Below, one piece after another: positions 1-64,000 of a stretch of DNA of 64,000 nt (the stretch's first letter is position 1; each line of letters begins with the position of its first letter). The notes below the pieces were generated by a model. That model had not been told where the DNA came from, made no database searches, and saw nothing but the letters and a program-made list of their open reading frames with translations. The stretch is taken from the IMG/VR virus record IMGVR_UViG_3300022918_000010; one strand, written 5' to 3'. Made by a program: the position numbers and the translations under genes. Source of the stretch: a virus (taxonomy: Duplodnaviria > Heunggongvirae > Uroviricota > Caudoviricetes).

Positions 1-1
1 A

Positions 2-2503
2 TTCACTTTTAGGAAAGAAACCTGTTTTTAAAGATACAGCTCCTTCAAATTCACCTGTTTTAGGATCAATATTAGGACCCATATATTCTACTTTATTAAA
101 GTATTTAGCTCTATATAAGTCATAGTCTTCATGAGATACTGTTTCTTTTTTGTTCCAGTAGTATCTAGTTTCTTTATCAGCATTCTCAACTACTTCTAAG
201 TATTCATATTTATCTCTGATAGCTTTAAATGCATCACTGTATTTATGATAATCACCATCTTCCATACCTGAAGCAGTACCTATTTCAGCAGATTGAAACT
301 TTCTATTATTAGTCTTATCAATATATAATTGTTTATTGTAAGCTATATCTTCTTTAGAGGCAGTATTAACATTACTGATTGGTATATATTGTTTCATAGT
401 ACCATCTTTTTCTTTAAGATGACTTCTTAATTCATAATACTTTTCCCAGTACTGTTGTCCTACTCTTGTTACGTATCTACCAGTCCATTTACCTGCTGCA
501 TTAAATACTTTCATAAAGTCATAAGTATCAGACTTAGGTTTACTTATTCCTAGAGAAGATAGCAAAGATTTTCCTAATGATTTAATATTATCAATAGCAG
601 TATCAGTTTTATCTAATGCAGTTTGTACACCATTCTTAACAATCTTATCTATAGTAGCTAACAATGGATCTGTTGAAGTAGCTATATCTCCTAAGTAATA
701 ATCCTCAGATGATATATCATTTACTTCCTGTAGAATAGAATCTAATTGTTCTTTAGTTAAAGGTTCATTAGAATACTTCTGATATAATCTTTGTGTATGT
801 TCTTGTAATGCTCTATCAATAGTATCTTTAGCATCATCTAAAGTATCTAATACAGTACCCATTAGTATTTGTTGATCTTTAGATCCAAATCCTTGATACT
901 TAATCAATCCTCTATACGACTCTAAAAACTTATCAGCTTCAATTAATACTGAAGCATATTCTTTTCTGTCTTTGTTTGCATCATTAATAACAAAGTCAAT
1001 AATCTTATTTAATTCATCTTTAGTATAATTAAGAAATCTACCATATGCTAAACTAGGTTTGTCTTGTTCAAGATCAGATCCCAGCATAATAATCAATTCA
1101 TTTATTTTATCTACAGTAACTTGTTTAGGTCTAAATGATATCGAATCTTTTAATTTCTCAAAGTAGCCCTTTCTTACTTCTAAAGCATCAACAATCTTTT
1201 CAACTCTATTATAGAGTTTATCAAACATATCTCCTTCTAATTCTTCTTCAGGAAGGGCTTCTTCCTCTGATAAAAAATCATCATTGTCTACTGGATTATT
1301 AATACCCAGCTTTTCACGTAATTCATTGTACTTAAATGCAGATGATATTTTAGTAGGAATAATTTTATTTACAAATGCAGCATTTTGTGAAGGACTATGT
1401 GACTCAATACCTTCAAATATAAATTCAGTTATAGCTTTATTAGCATCTAGTTTTAAATTTATGTGTACAGATTCTGTAGCTTCAACTTCAAAACCTTGTA
1501 ACTCAGCTAACTTTTTATATACAGCTACTTGAATACCATGTTGTTGTTTAGTGGTTAATGATCCTTCTAATAAAGATCCTTCACTTACTGGATAAGGATT
1601 ATTTCTATATGCATCATCATTAATTGAATTTTTAGAAACCTTTAAATCAATAATTTTTAATTTACCATTAGGTTTAATTACTAGAACATCCATTGCACCT
1701 GCAATACGTGACCCAGGATCACCTAATATTACTTGTGGAATAACTATACTCCCATCAGCAGTAAGTCCTGTTATATAAGCTTGTAATACGTTAAATGCTT
1801 CTTTTTGTTGTGTCTCAGATAATACGGCTAATAGTGGATCTTTTTGAAGTTCTGTCCAAGGTGTTCTTGTTATAATACCTTCTAAGATTTTATCAAATGC
1901 CTGACCATATTCTCTATTAATACCATATAGATTATTAGGATCATGTAACTTACCTTTAATAGCTGTTGTAGTTGAAGTATACGGATTACCATCTACATCA
2001 TGATACACATGTTCTATAGGTTCAAGTATTACAGGATTATCTGGAGATATCATTAAAGCTTCAGCTATTCTCTGTTGTAAGATATTTCCTCTAGAGATAG
2101 CTTTGTTAACTATTTTAGCAGTAGCAACATCTAATACATAAGATGGTCCTCCTTTTTTAAAATTACCACCAGTTAATACTGTACTGTTAAAGCTTGAGAA
2201 TTTAGGTTCACCATTTACATCTGCAAAAGGTAATCCTAATCCAACCATACCTTTAAACATTTTCATATAATCATCAGAGTATGCTATACTCCAAAGACCT
2301 AATGCTATTTCTTCAACACTATCATTTAATAGTTTACCTTCAGCTAATGCAGATTGTATATATGGAGTACTAGCTATTACTTTTGCTGCACCTTTATCTT
2401 GTACATACTTAACTAAGTCTTTGTATAAGATTGATGGTTGCTCATTAGTAGCTAGTACTTTTTCTATTTTATCTTCACTACGATACACTTGGCATGCTGC
2501 CAT
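2..2503 (-). CDS. Giant virion cargo (ejected) protein, N-terminal 834 aa only (runs off the window's left edge); contains a PD-(D/E)xK nuclease-like domain
   Basis: Not in the ORF track because it has no stop in the window. ATG at 2503 (MAACQVYRSEDKIEKV...); frame translated over most of its length and at both ends with no stop seen. Motif IAGAMDVLVIKPNGKLKIIDLK...QQHGIQVAVY (D272, D286-L-K288). Lies directly downstream of the RNAP gene, as in crAss-like cargo clusters. Confidence 0.8.
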   Translation of the reverse strand, partial: MAACQVYRSEDKIEKVLATNEQPSILYKDLVKYVQDKGAAKVIASTPYIQSALAEGKLLNDSVEEIALGLWSIAYSDDYMKMFKGMVGLGLPFADVNGEPKFSSFNSTVLTGGNFKKGGPSYVLDVATAKIVNKAISRGNILQQRIAEALMISPDNPVILEPIEHVYHDVDGNPYTSTTTAIKGKLHDPNNLYGINREYGQAFDKILEGIITRTPWTELQKDPLLAVLSETQQKEAFNVLQAYITGLTADGSIVIPQVILGDPGSRIAGAMDVLVIKPNGKLKIIDLKVSKNSINDDAYRNNPYPVSEGSLLEGSLTTKQQHGIQVAVYKKLAELQGFEVEATESVHINLKLDANKAITEFIFEGIESHSPSQNAAFVNKIIPTKISSAFKYNELREKLGINNPVDNDDFLSEEEALPEEELEGDMFDKLYNRVEKIVDALEVRKGYFEKLKDSISFRPKQVTVDKINELIIMLGSDLEQDKPSLAYGRFLNYTKDELNKIIDFVINDANKDRKEYASVLIEADKFLESYRGLIKYQGFGSKDQQILMGTVLDTLDDAKDTIDRALQEHTQRLYQKYSNEPLTKEQLDSILQEVNDISSEDYYLGDIATSTDPLLATIDKIVKNGVQTALDKTDTAIDNIKSLGKSLLSSLGISKPKSDTYDFMKVFNAAGKWTGRYVTRVGQQYWEKYYELRSHLKEKDGTMKQYIPISNVNTASKEDIAYNKQLYIDKTNNRKFQSAEIGTASGMEDGDYHKYSDAFKAIRDKYEYLEVVENADKETRYYWNKKETVSHEDYDLYRAKYFNKVEYMGPNIDPKTGEFEGAVSLKTGFFPKSE

Positions 2504-2519
2504 ATTTTATTAATTTAAA

Positions 2520-5500
2520 TTATGCACAATTATCATCTAATGGATTATTATTGTTCTTAAACGTTGACTTAAATAGATCTGCAAAATCTTTCATTCTATC
2601 TTGATCAACATCTGCTTGATCTGCATTAGCATTAAAGAATGAGTTGAGCATATTAGATGCTAAATCATCTTGTTCTGGTAATGGAACTTCATTATACATA
2701 TCAGCAGATGGTTCTGATTGATAACTTGTAATTGCTTCAGCAGAGTCTTCTGAATTATATCCAAATAAATTAAGTAAATCCAATGGAGTTTTGACACTAT
2801 CTTTTAATTCTTGTGTTAAGTCATTATATAACCCCCCACTAAAAGATACACCTTTGTTTGTTACTTTAGATGTTATACCAAACTTTTTAGCTAAAACATC
2901 TACTGGAGATTCACTATTTGTAAAGTTAATATTATTTCCTGATAATGCACCAGTTTTCTTAACAGTTTCACCAACAGGTGCAAGTCCCATACGTTGTTCA
3001 ATATCTGAAGCATCCATATTAGAATATCTTCCAGTATTCTCTTGAGCATTACCAAATTGTTTTCTAACTCTTGGTTTCTTAGGTATTACTGGAATAGGTC
3101 CAAATAACTCTCCAATCATAGTAGATTTTCTACTTCCTGTAGGAGTGTATTCTTCATATATAGCTCCTAATCCATTAGCAACATATTCACCTTTTTGAAT
3201 AAGTCTATTTGGATTTGATTCATCTACTGTAATATCACCAACTTTCTTTTTGTCTTTACTATCTTTAGTAACAGCTATAAGTTTATAATAAGTTCTTTTA
3301 CCTTGAATATTACTATCTACAATTACATAAGGAAATGCATATTTACCTAGAGCATTAGAACGAAAACCTTTAGCATCTAATAAAGCTTTATTTTTTTTAA
3401 GTTTAGCTTTCTCAGCATCATTAAATTTACCAGTTCTTTTTATTTGTATTATACCTTGAGTAGTACCAGTATCAAACATTTCTTTTTCATCTCTGATACC
3501 TGCCCATAAGTTAATAGTTATACGAGCTTTAGGTAATTCAACTTCAGGAGTTTTAGTAGTATCATCTTTAACTTTTGGATCAAGTTGGGCTAACTTTTCT
3601 CTTAAAGTAAGTTCTTTAACTGATTCATCTTTTTTAATTTGTCCAGATTTAGTATAAGATTGAGGAACAAATTTCTTTACATCAGGATCTTGCGTTTCTT
3701 CAAATACAGGATTTCTATTCATGATCTTTGTAATCTCAAAAGTATTACCTATATGAGAAGTATAGGATTTCATAAATTCATTAAACAAATCAGTAGATTG
3801 AACACCAAATGTATCAGAATATTTCTGATCAATACCTTTTGTATCAAGTGGCATTTTCAATACACTATTAACTTGTTCAGTAGATTTAAGTAAATCACCA
3901 AACATAAATGTAGGTATATATCTTATGAATGAATTAGACTTGAACTGTCCAGCATCTTTAACTAAAAGATAGTTAAATATATCTACAGCATTAGCTCTAG
4001 TATCATCATTCTGATATATCTCTAAGAAACTATCTTTAAGTTTTTCAACCTGATACTCACTTAATTTAGCCCAAGTATTAGCTTCAGCTTTATTAATACC
4101 ATCTCTGTTAAGATCATTCATTGCAGTAACTTTATCATTGTTAGTTACTTGTGTAGAAATAATATTAACAAATTTAGAAGCAAAGTAGTTATCAGGAAGT
4201 TTAGCTCTGATAGTTTTAAATGTATCTATAATATCATTGAAATCTTCACCTTTTAGTTTAGCAGACTCATCATAAATCATTGCATTATCTAAAGTAGATA
4301 GTGTTCTCAATTTATTATTGTCTAATAAAGACTTCATATAAGCTTTTATAGAAAGGTAAGATAACAAGTCTCTTTTTAGAATTGTATTAAATTCTTTTTC
4401 TGTAGATTTTCTTACACTAAGATTTTCTTTGACTATAGTAGATATACGTTGGAATACGGGAGTTTTCTCTATAAACATAGTTTGAGACATATGATCAATT
4501 TGATCGGCAGTCTGAATATAGTTATACATAAACTCATGATATGGTTTAGCTTTATTTATAGCCATAAATACTTGACGTAAATCAAATGGTAGTTTAGATT
4601 TATAGAAATCTGAATTATCCATTCTTAACCCAAGCTCTTCTATAGTAGTTTTAATATCTGCTAAGTTTTCAAAGCTTGTTCCAAGACCTTTAGTTAATTT
4701 AAGTACTTTAGCTACTTTAGAGAAATTAGCTGCTTGTGCTTTAATACCTTTGAATGATTGTAATACTGCATATTGTAAATCAGCATTATCTCCATTTGTA
4801 TTAAGACCATCATCTAATAAATCATCTGTAAGATCCATAACTTCTTCTTCAGATCTCAGCTTACTATATTTTTCTATAATATTATCTAATAATTCACCTT
4901 TTTTAATTTGTTGTTCTGTACCAGTTTTAATTTTGTTATTAGCAATCTTAATCTGTGCAAAATATTCTCTTATAGAAGGTTGTAATAAAAATCTAATTGC
5001 AGATTTAATAGGTACACCTTGTGCAAGCATATTAGTAACATATCCAATAGCTTCTATATTAAGACCTAATCTAGCTGCTAATCTTTCCTTAGCATTATCT
5101 GTCATTGCAGATACTACTGTAGAAATAGATCCAAATATTCTATCACCAGTATAATCTCCTGTAATAGGATCAAAAGCTTTTAATGACTCTTTACCTGATT
5201 TATCTCTAGGAGAATATGTATTAAATGTATGACCATTTAATTTGAATAAGAATAAGTCTTCATAATTAGGAACTCTTGTTACTTTACCATCTTCAGCTAC
5301 TTCTTCAGATATAGCAGATATGTATGAGCTTCTTAAGTTTATATTGAATGAACTTAAGATAGAGTATGCTAAGATAGAATTTACAGCAGGACCAATATTT
5401 CTAGATCCCTCTTTATTGTTTGTAAAGGATTTATACTTACCTATTATACTATCTGTATCTACAGCACCCTCATTAACAATATCAACTATTTGAGGTACTT

Positions 5501-8500
5501 CAGAGAAGTCACTTAGTAATTCATTTACTATGTTTTTTAATGGATCTACTGATGCAACTTCAAATGCAATTGGAGCTCTACCTTCTTCTTGTTCATTAAC
5601 CATATATTCATTACTAACTAAAGCAATTTTCTGAGCTAATATTCTGTTGTTAAGAACACCAGTGTTTATTTCACCATTTACTTTAACGTAATCTATATAT
5701 TCTTTAGGAGTTGAAGGTAATCCAATAAGTCTCAATGCTTCTTTATATAGAACCATTTTATCATCAATTGTTTCAACTGATAATACATCAGATAATATAC
5801 CTAATGCTTCTCCTGGTTCTAAATCATCAGATATTGTAGACTCAGTAATATCTTTTTTAAGTTCTCTAATAGTTAATTTAAAATCTTTATTATTACCAAG
5901 CATATAAGTTACATATTCATCAAATTTCTCTTCTGTAGTAACTGCTGTGCCATAAGCTAATCTTTTACCATCTTTACGATAAGTATCAGCTATATGCATA
6001 TATAGCTTATCAATATCAAAATCGGCTCCTGATATCTCTATAAGTTCGTGTGGATATATACCTGTACTACCATAAAAAGCTGGCATTGTATCAACCATTC
6101 TTAATGATATAGTTGAGTGTTTATCCTGTGATGGAATACGTACACCAAAAGCTTTAGCTAAAGCTTCTGGTATTTTTTCACCAGGTTTTAGATCCATTAG
6201 TTCAGCAAAGTGAGGAGGAAGTACAAATTCAGAGTATCTTCCAATTATATTACCTTTCTCATCATACTCAGCTACATTGTGACGTAAATCATCTATGTAA
6301 TAATCACCAACTTTAAGTCCTTCAAACTCTCTGTCTAATACATTATTCCATTCCTTAGCTTCAGCATAATCATTTGGAGATAATTTAACTTCATCTGTTC
6401 TGATTATATTCCAAGCTATTGGTTGATTAGTAACAGGATCTAACTTAGTGACTCGTTTAACTACTTTATATCCATAGTTAGACATCAATGCTATTGAATG
6501 TCCAGGTACTTTCTCACTCATTACTCCTTTAGAGAAATAAGCTAAGAATAATTGAGTATACTTATCTAGAGTAATTGGATTATTTAAGTTATACTTAGGT
6601 TTACCAGTTTTATCTACTTCAAAGAAATCAATCAATTGTGAGTCAGCTCCAGTAGCTCTAAGATTATCTACAGCTCTTTTCTGAAACTTAGCTAACTTAG
6701 GAGTTACATTTTCTAAATTAATAGATGATGATAACTCTTCAAATGCACCTTCAATATCAAAGATCTCATTTCTAGCAGTCATATAATTATTCTTAACACG
6801 TTGAGCTGTATCTGCAAGATACAATTGTTTAAGAGCTCCTATGCTTGTCTTGTTACCTAAGAAATCTACTTCAGTATCATCATTTTGTTCAGCTAATATT
6901 AACTGTTTAGCTTGAGTTGGATCTGTAATAACTAACTTATTACTTGGATTTTCTAACTGTAATCTCCAGAATTTAGTTTCCTGACGTTGGAAGTTGTGAT
7001 CTTTAGCTTCTTTAGCAGATGCTGCAACATTAACTTTTAATCCTTTAGAAGCTGATTTAGGTACAGAATATGCAACAGTATTATTTCTAGACTCAAAGTC
7101 TTCTAACTTTTCTCTAAGATCATGTAATTCTTGTTTACCTGGTAAAGCTTTCCAGGTCCCATTATCGTTATATGAAGTTAATTCTTTAGTAAGCATAACA
7201 AATGATGTCTTGATATACATCTTTCCATCATAGTATACTAACTTCATTGAGTTGAACATGGAATGAAGATCTTTAAGACCATCTATCTTATTACCAGTTT
7301 TAGGATCAGTAGTACCAAAGATTTCTTTAGCCGTAAGCTGTTCACCATTCTCAATCTTATCAAGCATTTTAGCTGTAAATGGATCTAATTTACCTAGACC
7401 ATGCAAAGTATATCTCATACTTTTTACAGTACCCCAAGTTTGAGCATCAGCTTTTTCACCAATACCACCACTATATTTACCTCTATATTGAGGATCTTCA
7501 AATTGAAGTATATAACTTTCAGTAAATTGTTCAGTAATACCCACTTGTGGTGCTATTACAGTACTTTCTAATGATGCTCCAGATGCATTTGCACCTCTAG
7601 CTCTTTTAACTTCATCAACACCATCTTTTAATGATGCTGCTTGATCTCCTAATAATAGTTGGTTTAATGATAATGTATTGATATAATCATTTACTAGTAC
7701 TTGACCAATATTATGTTCAATCTTATTATATATAATATTTAATTGAGAGTTCTTTCTTTCATTAGATACTTTCTTTTTACCTTCTTGAGTATAGAAACCA
7801 TCTTGAATATAATTATCAATTAAGTTATTTGTATATGTTTGTTTTACTCCTGAATTTAAATCTACTTGATTTTTAGTAATTACTCCTGTAGAAGATAATA
7901 ACTCAACAGTATCAGCAATCTGACCTTCCCAATAAGCTTTAATCTGATTAGTGATCTCAGATTTCATTGAGCTAATATTAAACTCTTCATTTAATGCAGA
8001 CTCTTCTATAGAAGTTTTAAGATCACCTAACATAAGACCAGTTTTATATAGAGTTAATCCTCTACCTTTAGAGTAATCTCTTTTACCTGTAGTCTTATTA
8101 GTACCATAGTGGTAACCATCAATCTCATCAATTATTCTATCACCAGCACCTATATTGTTTACATCATCTTTAACTCTTTTAATTCTTTCAAATTCATTAA
8201 CTACTTCGTTATATAATATATCAGCAGCCTCATCAGATACTTTTACGTTTTCTGATTTATCTAAAGTAACCGCTTTAATTACAGGAAGTCCTAATGTATC
8301 TCCAGTATTACTAGCTTCTAGTACTCTAATAAGATGTTGAGATGTTCTAAATGAACCACCATCTTCAGTTTTATACTCTTTACCATAAGCATATATATCA
8401 AATAAACTGGTTAGGAATTCTCTGTTAGAAAATGATCCATAAGTAATACCTTTATTTTTATTAGCTGATATACCTTTATCTTCTCTTATAGAACCATCTT

Positions 8501-11500
8501 CTTCAGATTTACTTAATACAGAAGACTTAGCTCCATCAATACGTTTAATACTTAGGTCACCTTGAAGTACTTCAAATTTCTCTGAGTTTAATAAATAGTT
8601 ATTTTCTAAGAAAGCATCTGCTTTAAGTTCATCAATATAAGCATCACTATTAAGTTGTTGTATTCTTACTAAGTGATAAGTAGGTAATTGGTGAGCATAT
8701 ACTAATTCGCCATCAGCATTTTTCCATGATGAACTATAAACAGTTTCATCAAATACTCCATTACCTTTAGCTAAATTGTTAATACGTGTTATTACACCAC
8801 CTTTACCAAGATCGTTAACTTTCTCTTCAGCTTCTTCCTCACCCTCTTCAAGATCTACTGGATCAGTATTTCTTTGATCATCAATATTCTTAGAGAAGGG
8901 ATCTTCACCAGATTGAATAGATCTTATTATTTGTTGTATATCTTCTCTAGTAGCAAAGTATGTTTCAGCATATGCATTAATTAAAGTCTTTTGAGCCTCA
9001 GTTAATACAGATGCATCTTTATTAGATACAATAGAAAACTTAACAAATGCTGGATCTAATGATATACCTATGTCATTCTTAAGTTGATTTGATATTTCTT
9101 TAGACTCAATTTCTAATCTATCATCTTCTATAGAAAGATCTTTATCCATTAAGGTATATAAATCTTTTAATGAAGATACTCTATCATCATAGAATTCACT
9201 TCTAGCATCAGCATTTCTTAAAGTTAATACTTGATCTTGGAATACTCTTATATATGCATTTTGCCATGAAGAGAATTGTGTTTTAGCAGAGTCTCTTCTA
9301 TTAGCTAACATGACATTACTCATTTTAGCTTCTTCACGTATATCCTTATTAATAAATAGATAATCTACTGAGTATTGATTAAATCCTTTTATAACTTGTT
9401 GTACAAGTCTAGCTCTTTGAGGATTTGTAGATACCCAAGTTCCATCTTCATTAAATTCAATACCTGCATCATTAAAGAACTTAGTAATAAATTTACCAGT
9501 TTCAGTTTCATCAGACTTTAATAATCTAAGTCTATTCATAACCATATTCTGGTCACCAATATTAGCTACAGCTTTAAGCATACCGTTATATACAAGATTT
9601 GCATTAACAGCTTGTAATAAAGGTACACCATCTTTTAATTGACTATTACCAAATTCATCTATATATTCAAATGTAGTTGTTGCTATATATTGTCTTAAGA
9701 AGTTTGATAATGAACCAAATCCACCAATGGAATGAGTTTCTTTCCAAGAGTCAGTAGTTACTCTGTCTCCATATTCATCAACAGCTTCATCAAATACATC
9801 ACTATCTAGACTTTGTTTAAAGCCCATTAATCTTAAATGTACATCAACTGCTTCTAATAAAGAAGCTCTATTTTCTTCTTCAGAGAAGACTGTATATCTA
9901 TCTTGTAATCTTTGAAGATAATTTTCCATGTCAGCCTCTTGACTTTCATCAGGAAATAATCTATCTATTTCATTAGAATAGTAATCATCCTCTCTATAAG
10001 GATTATACAATTCTTTATATTCATCTAAAATACTTTCTAGTAATTGTTTTTTATTGTATTGCTCTACTTGAGTTAGTCTATCATAGAATATAGAACTAAT
10101 ACTAGCAGCTAACTGATCTCCTTCTTGTTGAGATAAATATCTGTCAATTACTATATCATTACCATTTTCATCTTGTACAATATCTTCACCTACTTTAATT
10201 ACTTTTAAAGCTGGTGTAGTAATCATATTTGATTCTTCCCTGGTAAATTGATTTTGTTGTAAATTACTATTTCTGTATTTACCATTATCAATATCACTGA
10301 ATAGATTTTCTATATCAGTAAATGATCTTCCAGTAAATAATCTTTTAATCCACTCCATTATTTTAGCAAAGAAACCTTTAGCTACATATGAAGTATTAAC
10401 TTTATTATCTGACTTCCAATCATCAAACCTATCTGCCAAGTATTCTTCATAATAAAGCTCTTCCAATTCTGTTGGAGTTAGATTATCATATGAAGGATGT
10501 AATTGTTTGAATTCCTCTAAAGCAGATTTAATATTAACTTTATTAGCTTTTAATTCACGTTTAGCTATATCTCTTAATTGAGTTATTTGCTTATCATTAA
10601 GTAATAACCTAAATGCAGCATGGAAAGCCTCATGATATTTATAAGGAGTATTTTCACCAATATTAATTCTACCTTTTATAGTAGTATTACCATCTCTTAG
10701 TGTATCTAAATAAGATACAAACATACCTACAGTAATCTTATTAGTAGATAGGTTTTTAGTTAAATCATTAACTTCTTCTACAGAAATAAACTCAGGTAAG
10801 TTATCTTTTACCCAAGTATTAAATTTATCAATATGTTCTACATCAGATGCTTCAAATTTCTCTCTTGATATAACTTTAAATGCTCTACCATTCTTTACAT
10901 TAAGTTTAGCTTTAAGTTCATCTAATTGTTTACCATATATAACTTTAGCTTGTTGAGTAGCTTGTATTCTAGCCTTACCAGCAGTTAATCCTTCAGCTAT
11001 TAACTCAGCAGATTTAGTTCTAATATATTCCATCTGATTAGCTTTGATCTCATCAGATAGTTCTTTAAATGAACCTGTTTGTGCAGGAGCTGTTTGTGTT
11101 GGATTAGATTGAATTGCTTTTACAGCATTATCAATAGCTTGTATAAAATTAGGTCCTAAACCATTTATAACACTTTCTCTACTCTCACCATTAACAATAC
11201 GTTGAGCATATTTTTGAACTGCATCAGTTGATCCGTTTTCAATACTTCCAGCTATAGCATCAAATGCTGCTGTAACTTGTTCTCCAACACTTAATGTATT
11301 TTGTACAGTTTTAGATGCAGCTATCTCACCTAATATCTGAGCCCTTAAAGCTTCATCAATAGGTACACCCATGTTATCCTGACTAGTAGCTTGATTAAGT
11401 TCTTTAACTTTAGCAGGATCTACTTTATAAGTCTTAGGATTTACTACATCATATTGTATTCTTGTGTCAACTGCTTGAGCAGGAGTAGCAGGAATAACAG

Positions 11501-14500
11501 CTTCAATAGTATCTTTAGGATTATATGTTAATTGTATATTTTTAACTACTGGAGGATTTAAGAAAGTACTTAAGTTGTTAACTCCAGCTGATCCTATATC
11601 ACTACTTATGGCATTTTTGAAATTGTCTTTAGTTAAAGTAACTGTAATAAATTCACTAGGATTTTTAGCAGTCTGATTATATTTAACTATAGCTTCATTT
11701 ATTCTACTAATAACTTGATCTATATCTTCAAAATTAAGTGGAATATCTTCTTCACTTTCTTTTACAACTATAGAATGTTTAATAGTATTAGAACCTTGTG
11801 GTATATTAAATTTAACCTGTAGATTTCCCATAGCATTTACATAGAAATCTACATAAGTACCTCTATTCTCTAAAGGAAGTGCTATAAATAAACTACTAGC
11901 TATTTCATCATTTAATACATCATTATATGTCTCATCCTTACCACCAGTATATTTAGGTTTAGTTACATTACCTTTTGAATCATATATTTCAACTGTTTTA
12001 GATTCTTTAATAGTTAAGTTATTTTCTTTAGATAATTTAGATCTTTCATTGATTTTAGATACTAAGTCACTAAACTGTGTATCATTCCATGGATCAGATG
12101 ACAACTGTACAAATCTTATTGTACCATTAGGTAGTTTAACTACAGCTACATATCTACCTAACTGTTCTGTTAAATCTCTACCTTTAGCTTTAGCTTCTTT
12201 AACTTCTTTTGCTATTTGTTTAGCATCAGCTCCAATAGCATTTGTAATAGGAATTACCTGAGTAGTAAATTTACCATTCTTATATTTTCTTACTCTATCT
12301 AGTACATAAGTATAACCATTAATAGTACTATGTTCTAGTTCAGATAATTTAACACCTTCCCCAGAAAGAGCATTATCAAATTCACCAACAGATATATTAA
12401 GATCTAACATCTGTTCTATTTGTGGTTCAGTTAATTTAGTAGATACACTATTACCTAATACTTTAGATAAAGTACTAAATAGTCTTCTACCTTTAATAAA
12501 GTTTTGTTTAAAAGTATCTAATGCTTGTTTAGCATCCACTCCTGTAGTATCAAATATTTCTGAGAATTGAGCTATTGTTAGCTTTTCTATAGGAAGATTT
12601 TTACCTTGTTTATCTCTTACAGAATAATGAGTATAATTAGTTATGTAACCAATAGGTAAACCAGCATATTCTAATCTTACATTTAAATAATCACTATTAA
12701 CTTCTAAATTACCATTAGGATTACCTGTAGATTCACCAGCAAGAGTTGTACTTCTAGGACCTCCTTTAGAGACAGTCATAGTTAACCTATCAGCTATATC
12801 TTCTTTAGTCATATTAGCTAAGAATTCATCCAATCTTTTTTGAGCTGCTGGTATACTTTCACGCTTACCATTAACTTCATTTTGATGTGGATATATTCTA
12901 ATTAGTTCATTTACTCTTTTAATCTTAAATTTATTAGGACCATTAAGATCTACTGGAGGTAAGTTAGCAGGAAGTACTTCAGTTTCTGTTTGTAGTCCTT
13001 CTAATACTAATCCATCTAATGAAGTAATTGATTTAGTATCATTTGCATCATTAACATTTTTAATACGTATAGCAAATACATTTAAACCTGCTTCAGGTGA
13101 TTCACTAACAACTTCATATTTTTTACCAGTTGAAGTTTCATTAAATATAAAACCTTTCTTTATATTCTGACCATCAAATACATAAAAACCTGTTACATTA
13201 TCTTCTGATGCAACAACTTCTGGATTATTAGGAGCTGGAGTTTCTGTTAAAGGGGTTGCTTCATTGTTTAATGATTTAATCTCCTGATCAGTATCTTCAT
13301 TAATTTTATTAATACGTTGTTGTATAGTATCTAATTGATCTTTTAATTCATCAGATATTTGTCCAGGAACAAGATCTTCAAGTCTAGTTTCTACACCTGT
13401 TTTAATATTAGTTATTACTATACCATCTTTAGATAATTCAACTACATGTTCACCATCTTCTTCATACAGTTCTTCAAGTTCTTCTATAGAGGTGTCTCTA
13501 CGATCATTGATCTCTTTTATCCTTGGATCATTAGGATCAACTTGAAGTGTAGTGACTTGTAAGTTTTCTCTTACTTCTTCTTCTTGAAGATGTTGATTAA
13601 TAGGTGCAACAATTTCTTGTTCAATAGAATCTCTAAAGTTCTTTAATCCATTTTTAGTATCTGCATATAATGCAAATTCTAATCCCATAGCTCTAGCAGT
13701 ATTTTGATACTGAGCTTTTTCCATTAAAGATTTCTGATAAGCTATGTTCAATGAGCTAGTATTCTTAGCTGAATTTTCATAACTATAATATCCTCCTTCA
13801 GAAGGAGTTAGATTTTCTAATGATAAACTATTGTCTTTAAGATATTTAGCTTTTTCTTTATTAAGTTCTGCTAATAGTTGTCTAGCTACCTTTAATTTAG
13901 TAGAGTTATTAGAACCTGCCTCTAAAGCAGTAATAAAAGCTTTTTGTGAATCAATTCTAAATTGCAAAGAATTAACTGCATCAACACTCATGTCAGATAA
14001 GTTTGATGTTTCTGGTGAAAGTGTTTGAGCTTTAATAGCTTCAACATCTTTATTAATAGTATTTACTATTCCAGTAAGAATACTTTGCTCATCAGCTAAT
14101 CCTGTTAATCTATTTATTCTAGCATTCTCTTCAGCAGGTTTACCTGTAATAAGAATACTATTCTTAATTAAGTTATTTTGAGCAATAATTTGTTTAGCTA
14201 AGGTTTTATATTCACCTATATCTTCTCTACTAGATGGATCAAATCCCATTTTAGCTAATGCTTCAGGTGATGCATTACTAGCTTGATCTAATTTCTCAGT
14301 TAAAGTATCTTCTATACCAGCTTCAATATGAGCTTGTACATAATTTCTAAATGATATATCTCTTAAATATTTAGCTTGATTTTTATCTTTAAGTGTATCA
14401 GCTAACTCAGCCATAGTTGAGTTTAAACTAAAGTTAGTAATAATTTCACCTAGTTTACTTTCATTAACTATAGGTTGATTATTTTCATCTAACTTTAATT

Positions 14501-16013
14501 TAGATATTTTTTCTCCAGTTGGATTACCTTCTGTATCTAATACATCATCTTCTATTGTATCATATAAGTTACCAAACTTTAACCATTGACCTTGTGATTC
14601 ATTAAGTCTTTGTATAGCTTGGTCTGTAGTAATTCTATCTCTTCCAAGTTGTTTAGCATTACCTACACCACCCATTACACCACCAAGTATAGCACCAAGT
14701 CCAATACTTGTAGCAGCTTCCTGATCATCTCCCATTGTAGCATCAACAATCTGTTTTCCAGCTTTTTTAAGTACTTGAGTATAGTCTTCAATACCTGCTA
14801 CTTTTCCAGCTCCACCAAATTCCTGATTTAATCTTTGTATAGCTAACTGTGTGTTTTCTTCAACATAACCTTCAGATAAAGTTCCAATTGCTACACCTTT
14901 AGCAAATTGACTATATCCTGTATCTAAGAATTTACCCCATTTAGTTTTAGCAACACCTCTTTCAAATGCATCTCCAGCAGTATTTGCAGTTACTCTACCT
15001 ACAGTAGATTCAGCTACACCTAATGCTTTAAATAAATACTTCATCTGTAAAGCATTTGTAGCTCCAAGTAATGCTGCATTCATTAAGAATGTATTACGTG
15101 CTGCTCCACCTGCTGCAACTTTTTTTTCTTCTTCTGTATATTCTACTCCTGTAGTAGGATTTATCTTACCATCTAATGATGCTAACACATTCTTTCTAAC
15201 ATCAGAAGCTTCATACATTGACTCAGAAGCAGTAGCTATTGCCCAAGTAGTAGCAGCATCAAATCCTTTAGCAAACTTTTGTGCAGATCCAAGATATCTT
15301 TGAGCTGTTTCTAATCCATTTACAACCTCACCAGCAGCATTAACACCCATTCTAGTTCTAGACAGCATTTGAGCTAATTTAGCTCCTGTACCAAGCTTAG
15401 ATAAAGCCATACCAGGTATAAATGCTGATGCCATAAATGCTGCACCATCAACTACGTCATTTGTCCAAAAGTCTAAGTCAGTAAATGCCCTAGAAAAGAA
15501 TCCTTTATTAACATCTGCTGCTTCTTGAAATGTAGGTAAGAATTCATTCTTTACTGTTTCTTCAGCAGATTCGGCCCATTTAGATATAGCATTATCTGAA
15601 GCAGATGCAATAAATCCATCTTCTGATGTCCAGTTAGTAGGATTTAATAGAGATGTTACAAAACCTAATCCACCAATAGTTTTAGTAGCAGCCAATGCTG
15701 GTAATTTTAAACCAACTGCTGATACTAAGTCTACAAGATCTCCACCTATACCTTGTTGTTGAGCATAGAAATCTTCATTATCTCTATTCTTAGAAAAACC
15801 ATAAGATTGATCTAAATATTTTTTAGCTTGAGAATAATCTACTTGAGATGGAGCTAAAGTACCTGTACCATAAAACGGTGTTGATGTAGCCGTCTTAGTC
15901 TTCAAAGCTGACATAGCTTCTTCATAAGTAGGCTCAGGTTTTTTAACAGGGGGAGTTGTAGAAGTAACTGGTTTAGTAGGATCTATTAATGGAGTATTAA
16001 CTTCTTCAGTCAT
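2520..16013 (-). CDS. Virion-packaged DNA-dependent RNA polymerase polyprotein (phi14:2 gp66-like), with zincin-like metalloprotease motif and Gly/Ala-rich N-terminal membrane-like helices
   Basis: 4497 aa. Catalytic motif GADFDIDK (DFDID at nt 6009-6023, aa 3331-3335) preceded by GVRIPSQ. HEAFH (HExxH, nt 10620-10634) followed by EEYLAD. Position in the cargo gene cluster after the muzzle gene. Confidence 0.9.
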   Translation of the reverse strand: MTEEVNTPLIDPTKPVTSTTPPVKKPEPTYEEAMSALKTKTATSTPFYGTGTLAPSQVDYSQAKKYLDQSYGFSKNRDNEDFYAQQQGIGGDLVDLVSAVGLKLPALAATKTIGGLGFVTSLLNPTNWTSEDGFIASASDNAISKWAESAEETVKNEFLPTFQEAADVNKGFFSRAFTDLDFWTNDVVDGAAFMASAFIPGMALSKLGTGAKLAQMLSRTRMGVNAAGEVVNGLETAQRYLGSAQKFAKGFDAATTWAIATASESMYEASDVRKNVLASLDGKINPTTGVEYTEEEKKVAAGGAARNTFLMNAALLGATNALQMKYLFKALGVAESTVGRVTANTAGDAFERGVAKTKWGKFLDTGYSQFAKGVAIGTLSEGYVEENTQLAIQRLNQEFGGAGKVAGIEDYTQVLKKAGKQIVDATMGDDQEAATSIGLGAILGGVMGGVGNAKQLGRDRITTDQAIQRLNESQGQWLKFGNLYDTIEDDVLDTEGNPTGEKISKLKLDENNQPIVNESKLGEIITNFSLNSTMAELADTLKDKNQAKYLRDISFRNYVQAHIEAGIEDTLTEKLDQASNASPEALAKMGFDPSSREDIGEYKTLAKQIIAQNNLIKNSILITGKPAEENARINRLTGLADEQSILTGIVNTINKDVEAIKAQTLSPETSNLSDMSVDAVNSLQFRIDSQKAFITALEAGSNNSTKLKVARQLLAELNKEKAKYLKDNSLSLENLTPSEGGYYSYENSAKNTSSLNIAYQKSLMEKAQYQNTARAMGLEFALYADTKNGLKNFRDSIEQEIVAPINQHLQEEEVRENLQVTTLQVDPNDPRIKEINDRRDTSIEELEELYEEDGEHVVELSKDGIVITNIKTGVETRLEDLVPGQISDELKDQLDTIQQRINKINEDTDQEIKSLNNEATPLTETPAPNNPEVVASEDNVTGFYVFDGQNIKKGFIFNETSTGKKYEVVSESPEAGLNVFAIRIKNVNDANDTKSITSLDGLVLEGLQTETEVLPANLPPVDLNGPNKFKIKRVNELIRIYPHQNEVNGKRESIPAAQKRLDEFLANMTKEDIADRLTMTVSKGGPRSTTLAGESTGNPNGNLEVNSDYLNVRLEYAGLPIGYITNYTHYSVRDKQGKNLPIEKLTIAQFSEIFDTTGVDAKQALDTFKQNFIKGRRLFSTLSKVLGNSVSTKLTEPQIEQMLDLNISVGEFDNALSGEGVKLSELEHSTINGYTYVLDRVRKYKNGKFTTQVIPITNAIGADAKQIAKEVKEAKAKGRDLTEQLGRYVAVVKLPNGTIRFVQLSSDPWNDTQFSDLVSKINERSKLSKENNLTIKESKTVEIYDSKGNVTKPKYTGGKDETYNDVLNDEIASSLFIALPLENRGTYVDFYVNAMGNLQVKFNIPQGSNTIKHSIVVKESEEDIPLNFEDIDQVISRINEAIVKYNQTAKNPSEFITVTLTKDNFKNAISSDIGSAGVNNLSTFLNPPVVKNIQLTYNPKDTIEAVIPATPAQAVDTRIQYDVVNPKTYKVDPAKVKELNQATSQDNMGVPIDEALRAQILGEIAASKTVQNTLSVGEQVTAAFDAIAGSIENGSTDAVQKYAQRIVNGESRESVINGLGPNFIQAIDNAVKAIQSNPTQTAPAQTGSFKELSDEIKANQMEYIRTKSAELIAEGLTAGKARIQATQQAKVIYGKQLDELKAKLNVKNGRAFKVISREKFEASDVEHIDKFNTWVKDNLPEFISVEEVNDLTKNLSTNKITVGMFVSYLDTLRDGNTTIKGRINIGENTPYKYHEAFHAAFRLLLNDKQITQLRDIAKRELKANKVNIKSALEEFKQLHPSYDNLTPTELEELYYEEYLADRFDDWKSDNKVNTSYVAKGFFAKIMEWIKRLFTGRSFTDIENLFSDIDNGKYRNSNLQQNQFTREESNMITTPALKVIKVGEDIVQDENGNDIVIDRYLSQQEGDQLAASISSIFYDRLTQVEQYNKKQLLESILDEYKELYNPYREDDYYSNEIDRLFPDESQEADMENYLQRLQDRYTVFSEEENRASLLEAVDVHLRLMGFKQSLDSDVFDEAVDEYGDRVTTDSWKETHSIGGFGSLSNFLRQYIATTTFEYIDEFGNSQLKDGVPLLQAVNANLVYNGMLKAVANIGDQNMVMNRLRLLKSDETETGKFITKFFNDAGIEFNEDGTWVSTNPQRARLVQQVIKGFNQYSVDYLFINKDIREEAKMSNVMLANRRDSAKTQFSSWQNAYIRVFQDQVLTLRNADARSEFYDDRVSSLKDLYTLMDKDLSIEDDRLEIESKEISNQLKNDIGISLDPAFVKFSIVSNKDASVLTEAQKTLINAYAETYFATREDIQQIIRSIQSGEDPFSKNIDDQRNTDPVDLEEGEEEAEEKVNDLGKGGVITRINNLAKGNGVFDETVYSSSWKNADGELVYAHQLPTYHLVRIQQLNSDAYIDELKADAFLENNYLLNSEKFEVLQGDLSIKRIDGAKSSVLSKSEEDGSIREDKGISANKNKGITYGSFSNREFLTSLFDIYAYGKEYKTEDGGSFRTSQHLIRVLEASNTGDTLGLPVIKAVTLDKSENVKVSDEAADILYNEVVNEFERIKRVKDDVNNIGAGDRIIDEIDGYHYGTNKTTGKRDYSKGRGLTLYKTGLMLGDLKTSIEESALNEEFNISSMKSEITNQIKAYWEGQIADTVELLSSTGVITKNQVDLNSGVKQTYTNNLIDNYIQDGFYTQEGKKKVSNERKNSQLNIIYNKIEHNIGQVLVNDYINTLSLNQLLLGDQAASLKDGVDEVKRARGANASGASLESTVIAPQVGITEQFTESYILQFEDPQYRGKYSGGIGEKADAQTWGTVKSMRYTLHGLGKLDPFTAKMLDKIENGEQLTAKEIFGTTDPKTGNKIDGLKDLHSMFNSMKLVYYDGKMYIKTSFVMLTKELTSYNDNGTWKALPGKQELHDLREKLEDFESRNNTVAYSVPKSASKGLKVNVAASAKEAKDHNFQRQETKFWRLQLENPSNKLVITDPTQAKQLILAEQNDDTEVDFLGNKTSIGALKQLYLADTAQRVKNNYMTARNEIFDIEGAFEELSSSINLENVTPKLAKFQKRAVDNLRATGADSQLIDFFEVDKTGKPKYNLNNPITLDKYTQLFLAYFSKGVMSEKVPGHSIALMSNYGYKVVKRVTKLDPVTNQPIAWNIIRTDEVKLSPNDYAEAKEWNNVLDREFEGLKVGDYYIDDLRHNVAEYDEKGNIIGRYSEFVLPPHFAELMDLKPGEKIPEALAKAFGVRIPSQDKHSTISLRMVDTMPAFYGSTGIYPHELIEISGADFDIDKLYMHIADTYRKDGKRLAYGTAVTTEEKFDEYVTYMLGNNKDFKLTIRELKKDITESTISDDLEPGEALGILSDVLSVETIDDKMVLYKEALRLIGLPSTPKEYIDYVKVNGEINTGVLNNRILAQKIALVSNEYMVNEQEEGRAPIAFEVASVDPLKNIVNELLSDFSEVPQIVDIVNEGAVDTDSIIGKYKSFTNNKEGSRNIGPAVNSILAYSILSSFNINLRSSYISAISEEVAEDGKVTRVPNYEDLFLFKLNGHTFNTYSPRDKSGKESLKAFDPITGDYTGDRIFGSISTVVSAMTDNAKERLAARLGLNIEAIGYVTNMLAQGVPIKSAIRFLLQPSIREYFAQIKIANNKIKTGTEQQIKKGELLDNIIEKYSKLRSEEEVMDLTDDLLDDGLNTNGDNADLQYAVLQSFKGIKAQAANFSKVAKVLKLTKGLGTSFENLADIKTTIEELGLRMDNSDFYKSKLPFDLRQVFMAINKAKPYHEFMYNYIQTADQIDHMSQTMFIEKTPVFQRISTIVKENLSVRKSTEKEFNTILKRDLLSYLSIKAYMKSLLDNNKLRTLSTLDNAMIYDESAKLKGEDFNDIIDTFKTIRAKLPDNYFASKFVNIISTQVTNNDKVTAMNDLNRDGINKAEANTWAKLSEYQVEKLKDSFLEIYQNDDTRANAVDIFNYLLVKDAGQFKSNSFIRYIPTFMFGDLLKSTEQVNSVLKMPLDTKGIDQKYSDTFGVQSTDLFNEFMKSYTSHIGNTFEITKIMNRNPVFEETQDPDVKKFVPQSYTKSGQIKKDESVKELTLREKLAQLDPKVKDDTTKTPEVELPKARITINLWAGIRDEKEMFDTGTTQGIIQIKRTGKFNDAEKAKLKKNKALLDAKGFRSNALGKYAFPYVIVDSNIQGKRTYYKLIAVTKDSKDKKKVGDITVDESNPNRLIQKGEYVANGLGAIYEEYTPTGSRKSTMIGELFGPIPVIPKKPRVRKQFGNAQENTGRYSNMDASDIEQRMGLAPVGETVKKTGALSGNNINFTNSESPVDVLAKKFGITSKVTNKGVSFSGGLYNDLTQELKDSVKTPLDLLNLFGYNSEDSAEAITSYQSEPSADMYNEVPLPEQDDLASNMLNSFFNANADQADVDQDRMKDFADLFKSTFKNNNNPLDDNCA

Positions 16014-16022
16014 GTGTTTTAT

Positions 16023-18476
16023 TTATTTCATAATGGCATTAGCTAAATCTGGATTAGCTGCCATTTGTTGTGAAAATTGATATGCATCAAATGCAGATCT
16101 AAATGTCTCTCTTACAGGAGTATTAGATCCTGATGGGTAAAGATAATAAATATTATCATTATCTGATCCAAATTTTTTATCTATTCTGTAAGCACTTTTA
16201 ACTCCATTGTTATTAAAGTTATAAAAAGTAGATTGATATTTACTTCCTGGTTTACCTGTTCTATTCTCTAGAGTAGATATTAGTTGCCTACTATAACCAG
16301 ACATATTAGCAAATGGATCTAAGTGTGTATCTAATGATTTATTAGTTACTTCAAATTGACCTGTTTGTTCATTGTATGTTGTAGGATAACCTTTTGTAGT
16401 TAACTTATTAACTACAGCTTCTGTATCAATTTTACCTTCAGGATCTTGTACACTAAAATATATTTTATTTCTATCAGCATTAGGAGAATAACTTACTTCT
16501 GTAAGTTTACTCATATCTAATCCTGTAAGTGATGTAAGTTTGTTCTTAGTAGCTTTAACGTTATCTGAGTCATCTCTAAATGTAAATGCTTTACGTTGAT
16601 CAACTTTCTTTTCACCAAAGTACTGAGCTATATATTCATTATACTTTTTAGTGTCTTTATTGCTATTTAAGAATTTTAATACTTCTGCTGCTGTTCCAGC
16701 TATACCACCTAGTGTACCAGTCTTATTATCAGCTTGTCTGTATGATTTACCCCCTATAGAAATATTAAAAGCATCACCTCTTTTTGGTGCAATAGAAAAT
16801 TCTTTATTAGCAACCATTTCCATAACTCTTTTAGGACTTACAGTAATTGAGCTACCATCTTCTCCTTGTAAAGTATAAGTATCTGTTTTAGCTAAGTTAT
16901 TTAATACATTATCCACCTGTTTAGATTTAGCTACATATCCAGGCATTTTACTTTCAGCATATTGTTGAGCTTGTCTTCTAGTATTTGATGCATCATCAAT
17001 AGTAAGATGTCTCATATTACTTCTTTGATTAAACTCAAGTACAGCATTATCTTGCTTCCCTTTAGGGGATTCCATATACATCTTAACTTGTTTAGCTGTT
17101 AATTTATTTAATGGAACACCACTTACTTCAGATATATGTTCTTTTAAATTAACACTATCTTGATAACCTTGTCTTTGAACTACTCTTACTTGATCATCCA
17201 ATCCAGTTAAAGAAGTAGTACCTAATACATCTCCAGGTCCAGCAGGTAAATCTATAACAACAGCTTCACCATTTTTATCTTTAACTTCTTTCTGAGCTTT
17301 AAAAGCATCAACTTTTAATCTCTGATTAAATCTACGATCTTCACCAGCTTCTCTAAGGTTAGCTCTATAGTTTTCATTCTGTTCACCAATCATGAATCTC
17401 TTCATATCTTGTGCATCTTTCCACATACCAAAAGCTACAGTATCTTCTGTAATCTCTTGTTTAATATCTTGATGTTCAAAACCTTTAGATACACCATCTA
17501 TAACAGAATTATAATATAAATTATAAGCTAACTTTTCTTGATTAGCTTTAATATAGTTTAAATCACCTTTAGATATTTTATCAGAGTCTTCTCCTATAGA
17601 TTGTATAGAAGCAGATAATTGATTTTTAAGATCAATTAATTTATCTCTCTGTACAGGATCTTTAGTTGTTTTAATAAGATTATCTGTATCATTAATCTTA
17701 TCTTGTAACTGAGATATATCTTTATTAGCCGTATCTCTATACATAGAAGCTATAGTATTAGGATCACCTAATCTTACTGTTGCTTCAATTTGCAATTGTC
17801 TTTTAGCTTTATCTGATAATACTCCATTAAGATAATCTTTAATTTCAGATTGTCTCCAACTTTTATCATCTACAGTTTCTTTATAAAATCCATTTAATCT
17901 AACTAAAGAAGATGAAGAAGGTTTAAATTTCTCCATAACTTCTCTTATTTCTTTTTTAGTATCATAATATGGTTCATAGTATCTTTTATTAGAATAATAC
18001 TTTTTCCATGAATCAGGAGAACCATCATTTATATATTCGGCTTTTTGTTGTCTTACATAATTTAAATTATCAATACTAAAGTCTTTACCTCCATCTTGTT
18101 GACGTAAAGAATCAGCATACTGTTCTTGTTGCTGATAATGTTTACTTATAGAAGAATTACCAAGAAACTCTGTATCATTATATAAAGGAGCAAATACGTT
18201 ATTAGCAGATGCTACATTTTCAGGTAAAGATAAATCAACAGAAGATAAGTCTCCTAGATTTTTAAATGCATCTTTTAAAAACTTATCACGTTTAGATATT
18301 TGATCTTGTTTTAATTGAGGCATATTCAATAATCCAGAATAAGTCCCCTGTAGGGAGGAATACCCTTGATCATAAGATCCTTGTTTTAATCTTAAGGTCT
18401 TATCAACCACATCCCAATTTGGTTGAAATGGTTGAATATCTGGTATGAAATCTGGTTGCCCTAAATAATTAGCCAT
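16023..18476 (-). CDS. Virion cargo protein (crAss001 gp46-like position)
   Basis: 817 aa, helical and hydrophilic, between the first cargo gene and the RNAP; call is by synteny. Confidence 0.6.
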   Translation of the reverse strand: MANYLGQPDFIPDIQPFQPNWDVVDKTLRLKQGSYDQGYSSLQGTYSGLLNMPQLKQDQISKRDKFLKDAFKNLGDLSSVDLSLPENVASANNVFAPLYNDTEFLGNSSISKHYQQQEQYADSLRQQDGGKDFSIDNLNYVRQQKAEYINDGSPDSWKKYYSNKRYYEPYYDTKKEIREVMEKFKPSSSSLVRLNGFYKETVDDKSWRQSEIKDYLNGVLSDKAKRQLQIEATVRLGDPNTIASMYRDTANKDISQLQDKINDTDNLIKTTKDPVQRDKLIDLKNQLSASIQSIGEDSDKISKGDLNYIKANQEKLAYNLYYNSVIDGVSKGFEHQDIKQEITEDTVAFGMWKDAQDMKRFMIGEQNENYRANLREAGEDRRFNQRLKVDAFKAQKEVKDKNGEAVVIDLPAGPGDVLGTTSLTGLDDQVRVVQRQGYQDSVNLKEHISEVSGVPLNKLTAKQVKMYMESPKGKQDNAVLEFNQRSNMRHLTIDDASNTRRQAQQYAESKMPGYVAKSKQVDNVLNNLAKTDTYTLQGEDGSSITVSPKRVMEMVANKEFSIAPKRGDAFNISIGGKSYRQADNKTGTLGGIAGTAAEVLKFLNSNKDTKKYNEYIAQYFGEKKVDQRKAFTFRDDSDNVKATKNKLTSLTGLDMSKLTEVSYSPNADRNKIYFSVQDPEGKIDTEAVVNKLTTKGYPTTYNEQTGQFEVTNKSLDTHLDPFANMSGYSRQLISTLENRTGKPGSKYQSTFYNFNNNGVKSAYRIDKKFGSDNDNIYYLYPSGSNTPVRETFRSAFDAYQFSQQMAANPDLANAIMK

Positions 18477-18481
18477 ATGTT

Positions 18482-18502
18482 ATATTATAATATACTTATT
18501 AA
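18482..18502 (-). promoter_or_regulatory. Candidate late promoter motif TTAATAAGTATATTATAATAT
   Basis: 21-nt sequence identical to 59404-59424; sits in an intergenic gap just upstream of the ATG at 18476. Confidence 0.55.
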
Positions 18503-18532
18503 AATCTGTAAAGTTTAATAAACTTTTATTGT

Positions 18533-21265
18533 TTATCCACCTTGAGATCTTAATATTTGCATTAGTTGTTGAGGTGTTGGACCATTATATGTGGATCTTA
18601 CATCTCCATCACTATTAACTGTATTTCTAGCTTGTCCTGTTAGTTGTTTAGCTTGTTCTCTAAGAACTTCATCTGCAACATTAGGGTTTTGTTGTTTCAA
18701 TTGTTTATATACATCTAAGTAACTTTGTGGTGCTTGACCTCCTGGAGTTACTCCACTACGTCCAGTACCTTCAGCAAAGTTCACATATCCTGAAGAAGGA
18801 TCAATATCAAATTGTGGATACCATGAATTCATCCATTGAGTAGTTTGTCTATTATTCAAAGCACCAACAGCATTCTTTCTAATAACATCATTAGCTTGTG
18901 ATCTAGAGTTATCATATTGTTGATTAGCCATTACATTACCATCATACAATTGTTTAGCTCTAGCTGATTGAGCATTTTGTAAGTTATTCATAATCTCAGC
19001 ATTCATCCCAGCATATTGATTAGCTACACCTACATTCTGATTATCATATCTTCCTAGTATATTAGCTGCATTAGCTGCTGATTGTCCTGCTACAGAGGAA
19101 TTACGTACTCCAGCAGATTGAGGACCTGAGAATTGATTAGTATACATCATTTCAGTATTCATCATTTCAGCATTAGATGCTAATTCTCTAGTCGGATCAT
19201 AAAATGTTGGATCAGCAGTGATTCCCACAACAGGTGCAGCCCAAGGTAAATACTTTTTAATATTAGCTTTATTTTGTAAAGCATAACCCATATTAATTTT
19301 ATCTTGAGTCCAAAAATCTGTTGGAGCTTGTTGTCCAGCCTTAGAAGTAAATATATTAGGTTGTAAACTATTGTCTGGTATAACAGGTTTAGTTCTATCA
19401 GTAAATTCTGGTGGTGCAACTACAGGAGTCCTATCTCTAGGATTAACTAAACTCCTTGTATTAGATTGTGGATCTAATTGTCTAACTCCAAAGTATCCAT
19501 CTGTAAATGCATCTTGTAACTTATTTAGATTATCTGGAGTAAGTACAGATTGATCTAATACACCATTTTTAGATAATGAAGCTAGATCTTTATTTTTTAA
19601 TCCTTTAGCAGTAAGACCATAAGTACTCCACATATCTTTTATAGAATCTGGATTATTTGTAAGGTTATACTGATACATTAAAGCTTGAGCTTTAGTATTA
19701 TCCATAGTTCTAATACCTGGTATAATACTTTCCCATTCAGTTAAATGATCTTTAGGTCTATTATATGGATTTATTTTACCAGTTGGAGTTATAGTACCTT
19801 GTTTAGTTTTACCACCTTTATATGGATCAACTAAAGGATTTAATGAAAATGGATTATATTCTCCACCCGTAGCAAATACTGTTTCAGATGACTGTGATTC
19901 ATCAAATGATTGAGGACCTACTTGTGTTATTAAATATGGTATAGCAACTTGTGGTATTCCATTAGGAAAATCTTTCTTTTCTTCCTGTAGAAGGGCTAAC
20001 TTACCAAGTTTTTGATTATAGTTTTCTATCATCATTTCTGCTGTACGTATCTTAATAGGATCTGCATCCTTATCATCAAGTATAGCTTTATATTTATTTA
20101 TATCATACTTCTTAGCTAATTCAGCTGGAGTATATTTCTTTTTATCATTTTCAGATTTACCAAAATCAATAAGTTCTTTTCCTTTAAACTTCATATCTTT
20201 TGAGTCAGAAAATATAAATGAAGCTGGAGGAGCATATAATGGTGTACCACCTTGTGAATGTTTTTTACCACCAATATTCATATGTTCATTAATACCATCT
20301 TCATCAAAGTCACCAAATATAGTTTCACCTAATTCAGCTTCTATATTGGCATCATCTTCATCAACAGCATTAAGTGTTTTACTTATAGCTCCTCTAGTTC
20401 CTTTTAGACTTGATTTGATATTAGTAAGATCTAAACCAAATCCAGTTTGTCCACCATATTCTAGTTTAGCATTCTTAGTTAGATTTCTAAATTCTTTAAT
20501 ATCATTTCTGATTTCATTTGCAAATGACTCACCTGGAGCAAAGTTATCTTTACCTTGAACTTTATCTGAATATACATCAGGATAACCTCTTTTCTTTTTA
20601 CTGTAATCCCATTCATCCTGAGTCATAACTTCACCCATTCTTCCAAAAGGATAAGTTACTACACTTTTAGTTGGTTGAGGTATTGGAGATGCAAATTGAT
20701 CTAACCACTCTCCATACTGTTGAGGATTATCCCATTTAATACCTGTAGAGCTATATGTCTTATCTAAATCTTCTTGAGTTATAACATTTCCTTTAGGAGA
20801 AGTATAAATTTTATTGCCTCCTTGTACTGCTTTCTTTTTTGGTTTTGGTTCACCACCTTTTTCCATAGAAGGATAATATATACCCTGTACACCATATGGA
20901 GATTTAGCTCCCATCTGGTCAGGTCTTAACATTCCATATGCTGATCCATTTACAGTATAATCACCTCTATCTCCTCCTGGATTAACAGTAGCAAATTGGT
21001 CTGTATTAGTTTGTGATTGTAACCACTCTTCTTGTTGTTTATTAGAATTACCAAAAGCTCCAATAGCTGCATCAGCATAACCTAATGTATTATATAAACT
21101 TGTTGGATCTACAAAACCATTCATAAGATTACTTGTCATCTTAGGCATAGCTTTTTTACTAACATCTAACCAGTCTTTAATTTTCATTGGTGGTTTAGAT
21201 CCAACAGCAAATTCATCAGAGGTATCTAATGTTAAACCATTCTGTGCTTTTTTTAGTTTCTTCAT
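18533..21265 (-). CDS. Virion cargo protein 1 (crAss001 gp45-like)
   Basis: 910 aa immediately after the muzzle gene; EAELGE...GGKKHSQGGTP segment typical of crAss-like cargo proteins; Q/N/A-rich C-terminus. Confidence 0.6.
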   Translation of the reverse strand: MKKLKKAQNGLTLDTSDEFAVGSKPPMKIKDWLDVSKKAMPKMTSNLMNGFVDPTSLYNTLGYADAAIGAFGNSNKQQEEWLQSQTNTDQFATVNPGGDRGDYTVNGSAYGMLRPDQMGAKSPYGVQGIYYPSMEKGGEPKPKKKAVQGGNKIYTSPKGNVITQEDLDKTYSSTGIKWDNPQQYGEWLDQFASPIPQPTKSVVTYPFGRMGEVMTQDEWDYSKKKRGYPDVYSDKVQGKDNFAPGESFANEIRNDIKEFRNLTKNAKLEYGGQTGFGLDLTNIKSSLKGTRGAISKTLNAVDEDDANIEAELGETIFGDFDEDGINEHMNIGGKKHSQGGTPLYAPPASFIFSDSKDMKFKGKELIDFGKSENDKKKYTPAELAKKYDINKYKAILDDKDADPIKIRTAEMMIENYNQKLGKLALLQEEKKDFPNGIPQVAIPYLITQVGPQSFDESQSSETVFATGGEYNPFSLNPLVDPYKGGKTKQGTITPTGKINPYNRPKDHLTEWESIIPGIRTMDNTKAQALMYQYNLTNNPDSIKDMWSTYGLTAKGLKNKDLASLSKNGVLDQSVLTPDNLNKLQDAFTDGYFGVRQLDPQSNTRSLVNPRDRTPVVAPPEFTDRTKPVIPDNSLQPNIFTSKAGQQAPTDFWTQDKINMGYALQNKANIKKYLPWAAPVVGITADPTFYDPTRELASNAEMMNTEMMYTNQFSGPQSAGVRNSSVAGQSAANAANILGRYDNQNVGVANQYAGMNAEIMNNLQNAQSARAKQLYDGNVMANQQYDNSRSQANDVIRKNAVGALNNRQTTQWMNSWYPQFDIDPSSGYVNFAEGTGRSGVTPGGQAPQSYLDVYKQLKQQNPNVADEVLREQAKQLTGQARNTVNSDGDVRSTYNGPTPQQLMQILRSQGG

Positions 21266-24200
21266 TATCTTAAACTTTGTGATAATTTTGTGTTAATCAA
21301 CTTTAAATTCATTTTTACTTCTCCTGAAACAACTTTCCTTAGAAAAACTTTATTGGTATACATTCTAAACTTCTTATGTTGAGTGGAACCCTTACTATAA
21401 TCTAAGTATTTATTATTTAATTGATATATATAACCATTAGATTGAGATATAAACATTGATTTATCATTACCAGTAAACTCACCTCTATCTTTAGTTAGAT
21501 CAAAAAATTGATTAAATCTGTATTTATTTTCTTCTTTTGAGTATAATATATCTGTAAAGTTTAAACCTATAATTGGATATTTAAGACCAGCAATAGGATT
21601 TCCTTTAGGTGAAAGATTTAGTTTTAACATACCGGAGTTTTGTTCAGAGTTATATACTATAGCTCTATCAAAATTATAATCCAGAATATGAAATCTATCT
21701 TGACAACCATTTGAATATTTATAACACTCTAATATATACTCTACACTTTTTACTGTATTTACAGTTTGTCCTGTAGATGAAATATATTCTATTTCAAATG
21801 GATAATCTATTCCATAAAAATTACAATAAGAATCACATATATTATTATGTGTCCATACTGAATTTGTATTAACAGTCATAAAATGGTTTCTTCCTGGAAT
21901 CATAAATGTTGGATGCCAATCATGGTGGGATAACCATTGTTTACTTTTAGGATCATAACTCATAGTCCAAGAAGCATCTTCAAAATATGTTTCATCTCCT
22001 AATGTTACTTGTAATCCATTATATAGAAATTGATTACTATTTACATATACTAATTGACTTTTAAATTCATCTCTTACTTTATAATCTTTTTTAGAGAAGT
22101 ATATAATTTCATTAGTGTTATCATATATAGCTTGACATCCTATTCCTATAACAGGATTATCTGTTAATTCGAAATTAGGGAAATCTTTAAGTAAATATGA
22201 TGGAAGATATTGTGAGAACCAAAACTTATTACCATTCCTAGATATCTCATCTAATCCTCCAGCATAATTAAATATTTTACCCTGATTTTGTGATATATAA
22301 AATACCCCTTGTGGAGTAGCTATAGTTCCAAATTTAGATTGAGATGATCCATATTCATATGCTTCATCTGCATTAACTAAATTCTGTAAAGGTCTAGCAA
22401 ACAAACCACCATCACCAATTGTAATTTTTGCTCCTGAAGTAGTTTGTAATTCATCTACTCCAGCAAATTGTAAAGGACTCTGACTCTTCATCATTATAAG
22501 AGCTCCAGATTTACCAATTGATTTAATTGAAGTTACATCACTAGGCATATCTTTATAATTATTAACTAAAAATGAAGCCCAGTTATCTTTCTTTAATTCT
22601 GTTTGTTGAGGTAAAGAATAATGTATACGTTTAGGATAATATGCAAAACATGTTTCTGCTACTAAAGGATCATAGTCTCTGGGCAATACATCTCCCCATG
22701 TAATGTATGAGTTAAATATTCTACTATTACTTAAAGAATAATCATATTTATAAAAGTTATTAGACTTAACAATATCAGATCTTAGTAAACTAGAAAGGTC
22801 TGTATATTCATAGGGATCGTAATGACGTTTTGAATCAGTATCTTCCCAATCTCTTAAAGCTAAATTAATTTCAGATTCAACAAAGAAATCTCTTATACCA
22901 TTACAGAATAAATAGAAGTATCCTTTTTTTACATAAAATGTAGATGATTCTCTATCATTTAAATGTCTTTGTCCTGTTGAATTACTTGAAAATAAACTAT
23001 AATTACCTTTCTCAAAGTTTACCCAATATCTTGGATAAGGACCATTAATATAGTTTCTATAGTCATGTTCATATTCATCTGGTTGTCCTAGTAACCAATC
23101 ATTAAAAAAGAAATAAGTATTTTTCTCTGTAAATCTATTTATATAAGTATCACCTCCAAATAATATATCAGACTTAAATTTCTGATTTTTAACTGGAGTG
23201 ATTTTCTGAATACATGTAGATATAGGTAATTGTTTAACAGATCCTATCTGTCCATATTGTGCTGGTAAATTAGTTTTTAAAGCAGCATAATGAGATGATA
23301 TTGTAGATGTAAATGTATCATTTATCTCTCCATTAAATTGATCACCTTTTATCCTATTCCTAGATTTATCTTCTACAGAAGGATTACTAATTTCTTGATT
23401 AAGTTTTAATACTACATAATTAGGTCTATATAAATTATTAATTCTAAATTCTCCTGTAAAACTTTGTACATTAGAACCTACGTAATTTGATTGTGTTATT
23501 GATCTTCTATGATTAGATGAAACATTAGTAGATATTACCTTATCATAAAACCCATGTGAATTATATTGTAAAGCATATTGTCTAGTAGGAATTAATCCCA
23601 TTATAACATTAAATAACTTTTCACTTGTTGCTGATGCAGTTACAGTACTTAATGCTATTACCATAGCTGCATTACCAATAGTTATAGCAGTATTAGCCGC
23701 TTGTCTTTTTATAGCTGCTGCACCACCAGCTCCTGGTACACCAACAGAGTTAACAAATCCATTAGATAAACCAAAGAAAGTACCAGCAAACATTTCAGCT
23801 CTATGTTGAGCTAATAAATTTTGAGTTAAAGGAATATCTTCTGTTCCTTCTAATTGTAATACACCATCAGCTCCTGTTAATGCTCCAAGTAAAGAATTAA
23901 GAGTAGCAAGTACTCCAATTACTTTACTTATAGTATCTGAAAATCCTGTTGCTAATTTATGTTTAGGATGTTTATAAGGAACTTCAAATTTACCAGTAGT
24001 AGTACCATGAACTTCTTGATATACTTTTAATTCATTTCCACTTAAAAATGGTTTACTGAAAGTTGTTTCTGGTGAGTGAAATGAAAATATATCTTTCCTA
24101 TAATTAGTTAGAGGTTCAATAGATGAATCTGCTCCCCCTGAAGGACCTTTACGAGATAATTCTTTATTAGAAGTTAAATAATAATCAGGTCTTAAATCAT

Positions 24201-25872
24201 TATATGGATAATTAGCATATAAACCTTTTACATCATTATTCTCAATATCATATTCTCTCATGTTAGAGATTAATCCTTTTGCTATAATTGATCTCTGACC
24301 TTCTCTACTTCCTCTTAATATTTCATAACCTATAATAGATTCAATAACATTTCCTGCATTATCTACTGGAGGAGTAATATTTTCAAACTTTACTCCTAAT
24401 ATGTTTATACTTTCACCTCCACTATTAAAATGGTTACAAGTTATATCAACAGTATTATCAGGAAACTTATGAAGTCTTATATTTTTACCACAAAGATCAC
24501 CCCATATTTCTGGTTGATTATCAGGATACTTTTCAGTACTCTCATAATAGCCTGTAAGTCCTTCAGAGATAACAACTCCTCCATCTGGTAGTGTTACTCC
24601 AGGAGATAGATTAGTGACTGTAGAAGTGTTATAAACCTGCCATCTTTTAGATACTAATCCTTGTTGTGATTCTAAAGCATCAGCATTAGATACAACTTGA
24701 TTATCAGATACTATAGGTTCCCTTCCAGATATAAAATAACTAGCAGACTTATCTCCAGTATTATAAATCCATCTTATAAAAAATACACCTTGTTCATCTC
24801 TCATGTATGAGGCTTTATTACCTCCTTTATGATAATAGTCAGCAGGATATTTTACAGATACCCATTTTGTTACTATATTATTTGCTTGTATTTGATAATT
24901 AAAATCAGGTTTTGTATATATACCAACTCTTAATAAATAATCATTAACAGTATACATTGCATCAGATTTATCTATTGCATATGTTCTCAATGGTATTAAG
25001 TTTAAAGGTACTGTAGGTAGACTTGGATCTATGGTATCAATATAAATTGTAGTAGATTTTGTAGAATAAATACCTAATCTTTTTGCAACAGTTTGTTGAT
25101 TAACAGATGTTATAATAACTAATTCAAATTCACCATAATCCTGATCTAATCCAGTTACATCTAGTTCTAAAGAGCCTGATATATTCTGATGACTAAATAT
25201 AGGTTGTACTTCTGATTGAGCAATAAAGTCTGTAACCCTTATATCATTTACAGTATATGCAATAACAACCTGATAAGATCCATTAGCTAATGTTCCTGAT
25301 GATTTTCCTCTTCGTAATGTTAAACATGGTACATCTAATATTGCAGCTAATCTTAATTGTTCACAATCTAAATCTTTAGTATCAGTTTCAATATAACAAT
25401 CACCTTGTTTAACACGTTTCTTTTTAAATGGTATATTATCTAAATTAAGCTTACGTGAAGGATTATTTGTATCATCCCAGTATATTTCCCTACCACAATC
25501 AAAACGTTTCTTATATGCCCCTATAATTAAGTTCTTTCTATTAAACTTAAGACAAGAATCATTTACTACTTTCGTATATGTACATTTAGCTTCATTGAAT
25601 ATACCTATCTCAGAATTGAGATCATCAGTTGTGAATACAGCCCACTCATCATCTCCTATAGGAATAGACCCAATAAATGTATAAGGAAGATCTACACATA
25701 GAATATTACTAGGTTCATTACCAATAACACCTAATTCCCCATCATGTGAATTAGTTACAAGGTTTCTACCATGAGTCCATGACTGATTATCTACATAAGT
25801 ATCATTTAAGTCTTTTTGTAACCCTTTAGTAAAGCTGTTAATATTTATATTAAGATTTGATTGTTCAGCCAT
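21265..25872 (-). CDS. Tail muzzle / tail stabilisation protein (P22 gp10-like, crAss001 gp44-like)
   Basis: 1535 aa; N-terminal FTKGLQKDLN...HGRNL...GNEPSN and beta-propeller-like composition; between ring genes and cargo genes. Confidence 0.8.
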   Translation of the reverse strand: MAEQSNLNININSFTKGLQKDLNDTYVDNQSWTHGRNLVTNSHDGELGVIGNEPSNILCVDLPYTFIGSIPIGDDEWAVFTTDDLNSEIGIFNEAKCTYTKVVNDSCLKFNRKNLIIGAYKKRFDCGREIYWDDTNNPSRKLNLDNIPFKKKRVKQGDCYIETDTKDLDCEQLRLAAILDVPCLTLRRGKSSGTLANGSYQVVIAYTVNDIRVTDFIAQSEVQPIFSHQNISGSLELDVTGLDQDYGEFELVIITSVNQQTVAKRLGIYSTKSTTIYIDTIDPSLPTVPLNLIPLRTYAIDKSDAMYTVNDYLLRVGIYTKPDFNYQIQANNIVTKWVSVKYPADYYHKGGNKASYMRDEQGVFFIRWIYNTGDKSASYFISGREPIVSDNQVVSNADALESQQGLVSKRWQVYNTSTVTNLSPGVTLPDGGVVISEGLTGYYESTEKYPDNQPEIWGDLCGKNIRLHKFPDNTVDITCNHFNSGGESINILGVKFENITPPVDNAGNVIESIIGYEILRGSREGQRSIIAKGLISNMREYDIENNDVKGLYANYPYNDLRPDYYLTSNKELSRKGPSGGADSSIEPLTNYRKDIFSFHSPETTFSKPFLSGNELKVYQEVHGTTTGKFEVPYKHPKHKLATGFSDTISKVIGVLATLNSLLGALTGADGVLQLEGTEDIPLTQNLLAQHRAEMFAGTFFGLSNGFVNSVGVPGAGGAAAIKRQAANTAITIGNAAMVIALSTVTASATSEKLFNVIMGLIPTRQYALQYNSHGFYDKVISTNVSSNHRRSITQSNYVGSNVQSFTGEFRINNLYRPNYVVLKLNQEISNPSVEDKSRNRIKGDQFNGEINDTFTSTISSHYAALKTNLPAQYGQIGSVKQLPISTCIQKITPVKNQKFKSDILFGGDTYINRFTEKNTYFFFNDWLLGQPDEYEHDYRNYINGPYPRYWVNFEKGNYSLFSSNSTGQRHLNDRESSTFYVKKGYFYLFCNGIRDFFVESEINLALRDWEDTDSKRHYDPYEYTDLSSLLRSDIVKSNNFYKYDYSLSNSRIFNSYITWGDVLPRDYDPLVAETCFAYYPKRIHYSLPQQTELKKDNWASFLVNNYKDMPSDVTSIKSIGKSGALIMMKSQSPLQFAGVDELQTTSGAKITIGDGGLFARPLQNLVNADEAYEYGSSQSKFGTIATPQGVFYISQNQGKIFNYAGGLDEISRNGNKFWFSQYLPSYLLKDFPNFELTDNPVIGIGCQAIYDNTNEIIYFSKKDYKVRDEFKSQLVYVNSNQFLYNGLQVTLGDETYFEDASWTMSYDPKSKQWLSHHDWHPTFMIPGRNHFMTVNTNSVWTHNNICDSYCNFYGIDYPFEIEYISSTGQTVNTVKSVEYILECYKYSNGCQDRFHILDYNFDRAIVYNSEQNSGMLKLNLSPKGNPIAGLKYPIIGLNFTDILYSKEENKYRFNQFFDLTKDRGEFTGNDKSMFISQSNGYIYQLNNKYLDYSKGSTQHKKFRMYTNKVFLRKVVSGEVKMNLKLINTKLSQSLR

Positions 25873-25874
25873 AA

Positions 25875-26732
25875 TTAGTTTGAAGCAAAAGCTCTGTAGT
25901 ATTTGTTGTGCATAGCTTTTCTATTCATGTCATGAATAGCTTTAAGTTCTGCAAAATCAGGAGTATTAACAATACTTAATGCATTATTACGAGCTGATCT
26001 TAACTCTTGTTTCATATACATTAGTTTCTGTTCAACAGTTTCACCATTCATATATAGATTCTCAAGAATTTTAACCTTAATTGCTGCTTCATAATAGTCA
26101 TTAATCATTGGATGATCTAATACTAATAAATTACCATCTTCATCTTCTAATGATCCTTCATAAGATATATATATTTTACCATCTTCGATATTAAGATATA
26201 TATAACCATTTTTTATTTCACCATGATGCCCACATATATATTTTTTATTAGGACAGAATGAGGATAGATTATTACCTGATAAAGATAATTTTTCTGTTTC
26301 ATCATAGACTCTAACCTCATGTTTAATTGTTTGAACTACTTGATAATCTTCATTACAAGATACCTTACATTTTTGAGGACATGGACAGCTACAATCTTGT
26401 GGTGGTTCTTCACATTTAGGACAACAATCAGGAATTAATACATCTTCTGTATGTCTACCCATTGGTACTTCACTATGTATTTTATATCTATGACAAAGTA
26501 ATGCATGATTCATCACATAGAAGTCTGAAGGTAATTTTGCTTTACCATGTTCTACATCTATAAGATCTTCTTTAGATTGATGTATACGTAAACCTAAATC
26601 ATAATTTACACGTGTAGCTACTTTAATCAATTGAGCTGGTTCAATCATACCCTCCATAGAGAATAATGTAAAATCAACACTTACTTCATCTAAGAGTTCA
26701 TTAAATGTACGATAGTTTATCTGTGTCTTCAT
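25875..26732 (-). CDS. Tail ring / tubular adaptor protein (P22 gp4-like fold expected) with Cys-rich insertion
   Basis: 285 aa directly upstream of the muzzle; C-terminal GNLLVLDHPMINDYYEAAIKVKILENL is characteristic of crAss-like ring proteins. Confidence 0.65.
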   Translation of the reverse strand: MKTQINYRTFNELLDEVSVDFTLFSMEGMIEPAQLIKVATRVNYDLGLRIHQSKEDLIDVEHGKAKLPSDFYVMNHALLCHRYKIHSEVPMGRHTEDVLIPDCCPKCEEPPQDCSCPCPQKCKVSCNEDYQVVQTIKHEVRVYDETEKLSLSGNNLSSFCPNKKYICGHHGEIKNGYIYLNIEDGKIYISYEGSLEDEDGNLLVLDHPMINDYYEAAIKVKILENLYMNGETVEQKLMYMKQELRSARNNALSIVNTPDFAELKAIHDMNRKAMHNKYYRAFASN

Positions 26733-27415
26733 TAACCTCTTAAATTAGATTGTTTATCATTAGTATTATCAGTTGGTATTTGATGTAGACCCATTAGTTC
26801 TTGCCTAGCAAAATTTTCAAGTTCACCCATTAAATAATCAGGTATATTGAATCTTCTTTCTTGAGCAGATTTACATTTACCTTTTTTACAATCATCACAT
26901 TTATAATCTGATATATCAGATTTAAATATACCTTCAACTTTTACAGCATCCCAATCTATATTAGGAAAGTATAAGTAACCATCTTCAAACCAATAATACT
27001 TAGTCTTATTATATTTATAGTTTTTACTATTAGCTAGTTTAGTATATTGAACTGCTGTAGTAGGATAAATTTGTTCTGATCCATCTAAAGAACTTATAGT
27101 TCTAATTAATGGTCCAAAATATCCTTCATATAAATCAGGTATCTTCTCATCTGATCTCATTATAATACAATTACTTTTAATACCAGCACATCCAGCTGAT
27201 ACTTTATCTACTTCAATTAGATCAACTAAATCTAAAGATTCGTATGCAGATATCATTCTTATTAACTTCATAGTATTATCTTCTCTACGAAGTAACCATG
27301 CTCCATGTTTATTTACTACACTATAAATAAGTCTATCTGTAATAAAAGCATCTTGATTTTCAGCTTTAATAAGTTTTCTAATTCTTGATACTACACTTCC
27401 TATTGTATTATTCAT
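26732..27415 (-). CDS. Tail ring protein
   Basis: 227 aa; synteny, and YYWFEDGYLYFPN...VKVEGIF pattern of crAss ring proteins. Confidence 0.6.
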   Translation of the reverse strand: MNNTIGSVVSRIRKLIKAENQDAFITDRLIYSVVNKHGAWLLRREDNTMKLIRMISAYESLDLVDLIEVDKVSAGCAGIKSNCIIMRSDEKIPDLYEGYFGPLIRTISSLDGSEQIYPTTAVQYTKLANSKNYKYNKTKYYWFEDGYLYFPNIDWDAVKVEGIFKSDISDYKCDDCKKGKCKSAQERRFNIPDYLMGELENFARQELMGLHQIPTDNTNDKQSNLRG

Positions 27416-27421
27416 CTTTCT

Positions 27422-28021
27422 TTATGAAAAGTCAAATTCATCATATGTTTCTAATTGTGAAACAACTTCTTTTTCAACTATTGATTTATATACTTGTTTC
27501 CTAAATAACTTAGATATCTTTTGGTTGTTATCTATTACTATATAATTCTTCCATTGATGTGGATATATCTTAGCAACAGATCTTTTAAAATCTCTTAAAG
27601 CTGTAAACGACCATAACTCATGAAATCTAAATCTATATTTAGACTCATAATTAGTATAGAATATTTTAGCTAAGTATTCGTCAGATTCCCAATTCTTGTT
27701 CTGAACTTTATATCCTACTTCTATTGACTTTTTATAATCAATATTATCTCCAATTTTCTTTGGTGCTGATCCTAAAAAAATATATCCTAATTGTTCAGGT
27801 AGTTGTATACCTTCTCTATTATCTATTACTGTCTGCCATATTTTACCATTATAAGCTTTTATAATAGCTTTTACTTGATCAGGAGTAATATCTTTATATT
27901 TAGGATAAGCTTTTATAAATCTTTTATAGAAAGCAGAATTTAATATACTTTGTTTTTTAGGTCTAAATCTTGGAGCATTAAGATCTGGTTTTTTAAATTC
28001 CTTCATATAAGCAGGGTACAC
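27422..28021 (-). CDS. HU/IHF-like DNA-binding protein
   Basis: 199 aa from GTG (ATG at 28006 may be the true start); helix-helix then IQLPEQLGYIFL strand pattern; IHF-like genes are conserved at this place in crAss-like phages. Confidence 0.6.
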   Translation of the reverse strand: MYPAYMKEFKKPDLNAPRFRPKKQSILNSAFYKRFIKAYPKYKDITPDQVKAIIKAYNGKIWQTVIDNREGIQLPEQLGYIFLGSAPKKIGDNIDYKKSIEVGYKVQNKNWESDEYLAKIFYTNYESKYRFRFHELWSFTALRDFKRSVAKIYPHQWKNYIVIDNNQKISKLFRKQVYKSIVEKEVVSQLETYDEFDFS

Positions 28022-28080
28022 TATAATTTACAAAAATTTATTGAGTTTATTATATTAAACCTCAAGTGTTTAACAATAAC

Positions 28081-28113
28081 AAAAAAGCACCAGCAATATA
28101 CTCACTGGTGCTT
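28081..28113 (-). terminator. Rho-independent terminator after the phosphoesterase gene
   Basis: AAGCACCAG/CTGGTGCTT stem followed by a T run on the minus strand. Confidence 0.8.
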
Positions 28114-28131
28114 AAATTGAATTAATTTATA

Positions 28132-29391
28132 TTATTCGAAATATTGAAATGTTCCTGTTACACCCTTAGTTTTACTATGTAATTCGATTATACCACCTCT
28201 ACGATTATTTGTCCATTTATTTTGATAGTGATATTTATCTACTTTAGTCAAAGAAGGTAATACTTTTATAGTAAATCCATTAACTTCATCTGTAGTTATA
28301 TATTCAACTTTCTTTTCTTTATGTGTATGACCTATATATAAAGTTCTATTAGTAGCTTCTCCCCACTGCTTAGCAAACTCAGTAGCAAATACAAAGAATG
28401 ATCTATTAGTATTAAAATCTCCATGTTCTACACATATCATTGAGTTACCATATGATATAGCTTTTCTTTCAGCATAATCTACATTCCATGTTATATTGGG
28501 ATCTATAATGGATTTAGATAAAGCATATGCTATATGAGCTTCGGATAATCTAGAATGATTACCTGGAATATAAACTACTTCTAGTTCTTTACAATATTGT
28601 TTAAGATAATTAACACACCAGAACATAAGATCGAATGCTATTTTATATGCATTATATGAGTCTGTATTATTATCTACTGGAGTACCACCCGTAGTTGTTC
28701 CAGAATATGTATCCATATTAATAAGATCTCCTCCAAGAACGAATATAATCTTATCTAGTTTAGAGCTGTAGTAGCTTCTCATAATAAGACTTTTAACACA
28801 TTTCCTAACTGATTCGACTATATCTTCTGGACCAGAACCATCTAAATTTTCTTTACCTATATGAATATCTTGTAAAGATAATACTGCACATGTATCTTCC
28901 TCATGAACTGAGTTAATAAATACTTGTGTAGTAGGATCTACTTCAGGAATATATTCTAATTTAATTGAATCAAATACAGATCTAACAGTTTCAGCTTGTG
29001 TTAACTTAATTTGAGATACATTAGCTGATATTAACCAGTTACCATTTGACTGTTGTTTATTCCAGTAAGAAGATAATCTCCATTTAGTAGTATCTAAATT
29101 TAATAGTTTTTCAATGTCTTCTGATGTTTTTGGTTCTTCTGTAGAGATTGCTTTATATTCTGCTTGTCCCTTTTCTATAGCATATTTATAATCAAATACT
29201 CCAGGATGTGATGTATCAACTTTTGATGTAGAAACATTTGGATTTGATTTAACTTTATTTGAAATAGCTAGTTGTTTTAATTCTCTATATTTTAAGATAT
29301 CTATACCTAATCTTTTAGCTGATTTATGATCTGATTGTTTCCATTTTAATGACTTGTAAACTTTGTCTAATAATTCTGAATCTGAATTCAT
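28132..29391 (-). CDS. Calcineurin-like metallophosphoesterase
   Basis: Motifs QDIHIG, GGDLIN, PGNHS, EHGD, GHTH in canonical order; 419 aa with a basic N-terminal extension. Confidence 0.85.
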   Translation of the reverse strand: MNSDSELLDKVYKSLKWKQSDHKSAKRLGIDILKYRELKQLAISNKVKSNPNVSTSKVDTSHPGVFDYKYAIEKGQAEYKAISTEEPKTSEDIEKLLNLDTTKWRLSSYWNKQQSNGNWLISANVSQIKLTQAETVRSVFDSIKLEYIPEVDPTTQVFINSVHEEDTCAVLSLQDIHIGKENLDGSGPEDIVESVRKCVKSLIMRSYYSSKLDKIIFVLGGDLINMDTYSGTTTGGTPVDNNTDSYNAYKIAFDLMFWCVNYLKQYCKELEVVYIPGNHSRLSEAHIAYALSKSIIDPNITWNVDYAERKAISYGNSMICVEHGDFNTNRSFFVFATEFAKQWGEATNRTLYIGHTHKEKKVEYITTDEVNGFTIKVLPSLTKVDKYHYQNKWTNNRRGGIIELHSKTKGVTGTFQYFE

Positions 29392-29473
29392 AAGGTCTTT
29401 TAAATTAATGATTTACATAACAAATGTATATTAATAAATTATATTTATATATTTAACTTATTAACAATGGTTT

Positions 29474-29520
29474 AAAAAGGGAAATCCCTGAAAGTATTAT
29501 CTCCCAGGGACCTATACCCC
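29474..29520 (-). terminator. Rho-independent terminator after the Fn3 genes
   Basis: TCCCTGGGA/TTTCAGGGA stem followed by TTTCCCTTTTT on the minus strand. Confidence 0.65.
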
Positions 29521-29555
29521 TTATCAGAATAAACCAACAAAATTCTGAATTTATA

Positions 29556-30026
29556 TTATATTCCACATACTGTATTAGTAGATGAGCCAACCACTCCTCC
29601 AGAGATATTATATATTACTCCTAAAGAATTTAATATATAAGATGGTCCAGTAAGTAAGGTTGTTAATTGTTGATTTGTATATACTGATACTCCAGAAGAT
29701 ATATCACTATATGCATTACTTATGAATAATTGTGGAGGAACACCTCCAGAACAAACTGTAGTAGTATTACTACCATATGGTGCATATATTTGTACAGATC
29801 CATAAGCTAAAAAATTAGTTTCTGGACTAGATGATGCATTACCACAATCTGATTTAATTACTCCTTCATATGATTCTCCAGCTGGTACAGTAATTAATAT
29901 GGGAGATGTTGTAGGATTTGGATATACTGTAGAGTATGTACTTGTTCCTATTTTTCTATATTTAACAGAAAATCCATTTACTGGAACAGGTGTAGGAGCT
30001 GTAAAGTCTATTGTTAAAGTTGCCAT
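29556..30026 (-). CDS. Fibronectin type III-like virion decoration protein
   Basis: TLTIDFTAPTPVPVNGFSVKYRK...Y...IKSDC is an Fn3-like pattern; 156 aa. Confidence 0.55.
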   Translation of the reverse strand: MATLTIDFTAPTPVPVNGFSVKYRKIGTSTYSTVYPNPTTSPILITVPAGESYEGVIKSDCGNASSSPETNFLAYGSVQIYAPYGSNTTTVCSGGVPPQLFISNAYSDISSGVSVYTNQQLTTLLTGPSYILNSLGVIYNISGGVVGSSTNTVCGI

Positions 30027-31636
30027 TATGATACTGTTAAGGTTTTTGCTGCTACATTATAAACAAATGTATATATATCTGATCCTATATTAATTCCAAT
30101 ACTTCCATTAGCTCCTGCTTGTACTGCATTATCAGGAAGATCTTCTGTTGTTAAATTACTTGTAGCTGCTGTGGATGGTATGTAACTTCCTGGAGAACCT
30201 TGCATTGTCATATTACCAACATCTGCTCCTTTAAGTGCATATAATCCACCAGCTAAACTTTGAGATGTAGATCTACCTTTTATTTTAATAACAAACTCTG
30301 TTTCTAAAGGATATGTGTTAATTAATCTTGCTATATTAACTTCAAATCTATAATCTAATGGATCACTTGTGACTAAGTCTGAAGCTAATAACCAGCAGTT
30401 TTCTGGTGCAGTTCCATCATTAGGATAAAAATTATTACCCATTTTATATACTGGATGCTGATAAGCTAATGTTGCTCCTGGTGTATCTATATAACAACAA
30501 GCATCTAATCCTGGATTACCATAAATATCAATAACAGCTATACCTACAGCATCTGAAGGTAATGGAGGATTACATATACCATTTGTATTTGCATTAGCTT
30601 GTCCTTGTGTATCAAATACAGAATCATCAGCAGCAGCCTGAGCTTGTGCATCAGCTAAAGATATTGAAGAATTATATGTTTTACTAAATGTTACAATAGA
30701 ACCTGTTTCTCCAAATCCAGCACAATTATTCTTCTGAAAATCAGATGTCTTAACATAAGTATATGTAAGATTAGCAGGACAAGATAAATTATAATTCCAA
30801 GCAGTTCCTGATATAGGAGCATAAACTCTTACTATTGCAGTACCAGTTGTAGTTGATTTGTTAAAGTTTAACGTTCCAGCTCCTCCACTAATAATTGTTT
30901 CTGATGGTAAACCTCTAGCAGCTAATGCTATATCTAATTCTGATTGTTGAGCACTATCTCCTCTATAACCTGTATTAATTACTTCTACTCCATCATATAT
31001 TACAATAAATTTATCAGGAACACTTATAGCATCAAATGATAAAGTTACTGTTCCAGTTCCATTTCCTAATGTAATAATATTTTCTGAAGGAAATGCTTCT
31101 CCACCACTATAAGCTGTAGAACTTCCACATGGTATAATAGGTACTGTTGTTGAAAAATTAATAGGTGGACAAATCTTATTTCCTACTGGAGATACTACTA
31201 TAAGCTTAAGTTTATAGGATGTACTACCTGTTAATCCACTAAATGTTCCAGATATAAATGTACTAGCTGATTTGTTTTGTGTTTGTAATATAACATTTGA
31301 TGAATTCAATAATTGAACTGTGTAAGATGTTACTCCAGTAATAGTCCCTGAAAAAGAGTATACCATACTGTTTTCACCAGGAGTTACCGATAAAGTAGGA
31401 CATGTCATTGCTATTACAGAATCCTTAGAACTAATAACTACACCATATGTACAATTATTTAATATTCTTACATCGTATAAAACATTGTTATTTAATCCAG
31501 TTATAACTGCATTAGTATCACTAGGAGATACAATAGAATGAGTAGCCCAAGTTGAACTTGATGCCTGCTTATACTGTACTTCCTGATTTATTGAATTAAG
31601 AATACTTGGTATCCAGTTAATAGTTATTGATGCCAT
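30026..31636 (-). CDS. Multi-domain Fn3 / DUF5977-like virion or tail accessory protein
   Basis: Two Fn3-like repeats (ITINW...VQYKQ...YDVRI; VYSF...YTVQL...YKLKL), then FQKNNC...YNSSISLADAQAQA...GQANANTNGIC, which resembles DUF5977. Confidence 0.6.
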   Translation of the reverse strand: MASITINWIPSILNSINQEVQYKQASSSTWATHSIVSPSDTNAVITGLNNNVLYDVRILNNCTYGVVISSKDSVIAMTCPTLSVTPGENSMVYSFSGTITGVTSYTVQLLNSSNVILQTQNKSASTFISGTFSGLTGSTSYKLKLIVVSPVGNKICPPINFSTTVPIIPCGSSTAYSGGEAFPSENIITLGNGTGTVTLSFDAISVPDKFIVIYDGVEVINTGYRGDSAQQSELDIALAARGLPSETIISGGAGTLNFNKSTTTGTAIVRVYAPISGTAWNYNLSCPANLTYTYVKTSDFQKNNCAGFGETGSIVTFSKTYNSSISLADAQAQAAADDSVFDTQGQANANTNGICNPPLPSDAVGIAVIDIYGNPGLDACCYIDTPGATLAYQHPVYKMGNNFYPNDGTAPENCWLLASDLVTSDPLDYRFEVNIARLINTYPLETEFVIKIKGRSTSQSLAGGLYALKGADVGNMTMQGSPGSYIPSTAATSNLTTEDLPDNAVQAGANGSIGINIGSDIYTFVYNVAAKTLTVS

Positions 31637-31836
31637 TATGGAGCTAGTAATGCATTTAATTTAATTAATATACTATTTAAAGTTTCACCATCTACAACTC
31701 CTAAATTAGTAAGAGGAGATCCTTTATATACTATACATCTACTATAATTAATTTCTGCACAATATTCTGGATTATCACATGCTGGAATTAAAGGTTCGAT
31801 TGGATCACAATCTCTACATTGTTGACAAGTAGCCAT
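31636..31836 (-). CDS. Small Cys-rich tail-associated protein
   Basis: 66 aa; CIVYKGSPLTNLGVVDGETLNSILIKL is paralogous to the N-terminus of the adjacent 400-aa gene. Confidence 0.6.
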   Translation of the reverse strand: MATCQQCRDCDPIEPLIPACDNPEYCAEINYSRCIVYKGSPLTNLGVVDGETLNSILIKLNALLAP

Positions 31837-31844
31837 ATATATTA

Positions 31845-33047
31845 TTAGTTAATTGTTGCCACTACATTAGTTGGTATACTACAAACACTCTGTGGAACAG
31901 ATGCAGTTTTTGGTACTGTTTTGTTACAAGTTAGTGTTCCATTTGTTAAACAAGATGCTAATGTAAAAGTAAATGTTCCTGAATTACTTAAAGGAGTATC
32001 TGCTACATTAACTGTTATAGGAGCTGGATTATTAGCAGCTACAGGTATATCTATATTTAAATTATAACTACCACCTAAACCATCACTAATATTCATAACT
32101 GATCCTGATGGATTACAGCTTGTAAATCCTGAAGGTATATTAGAATATCCTGAAAAGTATATTCTTAATGTTGCTCCATTATCTACTATAGTTACAATAT
32201 AATCAACTAATATATCTTGACATGTAATACTGCAACAAGTTTGTACTGCTTGTACTGCTGCTCTCATATCACATATTGTCAACCATAGATTTGTTAATGA
32301 ATCTGCAACTGTAGAAACAGTAGTTTTCCATCCAGCAATACTTGACATTGTTCCTGATCCACTTAATTTAGGACTAGTATTTAATGATGTACACTGATTA
32401 GTAATACCTTGTGATAATGCTGTAGGTGTACCTGTTACAGTTCTTAATTGACAGAATTGATCTTCAAGTGCTTCTAACACAATATCCATATCAGTAGCTA
32501 CTGCTGGAGTAACAACACAATTAGGAGTAACTTTTGGTAATACTACAACAGGTTCCTCATTTTCTAATGCTATTATTCTAGTCTCATGATTAGCTATAGT
32601 ACTAGTATGTTGATTTACTAAACTTTGTAATGTACATACTTTAATACCAATAGCTTTTGCATAATCAGAAACTTTCATGGAGGTAATCAAATCTCCATTC
32701 AAATCAGTTGTCTGAAAACAAGATGCTATAGTAACAATTACTTCTCCTGTATCTGGATCAGGACCTGGTGTTGGATCAATAGAACATAACTTATCTATTA
32801 TAAGTTGTAATATAATTTCTATTGTTCTTTCAGGATCTGATGTATTAACTAAACAGTCTAAATCTAGTACACTTAGATCATATTGATCTTTTACTTCACA
32901 TAATACTGTAGCCAATTCAAACATTACATCAGAAACAGTATCGCCTGTATTAACGTTGATACAATCAAGACAAGGGCCTTGATAAATTACACAATTAGAT
33001 GATACAGGTGTACATCCTTGATTTTTGATTGAATTAACTGATTTCAT
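31845..33047 (-). CDS. Cys-rich tail/fibre-associated structural protein
   Basis: 400 aa, 20 Cys; CVIYQGPCLDCINVNTGDTVSDV motif; short coiled coil (HTSTIANHETRIIALE). Confidence 0.55.
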   Translation of the reverse strand: MKSVNSIKNQGCTPVSSNCVIYQGPCLDCINVNTGDTVSDVMFELATVLCEVKDQYDLSVLDLDCLVNTSDPERTIEIILQLIIDKLCSIDPTPGPDPDTGEVIVTIASCFQTTDLNGDLITSMKVSDYAKAIGIKVCTLQSLVNQHTSTIANHETRIIALENEEPVVVLPKVTPNCVVTPAVATDMDIVLEALEDQFCQLRTVTGTPTALSQGITNQCTSLNTSPKLSGSGTMSSIAGWKTTVSTVADSLTNLWLTICDMRAAVQAVQTCCSITCQDILVDYIVTIVDNGATLRIYFSGYSNIPSGFTSCNPSGSVMNISDGLGGSYNLNIDIPVAANNPAPITVNVADTPLSNSGTFTFTLASCLTNGTLTCNKTVPKTASVPQSVCSIPTNVVATIN

Positions 33048-33048
33048 A

Positions 33049-33228
33049 TTATTCTGGTAAATCTTCTTGAGATGTAGTTTCTTCTCCAGGTACTTCTCTA
33101 ACTGTTTCTTTTTCAGAAGGAGGAATATTATTTAAGAAGTTTATAATAGGTAAGCCGTATTTAACAGGCATTTCTTGTATAAAAGAATCTAATTGTTTTA
33201 AATGTTCTTCTGATAATGTAATACTCAT
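33049..33228 (-). CDS. Small protein, possible tail-fibre assembly chaperone (59 aa)
   Basis: Hand-translated: MSITLSEEHLKQLDSFIQEMPVKYGLPIINFLNNIPP...; fills the gap exactly; below the ORF-track cutoff. Confidence 0.6.
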   Translation of the reverse strand: MSITLSEEHLKQLDSFIQEMPVKYGLPIINFLNNIPPSEKETVREVPGEETTSQEDLPE

Positions 33229-33249
33229 ATTATTGGTTTTATGTTACAA

Positions 33250-33259
33250 TATAATATAC
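33250..33259 (-). promoter_or_regulatory. Candidate late promoter core GTATATTATA
   Basis: Same core as 18482, 43896 and 59404; intergenic, 21 nt upstream of the ATG at 33228. Confidence 0.4.
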
Positions 33260-33288
33260 AAATAATTATCAATAATACCTTTAAAAGA

Positions 33289-33804
33289 TTACGTTAAGTT
33301 TAACTCTACTAATTTTGTTATAATATTGGTACTAGTAGATAACCCCCCAAATTGAGCAGTAACTGCTAAAGTTTGATCTACTGTAGTATCAACAGTCCAA
33401 CTAGTATCTGTTATTAAAAAACTTGAAGATAATCCAGCAAATATTAATAATCCACTATTATTTAATACTTTAACAGTTACATATTGATTACTAGTTCCTT
33501 GATTAGCAATCTTAGCTTCTATAAGTAAGGGTCTATCAGTTAAATTAGCTGATATTAATCCAGTAGCTAACACTACGGATGCTGATCCAAATTCTAATCT
33601 TAATGCTAAAGAAGGTATTGATAAAGCAGGAGTAGTTAATTGACAAGTTAATTCTAATTTTAATATTTTATTACTACCCATCTTTCCTCCTGGTATTACA
33701 GTAGTGAACAATGGACTTTTATTAATTGTATTAGATATTGTATTTCCAGCAGTTTCCATAACTGCGTATCCTCTATTTCCTTCTAATTTTGTTGTATTTG
33801 GCAT
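33289..33804 (-). CDS. Hypothetical beta-rich structural protein
   Basis: 171 aa, Thr/Leu/Val-rich beta-strand pattern, directly after the tail spikes. Confidence 0.5.
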   Translation of the reverse strand: MPNTTKLEGNRGYAVMETAGNTISNTINKSPLFTTVIPGGKMGSNKILKLELTCQLTTPALSIPSLALRLEFGSASVVLATGLISANLTDRPLLIEAKIANQGTSNQYVTVKVLNNSGLLIFAGLSSSFLITDTSWTVDTTVDQTLAVTAQFGGLSTSTNIITKLVELNLT

Positions 33805-33811
33805 ATACTTT

Positions 33812-36800
33812 CTATGCTATAGTTAACGTTCCTCTATTTGCTACAATACTCCACTCATTAGTAGTTATTTTTTCAACTACAACAGTATCATATCTTGATT
33901 GTGCCTGAAGATATCCAGCAGTTCCTACTGTGGTATCACTTGCTCCATGGATAACTTGTAATGCATTCTGAGCTAATCTCCATAATCCAGCTCCTAAACC
34001 TCTTATTGCTACTTGATCACCTATATTAGCATTTACATCCAAAGGAAGTGTAATTGTAACAAGTGCAGCATTATTTGTAATGTATTTAGTATTAACAGTT
34101 GCTTGTTGTGTAGTTGTTGTTACAGTAACAGGAGTATTAGGTAAATTAGCTTTTAAATCTAATTCTGTCTTACGAACGACATCATTTGGATTAGTAGGGG
34201 CTACTGCAACCGTAAGTTTACCAGTATTACCTATTAATCTAACTGCTTCTGTTGTTACATTGTTTAATGTAGTTCCTGAACCTCCAGGTGCTTGATAATA
34301 GAAAATAATATCTCCAGTTGCTCCTGATCCAGTTGCTGCACCACCTCTAATATGTATTGGCCTTCCACCACCATTGGTACCAGAACCTGAACCTCCGTAT
34401 AAACTTAAACTGTTAAAAATAGTAATCCCATTATTATTTCCTATTCCTCCTCCAACTATACTAGATGTTACAATATTAGCTGAAGAATCCATTACAAAAT
34501 ACCTTTGGCCAGCACCACCAACAGAATTAAGTAAGTCACCACCCATAAGAGGATCACCAAAACTTGCATTCCAAAATCCTCCATATCCAAATACAATTGG
34601 ACCTACATTTGGAGATATAGATATTCCATTTATAACAGCATTACCTGTACCTATTCTTAATTGAAGTGTTTTTGCTTGTCCAGCATTTGACCCATCATTT
34701 CCTATCTGACCTCCTAAGATATTTGGGTTATCTGTAAAAAGAATTCTGTTCCTAATATTTAAATCTTGAGCTCTCCCTACTCCACTTATATTGAAGTTAC
34801 TATTTGCTTGTAATATTGTTGTATTTTGAATACTACCTGTTATATCTGCTTTTAGATCAAGTTCTAGTTTTCTAACAACATCTGTTGGATTGGTTGGTGC
34901 TATAGATACTGTAGCTTTACCTATTATATCTAATCCAAATTCAGATAAAGAAGCTCCAATTTGTTCTACTATAGAGTTATTTGGAGTAATAAAAAAATCA
35001 AATCTTGTACCTCCAGCGGTTGCAGAATGTAATTGTGTTGCAATTGCCTTAATAGATGCCACAGCAAAACCTGGAGCAACAATATATGGAGTAACAGGTG
35101 GTTCAGGAGCACTACTTATAGAATATTGTCCAACTAGACCATTGTTAAGTACTTTGTAACCAGGAAAACTCCTTGCATTGAATTGTTTGTTTTCACTAGA
35201 ACTTGCTTCTGCTGTAACAACCGCATCAGGAACCATTGTAGTTGCACTTTTTCCTACTGACATTTTTCCGCTTTGGAAAATGTTCACATAAGCAGAACTA
35301 AATACATCTGTGTCTGTCCTACTTGAAATAGCTAATATATTTCCAAATGTAGCATTAGGTATACTAGTAATATATAAATTCTTTTGATTAGCTGGTGAAA
35401 CACTATTAGGTTGTACAAATTTAACTTGATTTCCATTAAGATCTACACTTTCTAAAGTTGTTGGATTTGTAAAAGATGCTAGAGCAGAAGTAGCTGGAGA
35501 ATTAGTCCCTATACCTATTTTTTCTGCACCTGTGTATTCAAAACCAATCTCATCTATATATGGTGCAGTTGTACCTCCTTTAAATATAATAAGTCTTAGT
35601 CCTTGATCTAAGGTTAAAGAATTTTGACGAACAGTACTTGTTGTAACATTTATTACTTGATCTGTCTTACTAATATTTGCTCCGTAGTTAACAGTAAGAA
35701 CTCTTGTACCACTTGCTGACCTCACTTTAAGGTACATGGTTACTTTTTGTTTTACATTGATAACCATATACCTATATCCGTTTGCTGGTATATTTATAAA
35801 ATTACCATATATAGAGTTTGCAGAAGCTACGGATTCCCCATAAGTACCTAATAAACCATTATAAGCACTATATTTTTCTGAACCTGATATATTGAATGGA
35901 GTTTTACCTCTATCTGTAAATAGTCCTGCTGCTTGACTCCCCCATTCAGCTAATGCAGTAGAATTTAAATGAGGACTAGATTTAGATAAGTAAATATTAC
36001 CTATCCAACTCATAATTTCTTTAGGGTCTATTATTCCTAAATTATATTGTTCTGCTAATTCCTGTAAAACTTGTCCATATAACCTAACTTTTAAGTCATT
36101 AGTATAAGTTGGATCACTAGTAGGTAAAGAAATAACTACATAAGCACCTTGATTTAAATGCTTTTTAATAATAGCTATCATATTAGCTTTAAACAAATTA
36201 ATGTTTATAATTCCTGCTTTACCTCCATAATTATTAGCATCATTTGCGGCATACTCTAATATGACGGCATCTACAGCTGATGCTGCATTCCATCTAGTAA
36301 ACCAATCAGAAGTTTGATCTCCTGGATATCCCCTGTTGATAACAGTATTAGCAATACCAATAGATGTCAATACAGATGACATTGTTTCAGGATAAGGATA
36401 ATCTGATCTTAAATTAGTAGAACCATTAATAGCGGGTGTTGTTCCACTACCATCTTGTCCATAAGTAATACTAGTACCCTCACAAGCTATTGTAACAGGA
36501 GTTCCTAATCTTACTTTTTCATAATAAGCATTAGCATTATTTTTACCAATAGAAGCTAAACCATCATTTACTGCATCTACAGTAACATATTTAACTCCAG
36601 TACCATCAGTCAATAATGAATTTTGTTTATTTGCTGTAAGTTCAATACTACTATCTATGTGAGCAGAGGTAACTTTATTCCAAATAGGAGCTACTCCAAC
36701 ACCTTGTGATATTAGAACATTTCCTGTTGCTACAGCTGCTCTTTTTGATAAAGCAGTAGTAGTACTAGCATATAATAAATCTCCTATTGCATAAGTAGCT

Positions 36801-39262
36801 GTTCCAGTTCCACCATGTATTGCATCAATAACAGGTAAATCTAAATTATCTATTGATCTTGAACTAAATGCACCAGTTGCTCCAGTAGGTGTAGCTAAGA
36901 ATTTACGTTGTCCTCTATCTGTTATAGCATTTATACTAATAACCTGTCTATTTTGACCATCACCAATTATTACTTGATTTGATAACGCAGTACCTAATCC
37001 AGAGTATATACCTCCAAGGATTGTATTATAATCACCAGTAAGAATACCAAGACCTGCACGATAACCTGCAAATAAGTTATTACTACCTCTTACTAAGTTA
37101 AGTCCACTTTGGTAACCAAAACCTCCATTATAATCTCCATATAAGAAATCTCTAAATGTTTGATAACCTAACCCACTATTTCCTCTACCATATACAAAAT
37201 TGGTATATGCTTCTTTACCAAATGCTGATGTATTTGTAGCAGTAGTTATACTAGCTAAAGTATCACCACCTATACCTGTATTTCCTCCTCCACCAAAGGC
37301 ACCACCTACTGCTAAAGAACCTACAGCACCACTACCTAAAAATATATCTCCACTAGCAACTCTTAACTGTAAGTTATCAAAAGTAGTACTTCCAGGTCCT
37401 CCACCACTAATTATAGCTCCATATAAACTTAGAATTTTGATTGATACATATACAGTACCATTAAAAGTAGCAGTAGGTGTTATAATTAAATCTCCAGTAG
37501 TTTCAGGTTTGGGTGCTAATGTTAATGTACCACTTGTTTGTGTACCTAATGCTACTCCACCTAATGAAACATCTATAGATCCCGTAGTTCTGTTTGTAAT
37601 AATGAATTTAACTAGATAAGATGTGCCTACAGTAATTGGAACTGTTTTAGTTAATGGTGTAATATCAGCACCTGAAGTGTGTGTAAATCCAGTAATAAAA
37701 TCACCAGACCATCCTTGAGTTAATATCCAATCGTTTCCAGTTAAAATTTCATCACTCTGAATAGCTCCAAAAGTTTTACTACCTAATTGGAAACGTTGTC
37801 TTCCTCTTAACCAAGTATCATGTAAAAAAGTATTACCTCCTACATTTAAATCTCTGAAAACATTTAATGCATTTGTATTTATTGTACCTTGAGTATTTAA
37901 TTTAATATCTTGAGTATTGTAATACTCATCAGGTAAAGCTTCAATAATAGCTTTTGCTACCATTGGATGACCCTTATCAGCAGAATAATGTATGTTATCT
38001 ATAGTACTATCTATATAGTTATTTTGGAATAAAGTAAATAAATCTATATAGTTAACACCCCAAGTTTGGGCAACTGTTTCTATAGCTACTTTATAATTTG
38101 GACCTCTTGTAATTGTATTTGTACTTTCTTCACTATAAGGCATTGAGCAAATAAATATTCTATTCGCTGGCCATCCTAGTACATTAATCAATCTATCTAT
38201 ACATTCATTATATTGAGTTATAAATGCAGGAGTTTGATAAACCGATCCAATAGGTTTTCTAATATCATTAGTACCAATAAGAAATATATATGCAGGAGTA
38301 CTAATTGGATCTATATAAGTTGTAAAATCTGCCATATTAGCATGTACAGAATTATCTCCTGTAGTTACTTCTTGTAAATTTCTACTACCTACTGAATGAT
38401 TTATCAAAGTAACATTTAATGCATCAGCTATTAATAAAGGCCAACCTTTAAAAGGTCCAACTGGATTAGTAGATCCATTACTATCACTTTCTATAGATAT
38501 GAATCTTTGTCCTATTGAATACTGACTATAATCAGTATCTGCTCTTAATTCAATACTATTAGTTGTAATGCCCTTTTCTGCTTCTGTTACATCTTGTAAA
38601 TTAAGATCAACATCAATATATTCATCTATATTATTAGCATGTATAATTTCATATTGTTGATCTTCATCGGCATCAAATTGAATTATTACTCTTTTATCTC
38701 CAGCAGGTGCTGTTAATATTCTAGATTTTTCTACAAAATTACCTTCCTCATCAATATATGTCCAAACTATATCTCCACTATCTTGATCTGGACTATTTGG
38801 ATCTGCAACAAAATATAAATTTAAACCATTACTAATAAATAGGTTTTCTTTTATATCCATATGAAACAATCCAATAGCTTTCCAGTTAATCATATCATTA
38901 CTAGGAGGCTGATTGTTATTATCTACAAGAGATTGAAATAAATAGGTAGTATTATTTACTTGATAAGCATAAAAAGAAAATTTAGGAACTATACTTCCTG
39001 GAACATAATAATCTATTGTAGATAGTTTTTTTTCTACTAATTGATTATCTAATATGCCATCTCTCCACCAGTATTCTGTTAATTGACCATCTTTTAATAT
39101 ATAGATAGTTAGACCTCTATTTCTATAGGTTAACTTATCACTAGCTAATGCTTCAGCTATATTATTCCAAGGTCTCCACACACCAGATTGAAAAACACCT
39201 GTTTTGTCATTCTGATCTTTTGGAGATTTATTAAAAATATTATCATTAAGTGTTATAGACAT
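33812..39262 (-). CDS. Tail spike / receptor-binding protein with two SGNH (GDSL) hydrolase domains and Gly/Asn beta-helical repeats
   Basis: SGNH-1: ESDSNG...INHSVGS...IGTND...DNIH. SGNH-2: EGTSITYG...INRGYPG...YAAND...SPH. Repeats of the type NTGIG/NSGLG/NGGFG/NLFAG; 1816 aa. Confidence 0.8.
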   Translation of the reverse strand: MSITLNDNIFNKSPKDQNDKTGVFQSGVWRPWNNIAEALASDKLTYRNRGLTIYILKDGQLTEYWWRDGILDNQLVEKKLSTIDYYVPGSIVPKFSFYAYQVNNTTYLFQSLVDNNNQPPSNDMINWKAIGLFHMDIKENLFISNGLNLYFVADPNSPDQDSGDIVWTYIDEEGNFVEKSRILTAPAGDKRVIIQFDADEDQQYEIIHANNIDEYIDVDLNLQDVTEAEKGITTNSIELRADTDYSQYSIGQRFISIESDSNGSTNPVGPFKGWPLLIADALNVTLINHSVGSRNLQEVTTGDNSVHANMADFTTYIDPISTPAYIFLIGTNDIRKPIGSVYQTPAFITQYNECIDRLINVLGWPANRIFICSMPYSEESTNTITRGPNYKVAIETVAQTWGVNYIDLFTLFQNNYIDSTIDNIHYSADKGHPMVAKAIIEALPDEYYNTQDIKLNTQGTINTNALNVFRDLNVGGNTFLHDTWLRGRQRFQLGSKTFGAIQSDEILTGNDWILTQGWSGDFITGFTHTSGADITPLTKTVPITVGTSYLVKFIITNRTTGSIDVSLGGVALGTQTSGTLTLAPKPETTGDLIITPTATFNGTVYVSIKILSLYGAIISGGGPGSTTFDNLQLRVASGDIFLGSGAVGSLAVGGAFGGGGNTGIGGDTLASITTATNTSAFGKEAYTNFVYGRGNSGLGYQTFRDFLYGDYNGGFGYQSGLNLVRGSNNLFAGYRAGLGILTGDYNTILGGIYSGLGTALSNQVIIGDGQNRQVISINAITDRGQRKFLATPTGATGAFSSRSIDNLDLPVIDAIHGGTGTATYAIGDLLYASTTTALSKRAAVATGNVLISQGVGVAPIWNKVTSAHIDSSIELTANKQNSLLTDGTGVKYVTVDAVNDGLASIGKNNANAYYEKVRLGTPVTIACEGTSITYGQDGSGTTPAINGSTNLRSDYPYPETMSSVLTSIGIANTVINRGYPGDQTSDWFTRWNAASAVDAVILEYAANDANNYGGKAGIININLFKANMIAIIKKHLNQGAYVVISLPTSDPTYTNDLKVRLYGQVLQELAEQYNLGIIDPKEIMSWIGNIYLSKSSPHLNSTALAEWGSQAAGLFTDRGKTPFNISGSEKYSAYNGLLGTYGESVASANSIYGNFINIPANGYRYMVINVKQKVTMYLKVRSASGTRVLTVNYGANISKTDQVINVTTSTVRQNSLTLDQGLRLIIFKGGTTAPYIDEIGFEYTGAEKIGIGTNSPATSALASFTNPTTLESVDLNGNQVKFVQPNSVSPANQKNLYITSIPNATFGNILAISSRTDTDVFSSAYVNIFQSGKMSVGKSATTMVPDAVVTAEASSSENKQFNARSFPGYKVLNNGLVGQYSISSAPEPPVTPYIVAPGFAVASIKAIATQLHSATAGGTRFDFFITPNNSIVEQIGASLSEFGLDIIGKATVSIAPTNPTDVVRKLELDLKADITGSIQNTTILQANSNFNISGVGRAQDLNIRNRILFTDNPNILGGQIGNDGSNAGQAKTLQLRIGTGNAVINGISISPNVGPIVFGYGGFWNASFGDPLMGGDLLNSVGGAGQRYFVMDSSANIVTSSIVGGGIGNNNGITIFNSLSLYGGSGSGTNGGGRPIHIRGGAATGSGATGDIIFYYQAPGGSGTTLNNVTTEAVRLIGNTGKLTVAVAPTNPNDVVRKTELDLKANLPNTPVTVTTTTQQATVNTKYITNNAALVTITLPLDVNANIGDQVAIRGLGAGLWRLAQNALQVIHGASDTTVGTAGYLQAQSRYDTVVVEKITTNEWSIVANRGTLTIA
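34145..34216 (-). repeat. Internal repeat copy 2 in tail spike (LTVAVAPTNPNDVVRKTELDLKAN)
   Basis: Near-identical peptide to ATVSIAPTNPTDVVRKLELDLKAD at ~34846-34915. Confidence 0.75.
34846..34915 (-). repeat. Internal repeat copy 1 in tail spike
   Basis: Near-identical peptide to the copy at 34145-34216. Confidence 0.75.
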
Positions 39263-39272
39263 TTTTTTATGA

Positions 39273-42038
39273 TTACCAAGTTGTTAAGGCTGTTCTTACC
39301 CAAGTATTAGTTGCTGTACACACATATATAAATCCAGATGTTACTCTTATTTCTCCTGTAGTACCAGTTGATGTACTACTAGCAGGTGCAGTATTTAATG
39401 CTGACAAACTATAAGCTGGACTAGTTACAACACCTGTAAATATAGGTGAAGCTATATTAGCCTTTAAATTATCTGCTGCTGTAGCAAAAGCAGTAGTAGC
39501 AATTTGGGTAGTATTAGTACCTGGTGTTGCTGTAGTTGACAATGGTGTACCTGTAAATGTAGGAGAAGCTGTAATAGCAATTGTAGTATCTACCTGAGCA
39601 GATGTAACTTTACCCCAAATAGGTGCTACCCCAACACCCTGTGATAATAATACACTACCAGTAGCTACAGCAGCTCTTCTTGCAAGCGTTGTTGTAGTAG
39701 CTGCATAAGTCAAATCACCTATAGCATAAACACTTATACCATTACCACCATGTATAACATCTACAACAGGTAGATCCAAATTATCTATTACTCTAGAACC
39801 AAAAGGTCCTGTAGCTCCTGTTGGGGTTGCTAAGAATCTTCTTTGTACTCTTGATCCTGCTGCAACCACAATTATAGGGTTATTGTTACCATCTGCTAAA
39901 TACAGAGTATTTGACATTGCTGGATCACTAATATTTAAGTTAGCACCTATAATGGTATTCTGAGAACCTGTTGTGAGTCCATTTCCAGAATTCCAGCCAA
40001 TAATTGTGTTTAAAACTCCTGTAGTTAAAGTTGGTGCAACTCCACTACCTATATATGTACCTTGTATTCCTGTAGATAAATTAGCTGCATTGTAGCCAAT
40101 ACCAACCAAACCAAATCCATCTCTTATTGAGGCTAATGCTCCTTGTCCTATAGCAGTACTACCCCAGGCTTTTTGCATTCTATTTCCTGCACTGGTTCCT
40201 ACTAGTACATTTAAATATCCTTCAGTTAAACTAGAGCCTGCATTATTACCAAAGACTGTATTTCCTGTAGCTGAGTTACCAGTAGTTCTATATAAATATT
40301 TACCCGCATCTCTACCAATAAATAAATTATTATAATCTGTATTACTATGCACACCAGATAATGGTACTCTAACCTCAAATCCTCCATAAAGAGTTTGAAT
40401 AAATGAATCTAATCCAACAACTGGTCTGATTGATATTTTATAAATTCCATCAAGAGTACTAGATGGTACCATTGTAAATGGTTCGACTGTAGTAGCCTTA
40501 AAAATAGTTTGTTGAGTTACAAATCCATTGTTAATAGTTCCCCCCGCAAAAGTTGTAGCAACTGTTCCTGCTGTTCTTCCTGTAACAGTTAAACTTACAG
40601 AGTAAGTTGTGCCAATTACAGGTATAAAATCACTAACTAAAGATTCTATGTTACCAGGAGTATGTAACATACCTGATGTATTATCTCCACTCCAACCAGC
40701 ACCTAATGTGAAGGTTGTTGTTAGTTCATCACCTACTTTTTGAGCTTGTGTATCATATAAGCTAAAACCTCTATGGTAAGTATCCTCTATAAAACTAGCT
40801 CCCTCTACCTGAAGATCTCCTCTTATAATACCTTTATTACTAGTTATAGTTCCTTCAACCTTGAGTTTATCTGCTCCATAGGTATAGAACTCATTTAACG
40901 GTAAAGAGTTTTTTATTAAATCACGTAAGAATGGATGACCTACATCGGGACTAAGATGAATATTATCTCCTCTTAAATAAGCTTTATTATTGTAAGCTCT
41001 AAGAGGTACAGATGCTGTGTAGAAATCAATAAGATTTACACCTTTATTAGTAGCAACTTCAGTCATTAAATCTCTTATAAGTAAAAGATTTGTGTAGATA
41101 TTACCTACTCCTGATTCACTAAACTCCCCTCTGTAAAAAGCATTAACAATATATATTCTATTGGCTGGCCAACCTAATGTTATTGTAGCATAATCAATAA
41201 TCTCATTATAAGAATTAGTAAATCGTGCAGTACCAAAAGGATTATATGCTGCATCGTTAGTCCCTAATTGTATGATCATTACTGGTGTAGCAATTGGGTC
41301 TATGTAAGGAAGCATTTGTGTCATCCTAGCATATAGAGAATTGTCATTACCAGCTGGAGGCATTGTTGCTGGCATCAGCTTTTGATTTGGAATTGAAAAT
41401 CCTCCTATAGTAACATTTAAGTCTTTAGCAAGTAAAATAGGCCATGCATTAAATGGATATGATTGAGAACCCACTCCTGATGCTCCATTACTATCACTGT
41501 AAATAGGTATTACCCTGTTAACAGCTGAGTAAATTGAATATGTTGGATCTGTTAATAGATTTATTTCCTCTAAAGAATTATTACCTTCTTTCAGTACTTC
41601 ATCTAAGTTCTGATCACCTGTATTATTACCTGAAAGATTAGGAGCTGATATATTACCTGTAAAATTTGCTCCAGTAAGATTTACTTTTGTATCTAATAAA
41701 TTATCTATCTGTGTTATTGTATAATAATCAGTAAGATCTCCTCCACCACTAGATTTAGAGTTTAAATCAGAATCTGCTATACCATCCTTAAACCACCAAA
41801 CAGAGTTTGATCCACCAATAACTACACCTTCTGTTAAAGTACCACCTGTATTAATTAATATATCAAAATTACCTTTTCTATTATCTCCAATAAAGTAATT
41901 TAATACCTCATTATTAGATATAAATGGTCTATATTTAAAATAAACTTTATCATAAAACATAAATTTACCATCCAGAGGCTTATCATATGCACCTAAAGGT
42001 ATATTTTGAGCTGAATGATCTGTTGGATTATATGGCAT
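39273..42038 (-). CDS. Second tail spike / receptor-binding protein with one SGNH hydrolase domain; paralog of 33812-39262
   Basis: YSDSNG...LGTND...DNIH; same Gly/Asn repeats; shares an ~85-aa block FLATPTGATG...KVTSA with the larger spike. Confidence 0.8.
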   Translation of the reverse strand: MPYNPTDHSAQNIPLGAYDKPLDGKFMFYDKVYFKYRPFISNNEVLNYFIGDNRKGNFDILINTGGTLTEGVVIGGSNSVWWFKDGIADSDLNSKSSGGGDLTDYYTITQIDNLLDTKVNLTGANFTGNISAPNLSGNNTGDQNLDEVLKEGNNSLEEINLLTDPTYSIYSAVNRVIPIYSDSNGASGVGSQSYPFNAWPILLAKDLNVTIGGFSIPNQKLMPATMPPAGNDNSLYARMTQMLPYIDPIATPVMIIQLGTNDAAYNPFGTARFTNSYNEIIDYATITLGWPANRIYIVNAFYRGEFSESGVGNIYTNLLLIRDLMTEVATNKGVNLIDFYTASVPLRAYNNKAYLRGDNIHLSPDVGHPFLRDLIKNSLPLNEFYTYGADKLKVEGTITSNKGIIRGDLQVEGASFIEDTYHRGFSLYDTQAQKVGDELTTTFTLGAGWSGDNTSGMLHTPGNIESLVSDFIPVIGTTYSVSLTVTGRTAGTVATTFAGGTINNGFVTQQTIFKATTVEPFTMVPSSTLDGIYKISIRPVVGLDSFIQTLYGGFEVRVPLSGVHSNTDYNNLFIGRDAGKYLYRTTGNSATGNTVFGNNAGSSLTEGYLNVLVGTSAGNRMQKAWGSTAIGQGALASIRDGFGLVGIGYNAANLSTGIQGTYIGSGVAPTLTTGVLNTIIGWNSGNGLTTGSQNTIIGANLNISDPAMSNTLYLADGNNNPIIVVAAGSRVQRRFLATPTGATGPFGSRVIDNLDLPVVDVIHGGNGISVYAIGDLTYAATTTTLARRAAVATGSVLLSQGVGVAPIWGKVTSAQVDTTIAITASPTFTGTPLSTTATPGTNTTQIATTAFATAADNLKANIASPIFTGVVTSPAYSLSALNTAPASSTSTGTTGEIRVTSGFIYVCTATNTWVRTALTTW

Positions 42039-43177
42039 TATATAGTTTTTATAATAATAGGGTTATCAAATTGGGTAGCATATTCTGTATCATAAAATCT
42101 TAGAGATCCCACTGTAATAGCAGGTCCAAACAAATCATCAGTTGAACCTATAAATCCATTATTAATTGGTACAATACTATCCTGCCATTTTGTTTTAATT
42201 GGTTCCATTAATTTCTCTGCAAACCAAACATATCCTAAACCTGTAGCATTCTGGAATGGTAATGTATAAGCACTTTGATTATTATTTATTACAATATAAG
42301 ATGATGCTAATATTTGAGATTCATTAAGAACTGTATCATCAGATTTAAATCCATAGTATACTCTATATTCTTCAGATAATATATTTACAGTAACATTATC
42401 AGAATAAGAATTACTATTAGAATCAAATACTGTTAATTTTAATAAATAAACACCTTCTGTAGTTGCAGTATAATTAGTTGTTAAGCTAGTTGGATTACTA
42501 AATGTAATGCTAGGACCTGAAATTTTAGACCATATATAATTTATGATAGGATAAGTACCTGGTGTTACTGTACCCGATAATGTACCCGAAACTATAGGAT
42601 ATTGTTTATTTTGATCTGTACCTGCATTTACTATTGGATCTACTGGAGATATACCACTAGAGAAGAATTTTATTTTTGTAGTCTCATCTACATAATATTT
42701 ATCTCTTGTTAAATAATAATCATAGCTTCCTATAGTTTTTTTATTTCTCCAAATAACATCTGGTATAGTTCCATTATTGTTATCGTTATTATACCAATTT
42801 GTAAAAATTGGTTCATCAGAAGGAATTCTCCAAAATAAATACTTTCCAGCAGAAGATTGTGTAAAATCTAATTCGACTTCTAAACTTCCTTTATCATATG
42901 TAGATTGAAATTGAAAGAATAAACTCTCTTCTGATTCAAATGGATCAGTATCTACATATCCCCATAATAAATTATATGTAGTTGGTATAGGTGTAGGATT
43001 ATAAATATCATCTAAATTTTTACACCATTCTAATAACTCATATCTAATAATAGCTAAGTCATCACATACTGGTCTAGAACATCTTTTAATTCCGAATCTT
43101 AATTTATAGAAACGATCAGATATAGCATCAGTAAAATCATTAAGTATTTTAGATTCTAAATCTAATATATTCTTCAT
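42038..43177 (-). CDS. Tail hub-like protein with PKD/Ig-like domain
   Basis: VNAGTDQ...YIWSKISGP...GVYLLKLTVFD...SDNVTVNI is a PKD/K319L-like Ig fold; short helical N-terminus. Confidence 0.55.
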   Translation of the reverse strand: MKNILDLESKILNDFTDAISDRFYKLRFGIKRCSRPVCDDLAIIRYELLEWCKNLDDIYNPTPIPTTYNLLWGYVDTDPFESEESLFFQFQSTYDKGSLEVELDFTQSSAGKYLFWRIPSDEPIFTNWYNNDNNNGTIPDVIWRNKKTIGSYDYYLTRDKYYVDETTKIKFFSSGISPVDPIVNAGTDQNKQYPIVSGTLSGTVTPGTYPIINYIWSKISGPSITFSNPTSLTTNYTATTEGVYLLKLTVFDSNSNSYSDNVTVNILSEEYRVYYGFKSDDTVLNESQILASSYIVINNNQSAYTLPFQNATGLGYVWFAEKLMEPIKTKWQDSIVPINNGFIGSTDDLFGPAITVGSLRFYDTEYATQFDNPIIIKTI

Positions 43178-43314
43178 TAGGATTCTTTAACTTTTTCTTG
43201 TTGTAGTTTTAATTCATATGCTGCTACACAGGCAGAACATACACTTACTCCATTTGATGCTGTTCTTAATTTACAAGAACAAGATAAATTTGCTTTACAG
43301 TTATTACAGATCAT
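43177..43314 (-). CDS. Small Cys-rich putative zinc-binding protein (45 aa)
   Basis: Hand-translated: MICNNCKANLSCSCKLRTASNGVSVCSACVAAYELKLQQEKVKES; stop overlaps the next ATG (TAATG). Confidence 0.7.
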   Translation of the reverse strand: MICNNCKANLSCSCKLRTASNGVSVCSACVAAYELKLQQEKVKES

Positions 43315-43329
43315 AATTATTGGTTTTAA

Positions 43330-43872
43330 TTATTTACAGCAGCTTTTTTGATAAGCTGTTAATTTTTTATTAGCATATTTGAATAGATCTATACCATCTG
43401 ATAATAGATTATAATATTCTACTTTAGCTTTAGCTACATCTACAAATGATTTAAATTCTCTTAAATCATGTAATCTTTTCTTTAAACAATCATCAGTTGG
43501 ACAACCTTGTAGTTCTAGTAATCCTAGTTCTTTAAAATAAGAATTCAATGTATTTGTTACTCTTAAATAATTATATTCTACAACTACTTCAGTATTAGGA
43601 GATACAGAATATTTTATATTATATACTCCATCAGGGATAGTATATTGAACTTCTCCACAATCTTCACTTTGAAAACCTAGACTACAAGCATTTAATACTA
43701 AAGAAAAATTAGGATTAACCTCTATCTGTACAGGATTTATAAATCCTGGTCCTGTAATTTGTAGATAACCACAAGTAACTTGAAGATCTTCTACATAAGT
43801 AGAAGTATCAATAACTCTTAATATTTTACAATTATAAGTATCAGGAACTTCAAGACTTAATTGGTGTTTCAT
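43330..43872 (-). CDS. Conserved crAss-like structural protein (tail hub-like)
   Basis: 180 aa; IPDGVYNIKYSVSPN motif; synteny after the auxiliary capsid gene. Confidence 0.5.
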   Translation of the reverse strand: MKHQLSLEVPDTYNCKILRVIDTSTYVEDLQVTCGYLQITGPGFINPVQIEVNPNFSLVLNACSLGFQSEDCGEVQYTIPDGVYNIKYSVSPNTEVVVEYNYLRVTNTLNSYFKELGLLELQGCPTDDCLKKRLHDLREFKSFVDVAKAKVEYYNLLSDGIDLFKYANKKLTAYQKSCCK

Positions 43873-43895
43873 AAGGATTTTTATAGGGAGTACTC

Positions 43896-43907
43896 ATTAT
43901 AATATAC
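43896..43907 (-). promoter_or_regulatory. Candidate late promoter core GTATATTATAAT
   Basis: Lies between the terminator at 43928-43962 and the ATG at 43872. Confidence 0.5.
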
Positions 43908-43927
43908 ATATATTATTCTAATAAATG

Positions 43928-43962
43928 AAACAAAAAAGGGGAGAACCTAAGTCCACCCCTTT
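43928..43962 (-). terminator. Rho-independent terminator after the auxiliary capsid gene
   Basis: AAAGGGGTGGAC/GTTCTCCCCTTT stem followed by TTTGTTT. Confidence 0.8.
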
Positions 43963-43983
43963 AATTATTTATTGATATTAGTA

Positions 43984-45372
43984 TTAGAATTGCTCTAATG
44001 CTGTCGGATTACCACCAGCAGTTAAAATGTTACTTACTAAAGTAGTAAATGTAGTAGTAACAGTACCTGTTGGTACATTAACAACTAATAGGTATTGATC
44101 ATCATCAAATGTACCTGATGGGTTATTAAACCTTGGAACACTGTGTAGAATACACACTTGATCATAAAGACCTGTTCTAGCTACAGTACCCAATGATGGA
44201 TCAAGTTGAACTTCTCTCATCCTTAAACTATCAACAGATGCTCCTTCAGGGAACGGATCTTGAAGATAACGCATGAATAAAGTAAGATCTCTTAATACTG
44301 ATTCACCAGTTCCAGATGCTTGACGAGCAGCTTGAATCTCAGTTACACCAACACCAGTTGAACTATTAATTATATTTTTAACTGCACATGGATCACCTGT
44401 TTCATCTACAGCAGATACATATAGACGTAATGGAGCTAATTCATAATGATCAGTTACTGAGAAAGTACAATCACCAAATTTAGTATCCTCATAAGCAGCT
44501 TCAATCCTTAGATGACCAACTACAGCAGCAGCACCAGCTCCAGTTACTGGAACATAAGTACCAGCTACGAGAGGTTTAGAGAATTGAATTGCAACTCCTG
44601 TACCAGCAGCAGTGCTTGGTTTATCAACAGTTACTTGAGTACCTGAATCAACAGTTACTACTTTAGCACCAGCTCCAACACCAGGACCAGTCACATAATC
44701 ACCAACAGCTACACCAGCTGTAGAAGCTAATGCTGTAATCCTTACGTTAGCAGGAGCAGCAGCTACAGAAGTAGTACCTGTAGTAGCCAATGAGTTATTC
44801 AATACATATGCTCTAACAAAAAGAGATATAATTGGGTCTTCATTAATTTGAGCAGCCCATTGTAACAAAATTACATTCTCATCTACTGGATCACCATTAC
44901 ATGGTGCATCACAACCATCAGCACAGCAACCTGCAAATGCATCTAGTGTATGATAAGCATTACGTTTTAGAGTTCTTAAAGCAGGAGATCCTTTAATATC
45001 TAACCTCAGTTGATAAGTATTTCCACAAGTAATATCTAAACCAGATACATCAATAATTTGACTTAATGGTGTAACAGCATTTACTTTAAAGAAACGACTA
45101 ACATACTTAGGGTTAATTGTTTTTGATTTGATAGATTCTTTATATCCACCATGAAACTTACCAATTTTATCTTGAGTACGGTAACTACCTTGAGCTAAGA
45201 TAAAAGGTTGATTAACTGCACCAGCAGCTGCAATAGCAGCATAGGTCTTAGCATCAAACAATCCCAACTGTCCAGCAGTTAGATCTTGAGTTGATCCTGT
45301 AGTTCTTAAAGATATAGCACCTGCATTTACTGCTGATACGTATACTTTTTTAAATGCATGATTAAAATACAT
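43984..45372 (-). CDS. Probable auxiliary capsid protein (crAss001 gp36-like) with a Gly/Ala/Thr-rich inserted domain
   Basis: 462 aa; codon usage resembles the MCP (many CGT/ACT/GCT); followed by a strong terminator; synteny. Confidence 0.55.
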   Translation of the reverse strand: MYFNHAFKKVYVSAVNAGAISLRTTGSTQDLTAGQLGLFDAKTYAAIAAAGAVNQPFILAQGSYRTQDKIGKFHGGYKESIKSKTINPKYVSRFFKVNAVTPLSQIIDVSGLDITCGNTYQLRLDIKGSPALRTLKRNAYHTLDAFAGCCADGCDAPCNGDPVDENVILLQWAAQINEDPIISLFVRAYVLNNSLATTGTTSVAAAPANVRITALASTAGVAVGDYVTGPGVGAGAKVVTVDSGTQVTVDKPSTAAGTGVAIQFSKPLVAGTYVPVTGAGAAAVVGHLRIEAAYEDTKFGDCTFSVTDHYELAPLRLYVSAVDETGDPCAVKNIINSSTGVGVTEIQAARQASGTGESVLRDLTLFMRYLQDPFPEGASVDSLRMREVQLDPSLGTVARTGLYDQVCILHSVPRFNNPSGTFDDDQYLLVVNVPTGTVTTTFTTLVSNILTAGGNPTALEQF

Positions 45373-45408
45373 AGGTTATAAAAATTTAGGGTTATAAATA
45401 AAAAAATT

Positions 45409-46107
45409 TTAATTGTTTCTTTCAGCTTGTGCTGATAATCTTTGTGTTTGTATACTTTCTAAGTCACCAGTTATAATTGCTGCTGCCTCGTCTACTATTA
45501 ATTCTACTATATCTGTTTTGAATTCACACTCCTGTTCAATAGTATTATTCTCACCAGTATCAAGATTTATAGTTCCTAAAAATTTAATTTCTTTAGGTTG
45601 TCTATAATATATAAGTTTTGGTTCCTTTAAAATAAATTCTCCATTAGTATATATTCTAACCTTGTTATTAATTAAGGTACAAAAAGTTTCTCTCCAATCA
45701 AAACTTGGTTTATAATTTTCATCAGATAATAATAATTCTGTATTAGCTTCCTCTGTTAAAAATACTTTAAATCCATCTACAGTACATTTATCTTTAGTAC
45801 CTTGTATAATTACTTTATTAAATTCAAAGTAATCTTTGGGTAGATTGGTAGATTCAAAATATATACTAGTAGATTCTCCAGTAAGTTTATATGGTGTTAA
45901 TAATTGTTGTAAGTCATCAATTCTCCTAATACTTTGTTCAGCTCCTTCACGATATTGATTTCCACCATGTAATTGTCTCCTACAGAACTCTGTCTGAGCC
46001 TTATTCATAGCTTCCTGAATTACCCAACTTTCTAAGTTATCATAGTCATTACTGTCTATTTTATTACAACGTTGTTTAACCTTTATCTGAACTTTATTAT
46101 TAGTCAT
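45409..46107 (-). CDS. Tail ring protein (crAss001 gp34/gp35-like)
   Basis: 232 aa; NKAQTEF...RRIDDLQQLL...LIYYRQP...ELIVDEAA pattern; synteny downstream of the MCP. Confidence 0.6.
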   Translation of the reverse strand: MTNNKVQIKVKQRCNKIDSNDYDNLESWVIQEAMNKAQTEFCRRQLHGGNQYREGAEQSIRRIDDLQQLLTPYKLTGESTSIYFESTNLPKDYFEFNKVIIQGTKDKCTVDGFKVFLTEEANTELLLSDENYKPSFDWRETFCTLINNKVRIYTNGEFILKEPKLIYYRQPKEIKFLGTINLDTGENNTIEQECEFKTDIVELIVDEAAAIITGDLESIQTQRLSAQAERNN

Positions 46108-46115
46108 AATTTATG

Positions 46116-47132
46116 TTATGCATTCCAATATTTTTCTGTTTTAGCAGTAATGTCTTTTAAGATTTCTTCATTAAGAGGATTCTTTAAGTATTCTACTACA
46201 TCAGCTAATGTTCTTCCCATTAAAGCTGAACTCTGCATATGATATATAAAACCATCTGACTTAGTAGCTATCTGTTTAAAGTATGAAGCATCTTTAGCTA
46301 AAGCTTTAAGTTTCAATGTTTCCATATCTAACTCTGATGTTTCTAAAAACTTAGTAGCTGTTTTACGTTTATCTTTATCAATAAGTTCTCCAGCAATATA
46401 TCTATCCATATTATCATATATAATATCATTAGGAGTAGATTTCTTATATTGAGCACTATCTGGATCTAGAATCTTAGCAACATAAAATAACTTATTCTGA
46501 TTTTTATCAAATAGTTTTTGTAACTCTGCTGCTGCTTTATTTCTAAGTTTTTTAACTTCAGTATTTGTATTAGCTGTTTTTTCTAGTTTATCTAAATAGA
46601 ACTTAGGAGGAGTTGCCATACTTCTAGCTTCTTCTAATGATTTAGCTACTATAGAGAATCCTCCAGCTTCAATTGCATATAATTTAATAAGATCAAATGG
46701 ATCTTTATCAGGCTCTAAGAAGATGGGTTGATTACCACATCTAATCTTAATTTTATCCCAAAACTCATGATTGTCTGCTCTTACTATTTTTAATTTACTA
46801 TAAAAATCTTTATCATTAACATCAATTACATTCCCTGCTAATTCACCTTCTATAGAAGATAATACAGATCTAATCTGCTTACCTTTTGCTTCTCTTTCAT
46901 CTTCTGGGAGTTTCTTAACTTCAATTGCATGTTCGTTAAGTCCTGTTAAGTATCTTTTAATACCATTCTGTTCTAAACATGCTAATTGTTCTTCATGTAT
47001 TGCTCCATCAAATAATGATAAACCATATTTCTGAAGTCCCATATTATCTACACTTGGATCAAAATATGGTCTGATAGCTATTGTAGAACGTTTATTATGT
47101 TGATGTTTCTCAACTAATGTAAATTCACTCAT
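46116..47132 (-). CDS. Conserved crAss-like protein following the MCP
   Basis: 338 aa helical protein at the conserved position directly after the MCP. Confidence 0.55.
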   Translation of the reverse strand: MSEFTLVEKHQHNKRSTIAIRPYFDPSVDNMGLQKYGLSLFDGAIHEEQLACLEQNGIKRYLTGLNEHAIEVKKLPEDEREAKGKQIRSVLSSIEGELAGNVIDVNDKDFYSKLKIVRADNHEFWDKIKIRCGNQPIFLEPDKDPFDLIKLYAIEAGGFSIVAKSLEEARSMATPPKFYLDKLEKTANTNTEVKKLRNKAAAELQKLFDKNQNKLFYVAKILDPDSAQYKKSTPNDIIYDNMDRYIAGELIDKDKRKTATKFLETSELDMETLKLKALAKDASYFKQIATKSDGFIYHMQSSALMGRTLADVVEYLKNPLNEEILKDITAKTEKYWNA

Positions 47133-47156
47133 ATTGTTGGTTTTTGGTTTAATATA

Positions 47157-47220
47157 TAAGACTTTAGTCTTATTGATCCCCTGAAGAGTTACGAGCTCTT
47201 CAAGATACGTAATCAGGGGA
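47157..47220 (-). other. Stem-loops 3' of the MCP gene (mRNA stability or processing element)
   Basis: TCCCCTGA/TCAGGGGA outer stem with TTACG/CGTAA and TGAAGAG/CTCTTCA inner pairings, then a TAAGAC/GTCTTA hairpin; no U tract. Confidence 0.5.
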
Positions 47221-47231
47221 TTTATTATTAT

Positions 47232-48845
47232 TTAGAATGATCCACCAGTAATTGGGTTTCTCATTACAATTTTCAATACTTTAGTAGGATCTTTAACCCA
47301 TACTGCTGGCATTGTTTGACTCATCATTACACGGTAACCATTGAATTGACCTGATGATTGGAACCCTTGAGTACGACCCATATAATCCATCGTACCATTT
47401 TGATACCACCATTTCAATTGATTATCCCATTTAAGTTTCAACAAGAAGATGTTGTCATTAGTATTATCAGTGATATCAAAGATAATAAAGTTATATGAAC
47501 TTAGTGGGAAACCATCTATAATTGGATTCTCAATATCACTTGTATGAATATTATCAAATGCTGGATTCAATACAAATTGTACGTTAGCCAAGAATGGAAT
47601 AATATAAGAAGTGTATGAGTAACCAAAGTTTAGATCCATACCTTGACCTGAGATAGCACCAATATCACTAGCATTAATTACTAAACCAGAGTTAACTGCT
47701 TCACGTTTAATAGCTTCATTGATCAATTTCATACCACCCATACCAGTTTGAACAACTAGTTTACGTTTTGGATCTGGTCCTTTAAACTCAACTTTACCAT
47801 TGTAGAAATTAAATAATTCAGATTTGAACAAATCTAAAGTAAATGAACCTTTGTTATAGATACGTTTATAAGCATTATCTAATTGTTTCCAAAGACCCAC
47901 AGATAATCTCATATCATCTGGACCATCTTGTTTAATCCTACCACCATGTCCCCACATTAAATAAGATTCAATATCATTAGATATTTTACTTAAGTGAGCT
48001 GATTCAAGGTTGGTTAAGAAGGTACGTGACAATGTTCCTTTTGCATAAGCATTTTTAACATAGTCTTTACCCATTTTATTAGCCATATCTTCAATAGAAG
48101 TAATTGAAGGATCAATACCTTTATCAAAGTTACGCCATACTTCTGTTACAGGAATAGTACCTGAAGCAGTCATACCACCTTTGATCATTAGATCTGCTCT
48201 GGAAGAAATAGAATAATGAACGTGTGCTTCTGATCCACCAACATAGTTATAGAATTCACGGAATCCTGAACCTACTTGGATATCAGAGAAACGTTCTCCA
48301 TATTCACCCCTAGCAGAACCTTTACGGAAGAATTGAGTTCCAGTTTTAAGATACTTGTTATCCAAGAACTTAAGACTGTCATTGTTAACTAGGGTTACAG
48401 TATGAATCCATCCATCACCAGTTGGGATAGTATCTTCAGCTGTAATATAAAGCTCTGCACCATTGTATTTATCATAACTGATAATATCACCATGTCCAAA
48501 CCTTTTATTTAATTTAATCTGAAATGGTTTACCATCAATACCTTTTGTAGTATTTCCTGGTTCTACATCTTCCAGAATATAAGGAAGATCCTGAACTACT
48601 GGTACAGACCATTTGTATTCACCACGAGTATTATCTACTTCGATAACGTTCTTTCCACCAAATGAACTCATTTGATATAGTGGCATTTCTACTTTCTGAG
48701 CCATTGCCCATAAATCCACTGGACCTAAATCCATAGGATCAGAGCTTTTTAGCATCTGAGTCATGTGATAGGAATCCACATGTGAGCTCACTTCATATTG
48801 AGTATCACGTAGGAAAATCCCGTTATTCAAAGTTGGTGTTGCCAT
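47232..48845 (-). CDS. Major capsid protein (HK97 fold, crAss-like)
   Basis: 537 aa; MATP...LRDT.Y.VSSHVDSYH N-terminus and IENDIESYLMWG-like region typical of crAss-like MCPs; position after portal and scaffold. Confidence 0.85.
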   Translation of the reverse strand: MATPTLNNGIFLRDTQYEVSSHVDSYHMTQMLKSSDPMDLGPVDLWAMAQKVEMPLYQMSSFGGKNVIEVDNTRGEYKWSVPVVQDLPYILEDVEPGNTTKGIDGKPFQIKLNKRFGHGDIISYDKYNGAELYITAEDTIPTGDGWIHTVTLVNNDSLKFLDNKYLKTGTQFFRKGSARGEYGERFSDIQVGSGFREFYNYVGGSEAHVHYSISSRADLMIKGGMTASGTIPVTEVWRNFDKGIDPSITSIEDMANKMGKDYVKNAYAKGTLSRTFLTNLESAHLSKISNDIESYLMWGHGGRIKQDGPDDMRLSVGLWKQLDNAYKRIYNKGSFTLDLFKSELFNFYNGKVEFKGPDPKRKLVVQTGMGGMKLINEAIKREAVNSGLVINASDIGAISGQGMDLNFGYSYTSYIIPFLANVQFVLNPAFDNIHTSDIENPIIDGFPLSSYNFIIFDITDNTNDNIFLLKLKWDNQLKWWYQNGTMDYMGRTQGFQSSGQFNGYRVMMSQTMPAVWVKDPTKVLKIVMRNPITGGSF

Positions 48846-48886
48846 AATTGAATTATTGTTTTGTTTTAAGTTAATTAATTAATTGT

Positions 48887-50173
48887 TTATCTTTTAAAAA
48901 TATTTGTTTGTCTTGTAGGTTTTAAACTTCTAGATTTATCTTCTAAAACTCCAGAACCTGTAACTTTTTTACGTGATTCTTCAGTTTTTAACTTTCTTGC
49001 TACATCTTCTATAACTGAATTCTTACTAACTTTTGCAAGATTCTCTCTATATTCAGTTGGATTAGAAAGTAACCATAATGCTTCAGCTATAAGGGCTTGA
49101 TTAGGTTCAACAAATTGATACTTTTCAAGTAAATGTCCTAGTAAATTAGTAGGATTACCATTAACTGAAGTATATTGAGGTTTAACTAAACCAGTATATA
49201 ATTGAGATTGTACTTTTTTATCTAGTTTAATACCATTTAATTCACCAGTTTTTAGAGCTTCAAAAGTATTGTTTACATATGTAGTAGCAGCTTCCTCTTG
49301 TTTTTTCTTATTAAGTTCTTGAGTTGCAATTCTGTTAGCAACTTGTTGTTCTTGCATAGCATCTAACTTAGGTTTAAATTGTTTAGCTTTCTTTTCTAAA
49401 CTACCTAGATTCTTCCACTCATCTATTTCTTCATCAATTTCAGATTCATCTCCAAAATTAGTAGCTAATAGATAGTTCCTAACTATATGTTCTTGATCAT
49501 CTTCAGCTTCTGGATCTAATGATCTAGTTTCTTCTACATGAGCCAATGCTTTAAATAAACCTTTAAGATCATCTCCACCATCCATTACATACTTTGCAGC
49601 ATATTGTAATTCCTTTGGTAGGGAATCATAAAACTGTTGTGGAGTTTCTACTGCAACCTTAGTTTTAATAGTATCCATATTAGCTTTCCATAGCTCTTCA
49701 ATATCATTTTCAGACATTGCACCTAAATACTCATCTAAATCTCCAGTCTCATCATCAAAGTCATCAAATGTTTCCATTTCTTTCTCTGTAATACGTTTCT
49801 TTAAAAACTCTACTAGTCCAGATTTTTCTGTTTTAGGTCTACCACCTTTAGATTTATCTACTTGTTGTTCAGTTTCTAAATCATCAGCAGGTTCATTTGT
49901 TAGTTCATTTAAAAAGTCATCCGACTTCTGAGTGATTTTTTCTGTTTTAACAGAACCATCTTCATTTAGTTCCTCTTTTTGAACTATAATTTCATCAACC
50001 TTATCAACATCATCAATAAAGTCTAAATTAAGTTTTTCTCTAGGAGCAAATATATTAGATGGTTTTACTTTAGTATCTTTTGGTAATGTAATTTGATCAC
50101 CTCCTGGAGCAGCTAACCAAGAATCTATATCTAGATCTACTTCTTGAGTTATAATTGTATTTTCTGTGGACAT
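48887..50173 (-). CDS. Acidic coiled-coil protein, probable capsid scaffold / assembly protein
   Basis: 428 aa, very D/E-rich, directly upstream of the MCP. Confidence 0.55.
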   Translation of the reverse strand: MSTENTIITQEVDLDIDSWLAAPGGDQITLPKDTKVKPSNIFAPREKLNLDFIDDVDKVDEIIVQKEELNEDGSVKTEKITQKSDDFLNELTNEPADDLETEQQVDKSKGGRPKTEKSGLVEFLKKRITEKEMETFDDFDDETGDLDEYLGAMSENDIEELWKANMDTIKTKVAVETPQQFYDSLPKELQYAAKYVMDGGDDLKGLFKALAHVEETRSLDPEAEDDQEHIVRNYLLATNFGDESEIDEEIDEWKNLGSLEKKAKQFKPKLDAMQEQQVANRIATQELNKKKQEEAATTYVNNTFEALKTGELNGIKLDKKVQSQLYTGLVKPQYTSVNGNPTNLLGHLLEKYQFVEPNQALIAEALWLLSNPTEYRENLAKVSKNSVIEDVARKLKTEESRKKVTGSGVLEDKSRSLKPTRQTNIFKR

Positions 50174-50282
50174 ATTATTGTTGGTTTAAATAATCTCTAC
50201 ATTAATAATATAAGATTTTAAACTTATAAACTTTAAACTACAATAATATTACTATATCGGTTGTAGGATGATATAGCTATAC

Positions 50283-50513
50283 TTATGGATTTATAATTCC
50301 AGCAGCTCTCAATTTTGCTAATAAAGAATTAAAGTCATTTACTAACCCAGCAACATCAACAGCTGTAGAGTTAGGTTGAGCTGCACCTTTATTTGCAGTT
50401 AGTTTAGTATCAAGACCTGTTTGTATATTACTATTAGATTTTTGTAAACTACCTAAAGCAGACCAAAGCTTTTTAATGTTATCTATAGTAGGATAATATT
50501 TTAAATTTGTCAT
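50283..50513 (-). CDS. Head fibre (trimeric) protein
   Basis: C-terminal AAQPNSTAVDVAGLVNDFNSLLAKLRAAGII matches the phage head-fibre motif; adjacent to portal like crAss001 gp21. Confidence 0.7.
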   Translation of the reverse strand: MTNLKYYPTIDNIKKLWSALGSLQKSNSNIQTGLDTKLTANKGAAQPNSTAVDVAGLVNDFNSLLAKLRAAGIINP

Positions 50514-50521
50514 ATAATTAA

Positions 50522-53257
50522 TTATTTACGATCATATTTGTTTTTGTTTTCCTTAGCTACTTGAAGTTGTTTATTAGCAATATCTTTTCTAGCTTGTAAT
50601 TCTTCTTTTTGTATATTTAACTTTTCACGTTCAGTAAGTTGTTTATTAACTTCTTTCTCACGATCAAAATTCATTTGTTCTCTATAGTTATCTTGTTGCT
50701 GTATTAATTTAGCAGCATCAATTTGATCATTTTGACTATTAGAATTCATATCAGATTTATTACTACCAATACTAGTAGTTGCTCTAATTTCTGCAACAAG
50801 TATATCTTTTTGACGATCTTTCTCTTTTTGATCAGCTTCAAATTGTAAAGCCATCATTTTTTGTTTCTCTTGAGATTCAATCTGAGCATTAACATTATCT
50901 TGTTCAGCTTGTTGTTGTTGTTGAATAGCAGCTTGAGCTTTTTCTTCAGCAGATTTCAATACAGTAGTTAATTCAGCTATAGAATCAGCTTTAATTACAT
51001 TACCTAAATCAAATATAGATGCACCAGTAGTATTATTATTAAGAGCTAAACTTCTAAGTTGTTCCATAATAGCTCTTGAGTTATTATTAGTTACAGCATA
51101 TATATTAAAATCTCTCATTAATAATTTTGTACCATTTATCTGGAAATTAACCTTTTCATCAGCAGATGTAATATATTGTAATCTTACAGAAGGTTTGGTA
51201 GAAACATAGTATTGAGCAAGGTCAGTTCTCATTTGATGTACTCTTGGCATTAAGTAATCAGAATGCTGAGTAAAATATACCTCTGTTTGTGCATAAGAAG
51301 CTGTTACAGCTTGTTCTACACCAGTAGCAGTAGTATTACCCAATTGTTGTCCAAGTCTCTGAGGATTGATCCCAATGACCTCAAATGCTTGAGCCTTAAA
51401 GTATGTTGCTAACTGTATCCTAGAAAGTAATCTATTAGTCTGTGAAAGGTCTAAAGCTTGGTAATGTTGAAAGTTTAATGCATTCTCTGTATTAGTAATA
51501 GTAGTATCTAAAGGAAGCATTTGAAAATCTTTCATAGCAACGTAAGCTTTAGCTAAATTACCTTTACCCCAATCTTCTCCCATAGAATGTCTAGGTAAAC
51601 CATTCTGATCAAATACAATTACAGTACCTAATTCATCTACTAATATATCTGCTATTTGATTATTAACTATATTATAACCTATTTGAAATGGTTTCATGCT
51701 ATCTACCATAGCAACAGATTTTGTATTTCTATCACTGAAGACACAACCTTCTACAGGAAGCTTACATCCATATAAACTATTATCTCCTTTAAACTGGAAA
51801 GGTACTCTTGATGGTTTACTATTTCTTATACCTAAATATATAGGATCAAAAGCATTTGAATTATTAGATCCATTCCAATTTGTTGGTCTATTAGCTCCAA
51901 TTTTTACACCACCCCACGTTTCATTTAACCATATCCAATCTATATGTTCACCAAAAATTAAATTATCTTTTGTTTTTGTTTTGTATACATTAGTATTATA
52001 AATTGGTTTATCAGTTACTAGATAATTTTCATCAATAATATCTTGGATCATTTCACCAGATTCAAGTATTTTAGTAAGATGTCCGTACTTCCTTTGAGTT
52101 TTCCAGTATATAGTTGATACACGTAGTAATCCTTTCTTAAAGTGATCATTTTCTGAATCATCATTCATTATCCAATCAACAATATCACCATTTACTGCAC
52201 CTTCACCAAATACAGAGTTATATTGTTTCATCCCTAGTGAATCAGGAATATTAGTATTCCATTCATGTGATTTACTAGCATCATAAAATGATCCATCATT
52301 TTGCACACCCATTGTTGCATAAGGAGCACCAGAAGTTGGATAAATACTTTCTAAAGATTCAAGTTGGGCTTGATTCATTCTATATCCATATTTATCTATA
52401 ACGTCTGATATAGATAACATTTCAATCATACCAACACTATTACCTGCTGATATGTATTTACTTTCAGGAGATTTATTAAAAAAAGTTAATACAGGATTCC
52501 ATATTTCTACTTCATAGTCATCTTCCATCATTTTAAAATGCCAGAATTCTCTATCAGTAATTAACATATCTCTGAATCCAGTTTCTTCTAATTCATCCAT
52601 CTTAAAACGTTCTTTATCAACAGCCATTTGATGTGCTGCCCATTCTTCAGGAACGTTTCTATATGTTTTTTTGAAGTGATCTTCAATCTCAGGTAAACTC
52701 ATAAGAGTTTGTTGAGAAGTCATTTGTTGAGCTTCTTCTGAATCAGGTTCTAAACCCATTTCAATTAACTTAGCTTGTTGCTTCATCATAGCATCTTGCA
52801 ACAATCTCTGAGTTATCATCTCTTTTTTAGCTTCTAACATCTCATTATATGAGGTATCATCAACTGCTCTAAACATTATTTTAGATGCTCTCTTAGAAAA
52901 TTCTGTAGTAAGAACATTTACTACATTAGGTATAATAGGATAAAATTTGAGTTCTAATGCTGAATCATCTTCTTTAGTTAAGATTTCGATCATATCTGCC
53001 ATAGCATTATCATCCTCAACTATATAATCTGATTTCTCTATTATGCCTTTAGCTAATTTATAATTTTTAATTAATCTTCTAGCATTATGTTTTAATTGTC
53101 TAACACCTTGGAGTTCAATAAAATCCATATTACTAGCTCTCCAATCATCATCCTTATCTTTTTCAGAGAGAAATTGAATAGGTTGAGTTAAGTTAGAGAA
53201 TGTATTTTTAGTTACTTTTGCACCAGCTTTTAACTGCATGGCATTTAATATTTGCAT
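50522..53257 (-). CDS. Portal protein
   Basis: 911 aa directly after TerL; LKFYPIIPNVVNVL, PFQIGYNIVNNQI, GINPQRLGQ segments; Q-rich coiled-coil C-terminus. Confidence 0.9.
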   Translation of the reverse strand: MQILNAMQLKAGAKVTKNTFSNLTQPIQFLSEKDKDDDWRASNMDFIELQGVRQLKHNARRLIKNYKLAKGIIEKSDYIVEDDNAMADMIEILTKEDDSALELKFYPIIPNVVNVLTTEFSKRASKIMFRAVDDTSYNEMLEAKKEMITQRLLQDAMMKQQAKLIEMGLEPDSEEAQQMTSQQTLMSLPEIEDHFKKTYRNVPEEWAAHQMAVDKERFKMDELEETGFRDMLITDREFWHFKMMEDDYEVEIWNPVLTFFNKSPESKYISAGNSVGMIEMLSISDVIDKYGYRMNQAQLESLESIYPTSGAPYATMGVQNDGSFYDASKSHEWNTNIPDSLGMKQYNSVFGEGAVNGDIVDWIMNDDSENDHFKKGLLRVSTIYWKTQRKYGHLTKILESGEMIQDIIDENYLVTDKPIYNTNVYKTKTKDNLIFGEHIDWIWLNETWGGVKIGANRPTNWNGSNNSNAFDPIYLGIRNSKPSRVPFQFKGDNSLYGCKLPVEGCVFSDRNTKSVAMVDSMKPFQIGYNIVNNQIADILVDELGTVIVFDQNGLPRHSMGEDWGKGNLAKAYVAMKDFQMLPLDTTITNTENALNFQHYQALDLSQTNRLLSRIQLATYFKAQAFEVIGINPQRLGQQLGNTTATGVEQAVTASYAQTEVYFTQHSDYLMPRVHQMRTDLAQYYVSTKPSVRLQYITSADEKVNFQINGTKLLMRDFNIYAVTNNNSRAIMEQLRSLALNNNTTGASIFDLGNVIKADSIAELTTVLKSAEEKAQAAIQQQQQAEQDNVNAQIESQEKQKMMALQFEADQKEKDRQKDILVAEIRATTSIGSNKSDMNSNSQNDQIDAAKLIQQQDNYREQMNFDREKEVNKQLTEREKLNIQKEELQARKDIANKQLQVAKENKNKYDRK

Positions 53258-53258
53258 A

Positions 53259-55556
53259 TTATCTTAGATTTTTAAAAGCACTTCGTGAAGATTTATGACT
53301 ATTAGGATTAGAATTTGAACCACCTAAATGACGAAAAGGACTCATATTTAATTTACTCATTTTTGATGAATTATACAAATCATCATTTTTAACTTCAATT
53401 CTTTTTTGTATACCTCTATTAGATTGTTGTACTATAGCAAAAGCTACTAATGCAGCAAATGATACAAGTCTATCCACGTTGAGTCCTGGTTGATATTGTG
53501 AACATTCTTCAAGTAACATGGGATCAGGTATTCTTTCTACTCCATAACTTAGTTTACTTATAGTACCATCAATAGTTGTTTCTACATCAAGTTCCTCCTG
53601 GAAAAACTGTATGGCATAAGATATAAGATGGACTTTAAAAAATGTTCCTGTATTCTTCCAACCATATGCTTGATATGTATTAGAGTTAGTAAGATCTTTC
53701 ATAAAGATCATTTGATCTTTTGGTACAAGATATTTCTGTTTTCTTTGAGCTATCATGTATTCAATAAATAGTGATACGTTAACCTCTACAATTGTCCATG
53801 CATTATACCACTCTATAATAGCTTCTAATCTTTGATGTGTTTTCTTTAAGTCATCAAACCTTCCACACCATACAGCTACAATTTTATCTCTTTCTACATA
53901 GTTAGTAAGATTACCATTACCATCATTCTTAACTACTTCTATAGGATTTTTATATACAATTATACTACATAATGAATCACTTGTAGTTGTTTTACCTTCA
54001 CCAACAGGGTCAATAGATGCATAATAAGTTCCCCAAGATGAATTCTCTATAGGTCTTTCGTATACACATATTACACCTTCTTTATCTTCTGTTTTTTTAC
54101 TTACAGGGAATTCTTTAATAGGACCTTTATTAGATTTAATAGCTTTTAATTTACCTTCACTAGTTCTTTCTAGATCTAAGTATTCTACAGGATATTCTCC
54201 ATCAGCTATTCTCTGCTTTTGTTGAGCTATTAAGTGCGGTGGAAATATAGATACTTTACGTGTAGCAAATGCTTCAGCTATATTAGTAGGTGCTTGAGAT
54301 TTACGTAATTGAAACTGCTCTGGAGTAAGGTCTTTCTTTTCTTGAATTCTTTGACGTTGAATAAATTCCAATGATCCCATTTTAGGATCATATTGAGCCA
54401 TATCTAAACCTAACTCAACCCACTTAGTCAATATATCTTTTGCTTGACTTTCTGTAGGAGTGAATACAACTGAATTACCATATCTATCTATAAAAGGTGG
54501 CATACTCCACTGCTCTGGAATAAATAAAGCTGATATACCTAAAGTACCTGAATCATCTAAAAGATTTGTATCTATACCATAAATGTCATTATTATTAGGT
54601 TGTAAGATCATGTTTTTTAATGGTTCACATTGATCTAATTCACCTACTGATCCAGCAGCTATAAATAATCCTGTAGTAATATTACCTGATTTTAATGCTG
54701 GTCTAATATACTCAAATGTAACATCCATCTTAGGAGCAATACCTGCTTCTTCATGGAAGAATATAGATACTGGTCCCCCAACACCATTTGTTGGATCTTT
54801 TTCAAAGGACATACCTGAATAACTTGATTTAAGTCCTTTAAATGTATCTCTACCTCCAACACGAACTTTAATCTGTTGTTGCCAAGTTAATACTTTATCT
54901 GGTTCATTAGGACGATACCAAGCTGTATGTTCATTAAGAAAGTTTCTATATTCATTAAGAAATCTCCATGAGCCTTTCTCGTTGATATAATCTTTCATGG
55001 ATGCACCAATTTTTAATACAGCACCTTCTTCAAACCAATAAAGATTAAGTTGTTTAGCCATATGAAAATATGATGAACCAAACTGTCTTTTCTTTACAAT
55101 GGCAGCATGTTTATAATGTAACTCAGCTAAGAGTTCGTATAATGCCATATGATATTGAGAATCCCATAGATTAGGAAACTTATATTTCTTATCTACTTTA
55201 TCATATATAGGAAGAAAATTTATCCACATATAATAATCTCTGGAGATGTAGTATTCAGTATCTCCATTAGTAACAAATATTCCTTTTCTACACTTTATTT
55301 TCTGATCATCCCAATACTTAATAAAGTCTTTGGTCATCCATGGTGCAGAACAATAAAACCCATTCTTATTGAATAGGTTTCCTTGTTGATTAAATATCTC
55401 TGAACTTTCATCAAAATTATATTCTCCTGGAACTTTAAATAAAGATAAAATCTTAAATTTAAAAACATCTCTAGATGAGAATGTTTGTGTACTCCAAACT
55501 CCAGTACTATAATTATATGATGGTATATTTTCCCATAAAGGGGTATTAACTGTCAT
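53259..55556 (-). CDS. terL: Terminase large subunit
   Basis: Walker A-like KKRQFGSSY, Walker B FFHEEAG, nuclease SIDPVGEGKTTTSDSL and NVDRLV; no intein seen. Confidence 0.95.
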   Translation of the reverse strand: MTVNTPLWENIPSYNYSTGVWSTQTFSSRDVFKFKILSLFKVPGEYNFDESSEIFNQQGNLFNKNGFYCSAPWMTKDFIKYWDDQKIKCRKGIFVTNGDTEYYISRDYYMWINFLPIYDKVDKKYKFPNLWDSQYHMALYELLAELHYKHAAIVKKRQFGSSYFHMAKQLNLYWFEEGAVLKIGASMKDYINEKGSWRFLNEYRNFLNEHTAWYRPNEPDKVLTWQQQIKVRVGGRDTFKGLKSSYSGMSFEKDPTNGVGGPVSIFFHEEAGIAPKMDVTFEYIRPALKSGNITTGLFIAAGSVGELDQCEPLKNMILQPNNNDIYGIDTNLLDDSGTLGISALFIPEQWSMPPFIDRYGNSVVFTPTESQAKDILTKWVELGLDMAQYDPKMGSLEFIQRQRIQEKKDLTPEQFQLRKSQAPTNIAEAFATRKVSIFPPHLIAQQKQRIADGEYPVEYLDLERTSEGKLKAIKSNKGPIKEFPVSKKTEDKEGVICVYERPIENSSWGTYYASIDPVGEGKTTTSDSLCSIIVYKNPIEVVKNDGNGNLTNYVERDKIVAVWCGRFDDLKKTHQRLEAIIEWYNAWTIVEVNVSLFIEYMIAQRKQKYLVPKDQMIFMKDLTNSNTYQAYGWKNTGTFFKVHLISYAIQFFQEELDVETTIDGTISKLSYGVERIPDPMLLEECSQYQPGLNVDRLVSFAALVAFAIVQQSNRGIQKRIEVKNDDLYNSSKMSKLNMSPFRHLGGSNSNPNSHKSSRSAFKNLR

Positions 55557-56058
55557 ATGCTAAACGTTGTGAACCTCTAACTTTAGATTCTTGTTCTTCT
55601 TGTAAATCTTTAAAGACTCCTTTATAAGATTGCCTAATGCTATCAAAACTTTTTGCAACATTTGTTAGCTGAGTTATATTACCATCTCTACCATCTGTTA
55701 TAGAGGTATTAGCCATATATTTTGCAATATTATCCAAAGCTTTTTTAATACCATTATATGCTCTTGATGTTTCAGTCTCATATAATTTTCTACACATATC
55801 CAGTGCATGTATTACATCATCATCCTCTGTAGAAAAGTCTGCTTCTATTTCATCTAAAATTATATCTTCTCTTTCTTCTTCTACAGTATGAAAGAATGGA
55901 TTAAGATCAGGATCAGGACAAGTCATATAGAATAAATATTTGTATACAGTTATATGATTATCTGGATAGTTATCCATTATCCTTCTTAAAAAGTATAAAG
56001 CATAACAATGTTCAGTAGGTACTAATACTTTATTTTGAACATCGAATAGTTTAATCAT
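55546..56058 (-). CDS. Conserved protein upstream of TerL (terminase small subunit candidate)
   Basis: 170 aa helical protein overlapping the terL start; call is positional inference. Confidence 0.45.
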   Translation of the reverse strand: MIKLFDVQNKVLVPTEHCYALYFLRRIMDNYPDNHITVYKYLFYMTCPDPDLNPFFHTVEEEREDIILDEIEADFSTEDDDVIHALDMCRKLYETETSRAYNGIKKALDNIAKYMANTSITDGRDGNITQLTNVAKSFDSIRQSYKGVFKDLQEEQESKVRGSQRLAYDS

Positions 56059-56206
56059 TTGGTTCTGTATAAATACTATTTAGATTATATTGTAAATTTG
56101 TATTAGGTAAAGCAATACTATCTCTTTGTAAGATTAGTACTTCTTCAAAGGTTATATATCCTGATTCATATAATCTATGAATCAATTGTTCTTTATTATC
56201 TGTCAT
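56051..56206 (-). CDS. Hypothetical protein (51 aa)
   Basis: Hand-translated MTDNKEQLIHRLYESGYITFEEVLILQ...; overlaps both neighbours by a few nt. Confidence 0.55.
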   Translation of the reverse strand: MTDNKEQLIHRLYESGYITFEEVLILQRDSIALPNTNLQYNLNSIYTEPND

Positions 56207-56403
56207 AATGCTCTTATATTCTTTTCCACTGTCATTTCAAAATCATAGAAGTGGCATTGTACATCATTATTAGTTACTTGATATGTTAAATGTCCTGGTC
56301 TAACAGTTATTGCTGTTACTATATATGGTCTTTGTTCCATATCAGTTTTCACATATATTGTTTGACCTAATTCAAAATCTGCACTGATTAGCATTGATCC
56401 CAT
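56203..56403 (-). CDS. Small SH3-like hypothetical protein
   Basis: FELGQTIYVKTD...YIVTAITV...TYQV beta pattern. Confidence 0.5.
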   Translation of the reverse strand: MGSMLISADFELGQTIYVKTDMEQRPYIVTAITVRPGHLTYQVTNNDVQCHFYDFEMTVEKNIRAL

Positions 56404-56438
56404 ACTTTTAAAATTTAAATGTCTATACTATAATTTAA

Positions 56439-57263
56439 TCATTTCTTTTTGATCTTAGCTCTATTATCTTTAAGATATGCTAATAGTGTTATAATCTCAG
56501 ACTTCATATATGGTAATTCATGCACTGTTACAGACTCTACAACAGGGTTTCCTTGTTCATCTAGATAAGTTATAGGGTAATCATATTTATCTCTTCCTGC
56601 CTCTTTAAATTTGATATGTTCAATAGCTAATGTTCCTGGTTTTAATTTTGGATTATGCTTTAAAATCATATACATATACAAACTTAGTTGTAAAGCATAA
56701 TGAGTCATATGACAATCTTCAAGATGTTGTAAAGGAGCTTGCATCTTCTGAGCTATTCCCTCCCAATTTATATAACCCCTATGTTTGATTTCTTTATTAG
56801 TCTTATAATCTCTAATATGTACTACATCATAAACAACTTCTATTCTATCTGATTGACCACATACTCCAGCTGATTGTAGATACATAAAATGTTCAGGATA
56901 TATCCCTGTAGTAAGTTTTTGATCAGGTGCATATTTAATACCCTCACTATATGTTGGAATAAATATTGGTAATTCTGTACCTTCCCTCTCTATAGTAGAT
57001 ACTTCACATAGTAATTTTTCTTGTTGATTATGATACCATGTACCAAGATCTGTAGCTCTTTTAGCTTCTTTACTCCATAGAGATAAAATATCAGGTTCAG
57101 ATAAACCATACCATTTACTTTTCTTATTCTTAGAAGATTTAGCAGCTTGATCTGGACTAAATGGTTGTTTAAAAGCACCTATTAATGTAGTTGCAGAAAT
57201 CCAATCTATATCTTCTTCAGGAGATATGTACTCATGCTTTTCTTCGTGGAATTGTAATTTCAT
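56439..57263 (-). CDS. PD-(D/E)xK (Cas4-like) nuclease
   Basis: ISATTLI...GTWYH...GQSDRI...IRDYKT...YALQLSLY motifs. Confidence 0.85.
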   Translation of the reverse strand: MKLQFHEEKHEYISPEEDIDWISATTLIGAFKQPFSPDQAAKSSKNKKSKWYGLSEPDILSLWSKEAKRATDLGTWYHNQQEKLLCEVSTIEREGTELPIFIPTYSEGIKYAPDQKLTTGIYPEHFMYLQSAGVCGQSDRIEVVYDVVHIRDYKTNKEIKHRGYINWEGIAQKMQAPLQHLEDCHMTHYALQLSLYMYMILKHNPKLKPGTLAIEHIKFKEAGRDKYDYPITYLDEQGNPVVESVTVHELPYMKSEIITLLAYLKDNRAKIKKK

Positions 57264-57264
57264 A

Positions 57265-57615
57265 TTATTGACTTAATTTATCTTCTTGTTCTTCACTCAT
57301 AACAGCCTTCCACTTCCCTAATGGACATTCTGTAGACATTGCTCTCAATTTAAATGCTAAAGAACAACCACATTCAGCACAACAAGGTTGAGATCCAGTT
57401 ACCATACATTTATCTCCTACATAATCTATTTTAGGACACATCTCACAAATAGATAATCTAGCTAAAGCTACGTCTTCTACATACGAATCAAACTTAATAA
57501 ACTTAAAGTATAATCCTTGTAGTATAGCTTTTCTATTCTTGAATATCTGAATCAAATTCTTTAATAATTTTTTTATGTTCATATATAAAATCTTTACGTT
57601 GTTTCTCCTCTTCAA
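57265..57615 (-). CDS. Small zinc-binding protein (DUF6171-like)
   Basis: RLSICEMCP...C...CAECGC...ECPLGKW; true start may be the ATG at 57582. Confidence 0.65.
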   Translation of the reverse strand: MKRRNNVKILYMNIKKLLKNLIQIFKNRKAILQGLYFKFIKFDSYVEDVALARLSICEMCPKIDYVGDKCMVTGSQPCCAECGCSLAFKLRAMSTECPLGKWKAVMSEEQEDKLSQ

Positions 57616-57925
57616 CTTGTAACTTAATATTACTAATCATACTCATACGCTCCTCAATAGTAATACCTGATACATATTTAGATTTAATTAGATCTTTATT
57701 TTTAAGTTTAAGATTGGTGCATTTAAGTATTTCTTTTTCTAGTAACCAATGCTTTATATTAAAATCTCCTAAGTTTTCTATATGTACTTTAGGAGAAGAT
57801 AAAGATGTAAGATTCTGCCATACTTCTTTCCAGTAAAGTTTAGTTACAGCTTCTACTAGATTTTGTGATACTGATAAATCATCAGCAACTTCTTCAATAA
57901 GATCTTTTGATTTCCTAGGATTCAA
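57533..57925 (-). CDS. HU/IHF-like DNA-binding protein
   Basis: KDLIEEVADDLSVSQNLVEAV...KVHIENLGDFNIK is an HU/IHF signature. Confidence 0.75.
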   Translation of the reverse strand: MNPRKSKDLIEEVADDLSVSQNLVEAVTKLYWKEVWQNLTSLSSPKVHIENLGDFNIKHWLLEKEILKCTNLKLKNKDLIKSKYVSGITIEERMSMISNIKLQVEEEKQRKDFIYEHKKIIKEFDSDIQE

Positions 57926-58277
57926 CTGCTAAAAATTTATAATCTAATAATATATTACCTAATACTTGTATCTGTAGTTCAGGATGAATAGAAATCTTTT
58001 TCTTACTTCTACCTTCTTTAATTATAAGTTCTTTCTTCTCAGCTTTACTTAAAGCATTCCTTACTGTTTGTGATGATTGAAATATATTTCTATTATGTAC
58101 TTCTGTACAAAAGGTAGTAAGCTCTTGTTCTCCATTGATAGATAGTAGAGTTAAACATTCTAAATCAGAATCACTAACAGTAATTTTCTTTAAGTAACAG
58201 TATGTAAGAATTTGATATTTAACTATATCCCATTTAGACATCTGTACTTTCTTTAATATTTGATTTACTCGTGCCAT
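57915..58277 (-). CDS. Winged-helix-like conserved protein
   Basis: 120 aa; SSQTVRNALSKAEKKELIIK helix-wing pattern. Confidence 0.5.
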   Translation of the reverse strand: MARVNQILKKVQMSKWDIVKYQILTYCYLKKITVSDSDLECLTLLSINGEQELTTFCTEVHNRNIFQSSQTVRNALSKAEKKELIIKEGRSKKKISIHPELQIQVLGNILLDYKFLAVES

Positions 58278-58480
58278 TATTTTATAACTTTGATATCACT
58301 ACCTGAGTATGTAAAAAGAGGAGTACTTACAGTGTGTCCCCATAATTTAGAAGGAACTAAATCACATTGTGGAATTCTATACATACCATTAACAAGCTTA
58401 TTATCTTCTGATAGAGTAAAATTAATTTGTGTTACTTTAACTGGATCTGTTATTAATGCTTCAATATCTGTATTATTCAT
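58277..58480 (-). CDS. Hypothetical protein
   Basis: 67-aa ORF translationally coupled to the next gene (TAATG). Confidence 0.5.
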   Translation of the reverse strand: MNNTDIEALITDPVKVTQINFTLSEDNKLVNGMYRIPQCDLVPSKLWGHTVSTPLFTYSGSDIKVIK

Positions 58481-58503
58481 AAGTGTTGGTTTATTTATAT
58501 ATG

Positions 58504-58574
58504 AGGCAAATACTAGATTCGAACTAGTGTAAACAGTTTTGCAGACTGTCAGTTAACCACTCACCCAATTTGCC
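58504..58574 (-). tRNA. trnC: tRNA-Cys (GCA)
   Basis: Acceptor GGCAAAT/ATTTGCC, anticodon arm ACAGT-CTGCAAA-ACTGT, T loop TTCGAAT, U73; no encoded CCA. Confidence 0.9.
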
Positions 58575-58581
58575 TTATTGA

Positions 58582-58818
58582 TTATTTACTTTGTAATAGA
58601 TAACCTTCTAGTTCCCATACTTTATCTAAAGCTCTTTGTTTAGCATATGGCTTACCTACTTCTAAATTATAGTTAGCTGGATCTACAGCAGCTGATGTTC
58701 CTATAACTTCAAATCCGTTTTTAAGTGTTAATATACATGCCGCTGTTTTAACTCCTAATGTAACATATTCTTCCTTTAGAATAGCATTATTTACATCTTC
58801 AATTGTTACTGTTTTCAT
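58582..58818 (-). CDS. Phage Gp49/Gp66-family protein (N4 gp49 / Sf6 gp66-like)
   Basis: CILTLKNGFEVIGTSAAVDPANY...G...A...A...VWELEGYLLQ family signature. Confidence 0.8.
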   Translation of the reverse strand: MKTVTIEDVNNAILKEEYVTLGVKTAACILTLKNGFEVIGTSAAVDPANYNLEVGKPYAKQRALDKVWELEGYLLQSK

Positions 58819-58831
58819 ATTGTTAGTTTAG

Positions 58832-58904
<73 letters not shown>

Positions 58905-58931
58905 ATAAGAGGGTATTTAAACCCTCTATGT

Positions 58932-59405
58932 TTAATCTTTTACTACTGATAGATTAGATTTAACATCTTCTCTAGCTTCATCTAACTCTGAATCTTTTTC
59001 AGAAGGTGGATCTATTTCATCTTTAACAGCATCATCTTCAAGGGATACTTTATTAGCTAAGTTTAAATTAGTATACACTTCTTTAGGAATACCAATTTCT
59101 TGTCCTACTTTAATACCAGCTTCTTTAATCTCAGGATTAAGATCAATATCTTCTTGTGTAATAGTATGTTTAACTATATTCTCCATTTGAAATTGCTCTT
59201 GAGCTCTTTGAGCTTCCATTTGAGCTTGTTCAAATTGTTGTAATTTATTTACAGCTTCATGTTCTCTTACTTTTAATTCTGCAAATGTTGTATTAAGATT
59301 CTGTAACTCAACTTGAAGTCTTTTTAAAGGCATCAATTGTTTTAATGCATTAACTTGTTCTGCTTGAGTTGGTACTCTTTCTTCCGTATTATTTTGTGGT
59401 TTCAT
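58932..59405 (-). CDS. Hypothetical coiled-coil protein
   Basis: 157 aa, Q/E-rich heptads. Confidence 0.6.
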   Translation of the reverse strand: MKPQNNTEERVPTQAEQVNALKQLMPLKRLQVELQNLNTTFAELKVREHEAVNKLQQFEQAQMEAQRAQEQFQMENIVKHTITQEDIDLNPEIKEAGIKVGQEIGIPKEVYTNLNLANKVSLEDDAVKDEIDPPSEKDSELDEAREDVKSNLSVVKD

Positions 59406-59424
59406 ATTATAATATACTTATTAA
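59404..59424 (-). promoter_or_regulatory. Candidate late promoter motif TTAATAAGTATATTATAATAT
   Basis: Identical 21-mer to 18482-18502; abuts the ATG at 59405. Confidence 0.55.
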
Positions 59425-59497
59425 GTTTAAACATTACAAATTTATTCTAATTATAGATATAAACTAGTAATAGTTATTATAATTTATATTAAGTTAT

Positions 59498-59535
59498 AAA
59501 CAATAAAAGCTAGTATAAATTAATATACTAGCTTT
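59498..59535 (-). terminator. Terminator closing the six-tRNA operon
   Basis: 12-bp stem AAAGCTAGTATA/TATACTAGCTTT followed by TATTGTTT, 6 nt after tRNA-Trp. Confidence 0.75.
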
Positions 59536-59541
59536 ACTATG

Positions 59542-59614
59542 CGCCAGAGGTAGGAGTCGAACCTACTTTCTTTGGGGTTGGAATCCAATGCTTGACCAAT
59601 TAAGCTTCCCTGAC
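59542..59614 (-). tRNA. trnW: tRNA-Trp (CCA)
   Basis: Acceptor GTCAGGG/CTCTGGC, loop TTCCAAC, G73, T loop TTCGACT; A31-C39 mismatch. Confidence 0.85.
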
Positions 59615-59617
59615 AAA

Positions 59618-59689
59618 GGTGTCTAGTCAGATTCAAACTGACCCTAACAAAACCACAATTTGTCGTGCTATCACTAACACTATAGACAC
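59618..59689 (-). tRNA. trnH: tRNA-His (GTG)
   Basis: Acceptor GTGTCTA/TAGACAC, C73, anticodon arm ACAAA-TTGTGGT-TTTGT; atypical T loop TTTGAAT. Confidence 0.85.
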
Positions 59690-59691
59690 AG

Positions 59692-59762
59692 TTGCTCTAA
59701 ATGGAATCAAACCATTTCTAAGAAGACCAAAACTTCTTGTACTATCAATATACTATAGAGCA
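59692..59762 (-). tRNA. trnQ: tRNA-Gln (TTG)
   Basis: Acceptor TGCTCTA/TAGAGCA (U1:A72), anticodon arm AGAAG-TTTTGGT-CTTCT; atypical T loop TTTGATT. Confidence 0.8.
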
Positions 59763-59768
59763 ATATAG

Positions 59769-59842
59769 TATTCAGAACTGGATTTGAACCAGTGACCTAC
59801 AAGGTATAAGCTTGTTGCTCTCACCAACTGAGCTATCTGAAT
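59769..59842 (-). tRNA. trnI: tRNA-Ile (TAT), AUA decoder
   Basis: Acceptor ATTCAGA/TCTGAAT, D arm GCTC-AGTTGGTGA-GAGC, anticodon arm ACAAG-CTTATAC-CTTGT, T loop TTCAAAT. Confidence 0.85.
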
Positions 59843-59847
59843 ATATG

Positions 59848-59919
59848 TGGAACCAATAGGATTCGAACCTATGACCAACTCCTCTTCAGGGAATCACTCT
59901 ACCACTGAGTTACAGTTCC
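59848..59919 (-). tRNA. trnF: tRNA-Phe (GAA)
   Basis: Acceptor GGAACTG/TGGTTCC, loop CTGAAGA, T loop TTCGAAT. Confidence 0.9.
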
Positions 59920-59968
59920 AATTACACTTCCATTCTCGTTCGAATGTTTAGTGTGAACCCATAATCAG

Positions 59969-60044
59969 TCTTGTGGGAGGGATTTGAACCCCCGTACTCC
60001 TCAGTCCAATTGAGGTTAGATAAACCAGACTCCTATACCACAAG
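59969..60044 (-). tRNA. trnP: tRNA-Pro (TGG)
   Basis: Acceptor CTTGTGG/CCACAAG (C1:G72, A73), anticodon arm CCTCA-ATTGGAC-TGAGG, T loop TTCAAAT. Confidence 0.85.
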
Positions 60045-60058
60045 ATAAATTCTCCTTA

Positions 60059-60095
60059 AACAAAAAACCCCTAATCAATTAAGACCAGGGGTTTA
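60059..60095 (-). terminator. Intrinsic terminator between the leader ORF and the tRNA genes (candidate attenuator)
   Basis: AAACCCCTGGTC-TTAATT-GATTAGGGGTTT stem (12 bp including 2 G:U) then TTTGTTT; ~15 nt upstream of tRNA-Pro. Confidence 0.85.
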
Positions 60096-60131
60096 CCTTC
60101 GGGAGAAAGGGTAATATTTTATATTAAACCT

Positions 60132-60203
60132 TTACACACAAATATAACCCCCGTAATAAAACGGATGCCATTGTTGTTGTATAAAGATTTGTTGTACTTT
60201 CAT
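60132..60203 (-). CDS. Candidate attenuator leader peptide MKVQQIFIQQQWHPFYYGGYICV (23 aa)
   Basis: ATG AAA GTA CAA CAA ATC TTT ATA CAA CAA CAA TGG CAT CCG TTT TAT TAC GGG GGT TAT ATT TGT GTG TAA, between a promoter and a terminator. Confidence 0.7.
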   Translation of the reverse strand: MKVQQIFIQQQWHPFYYGGYICV

Positions 60204-60207
60204 ATAG

Positions 60208-60239
60208 TAAATATAGTGATTATTATTAATATCCCCAAA
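60208..60239 (-). promoter_or_regulatory. Bacteroidota sigma70-type promoter (-33 TTTG, 20-nt spacer, -7 TATATTTA)
   Basis: Matches the TTTG-N19-21-TAnnTTTG consensus except the last base; 4 nt upstream of the leader ATG. Confidence 0.65.
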
Positions 60240-60390
60240 ACATTTTTCTTTTATTCTCTCTATCTAATTTTATTAGATATAATAACTCATTTAACATTAT
60301 CCAATCTTTACCATTAGTATATGTTTTACTATCTTCTTTAACTGGATAATAACCTAATCTAGTTATTTCATCTTGATCTTCTATTGTCAT
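60226..60390 (-). CDS. Hypothetical protein (54 aa)
   Basis: Hand-translated MTIEDQDEITRLGYYPVKEDSKTYTNGKDW...FWGY. Confidence 0.45.
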   Translation of the reverse strand: MTIEDQDEITRLGYYPVKEDSKTYTNGKDWIMLNELLYLIKLDRENKRKMFWGY

Positions 60391-60411
60391 TAATCTTCTA
60401 TTCCTTCCCAG

Positions 60412-60624
60412 TTAGTCTTCATATATAATTTTTCTAGCATCTTCGAGTTCTTTTTCTTTAATAGTAGTTTCTAAAGTAATAGTCATTAACTTAAATGCAT
60501 CTTGAACAGCCTTATCAATCATAGCTTTTCCTCCACTACCTGTATGTACAGCAATAGATTTTACTGAATGACCATTACTTGTAAATATATCTTTTAAATA
60601 TTGCTCTATATCTTTACTCTCCAT
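60412..60624 (-). CDS. Hypothetical protein
   Basis: 70-aa ORF; TATCTTTA (-7-like) 3 nt upstream of the ATG. Confidence 0.55.
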   Translation of the reverse strand: MESKDIEQYLKDIFTSNGHSVKSIAVHTGSGGKAMIDKAVQDAFKLMTITLETTIKEKELEDARKIIYED

Positions 60625-60749
60625 ATATAAAGATACGTATTTCTTCTAGATCTTTCTTAAATCTTTCTTCAGGAGTAATTAATATATCTTCATTATTAAA
60701 ATCTAAAAATACTAATCTAAAAGATTGTAAGGGTCCTGTACCTGGACCA

Positions 60750-61148
60750 TTAAGCTTTAATAATTTCTCTGATTCGTTCCAACTCATCTTGTTTATCTGT
60801 GGTTATTTTACTAATCATATCAAATAATTGATTAGACATTTCTTTAAGTTTATTTACTTCATCTTTAAGGCTTTTAATCTCTCCTTCAGCTACTGCTAAT
60901 TTAATAGATGTTGGATCTGTATATGTTGTGCCTGTACTTGGTGCTGCTATTGTAGTCCATGCTGTTGTACCTTGTATAGTTAAACTATTTTTCCCCATCA
61001 TTATACCTGAGTTATTATGAGCTGATTGTATATATTCTTTAGCTGATTGAGCTATTTGATCTACATATTTTTGTTTCTGTTCTTGAGTAGGTATTGCTCT
61101 ACTTGAATAATCCTGTAATTTTGCTGTCTCATCTAATGTTGCACTCAT
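60750..61148 (-). CDS. Hypothetical protein with C-terminal coiled coil
   Basis: 132-aa ORF, followed by a GGTCC/GGACC hairpin. Confidence 0.6.
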   Translation of the reverse strand: MSATLDETAKLQDYSSRAIPTQEQKQKYVDQIAQSAKEYIQSAHNNSGIMMGKNSLTIQGTTAWTTIAAPSTGTTYTDPTSIKLAVAEGEIKSLKDEVNKLKEMSNQLFDMISKITTDKQDELERIREIIKA

Positions 61149-61324
61149 ATATCTTCTTTTAAATATTGTCTAATATTATACAATTCTAATAATCTATTTA
61201 TTTCTTTAGCATCTCCAAGAGATATTATATCAAATTTAGGATTATATACAGTAGTTACTTTTATACCATTATAAATATAAGTATTTAATATTTCTCCTGT
61301 ATCATTATCTATCTCCCAAGCCAT
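61145..61324 (-). CDS. Hypothetical protein (59 aa)
   Basis: Hand-translated MAWEIDNDTGEILNTYIYNGIKVTTVYNPKF...; ATGA overlap with the next gene. Confidence 0.55.
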   Translation of the reverse strand: MAWEIDNDTGEILNTYIYNGIKVTTVYNPKFDIISLGDAKEINRLLELYNIRQYLKEDI

Positions 61325-61600
61325 ATATTATTATTATTGGTTGTCGACGCTAACTTATAAAGGACTACCTTAATAAATCAAATATACTAATTATTTATAA
61401 TAAAGTTCTATCTCATCAACTTTAACTTTAATATCTATAAAATCCATAGATTCTATTGGATCATTTGACATAATCTTTATTATAAATCCATCCTCTAATA
61501 CATTCCATATAATACATTTCTTATTATTCCATATTACTCTATCATGTTTCTTCATGTACAAATATAAAATTTTTTACCCATAATTTTTATAGTGTGTTTT

Positions 61601-61619
61601 AGTGTGTATGTGGGTACTA
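61601..61619 (+). repeat. GT-rich motif copy 1, AGTGTGTATGTGGGTACTA
   Basis: 15/19 identical to 62702-62720; both copies are intergenic, upstream of plus-strand genes. Confidence 0.45.
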
Positions 61620-61678
61620 CTCAATGCTCCCCGTCTTACTATTAGCGGCAATGGTGCCCCACTTTAAACTATATTATT

Positions 61679-61954
61679 ATGGCTGAATTAAGCAATCAAG
61701 GATTAATTCCTTTGGACAGATTTATGAAAGTAGCAGGATTGGATGGACTTCAATTCAAAAAAGGTAAAGGCAGACAATTCTGTTCTACACCTGTTGGAGT
61801 AGTCTTTATGGCTGACAAATTCAACAAAGATGATGTACAGAAATTCATTACTGTAGCTGGTCCAGGTGTTGAAACCAAACAAGGTGTATCTTTAGAAGGT
61901 ACATTGTGGTTGGTGAATGCTCAAGTACAAGATGGTGATTTAATTGGTGCTTAA
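61679..61954 (+). CDS. Hypothetical protein, first gene of the plus-strand block
   Basis: 91-aa ORF with A-rich upstream context, followed by an ACTCC-TACG-GGAGT hairpin. Confidence 0.7.
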   Translation: MAELSNQGLIPLDRFMKVAGLDGLQFKKGKGRQFCSTPVGVVFMADKFNKDDVQKFITVAGPGVETKQGVSLEGTLWLVNAQVQDGDLIGA

Positions 61955-61962
61955 TCAACACC

Positions 61963-62391
61963 ACTCCTACGGGAGTAATTATGGGTACACAAGCATGTTA
62001 TAATAGACATGCTTGTTACTTAAACTATGATTATGTCATAGCAAATTGATTACCTATATTATGTTCTTTATTAATATAGTCAACTATTGCAATAAGATTA
62101 TCCTATGTATGTAATAGCATGTATGATTGTGACTGGAGCTGAAGAAACGTTCCGTTAACCTACATATAAGATAAGTGAGCAATATTAATACTAGTATAAG
62201 ATCAACGCATCTGTGTTTTTATGAACAGGAGTAGCAGAGTGAGTACTAGTATTATTTAACTACTATAGACATGTTATTTGGATTAAGTTATAAGATCTAT
62301 GATCAATAAGCCAATAATACATCATCTATAGTAGTTATTTTCTTTAAACTATAATATGTTTCATACTCATCCTGTGATAAAGTATAAACAT
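61963..62391. other. Non-coding array of abutting hairpins (candidate structured RNA or ssDNA element)
   Basis: About eight consecutive inverted repeats, including perfect 10-, 11- and 13-bp stems; no ORF of 60 aa or more. Confidence 0.5.
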
Positions 62392-62441
62392 CTGAAATAT
62401 AATTAACTATCAATTAACTAATAACAACTAAACTTCTACCT

Positions 62442-62696
62442 ATGAAACTGATTTCCCTTATAAAAAGAAACAAAACAGAGTTATTTAATTGTTTATTATT
62501 ATCTCTGTCTATATATATACTACTAGCTCTGTTGTTATATACTGTTGATCATCTAATTACTCCAGAACATATAACACCAAACACTTTCTTACAATGTTTA
62601 TCTAATACATTCGTTGTATATTCTGCACTTATCTACTCTTTTATTAGTTGTTATATCTATATAATCGACGTTAAAACATGTTTAGAGGACGTTTAG
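62442..62696 (+). CDS. Small membrane protein (two predicted TM helices)
   Basis: Two hydrophobic stretches in 84 aa. Confidence 0.55.
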   Translation: MKLISLIKRNKTELFNCLLLSLSIYILLALLLYTVDHLITPEHITPNTFLQCLSNTFVVYSALIYSFISCYIYIIDVKTCLEDV

Positions 62697-62701
62697 GTGT
62701 G

Positions 62702-62720
62702 AGTGAGTGTGTGGGTATTA
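62702..62720 (+). repeat. GT-rich motif copy 2, AGTGAGTGTGTGGGTATTA
   Basis: 15/19 identical to 61601-61619. Confidence 0.45.
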
Positions 62721-62809
62721 TCAAGAAGAACAATCCATAACAAGTTAGATGAGTCTAACTTTACCAATTAGAGATAACTAACTAATAGCTATAAACTAAT
62801 CTAACTCAA

Positions 62810-63082
62810 ATGAGAACACCAAAACTAATATGTCCAATACATTCTAATATAGTAGATTGTGAAGAATATGAAATGGGTATTATAATACCTTATCAAGTAA
62901 ATGATATATATACTATTACTAATTGGATTGATACAAATATGGATTCAAGACTAGTAAATAAAGCATATGAAGTGTATGGTGATTGTATTATAACTCATAT
63001 GATTGTTATAGAAAGACTTGATAATGAAGTATTCAATAATGATCTAATTGCTAAATGTATTATTATTAATCAAGATATATAA
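62810..63082 (+). CDS. Hypothetical protein
   Basis: 90-aa ORF with A-rich leader. Confidence 0.55.
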   Translation: MRTPKLICPIHSNIVDCEEYEMGIIIPYQVNDIYTITNWIDTNMDSRLVNKAYEVYGDCIITHMIVIERLDNEVFNNDLIAKCIIINQDI

Positions 63083-63350
63083 TCATGAGCTTAACTCAAA
63101 CAACACAGCAAGTAGAAGAACAAGATGAATTGTATTCTACTTATAAACAACTATTACAAGAATAATGCTGATAATAAGAATATAAAGCAGTTACAGTTTA
63201 TAAGAGAGCATATAGTTAATAGTATAGATTTAACTAATAGAAATAAACATCTGTTATTAGCTTGTTATCATGTACATATGGTTGAACTAGTATAATAACT
63301 ACAATATCCTTCACAACTAACTGAATATCAACCTTTTAACAAATACGACA

Positions 63351-63551
63351 ATGAAAAAGATATTAATAGGAAATTGTGTCTACTTACCAATAATAGACAC
63401 AAACAAATACGTTGCTTCTAGTATTAGTGGTGATGTATATTTAAATGAAATATATACTCTAGAGGAGATCCAAGATAAGTGGAAAGATTGGAGTGGTTTA
63501 GTATATGTAGATAACTTACATGAATTAACTAAAGCTTGGGGAACTAGATAA
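63351..63551 (+). CDS. Hypothetical protein
   Basis: 66-aa ORF, stop coupled to the next ATG. Confidence 0.55.
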   Translation: MKKILIGNCVYLPIIDTNKYVASSISGDVYLNEIYTLEEIQDKWKDWSGLVYVDNLHELTKAWGTR

Positions 63552-63790
63552 TGAAAAGATATTATATTACAATTATAGATCTATCTACAGGAAGTAGAAG
63601 AGATTATACTAAAAATACAGCTGCTGAAACTATACCTGTTATTAATGATCACTTAGGTGGTTTTAATAACATAGGTGGAAGTAGAGAAGCTCAAAAGTTT
63701 AGTGATATTAGTAGTGATTACTGTTTAACAGGATTTACTAAAGATAATACTAAAGCTTATTCTATTATATGTATTACTTTACCTGAATAG
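63551..63790 (+). CDS. Hypothetical protein
   Basis: 79-aa ORF. Confidence 0.55.
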   Translation: MKRYYITIIDLSTGSRRDYTKNTAAETIPVINDHLGGFNNIGGSREAQKFSDISSDYCLTGFTKDNTKAYSIICITLPE

Positions 63791-63836
63791 TTCTTTCTTC
63801 AGGAAATAGAGACGGAGGCTTTTAATCAAATAATAA

Positions 63837-63919
63837 GGTCATATGTCAGAGTGGTAATGAGATGGTCTGCAACACCATTAAAACCGAAAGGAACGTTGGT
63901 TCGAATCCAACTATGACCT
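63837..63919 (+). tRNA. trnC: tRNA-Cys (GCA) with extended 16-nt variable region
   Basis: Acceptor GGTCATA/TATGACC, U73, anticodon arm ATGGT-CTGCAAC-ACCAT, T arm GTTGG-TTCGAAT-CCAAC, variable region TAAAACCGAAAGGAAC. Confidence 0.8.
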
Positions 63920-64000
63920 CAAATATTAACTAAATTAAATAATCATGAATGACTTTCTAACAAATCAATTTGGCTTTGATATATATAGTAATATGGATAG

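Follow-up and report, generated by a model that had tools for sequence, protein, structure and literature searches.

A putative multi-codon leader-peptide attenuator upstream of a tRNA operon in a crAss-type phage

Introduction

Why should a phage tRNA operon be preceded by a short open reading frame (ORF) whose codons call for the very amino acids carried by the tRNAs encoded behind it? The main controls on tRNA genes are held to lie in the promoter, which responds to growth rate and stringent control, and in processing. Amino-acid and synthetase genes are known to be subject to leader-peptide attenuation, and we found no description in the literature of tRNA genes controlled in this way. A first-pass annotation of the phage sequence considered here (hereafter the window, 64,000 nucleotides in total) had read the ORF as the leader peptide of an attenuator. 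We followed up this reading with an analysis that is computational throughout, and according to it the phage tRNA operon is probably controlled by a ribosome-mediated transcription attenuator of the trp/ilv type with a multi-codon leader peptide.

Results

The window belongs to a crAss-type phage. A Pfam Crass_capsid match (4.6e-32) lies on 47232-48845, PHROG matches to terminase and portal were obtained, and a 4497-aa ORF is typical of Crassvirales. By its capsid protein and gene order, the phage is assigned to the Crassvirales.

Every part of the unit that the first-pass annotation had listed on the minus strand is present, in the order promoter-like site, ORF, terminator, six tRNA genes and closing terminator. 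The promoter-like site (60208..60239) is of the Bacteroidota type and consists of TTTG (60239-60236), a 20-nt spacer and TATATTTA (60215-60208). The ATG of the leader starts 4 nt past the TATATTTA box, a gap that implies a leaderless or near-leaderless mRNA. From this ATG to a TAA, the leader ORF (60132..60203) comprises 23 codons plus stop and specifies the peptide MKVQQIFIQQQWHPFYYGGYICV. It is followed by an intrinsic terminator (60059..60094 including the U tract, with the stem-loop at 60094-60065) that has a 12-bp stem, a 6-nt loop and a folding energy of -17.5 kcal/mol. As a mere ~20 nt separate this terminator from tRNA-Pro, there is no room for a separate tRNA promoter.

The six tRNA genes (59541..60044) were identified with ARAGORN and reach Rfam tRNA scores of 46-74 bits. 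They encode tRNA-Pro(UGG) (60044-59968), tRNA-Phe(GAA) (59919-59847), tRNA-Ile(UAU) (59842-59768), tRNA-Gln(UUG) (59762-59691), tRNA-His(GUG) (59689-59618) and tRNA-Trp(CCA) (59614-59541), all on the minus strand, and a closing intrinsic terminator follows on the same strand (59506..59535). Equivalent closing terminators stand after the last tRNA in the relatives L085, L086 and L101. The end of the unit is further marked by the next minus-strand gene, which encodes a 157-aa protein and carries a conserved promoter-like site plus ATG (59403..59440); this site has the same geometry as that of the leader, and its sequence is kept in L086, L087, L101 and L102. Further downstream, interspersed with protein genes and outside the unit, are two more tRNAs, Met (58904-58831) and Cys (58574-58503).

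Codons 4-15 of the leader ORF (60159..60194, minus strand; QQIFIQQQWHPF) form what we posit to be its regulatory core. The claim that these 12 codons are drawn solely from the amino acids of the six tRNAs in the operon, with all six occurring, was confirmed. CAA is used five times and ATA once. Together, the six amino acids account for 21% of the phage's proteins, and the probability of a run of at least 12 is ~8.5e-8. Because RNA pairing acts on the same bases (CCG-UUU and CCU-UGU of segment 1 mimic segment 3), probabilities of this kind, computed from amino-acid composition, make the result for Pro, Phe and possibly Cys look more significant than it is. Among the 38,760 possible six-amino-acid sets, a single one gives a run of 12, and it is the actual tRNA set. 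In the other short ORFs of the window (n=338, 15-40 codons), the longest run is 7. The match between leader and tRNA set is far beyond chance.

The genome of this phage has a GC content of 30%, and ATA accounts for 49% of its Ile codons, CAA for 82% of Gln, ACA for 43% of Thr and CCA for 45% of Pro. The phage tRNAs mostly read A-ending codons, of which the phage makes heavy use.

The leader transcript is predicted to fold into mutually exclusive structures. Hairpin 1:2 (60126..60190, minus strand; -24 kcal/mol) is the putative anti-antiterminator; it has an apex hairpin at 60165-60150, followed by a U-rich run, and this apex hairpin is a candidate pause site. Segment 2 (60128..60153, minus strand) covers codons 17-23 and the stop codon. 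It would supply the 5' strand of the antiterminator and contains CGGGGGUU, which is complementary to the 5' arm of the terminator. The 3' strand would be segment 3 (60086..60111, minus strand), made up of the conserved element ACCCUUUCUCC, which is kept in L084, L085 and L086, and the terminator 5' arm AACCCCUG.

Across four lineages, the predicted antiterminators have energies of -20.8 to -24.9 kcal/mol, compared with -14 to -18.3 kcal/mol for the terminators, and shuffle z-scores of -1.4, -3.2, -3.2 and -4.4. In the alignment of the antiterminator, 92.7% of the cells are paired and there are 5 compensatory pairs, most of this covariation coming from lineage D; none of 500 shuffles was as good. 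L101 has a C-to-G change in segment 3, to which correspond matching changes in segments 2 and 4. When the full transcript is folded to equilibrium, the terminator is always preferred, so antitermination would need to be kinetic. Hairpin 1:2 of the window phage (-24.0 kcal/mol) is favored over the antiterminator (-20.8 kcal/mol), and with no ribosome on the leader the antiterminator probability is 0. The balance is different in L085, L086 and L101, where hairpin 1:2 is also present but the antiterminator equals or exceeds it in stability and is predicted to form in the absence of a ribosome; when their leader is not translated, these phages may therefore rest in a state other than that of the trp model.

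The effect of translation was modeled by folding with a ribosome placed at each codon, using several protection lengths. For the window phage, neither the ribosome-free transcript nor one with the A site at codon 1 contains the key antiterminator helix. The helix reaches a probability of ~0.9 once the A site lies between codon 3-5 and codon 12-14, depending on the protection length, and is lost when the A site arrives at codon 14-16; the productive positions thus end at codon 13-15. Codons 4-13 were productive at every protection length tried, and the productive stall positions as a whole (~codons 3-15) bracket the core at codons 4-15. The 3' limit of the productive positions lies no more than ~1-2 codons from the last codon of the set in 4/4 lineages. 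Together with the conservation of the antiterminator, these modeled positions support the attenuator reading of the first-pass annotation.

Relatives were located via neighboring proteins, and the comparison covers four distinct lineages, all of them metagenome contigs. ORF, reading frame, terminator and antiterminator are common to the four lineages. The leader ORFs of L084, L085, L086 and L101 have 23-25 codons, and each contains an in-frame TGG 33 or 36 nt from the ATG. Indels in the leader are of 3 nt or compensated, and the frame is preserved. L084 has a different upstream gene, yet it possesses the same promoter-like site, leader and terminator. Five further contigs (L083, L100, L102, L104 and L099) carry related clusters and end before the leader. 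In L083 the Trp slot is occupied by a tRNA with a UCA anticodon, and on the attenuator reading the corresponding leader would be expected to have TGG or TGA at the Trp position.

The leader composition follows the tRNA set. L085 encodes tRNAs for Pro, Phe, Ile, Gln, His and Trp plus Thr(UGU) and has the leader MKVTVTFTHQIWHPFKDRGYWRV; L086 encodes the same seven tRNAs and has the leader MKNNTTTFTQQIWHPFKDRGYISM. With tRNA-Thr added, both leaders contain 3-4 Thr codons. L101 encodes tRNAs for Pro, Phe, Cys, Gln, His and Trp, and its leader (MISNNNQFQFHWFPCTNRAEIVMNK), in keeping with tRNA-Cys in place of tRNA-Ile, has the core QFQFHWFPC. In all three of these divergent relatives, a run of 9-12 codons holds every amino acid of the phage's own tRNA set, with run probabilities of ~5e-7 to 5e-5 by analytic approximation and <=1.5e-5 by simulation, subject to the same overstatement for Pro, Phe and possibly Cys. 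Each of the three changes in the tRNA set, in which Thr is added or Cys takes the place of Ile, has its counterpart in the leader, and the changes from Ile to Thr in the leader are single-base steps (ATA/ACA, ATC/ACC). The comparative test proposed in the first-pass annotation, namely that a short ORF and terminator be conserved and that leader composition track the tRNA set, is thereby borne out. The 82-nt spacer between tRNA-Pro and tRNA-Phe of L085 resembles a tRNA, and a further tRNA there might have accounted for the Val codon in the L085 leader, but this was rejected since the spacer has no Rfam tRNA match.

The cluster was absent from 80 IMG/VR terminase relatives (49-63% identity), which mostly carry tRNA-Met alone, and from L103 (65% terminase identity). 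Among GenBank phages, blastn returned matches at the tRNA level and no relative of the leader. Pattern scans of IMG/VR with the leader peptide and the conserved segment 1/2 motif gave zero matches, and the 11 matches of a pattern scan of JGI metagenomes were all due to chance and located in unrelated coding DNA. GTDB genome scans yielded no useful match, and a covariance model of the leader run against 56 loci added no members.

The promoter claimed in the first-pass annotation is not supported by motif statistics alone. The site exists at 60239-60208, but TTTG-N20-TATATTTA has 9 matches where 7.2 are expected and is thus no more frequent than by chance. All five sequences have a TAnnTTTR-like box 4-13 nt ahead of the ATG, with one mismatch in L101, and in four of these five it is accompanied by TTTG at a spacing of 19-20 nt. 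The promoter-like spacing is kept in L084 despite the different upstream gene. The candidate promoter is suggested by its conservation in relatives and gains nothing from motif frequency.

Discussion

The analysis shows the anatomy of the unit and its conservation, the agreement of leader composition with the tRNA set, RNA covariation, and stall positions that fit the core; from these we infer that the leader would be translated and that the polymerase transcribing the unit would terminate behind it, and the kinetics and natural trigger proposed for the switch have the same standing. Transcription would start just 5' of the 23-codon leader, whose codons 4-15 are those of the six tRNAs encoded downstream. 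During fast decoding, the ribosome would reach the stop codon and cover segment 2, terminator 3:4 would form, and RNA polymerase would halt ~20 nt short of tRNA-Pro. A shortage of any one of the six tRNAs in its charged form would make the ribosome stall in the core and hold hairpin 1:2 open. Segment 2 would then be free to pair with the 5' arm of the terminator, and the resulting long antiterminator would allow the polymerase to read into the tRNA genes. As the products are the sensed tRNAs, the circuit would be one of negative feedback, with the logic of an OR gate that has six tRNAs as inputs, or seven in some relatives.

We further lean, with some caution, towards the wider view that such units represent a programmable tRNA-supply homeostat in phages. 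The leader would be a written list of tRNAs that is re-edited by single-base changes at each gain, loss or swap of a tRNA, and a shortage of one listed tRNA would turn on the whole operon.

The same attenuator could have its natural trigger in host defense, whereby host tRNAs are cut by anticodon nucleases or by other systems that deplete tRNAs, ribosomes come to a stall on the leader and replacement tRNAs are made. The architecture of such a device would be identical to that of a codon-supply attenuator, and an OR gate with several tRNAs as inputs would be well suited to attacks that cannot be predicted. In work published in 2021-2023, phage tRNAs are reportedly proposed to stand in for host tRNAs that have been degraded or cleaved, which speaks for this trigger. 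However, the sequence holds no pointer to defense, and the bias towards A-ending codons in a phage of 30% GC fits plain codon-supply compensation. The best-known targets of anticodon nucleases are the tRNAs for Lys, Tyr, Asp, Asn and Arg, all of which are missing from the gated set. Simple codon-supply feedback explains the data as well as defense-driven tRNA cleavage does, and we regard defense as an unlikely trigger.

Other explanations dispense with a translated sensor or with the attenuator altogether. The terminator may merely close the upstream gene block, with a fortuitous or untranslated ORF behind it and tRNAs made by leaky read-through or from an unrecognized promoter. L087 has neither tRNAs nor leader and retains a homologous terminator directly after the upstream gene, from which it follows that the terminator serves that block too, and the promoter motif by itself is not significant. 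Against this stand an ORF whose frame and composition are conserved and shift with the tRNA set, the loss of the leader in L087 exactly where the tRNAs are missing, the short distance between terminator and tRNA-Pro, and an antiterminator that covaries with the terminator, all of which make this explanation very improbable. We give slightly less credence still to a T-box-like RNA that senses uncharged tRNAs directly and without ribosomes, the row of codons being specifiers that pair with anticodons and stabilize the antiterminator. At least one codon is indeed listed per downstream tRNA, and a terminator/antiterminator switch is present, but the leader matched no T-box or other Rfam family at E <=1 in scans of the window region and L085. 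Moreover, the codons are contiguous, lie in one frame bounded by ATG and stop, and have undergone frame-keeping indels, and the stall positions that bracket the core were computed for a ribosome footprint. Least probable of all is a functional micro-protein as the product of the ORF, such as a small peptide rich in aromatic residues, with hairpins that just stabilize or process the transcript. All four lineages keep the ORF, and none of them lacks W, H, P or F, but the order of residues is not conserved (WHPF versus HWFP), the flanks are unrelated, the composition tracks the tRNA set and the C-terminal half is dictated by RNA pairing.

The proposed attenuator resembles the multivalent attenuators of enterobacterial amino-acid operons, in which the ilvGMEDA leader contains Ile, Leu and Val codons and the thr leader Thr and Ile codons. 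It shares with them a short ORF in which codons for several sensed amino acids are concentrated, hairpins that exclude one another (1:2, 2:3 and 3:4), an intrinsic terminator before the regulated genes and, as we propose, read-through upon a stall at any sensed codon. Unlike these leaders, it would regulate tRNA genes and not biosynthetic enzymes, so that the sensed species is the product. It also lists 6-7 specificities, mostly with 1-3 codons each (Gln up to five in the window phage), and resides, apparently leaderless, in a phage of Bacteroidota-type hosts. Neither in sequence nor by Rfam family is it related to these leaders.

In the trp system, the terminator is thermodynamically favored and the switch must be kinetic. 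The modeled states of the window phage correspond to those of the trp attenuator, with hairpin 1:2 and terminator when the ribosome is absent or early, antiterminator upon a stall in the core, and terminator with the ribosome at the stop codon. In contrast to trp, a single Trp codon stands among 12 mixed regulatory codons, and in three relatives the antiterminator outweighs hairpin 1:2. A further known system is the pheST attenuator with its pheM leader, where a gene of the translation apparatus is under leader-peptide attenuation. In both, a component of the decoding machinery would be regulated by stalling on its own cognate codons, but pheST encodes the synthetase for one amino acid and the genes here encode the tRNAs themselves. 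Phe-rich leaders were also considered for the tRNA-Phe genes of E. coli, but pheV has no leader ORF upstream.

T-box riboswitches bind one uncharged tRNA without translation, possess a conserved Stem I and T-box sequence and control aminoacyl-tRNA synthetase or amino-acid genes. As in a T-box, the output would be set by the state of specific tRNAs through the choice between terminator and antiterminator; the sensor proposed here differs in being an ORF read by ribosomes, and permissive Rfam scans of the window region and L085 contained no T-box match. Nor did Rfam scans of these two regions detect any leader family at E <=1, including Bacteroid-trp. The Bacteroid-trp motif (RF01692) is a cis-regulatory RNA of Bacteroidetes (PMC2864571). 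With six tRNAs as regulated genes and no Rfam leader match, the unit lies outside the classical attenuators of amino-acid operons (trpL, hisL, ilvL, thrL, pheL, leuL).

If the attenuator reading is correct, these phages would gauge the decoding capacity of the host for each codon and supplement only the tRNAs in short supply. This would bear on the question of why phages carry tRNAs, whether to compensate for codon usage or to make up for the degradation or cleavage of host tRNAs. One could then read from the leader a prediction of the tRNAs that are treated by a phage as limiting, natural controls would be at hand in the lineage-specific rewrites (Thr; Cys for Ile), and the module could be used as a compact sensor of tRNA availability. 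Should the homeostat view hold as well, phages would possess a natural sensor that monitors decoding capacity in multiplexed form in the course of an infection.

Some leader codons are rare (CCG 1%, ATC 5% and ACC 3%), and their presence could reflect structural needs.

A crAss-like phage with a leader upstream of its tRNA genes

According to its sequence, the window belongs to a crAss-like phage. Its GC content is 30%, its major capsid protein matches Pfam Crass_capsid (4.6e-32), terminase and portal were recognised by PHROG, one ORF encodes 4497 aa, and a neighbouring protein was found identical on contigs reaching 138 kb. The tRNA unit lies on the minus strand and is preceded by a run of small ORFs, the last of which ends at 60226. 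It begins with a promoter-like site, TTTG-N20-TATATTTA (60239-60208), followed four bases later by the ATG of a 23-codon leader ORF (60203-60132) encoding the peptide MKVQQIFIQQQWHPFYYGGYICV. An intrinsic terminator with a 12-bp stem and a U tract (60094-60059) stands about 20 nt before tRNA-Pro, the first of six tRNA genes (Pro, Phe, Ile(UAU), Gln, His and Trp; 60044-59541), and a second terminator closes the unit (59535-59506). The next gene has its own conserved promoter-like site and ATG (59440-59403). All parts described in the first-pass annotation (promoter-like site, ORF, terminators and six tRNAs) were located, and its description is accurate.

The promoter motif alone is not enriched in the window (9 matches versus 7.2 expected). 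The geometry TTTG, 18-21 nt, TATNTT, 4-8 nt, ATG occurs at exactly two sites, 59403-59440 and 60201-60239, which coincide with the starts of the next gene and of the leader. Because both sites sit at gene starts, the sequence suggests that leaderless or near-leaderless mRNAs are commonly used by this phage.

Leader composition follows the tRNA set

Leader codons 4-15, here termed the core, use solely the amino acids of the six tRNAs. These make up 21% of the phage proteome (Trp, His and Cys each account for about 1% of its proteins), and the probability of a 12-codon run confined to them is approximately 8.5e-8. Among 38,760 six-amino-acid sets only the true tRNA set yields a 12-codon run, and in the 338 other short ORFs of the window set-only runs reach at most 7 codons.

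A close relative of the leader was absent from GenBank phages, IMG/VR, JGI metagenomes and GTDB genomes. Relatives were retrieved from assemblies of public sequencing runs via a 157-aa neighbour protein and the terminase, resulting in a comparison of four distinct leader lineages (A-D) and five leader-bearing sequences. Lineage A comprises the window and contig L084, whose leaders MKVQQIFIQQQWHPFYYGGYICV differ by a single base. Lineage B (L085; leader MKVTVTFTHQIWHPFKDRGYWRV) adds tRNA-Thr(UGU) to the lineage A set, lineage C (L086; MKNNTTTFTQQIWHPFKDRGYISM) carries the same seven tRNAs as B, and lineage D (L101; MISNNNQFQFHWFPCTNRAEIVMNK) carries Pro, Phe, Cys, Gln, His and Trp. In every lineage, a run of 9-12 codons holds all amino acids of its own tRNA set; an analytic approximation puts the run probabilities at about 5e-7 to 5e-5, and simulation at no more than 1.5e-5. 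All three changes in the tRNA set, namely Thr gain, Ile loss and Cys gain, are echoed in the leader; Thr gain counts as one event because B and C share ancestry. The Ile/Thr differences are one-base steps (ATA/ACA, ATC/ACC), and the chance of the right residues being added and lost is about 1e-4, a rough estimate from proteome frequencies that ignores structural constraints. The ORFs measure 23, 23, 24 and 25 codons in lineages A-D, with 33, 33, 36 and 33 nt from ATG to TGG; C differs from B by an insertion of exactly 3 nt, and the indels of D compensate each other. The comparison of leader composition with tRNA set, proposed in the first-pass annotation along with its tRNA-sensing attenuator, thus came out in its favour, with matched changes in lineages B, C and D, and supports reading the tRNA unit as controlled by a leader-peptide attenuator.

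The unit also has the character of a module: promoter-like site, leader and terminator of L084 are unchanged although its upstream gene, coding for 122 aa, is a different one. L087, whose terminase is 83% identical, has no tRNAs; it keeps the homologous terminator after the upstream gene, followed by the next gene's conserved promoter, and the leader ORF is absent from the corresponding locus. As to whether relatives keep the ORF, these layouts place it in five of five tRNA-bearing sequences and not in the single tRNA-less one. A terminator follows the final tRNA in every lineage.

A candidate RNA switch

The transcripts of all lineages are predicted to fold as a long hairpin within the ORF (segments 1:2; -15.5 to -24.0 kcal/mol) plus the terminator (3:4; -14.0 to -18.3 kcal/mol). 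Before the terminator 3' arm exists, segment 2 (CGGGGGUU and onward in lineage A, ACAGGGCU in D) has an alternative partner, the terminator 5' arm together with an upstream ACCCUUUCUCC element, conserved because it pairs with segment 2 in this antiterminator (-20.8 to -24.9 kcal/mol). The antiterminator is stronger than hairpin 1:2 in three lineages; z-scores with the upstream part shuffled were -1.4 in A and -3.2, -3.2 and -4.4 in the others. The five-sequence alignment shows 92.7% pairing and five compensatory pairs for the antiterminator, a result reached by 0 of 500 shuffles, and slid controls gave only 40-67%; for the state of 1:2 plus terminator the figures are 87% and four compensatory pairs. 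In lineage D, one C-to-G substitution within the terminator 5' arm has its counterpart in both segment 2 and segment 4, as the alternative pairing predicts. Base pairing also constrains some of the leader codons (CCG-UUU and CCU-UGU resemble segment 3), and rare leader codons may reflect structure.

Folding was repeated with ribosome-covered bases masked, placing the A site on each codon with 10, 13 or 16 nt protected downstream. For the window phage, the key antiterminator helix had a probability of 0 when the ribosome was left out or had codon 1 in its A site; the value was about 0.9 between codon 3-5 and codon 12-14, limits that shift with the protection length, and 0 between codon 14-16 and the stop. 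In this model, productive stall positions bracket core codons 4-15. In lineages B, C and D the helix is present even without a ribosome and vanishes within about 1-2 codons of the last set codon. In the full-length transcript the terminator is always preferred at equilibrium, so the switch must be kinetic, as the trp attenuator likewise is.

We posit that upon quick decoding the ribosome would proceed onto segment 2 and up to the stop codon, whereupon the terminator would fold and the tRNAs would not be made. Were any listed codon decoded slowly, the ribosome would stay in the core, allowing the antiterminator to form and the tRNA genes to be transcribed, until freshly made tRNAs accelerate decoding and switch the unit off. 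Since the phage uses ATA, CAA, ACA and CCA heavily, the plainest trigger would be a tRNA pool in the host that is ill-suited to reading these codons. Cleavage of tRNAs by host defence is a possible trigger, with no specific support here.

In its workings the unit would resemble the multivalent leaders of ilvGMEDA and thr and, for the window phage, trpL as well, but what it controls would be tRNA genes. Rfam gave no match to a leader, T-box or any other family, E. coli pheV lacks a leader of this kind, and full-text literature searches turned up no account of tRNA genes under leader-peptide control. For Bacteroidetes, a cis-regulatory trp-associated motif, Bacteroid-trp, is listed (PMC2864571).

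Other tRNA loci and accessory genes

Downstream of the six-tRNA unit, tRNA-Met and tRNA-Cys stand singly between protein genes (58503-58904; Ile(GAU)-Met-Asn in relatives). This group has no leader of its own, so only the first cluster would be gated. Between tRNA-Pro and tRNA-Phe the window has a 48-nt spacer (59967-59920). The counterpart in L085 is 82 nt long (L085:4332-4413) and contains an acceptor-like stem as well as a T-arm-like motif, GGTTCAATTCC; called as tRNA by neither ARAGORN nor Rfam, it may be a decayed tRNA. L102:240-393 holds tRNA-like sequence between Cys and Trp, where relatives have tRNA-Gln and tRNA-His; ARAGORN called no tRNA there, and these may be pseudo-tRNAs. In L083, a relative with a 79% identical neighbour protein whose contig ends before the leader, a tRNA with anticodon UCA occupies the tRNA-Trp(CCA) slot (L083:224-295), followed by tRNA-Thr. 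ARAGORN labels it SeC; it may be a tRNA of Trp type that reads opal.

L084 has two ORFs beyond those of the window (L084:1817-2185 and L084:2854-3264), one of 122 aa directly upstream of the leader's promoter-like site and one of 136 aa between tRNA-His and tRNA-Trp, both without a Pfam match. In the tRNA-less relative L087 (L087:7944-8905), the 1125-aa terminase has a weak LAGLIDADG_3 match, a sign that an intein or homing endonuclease may have been inserted.

In an unrelated human-gut crAss-like phage (uncultured phage cr85_1, MT774390.1; L106:1570-1730), a Bacteroides-type promoter (TTTG...TACCTTTG) and a long hairpin (perfect stem of 13 nt, T run) directly precede an array of at least 17 tRNAs. 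A neat leader ORF was not seen there, and composition is uninformative because the array covers most amino acids. In two more distant relatives, a conserved stretch, richer in GC, about 300 nt long and without an obvious ORF (L032:5920-6218, L034:5840-6139) lies directly upstream of tRNA-Arg/tRNA-Thr and looks like a structured RNA.
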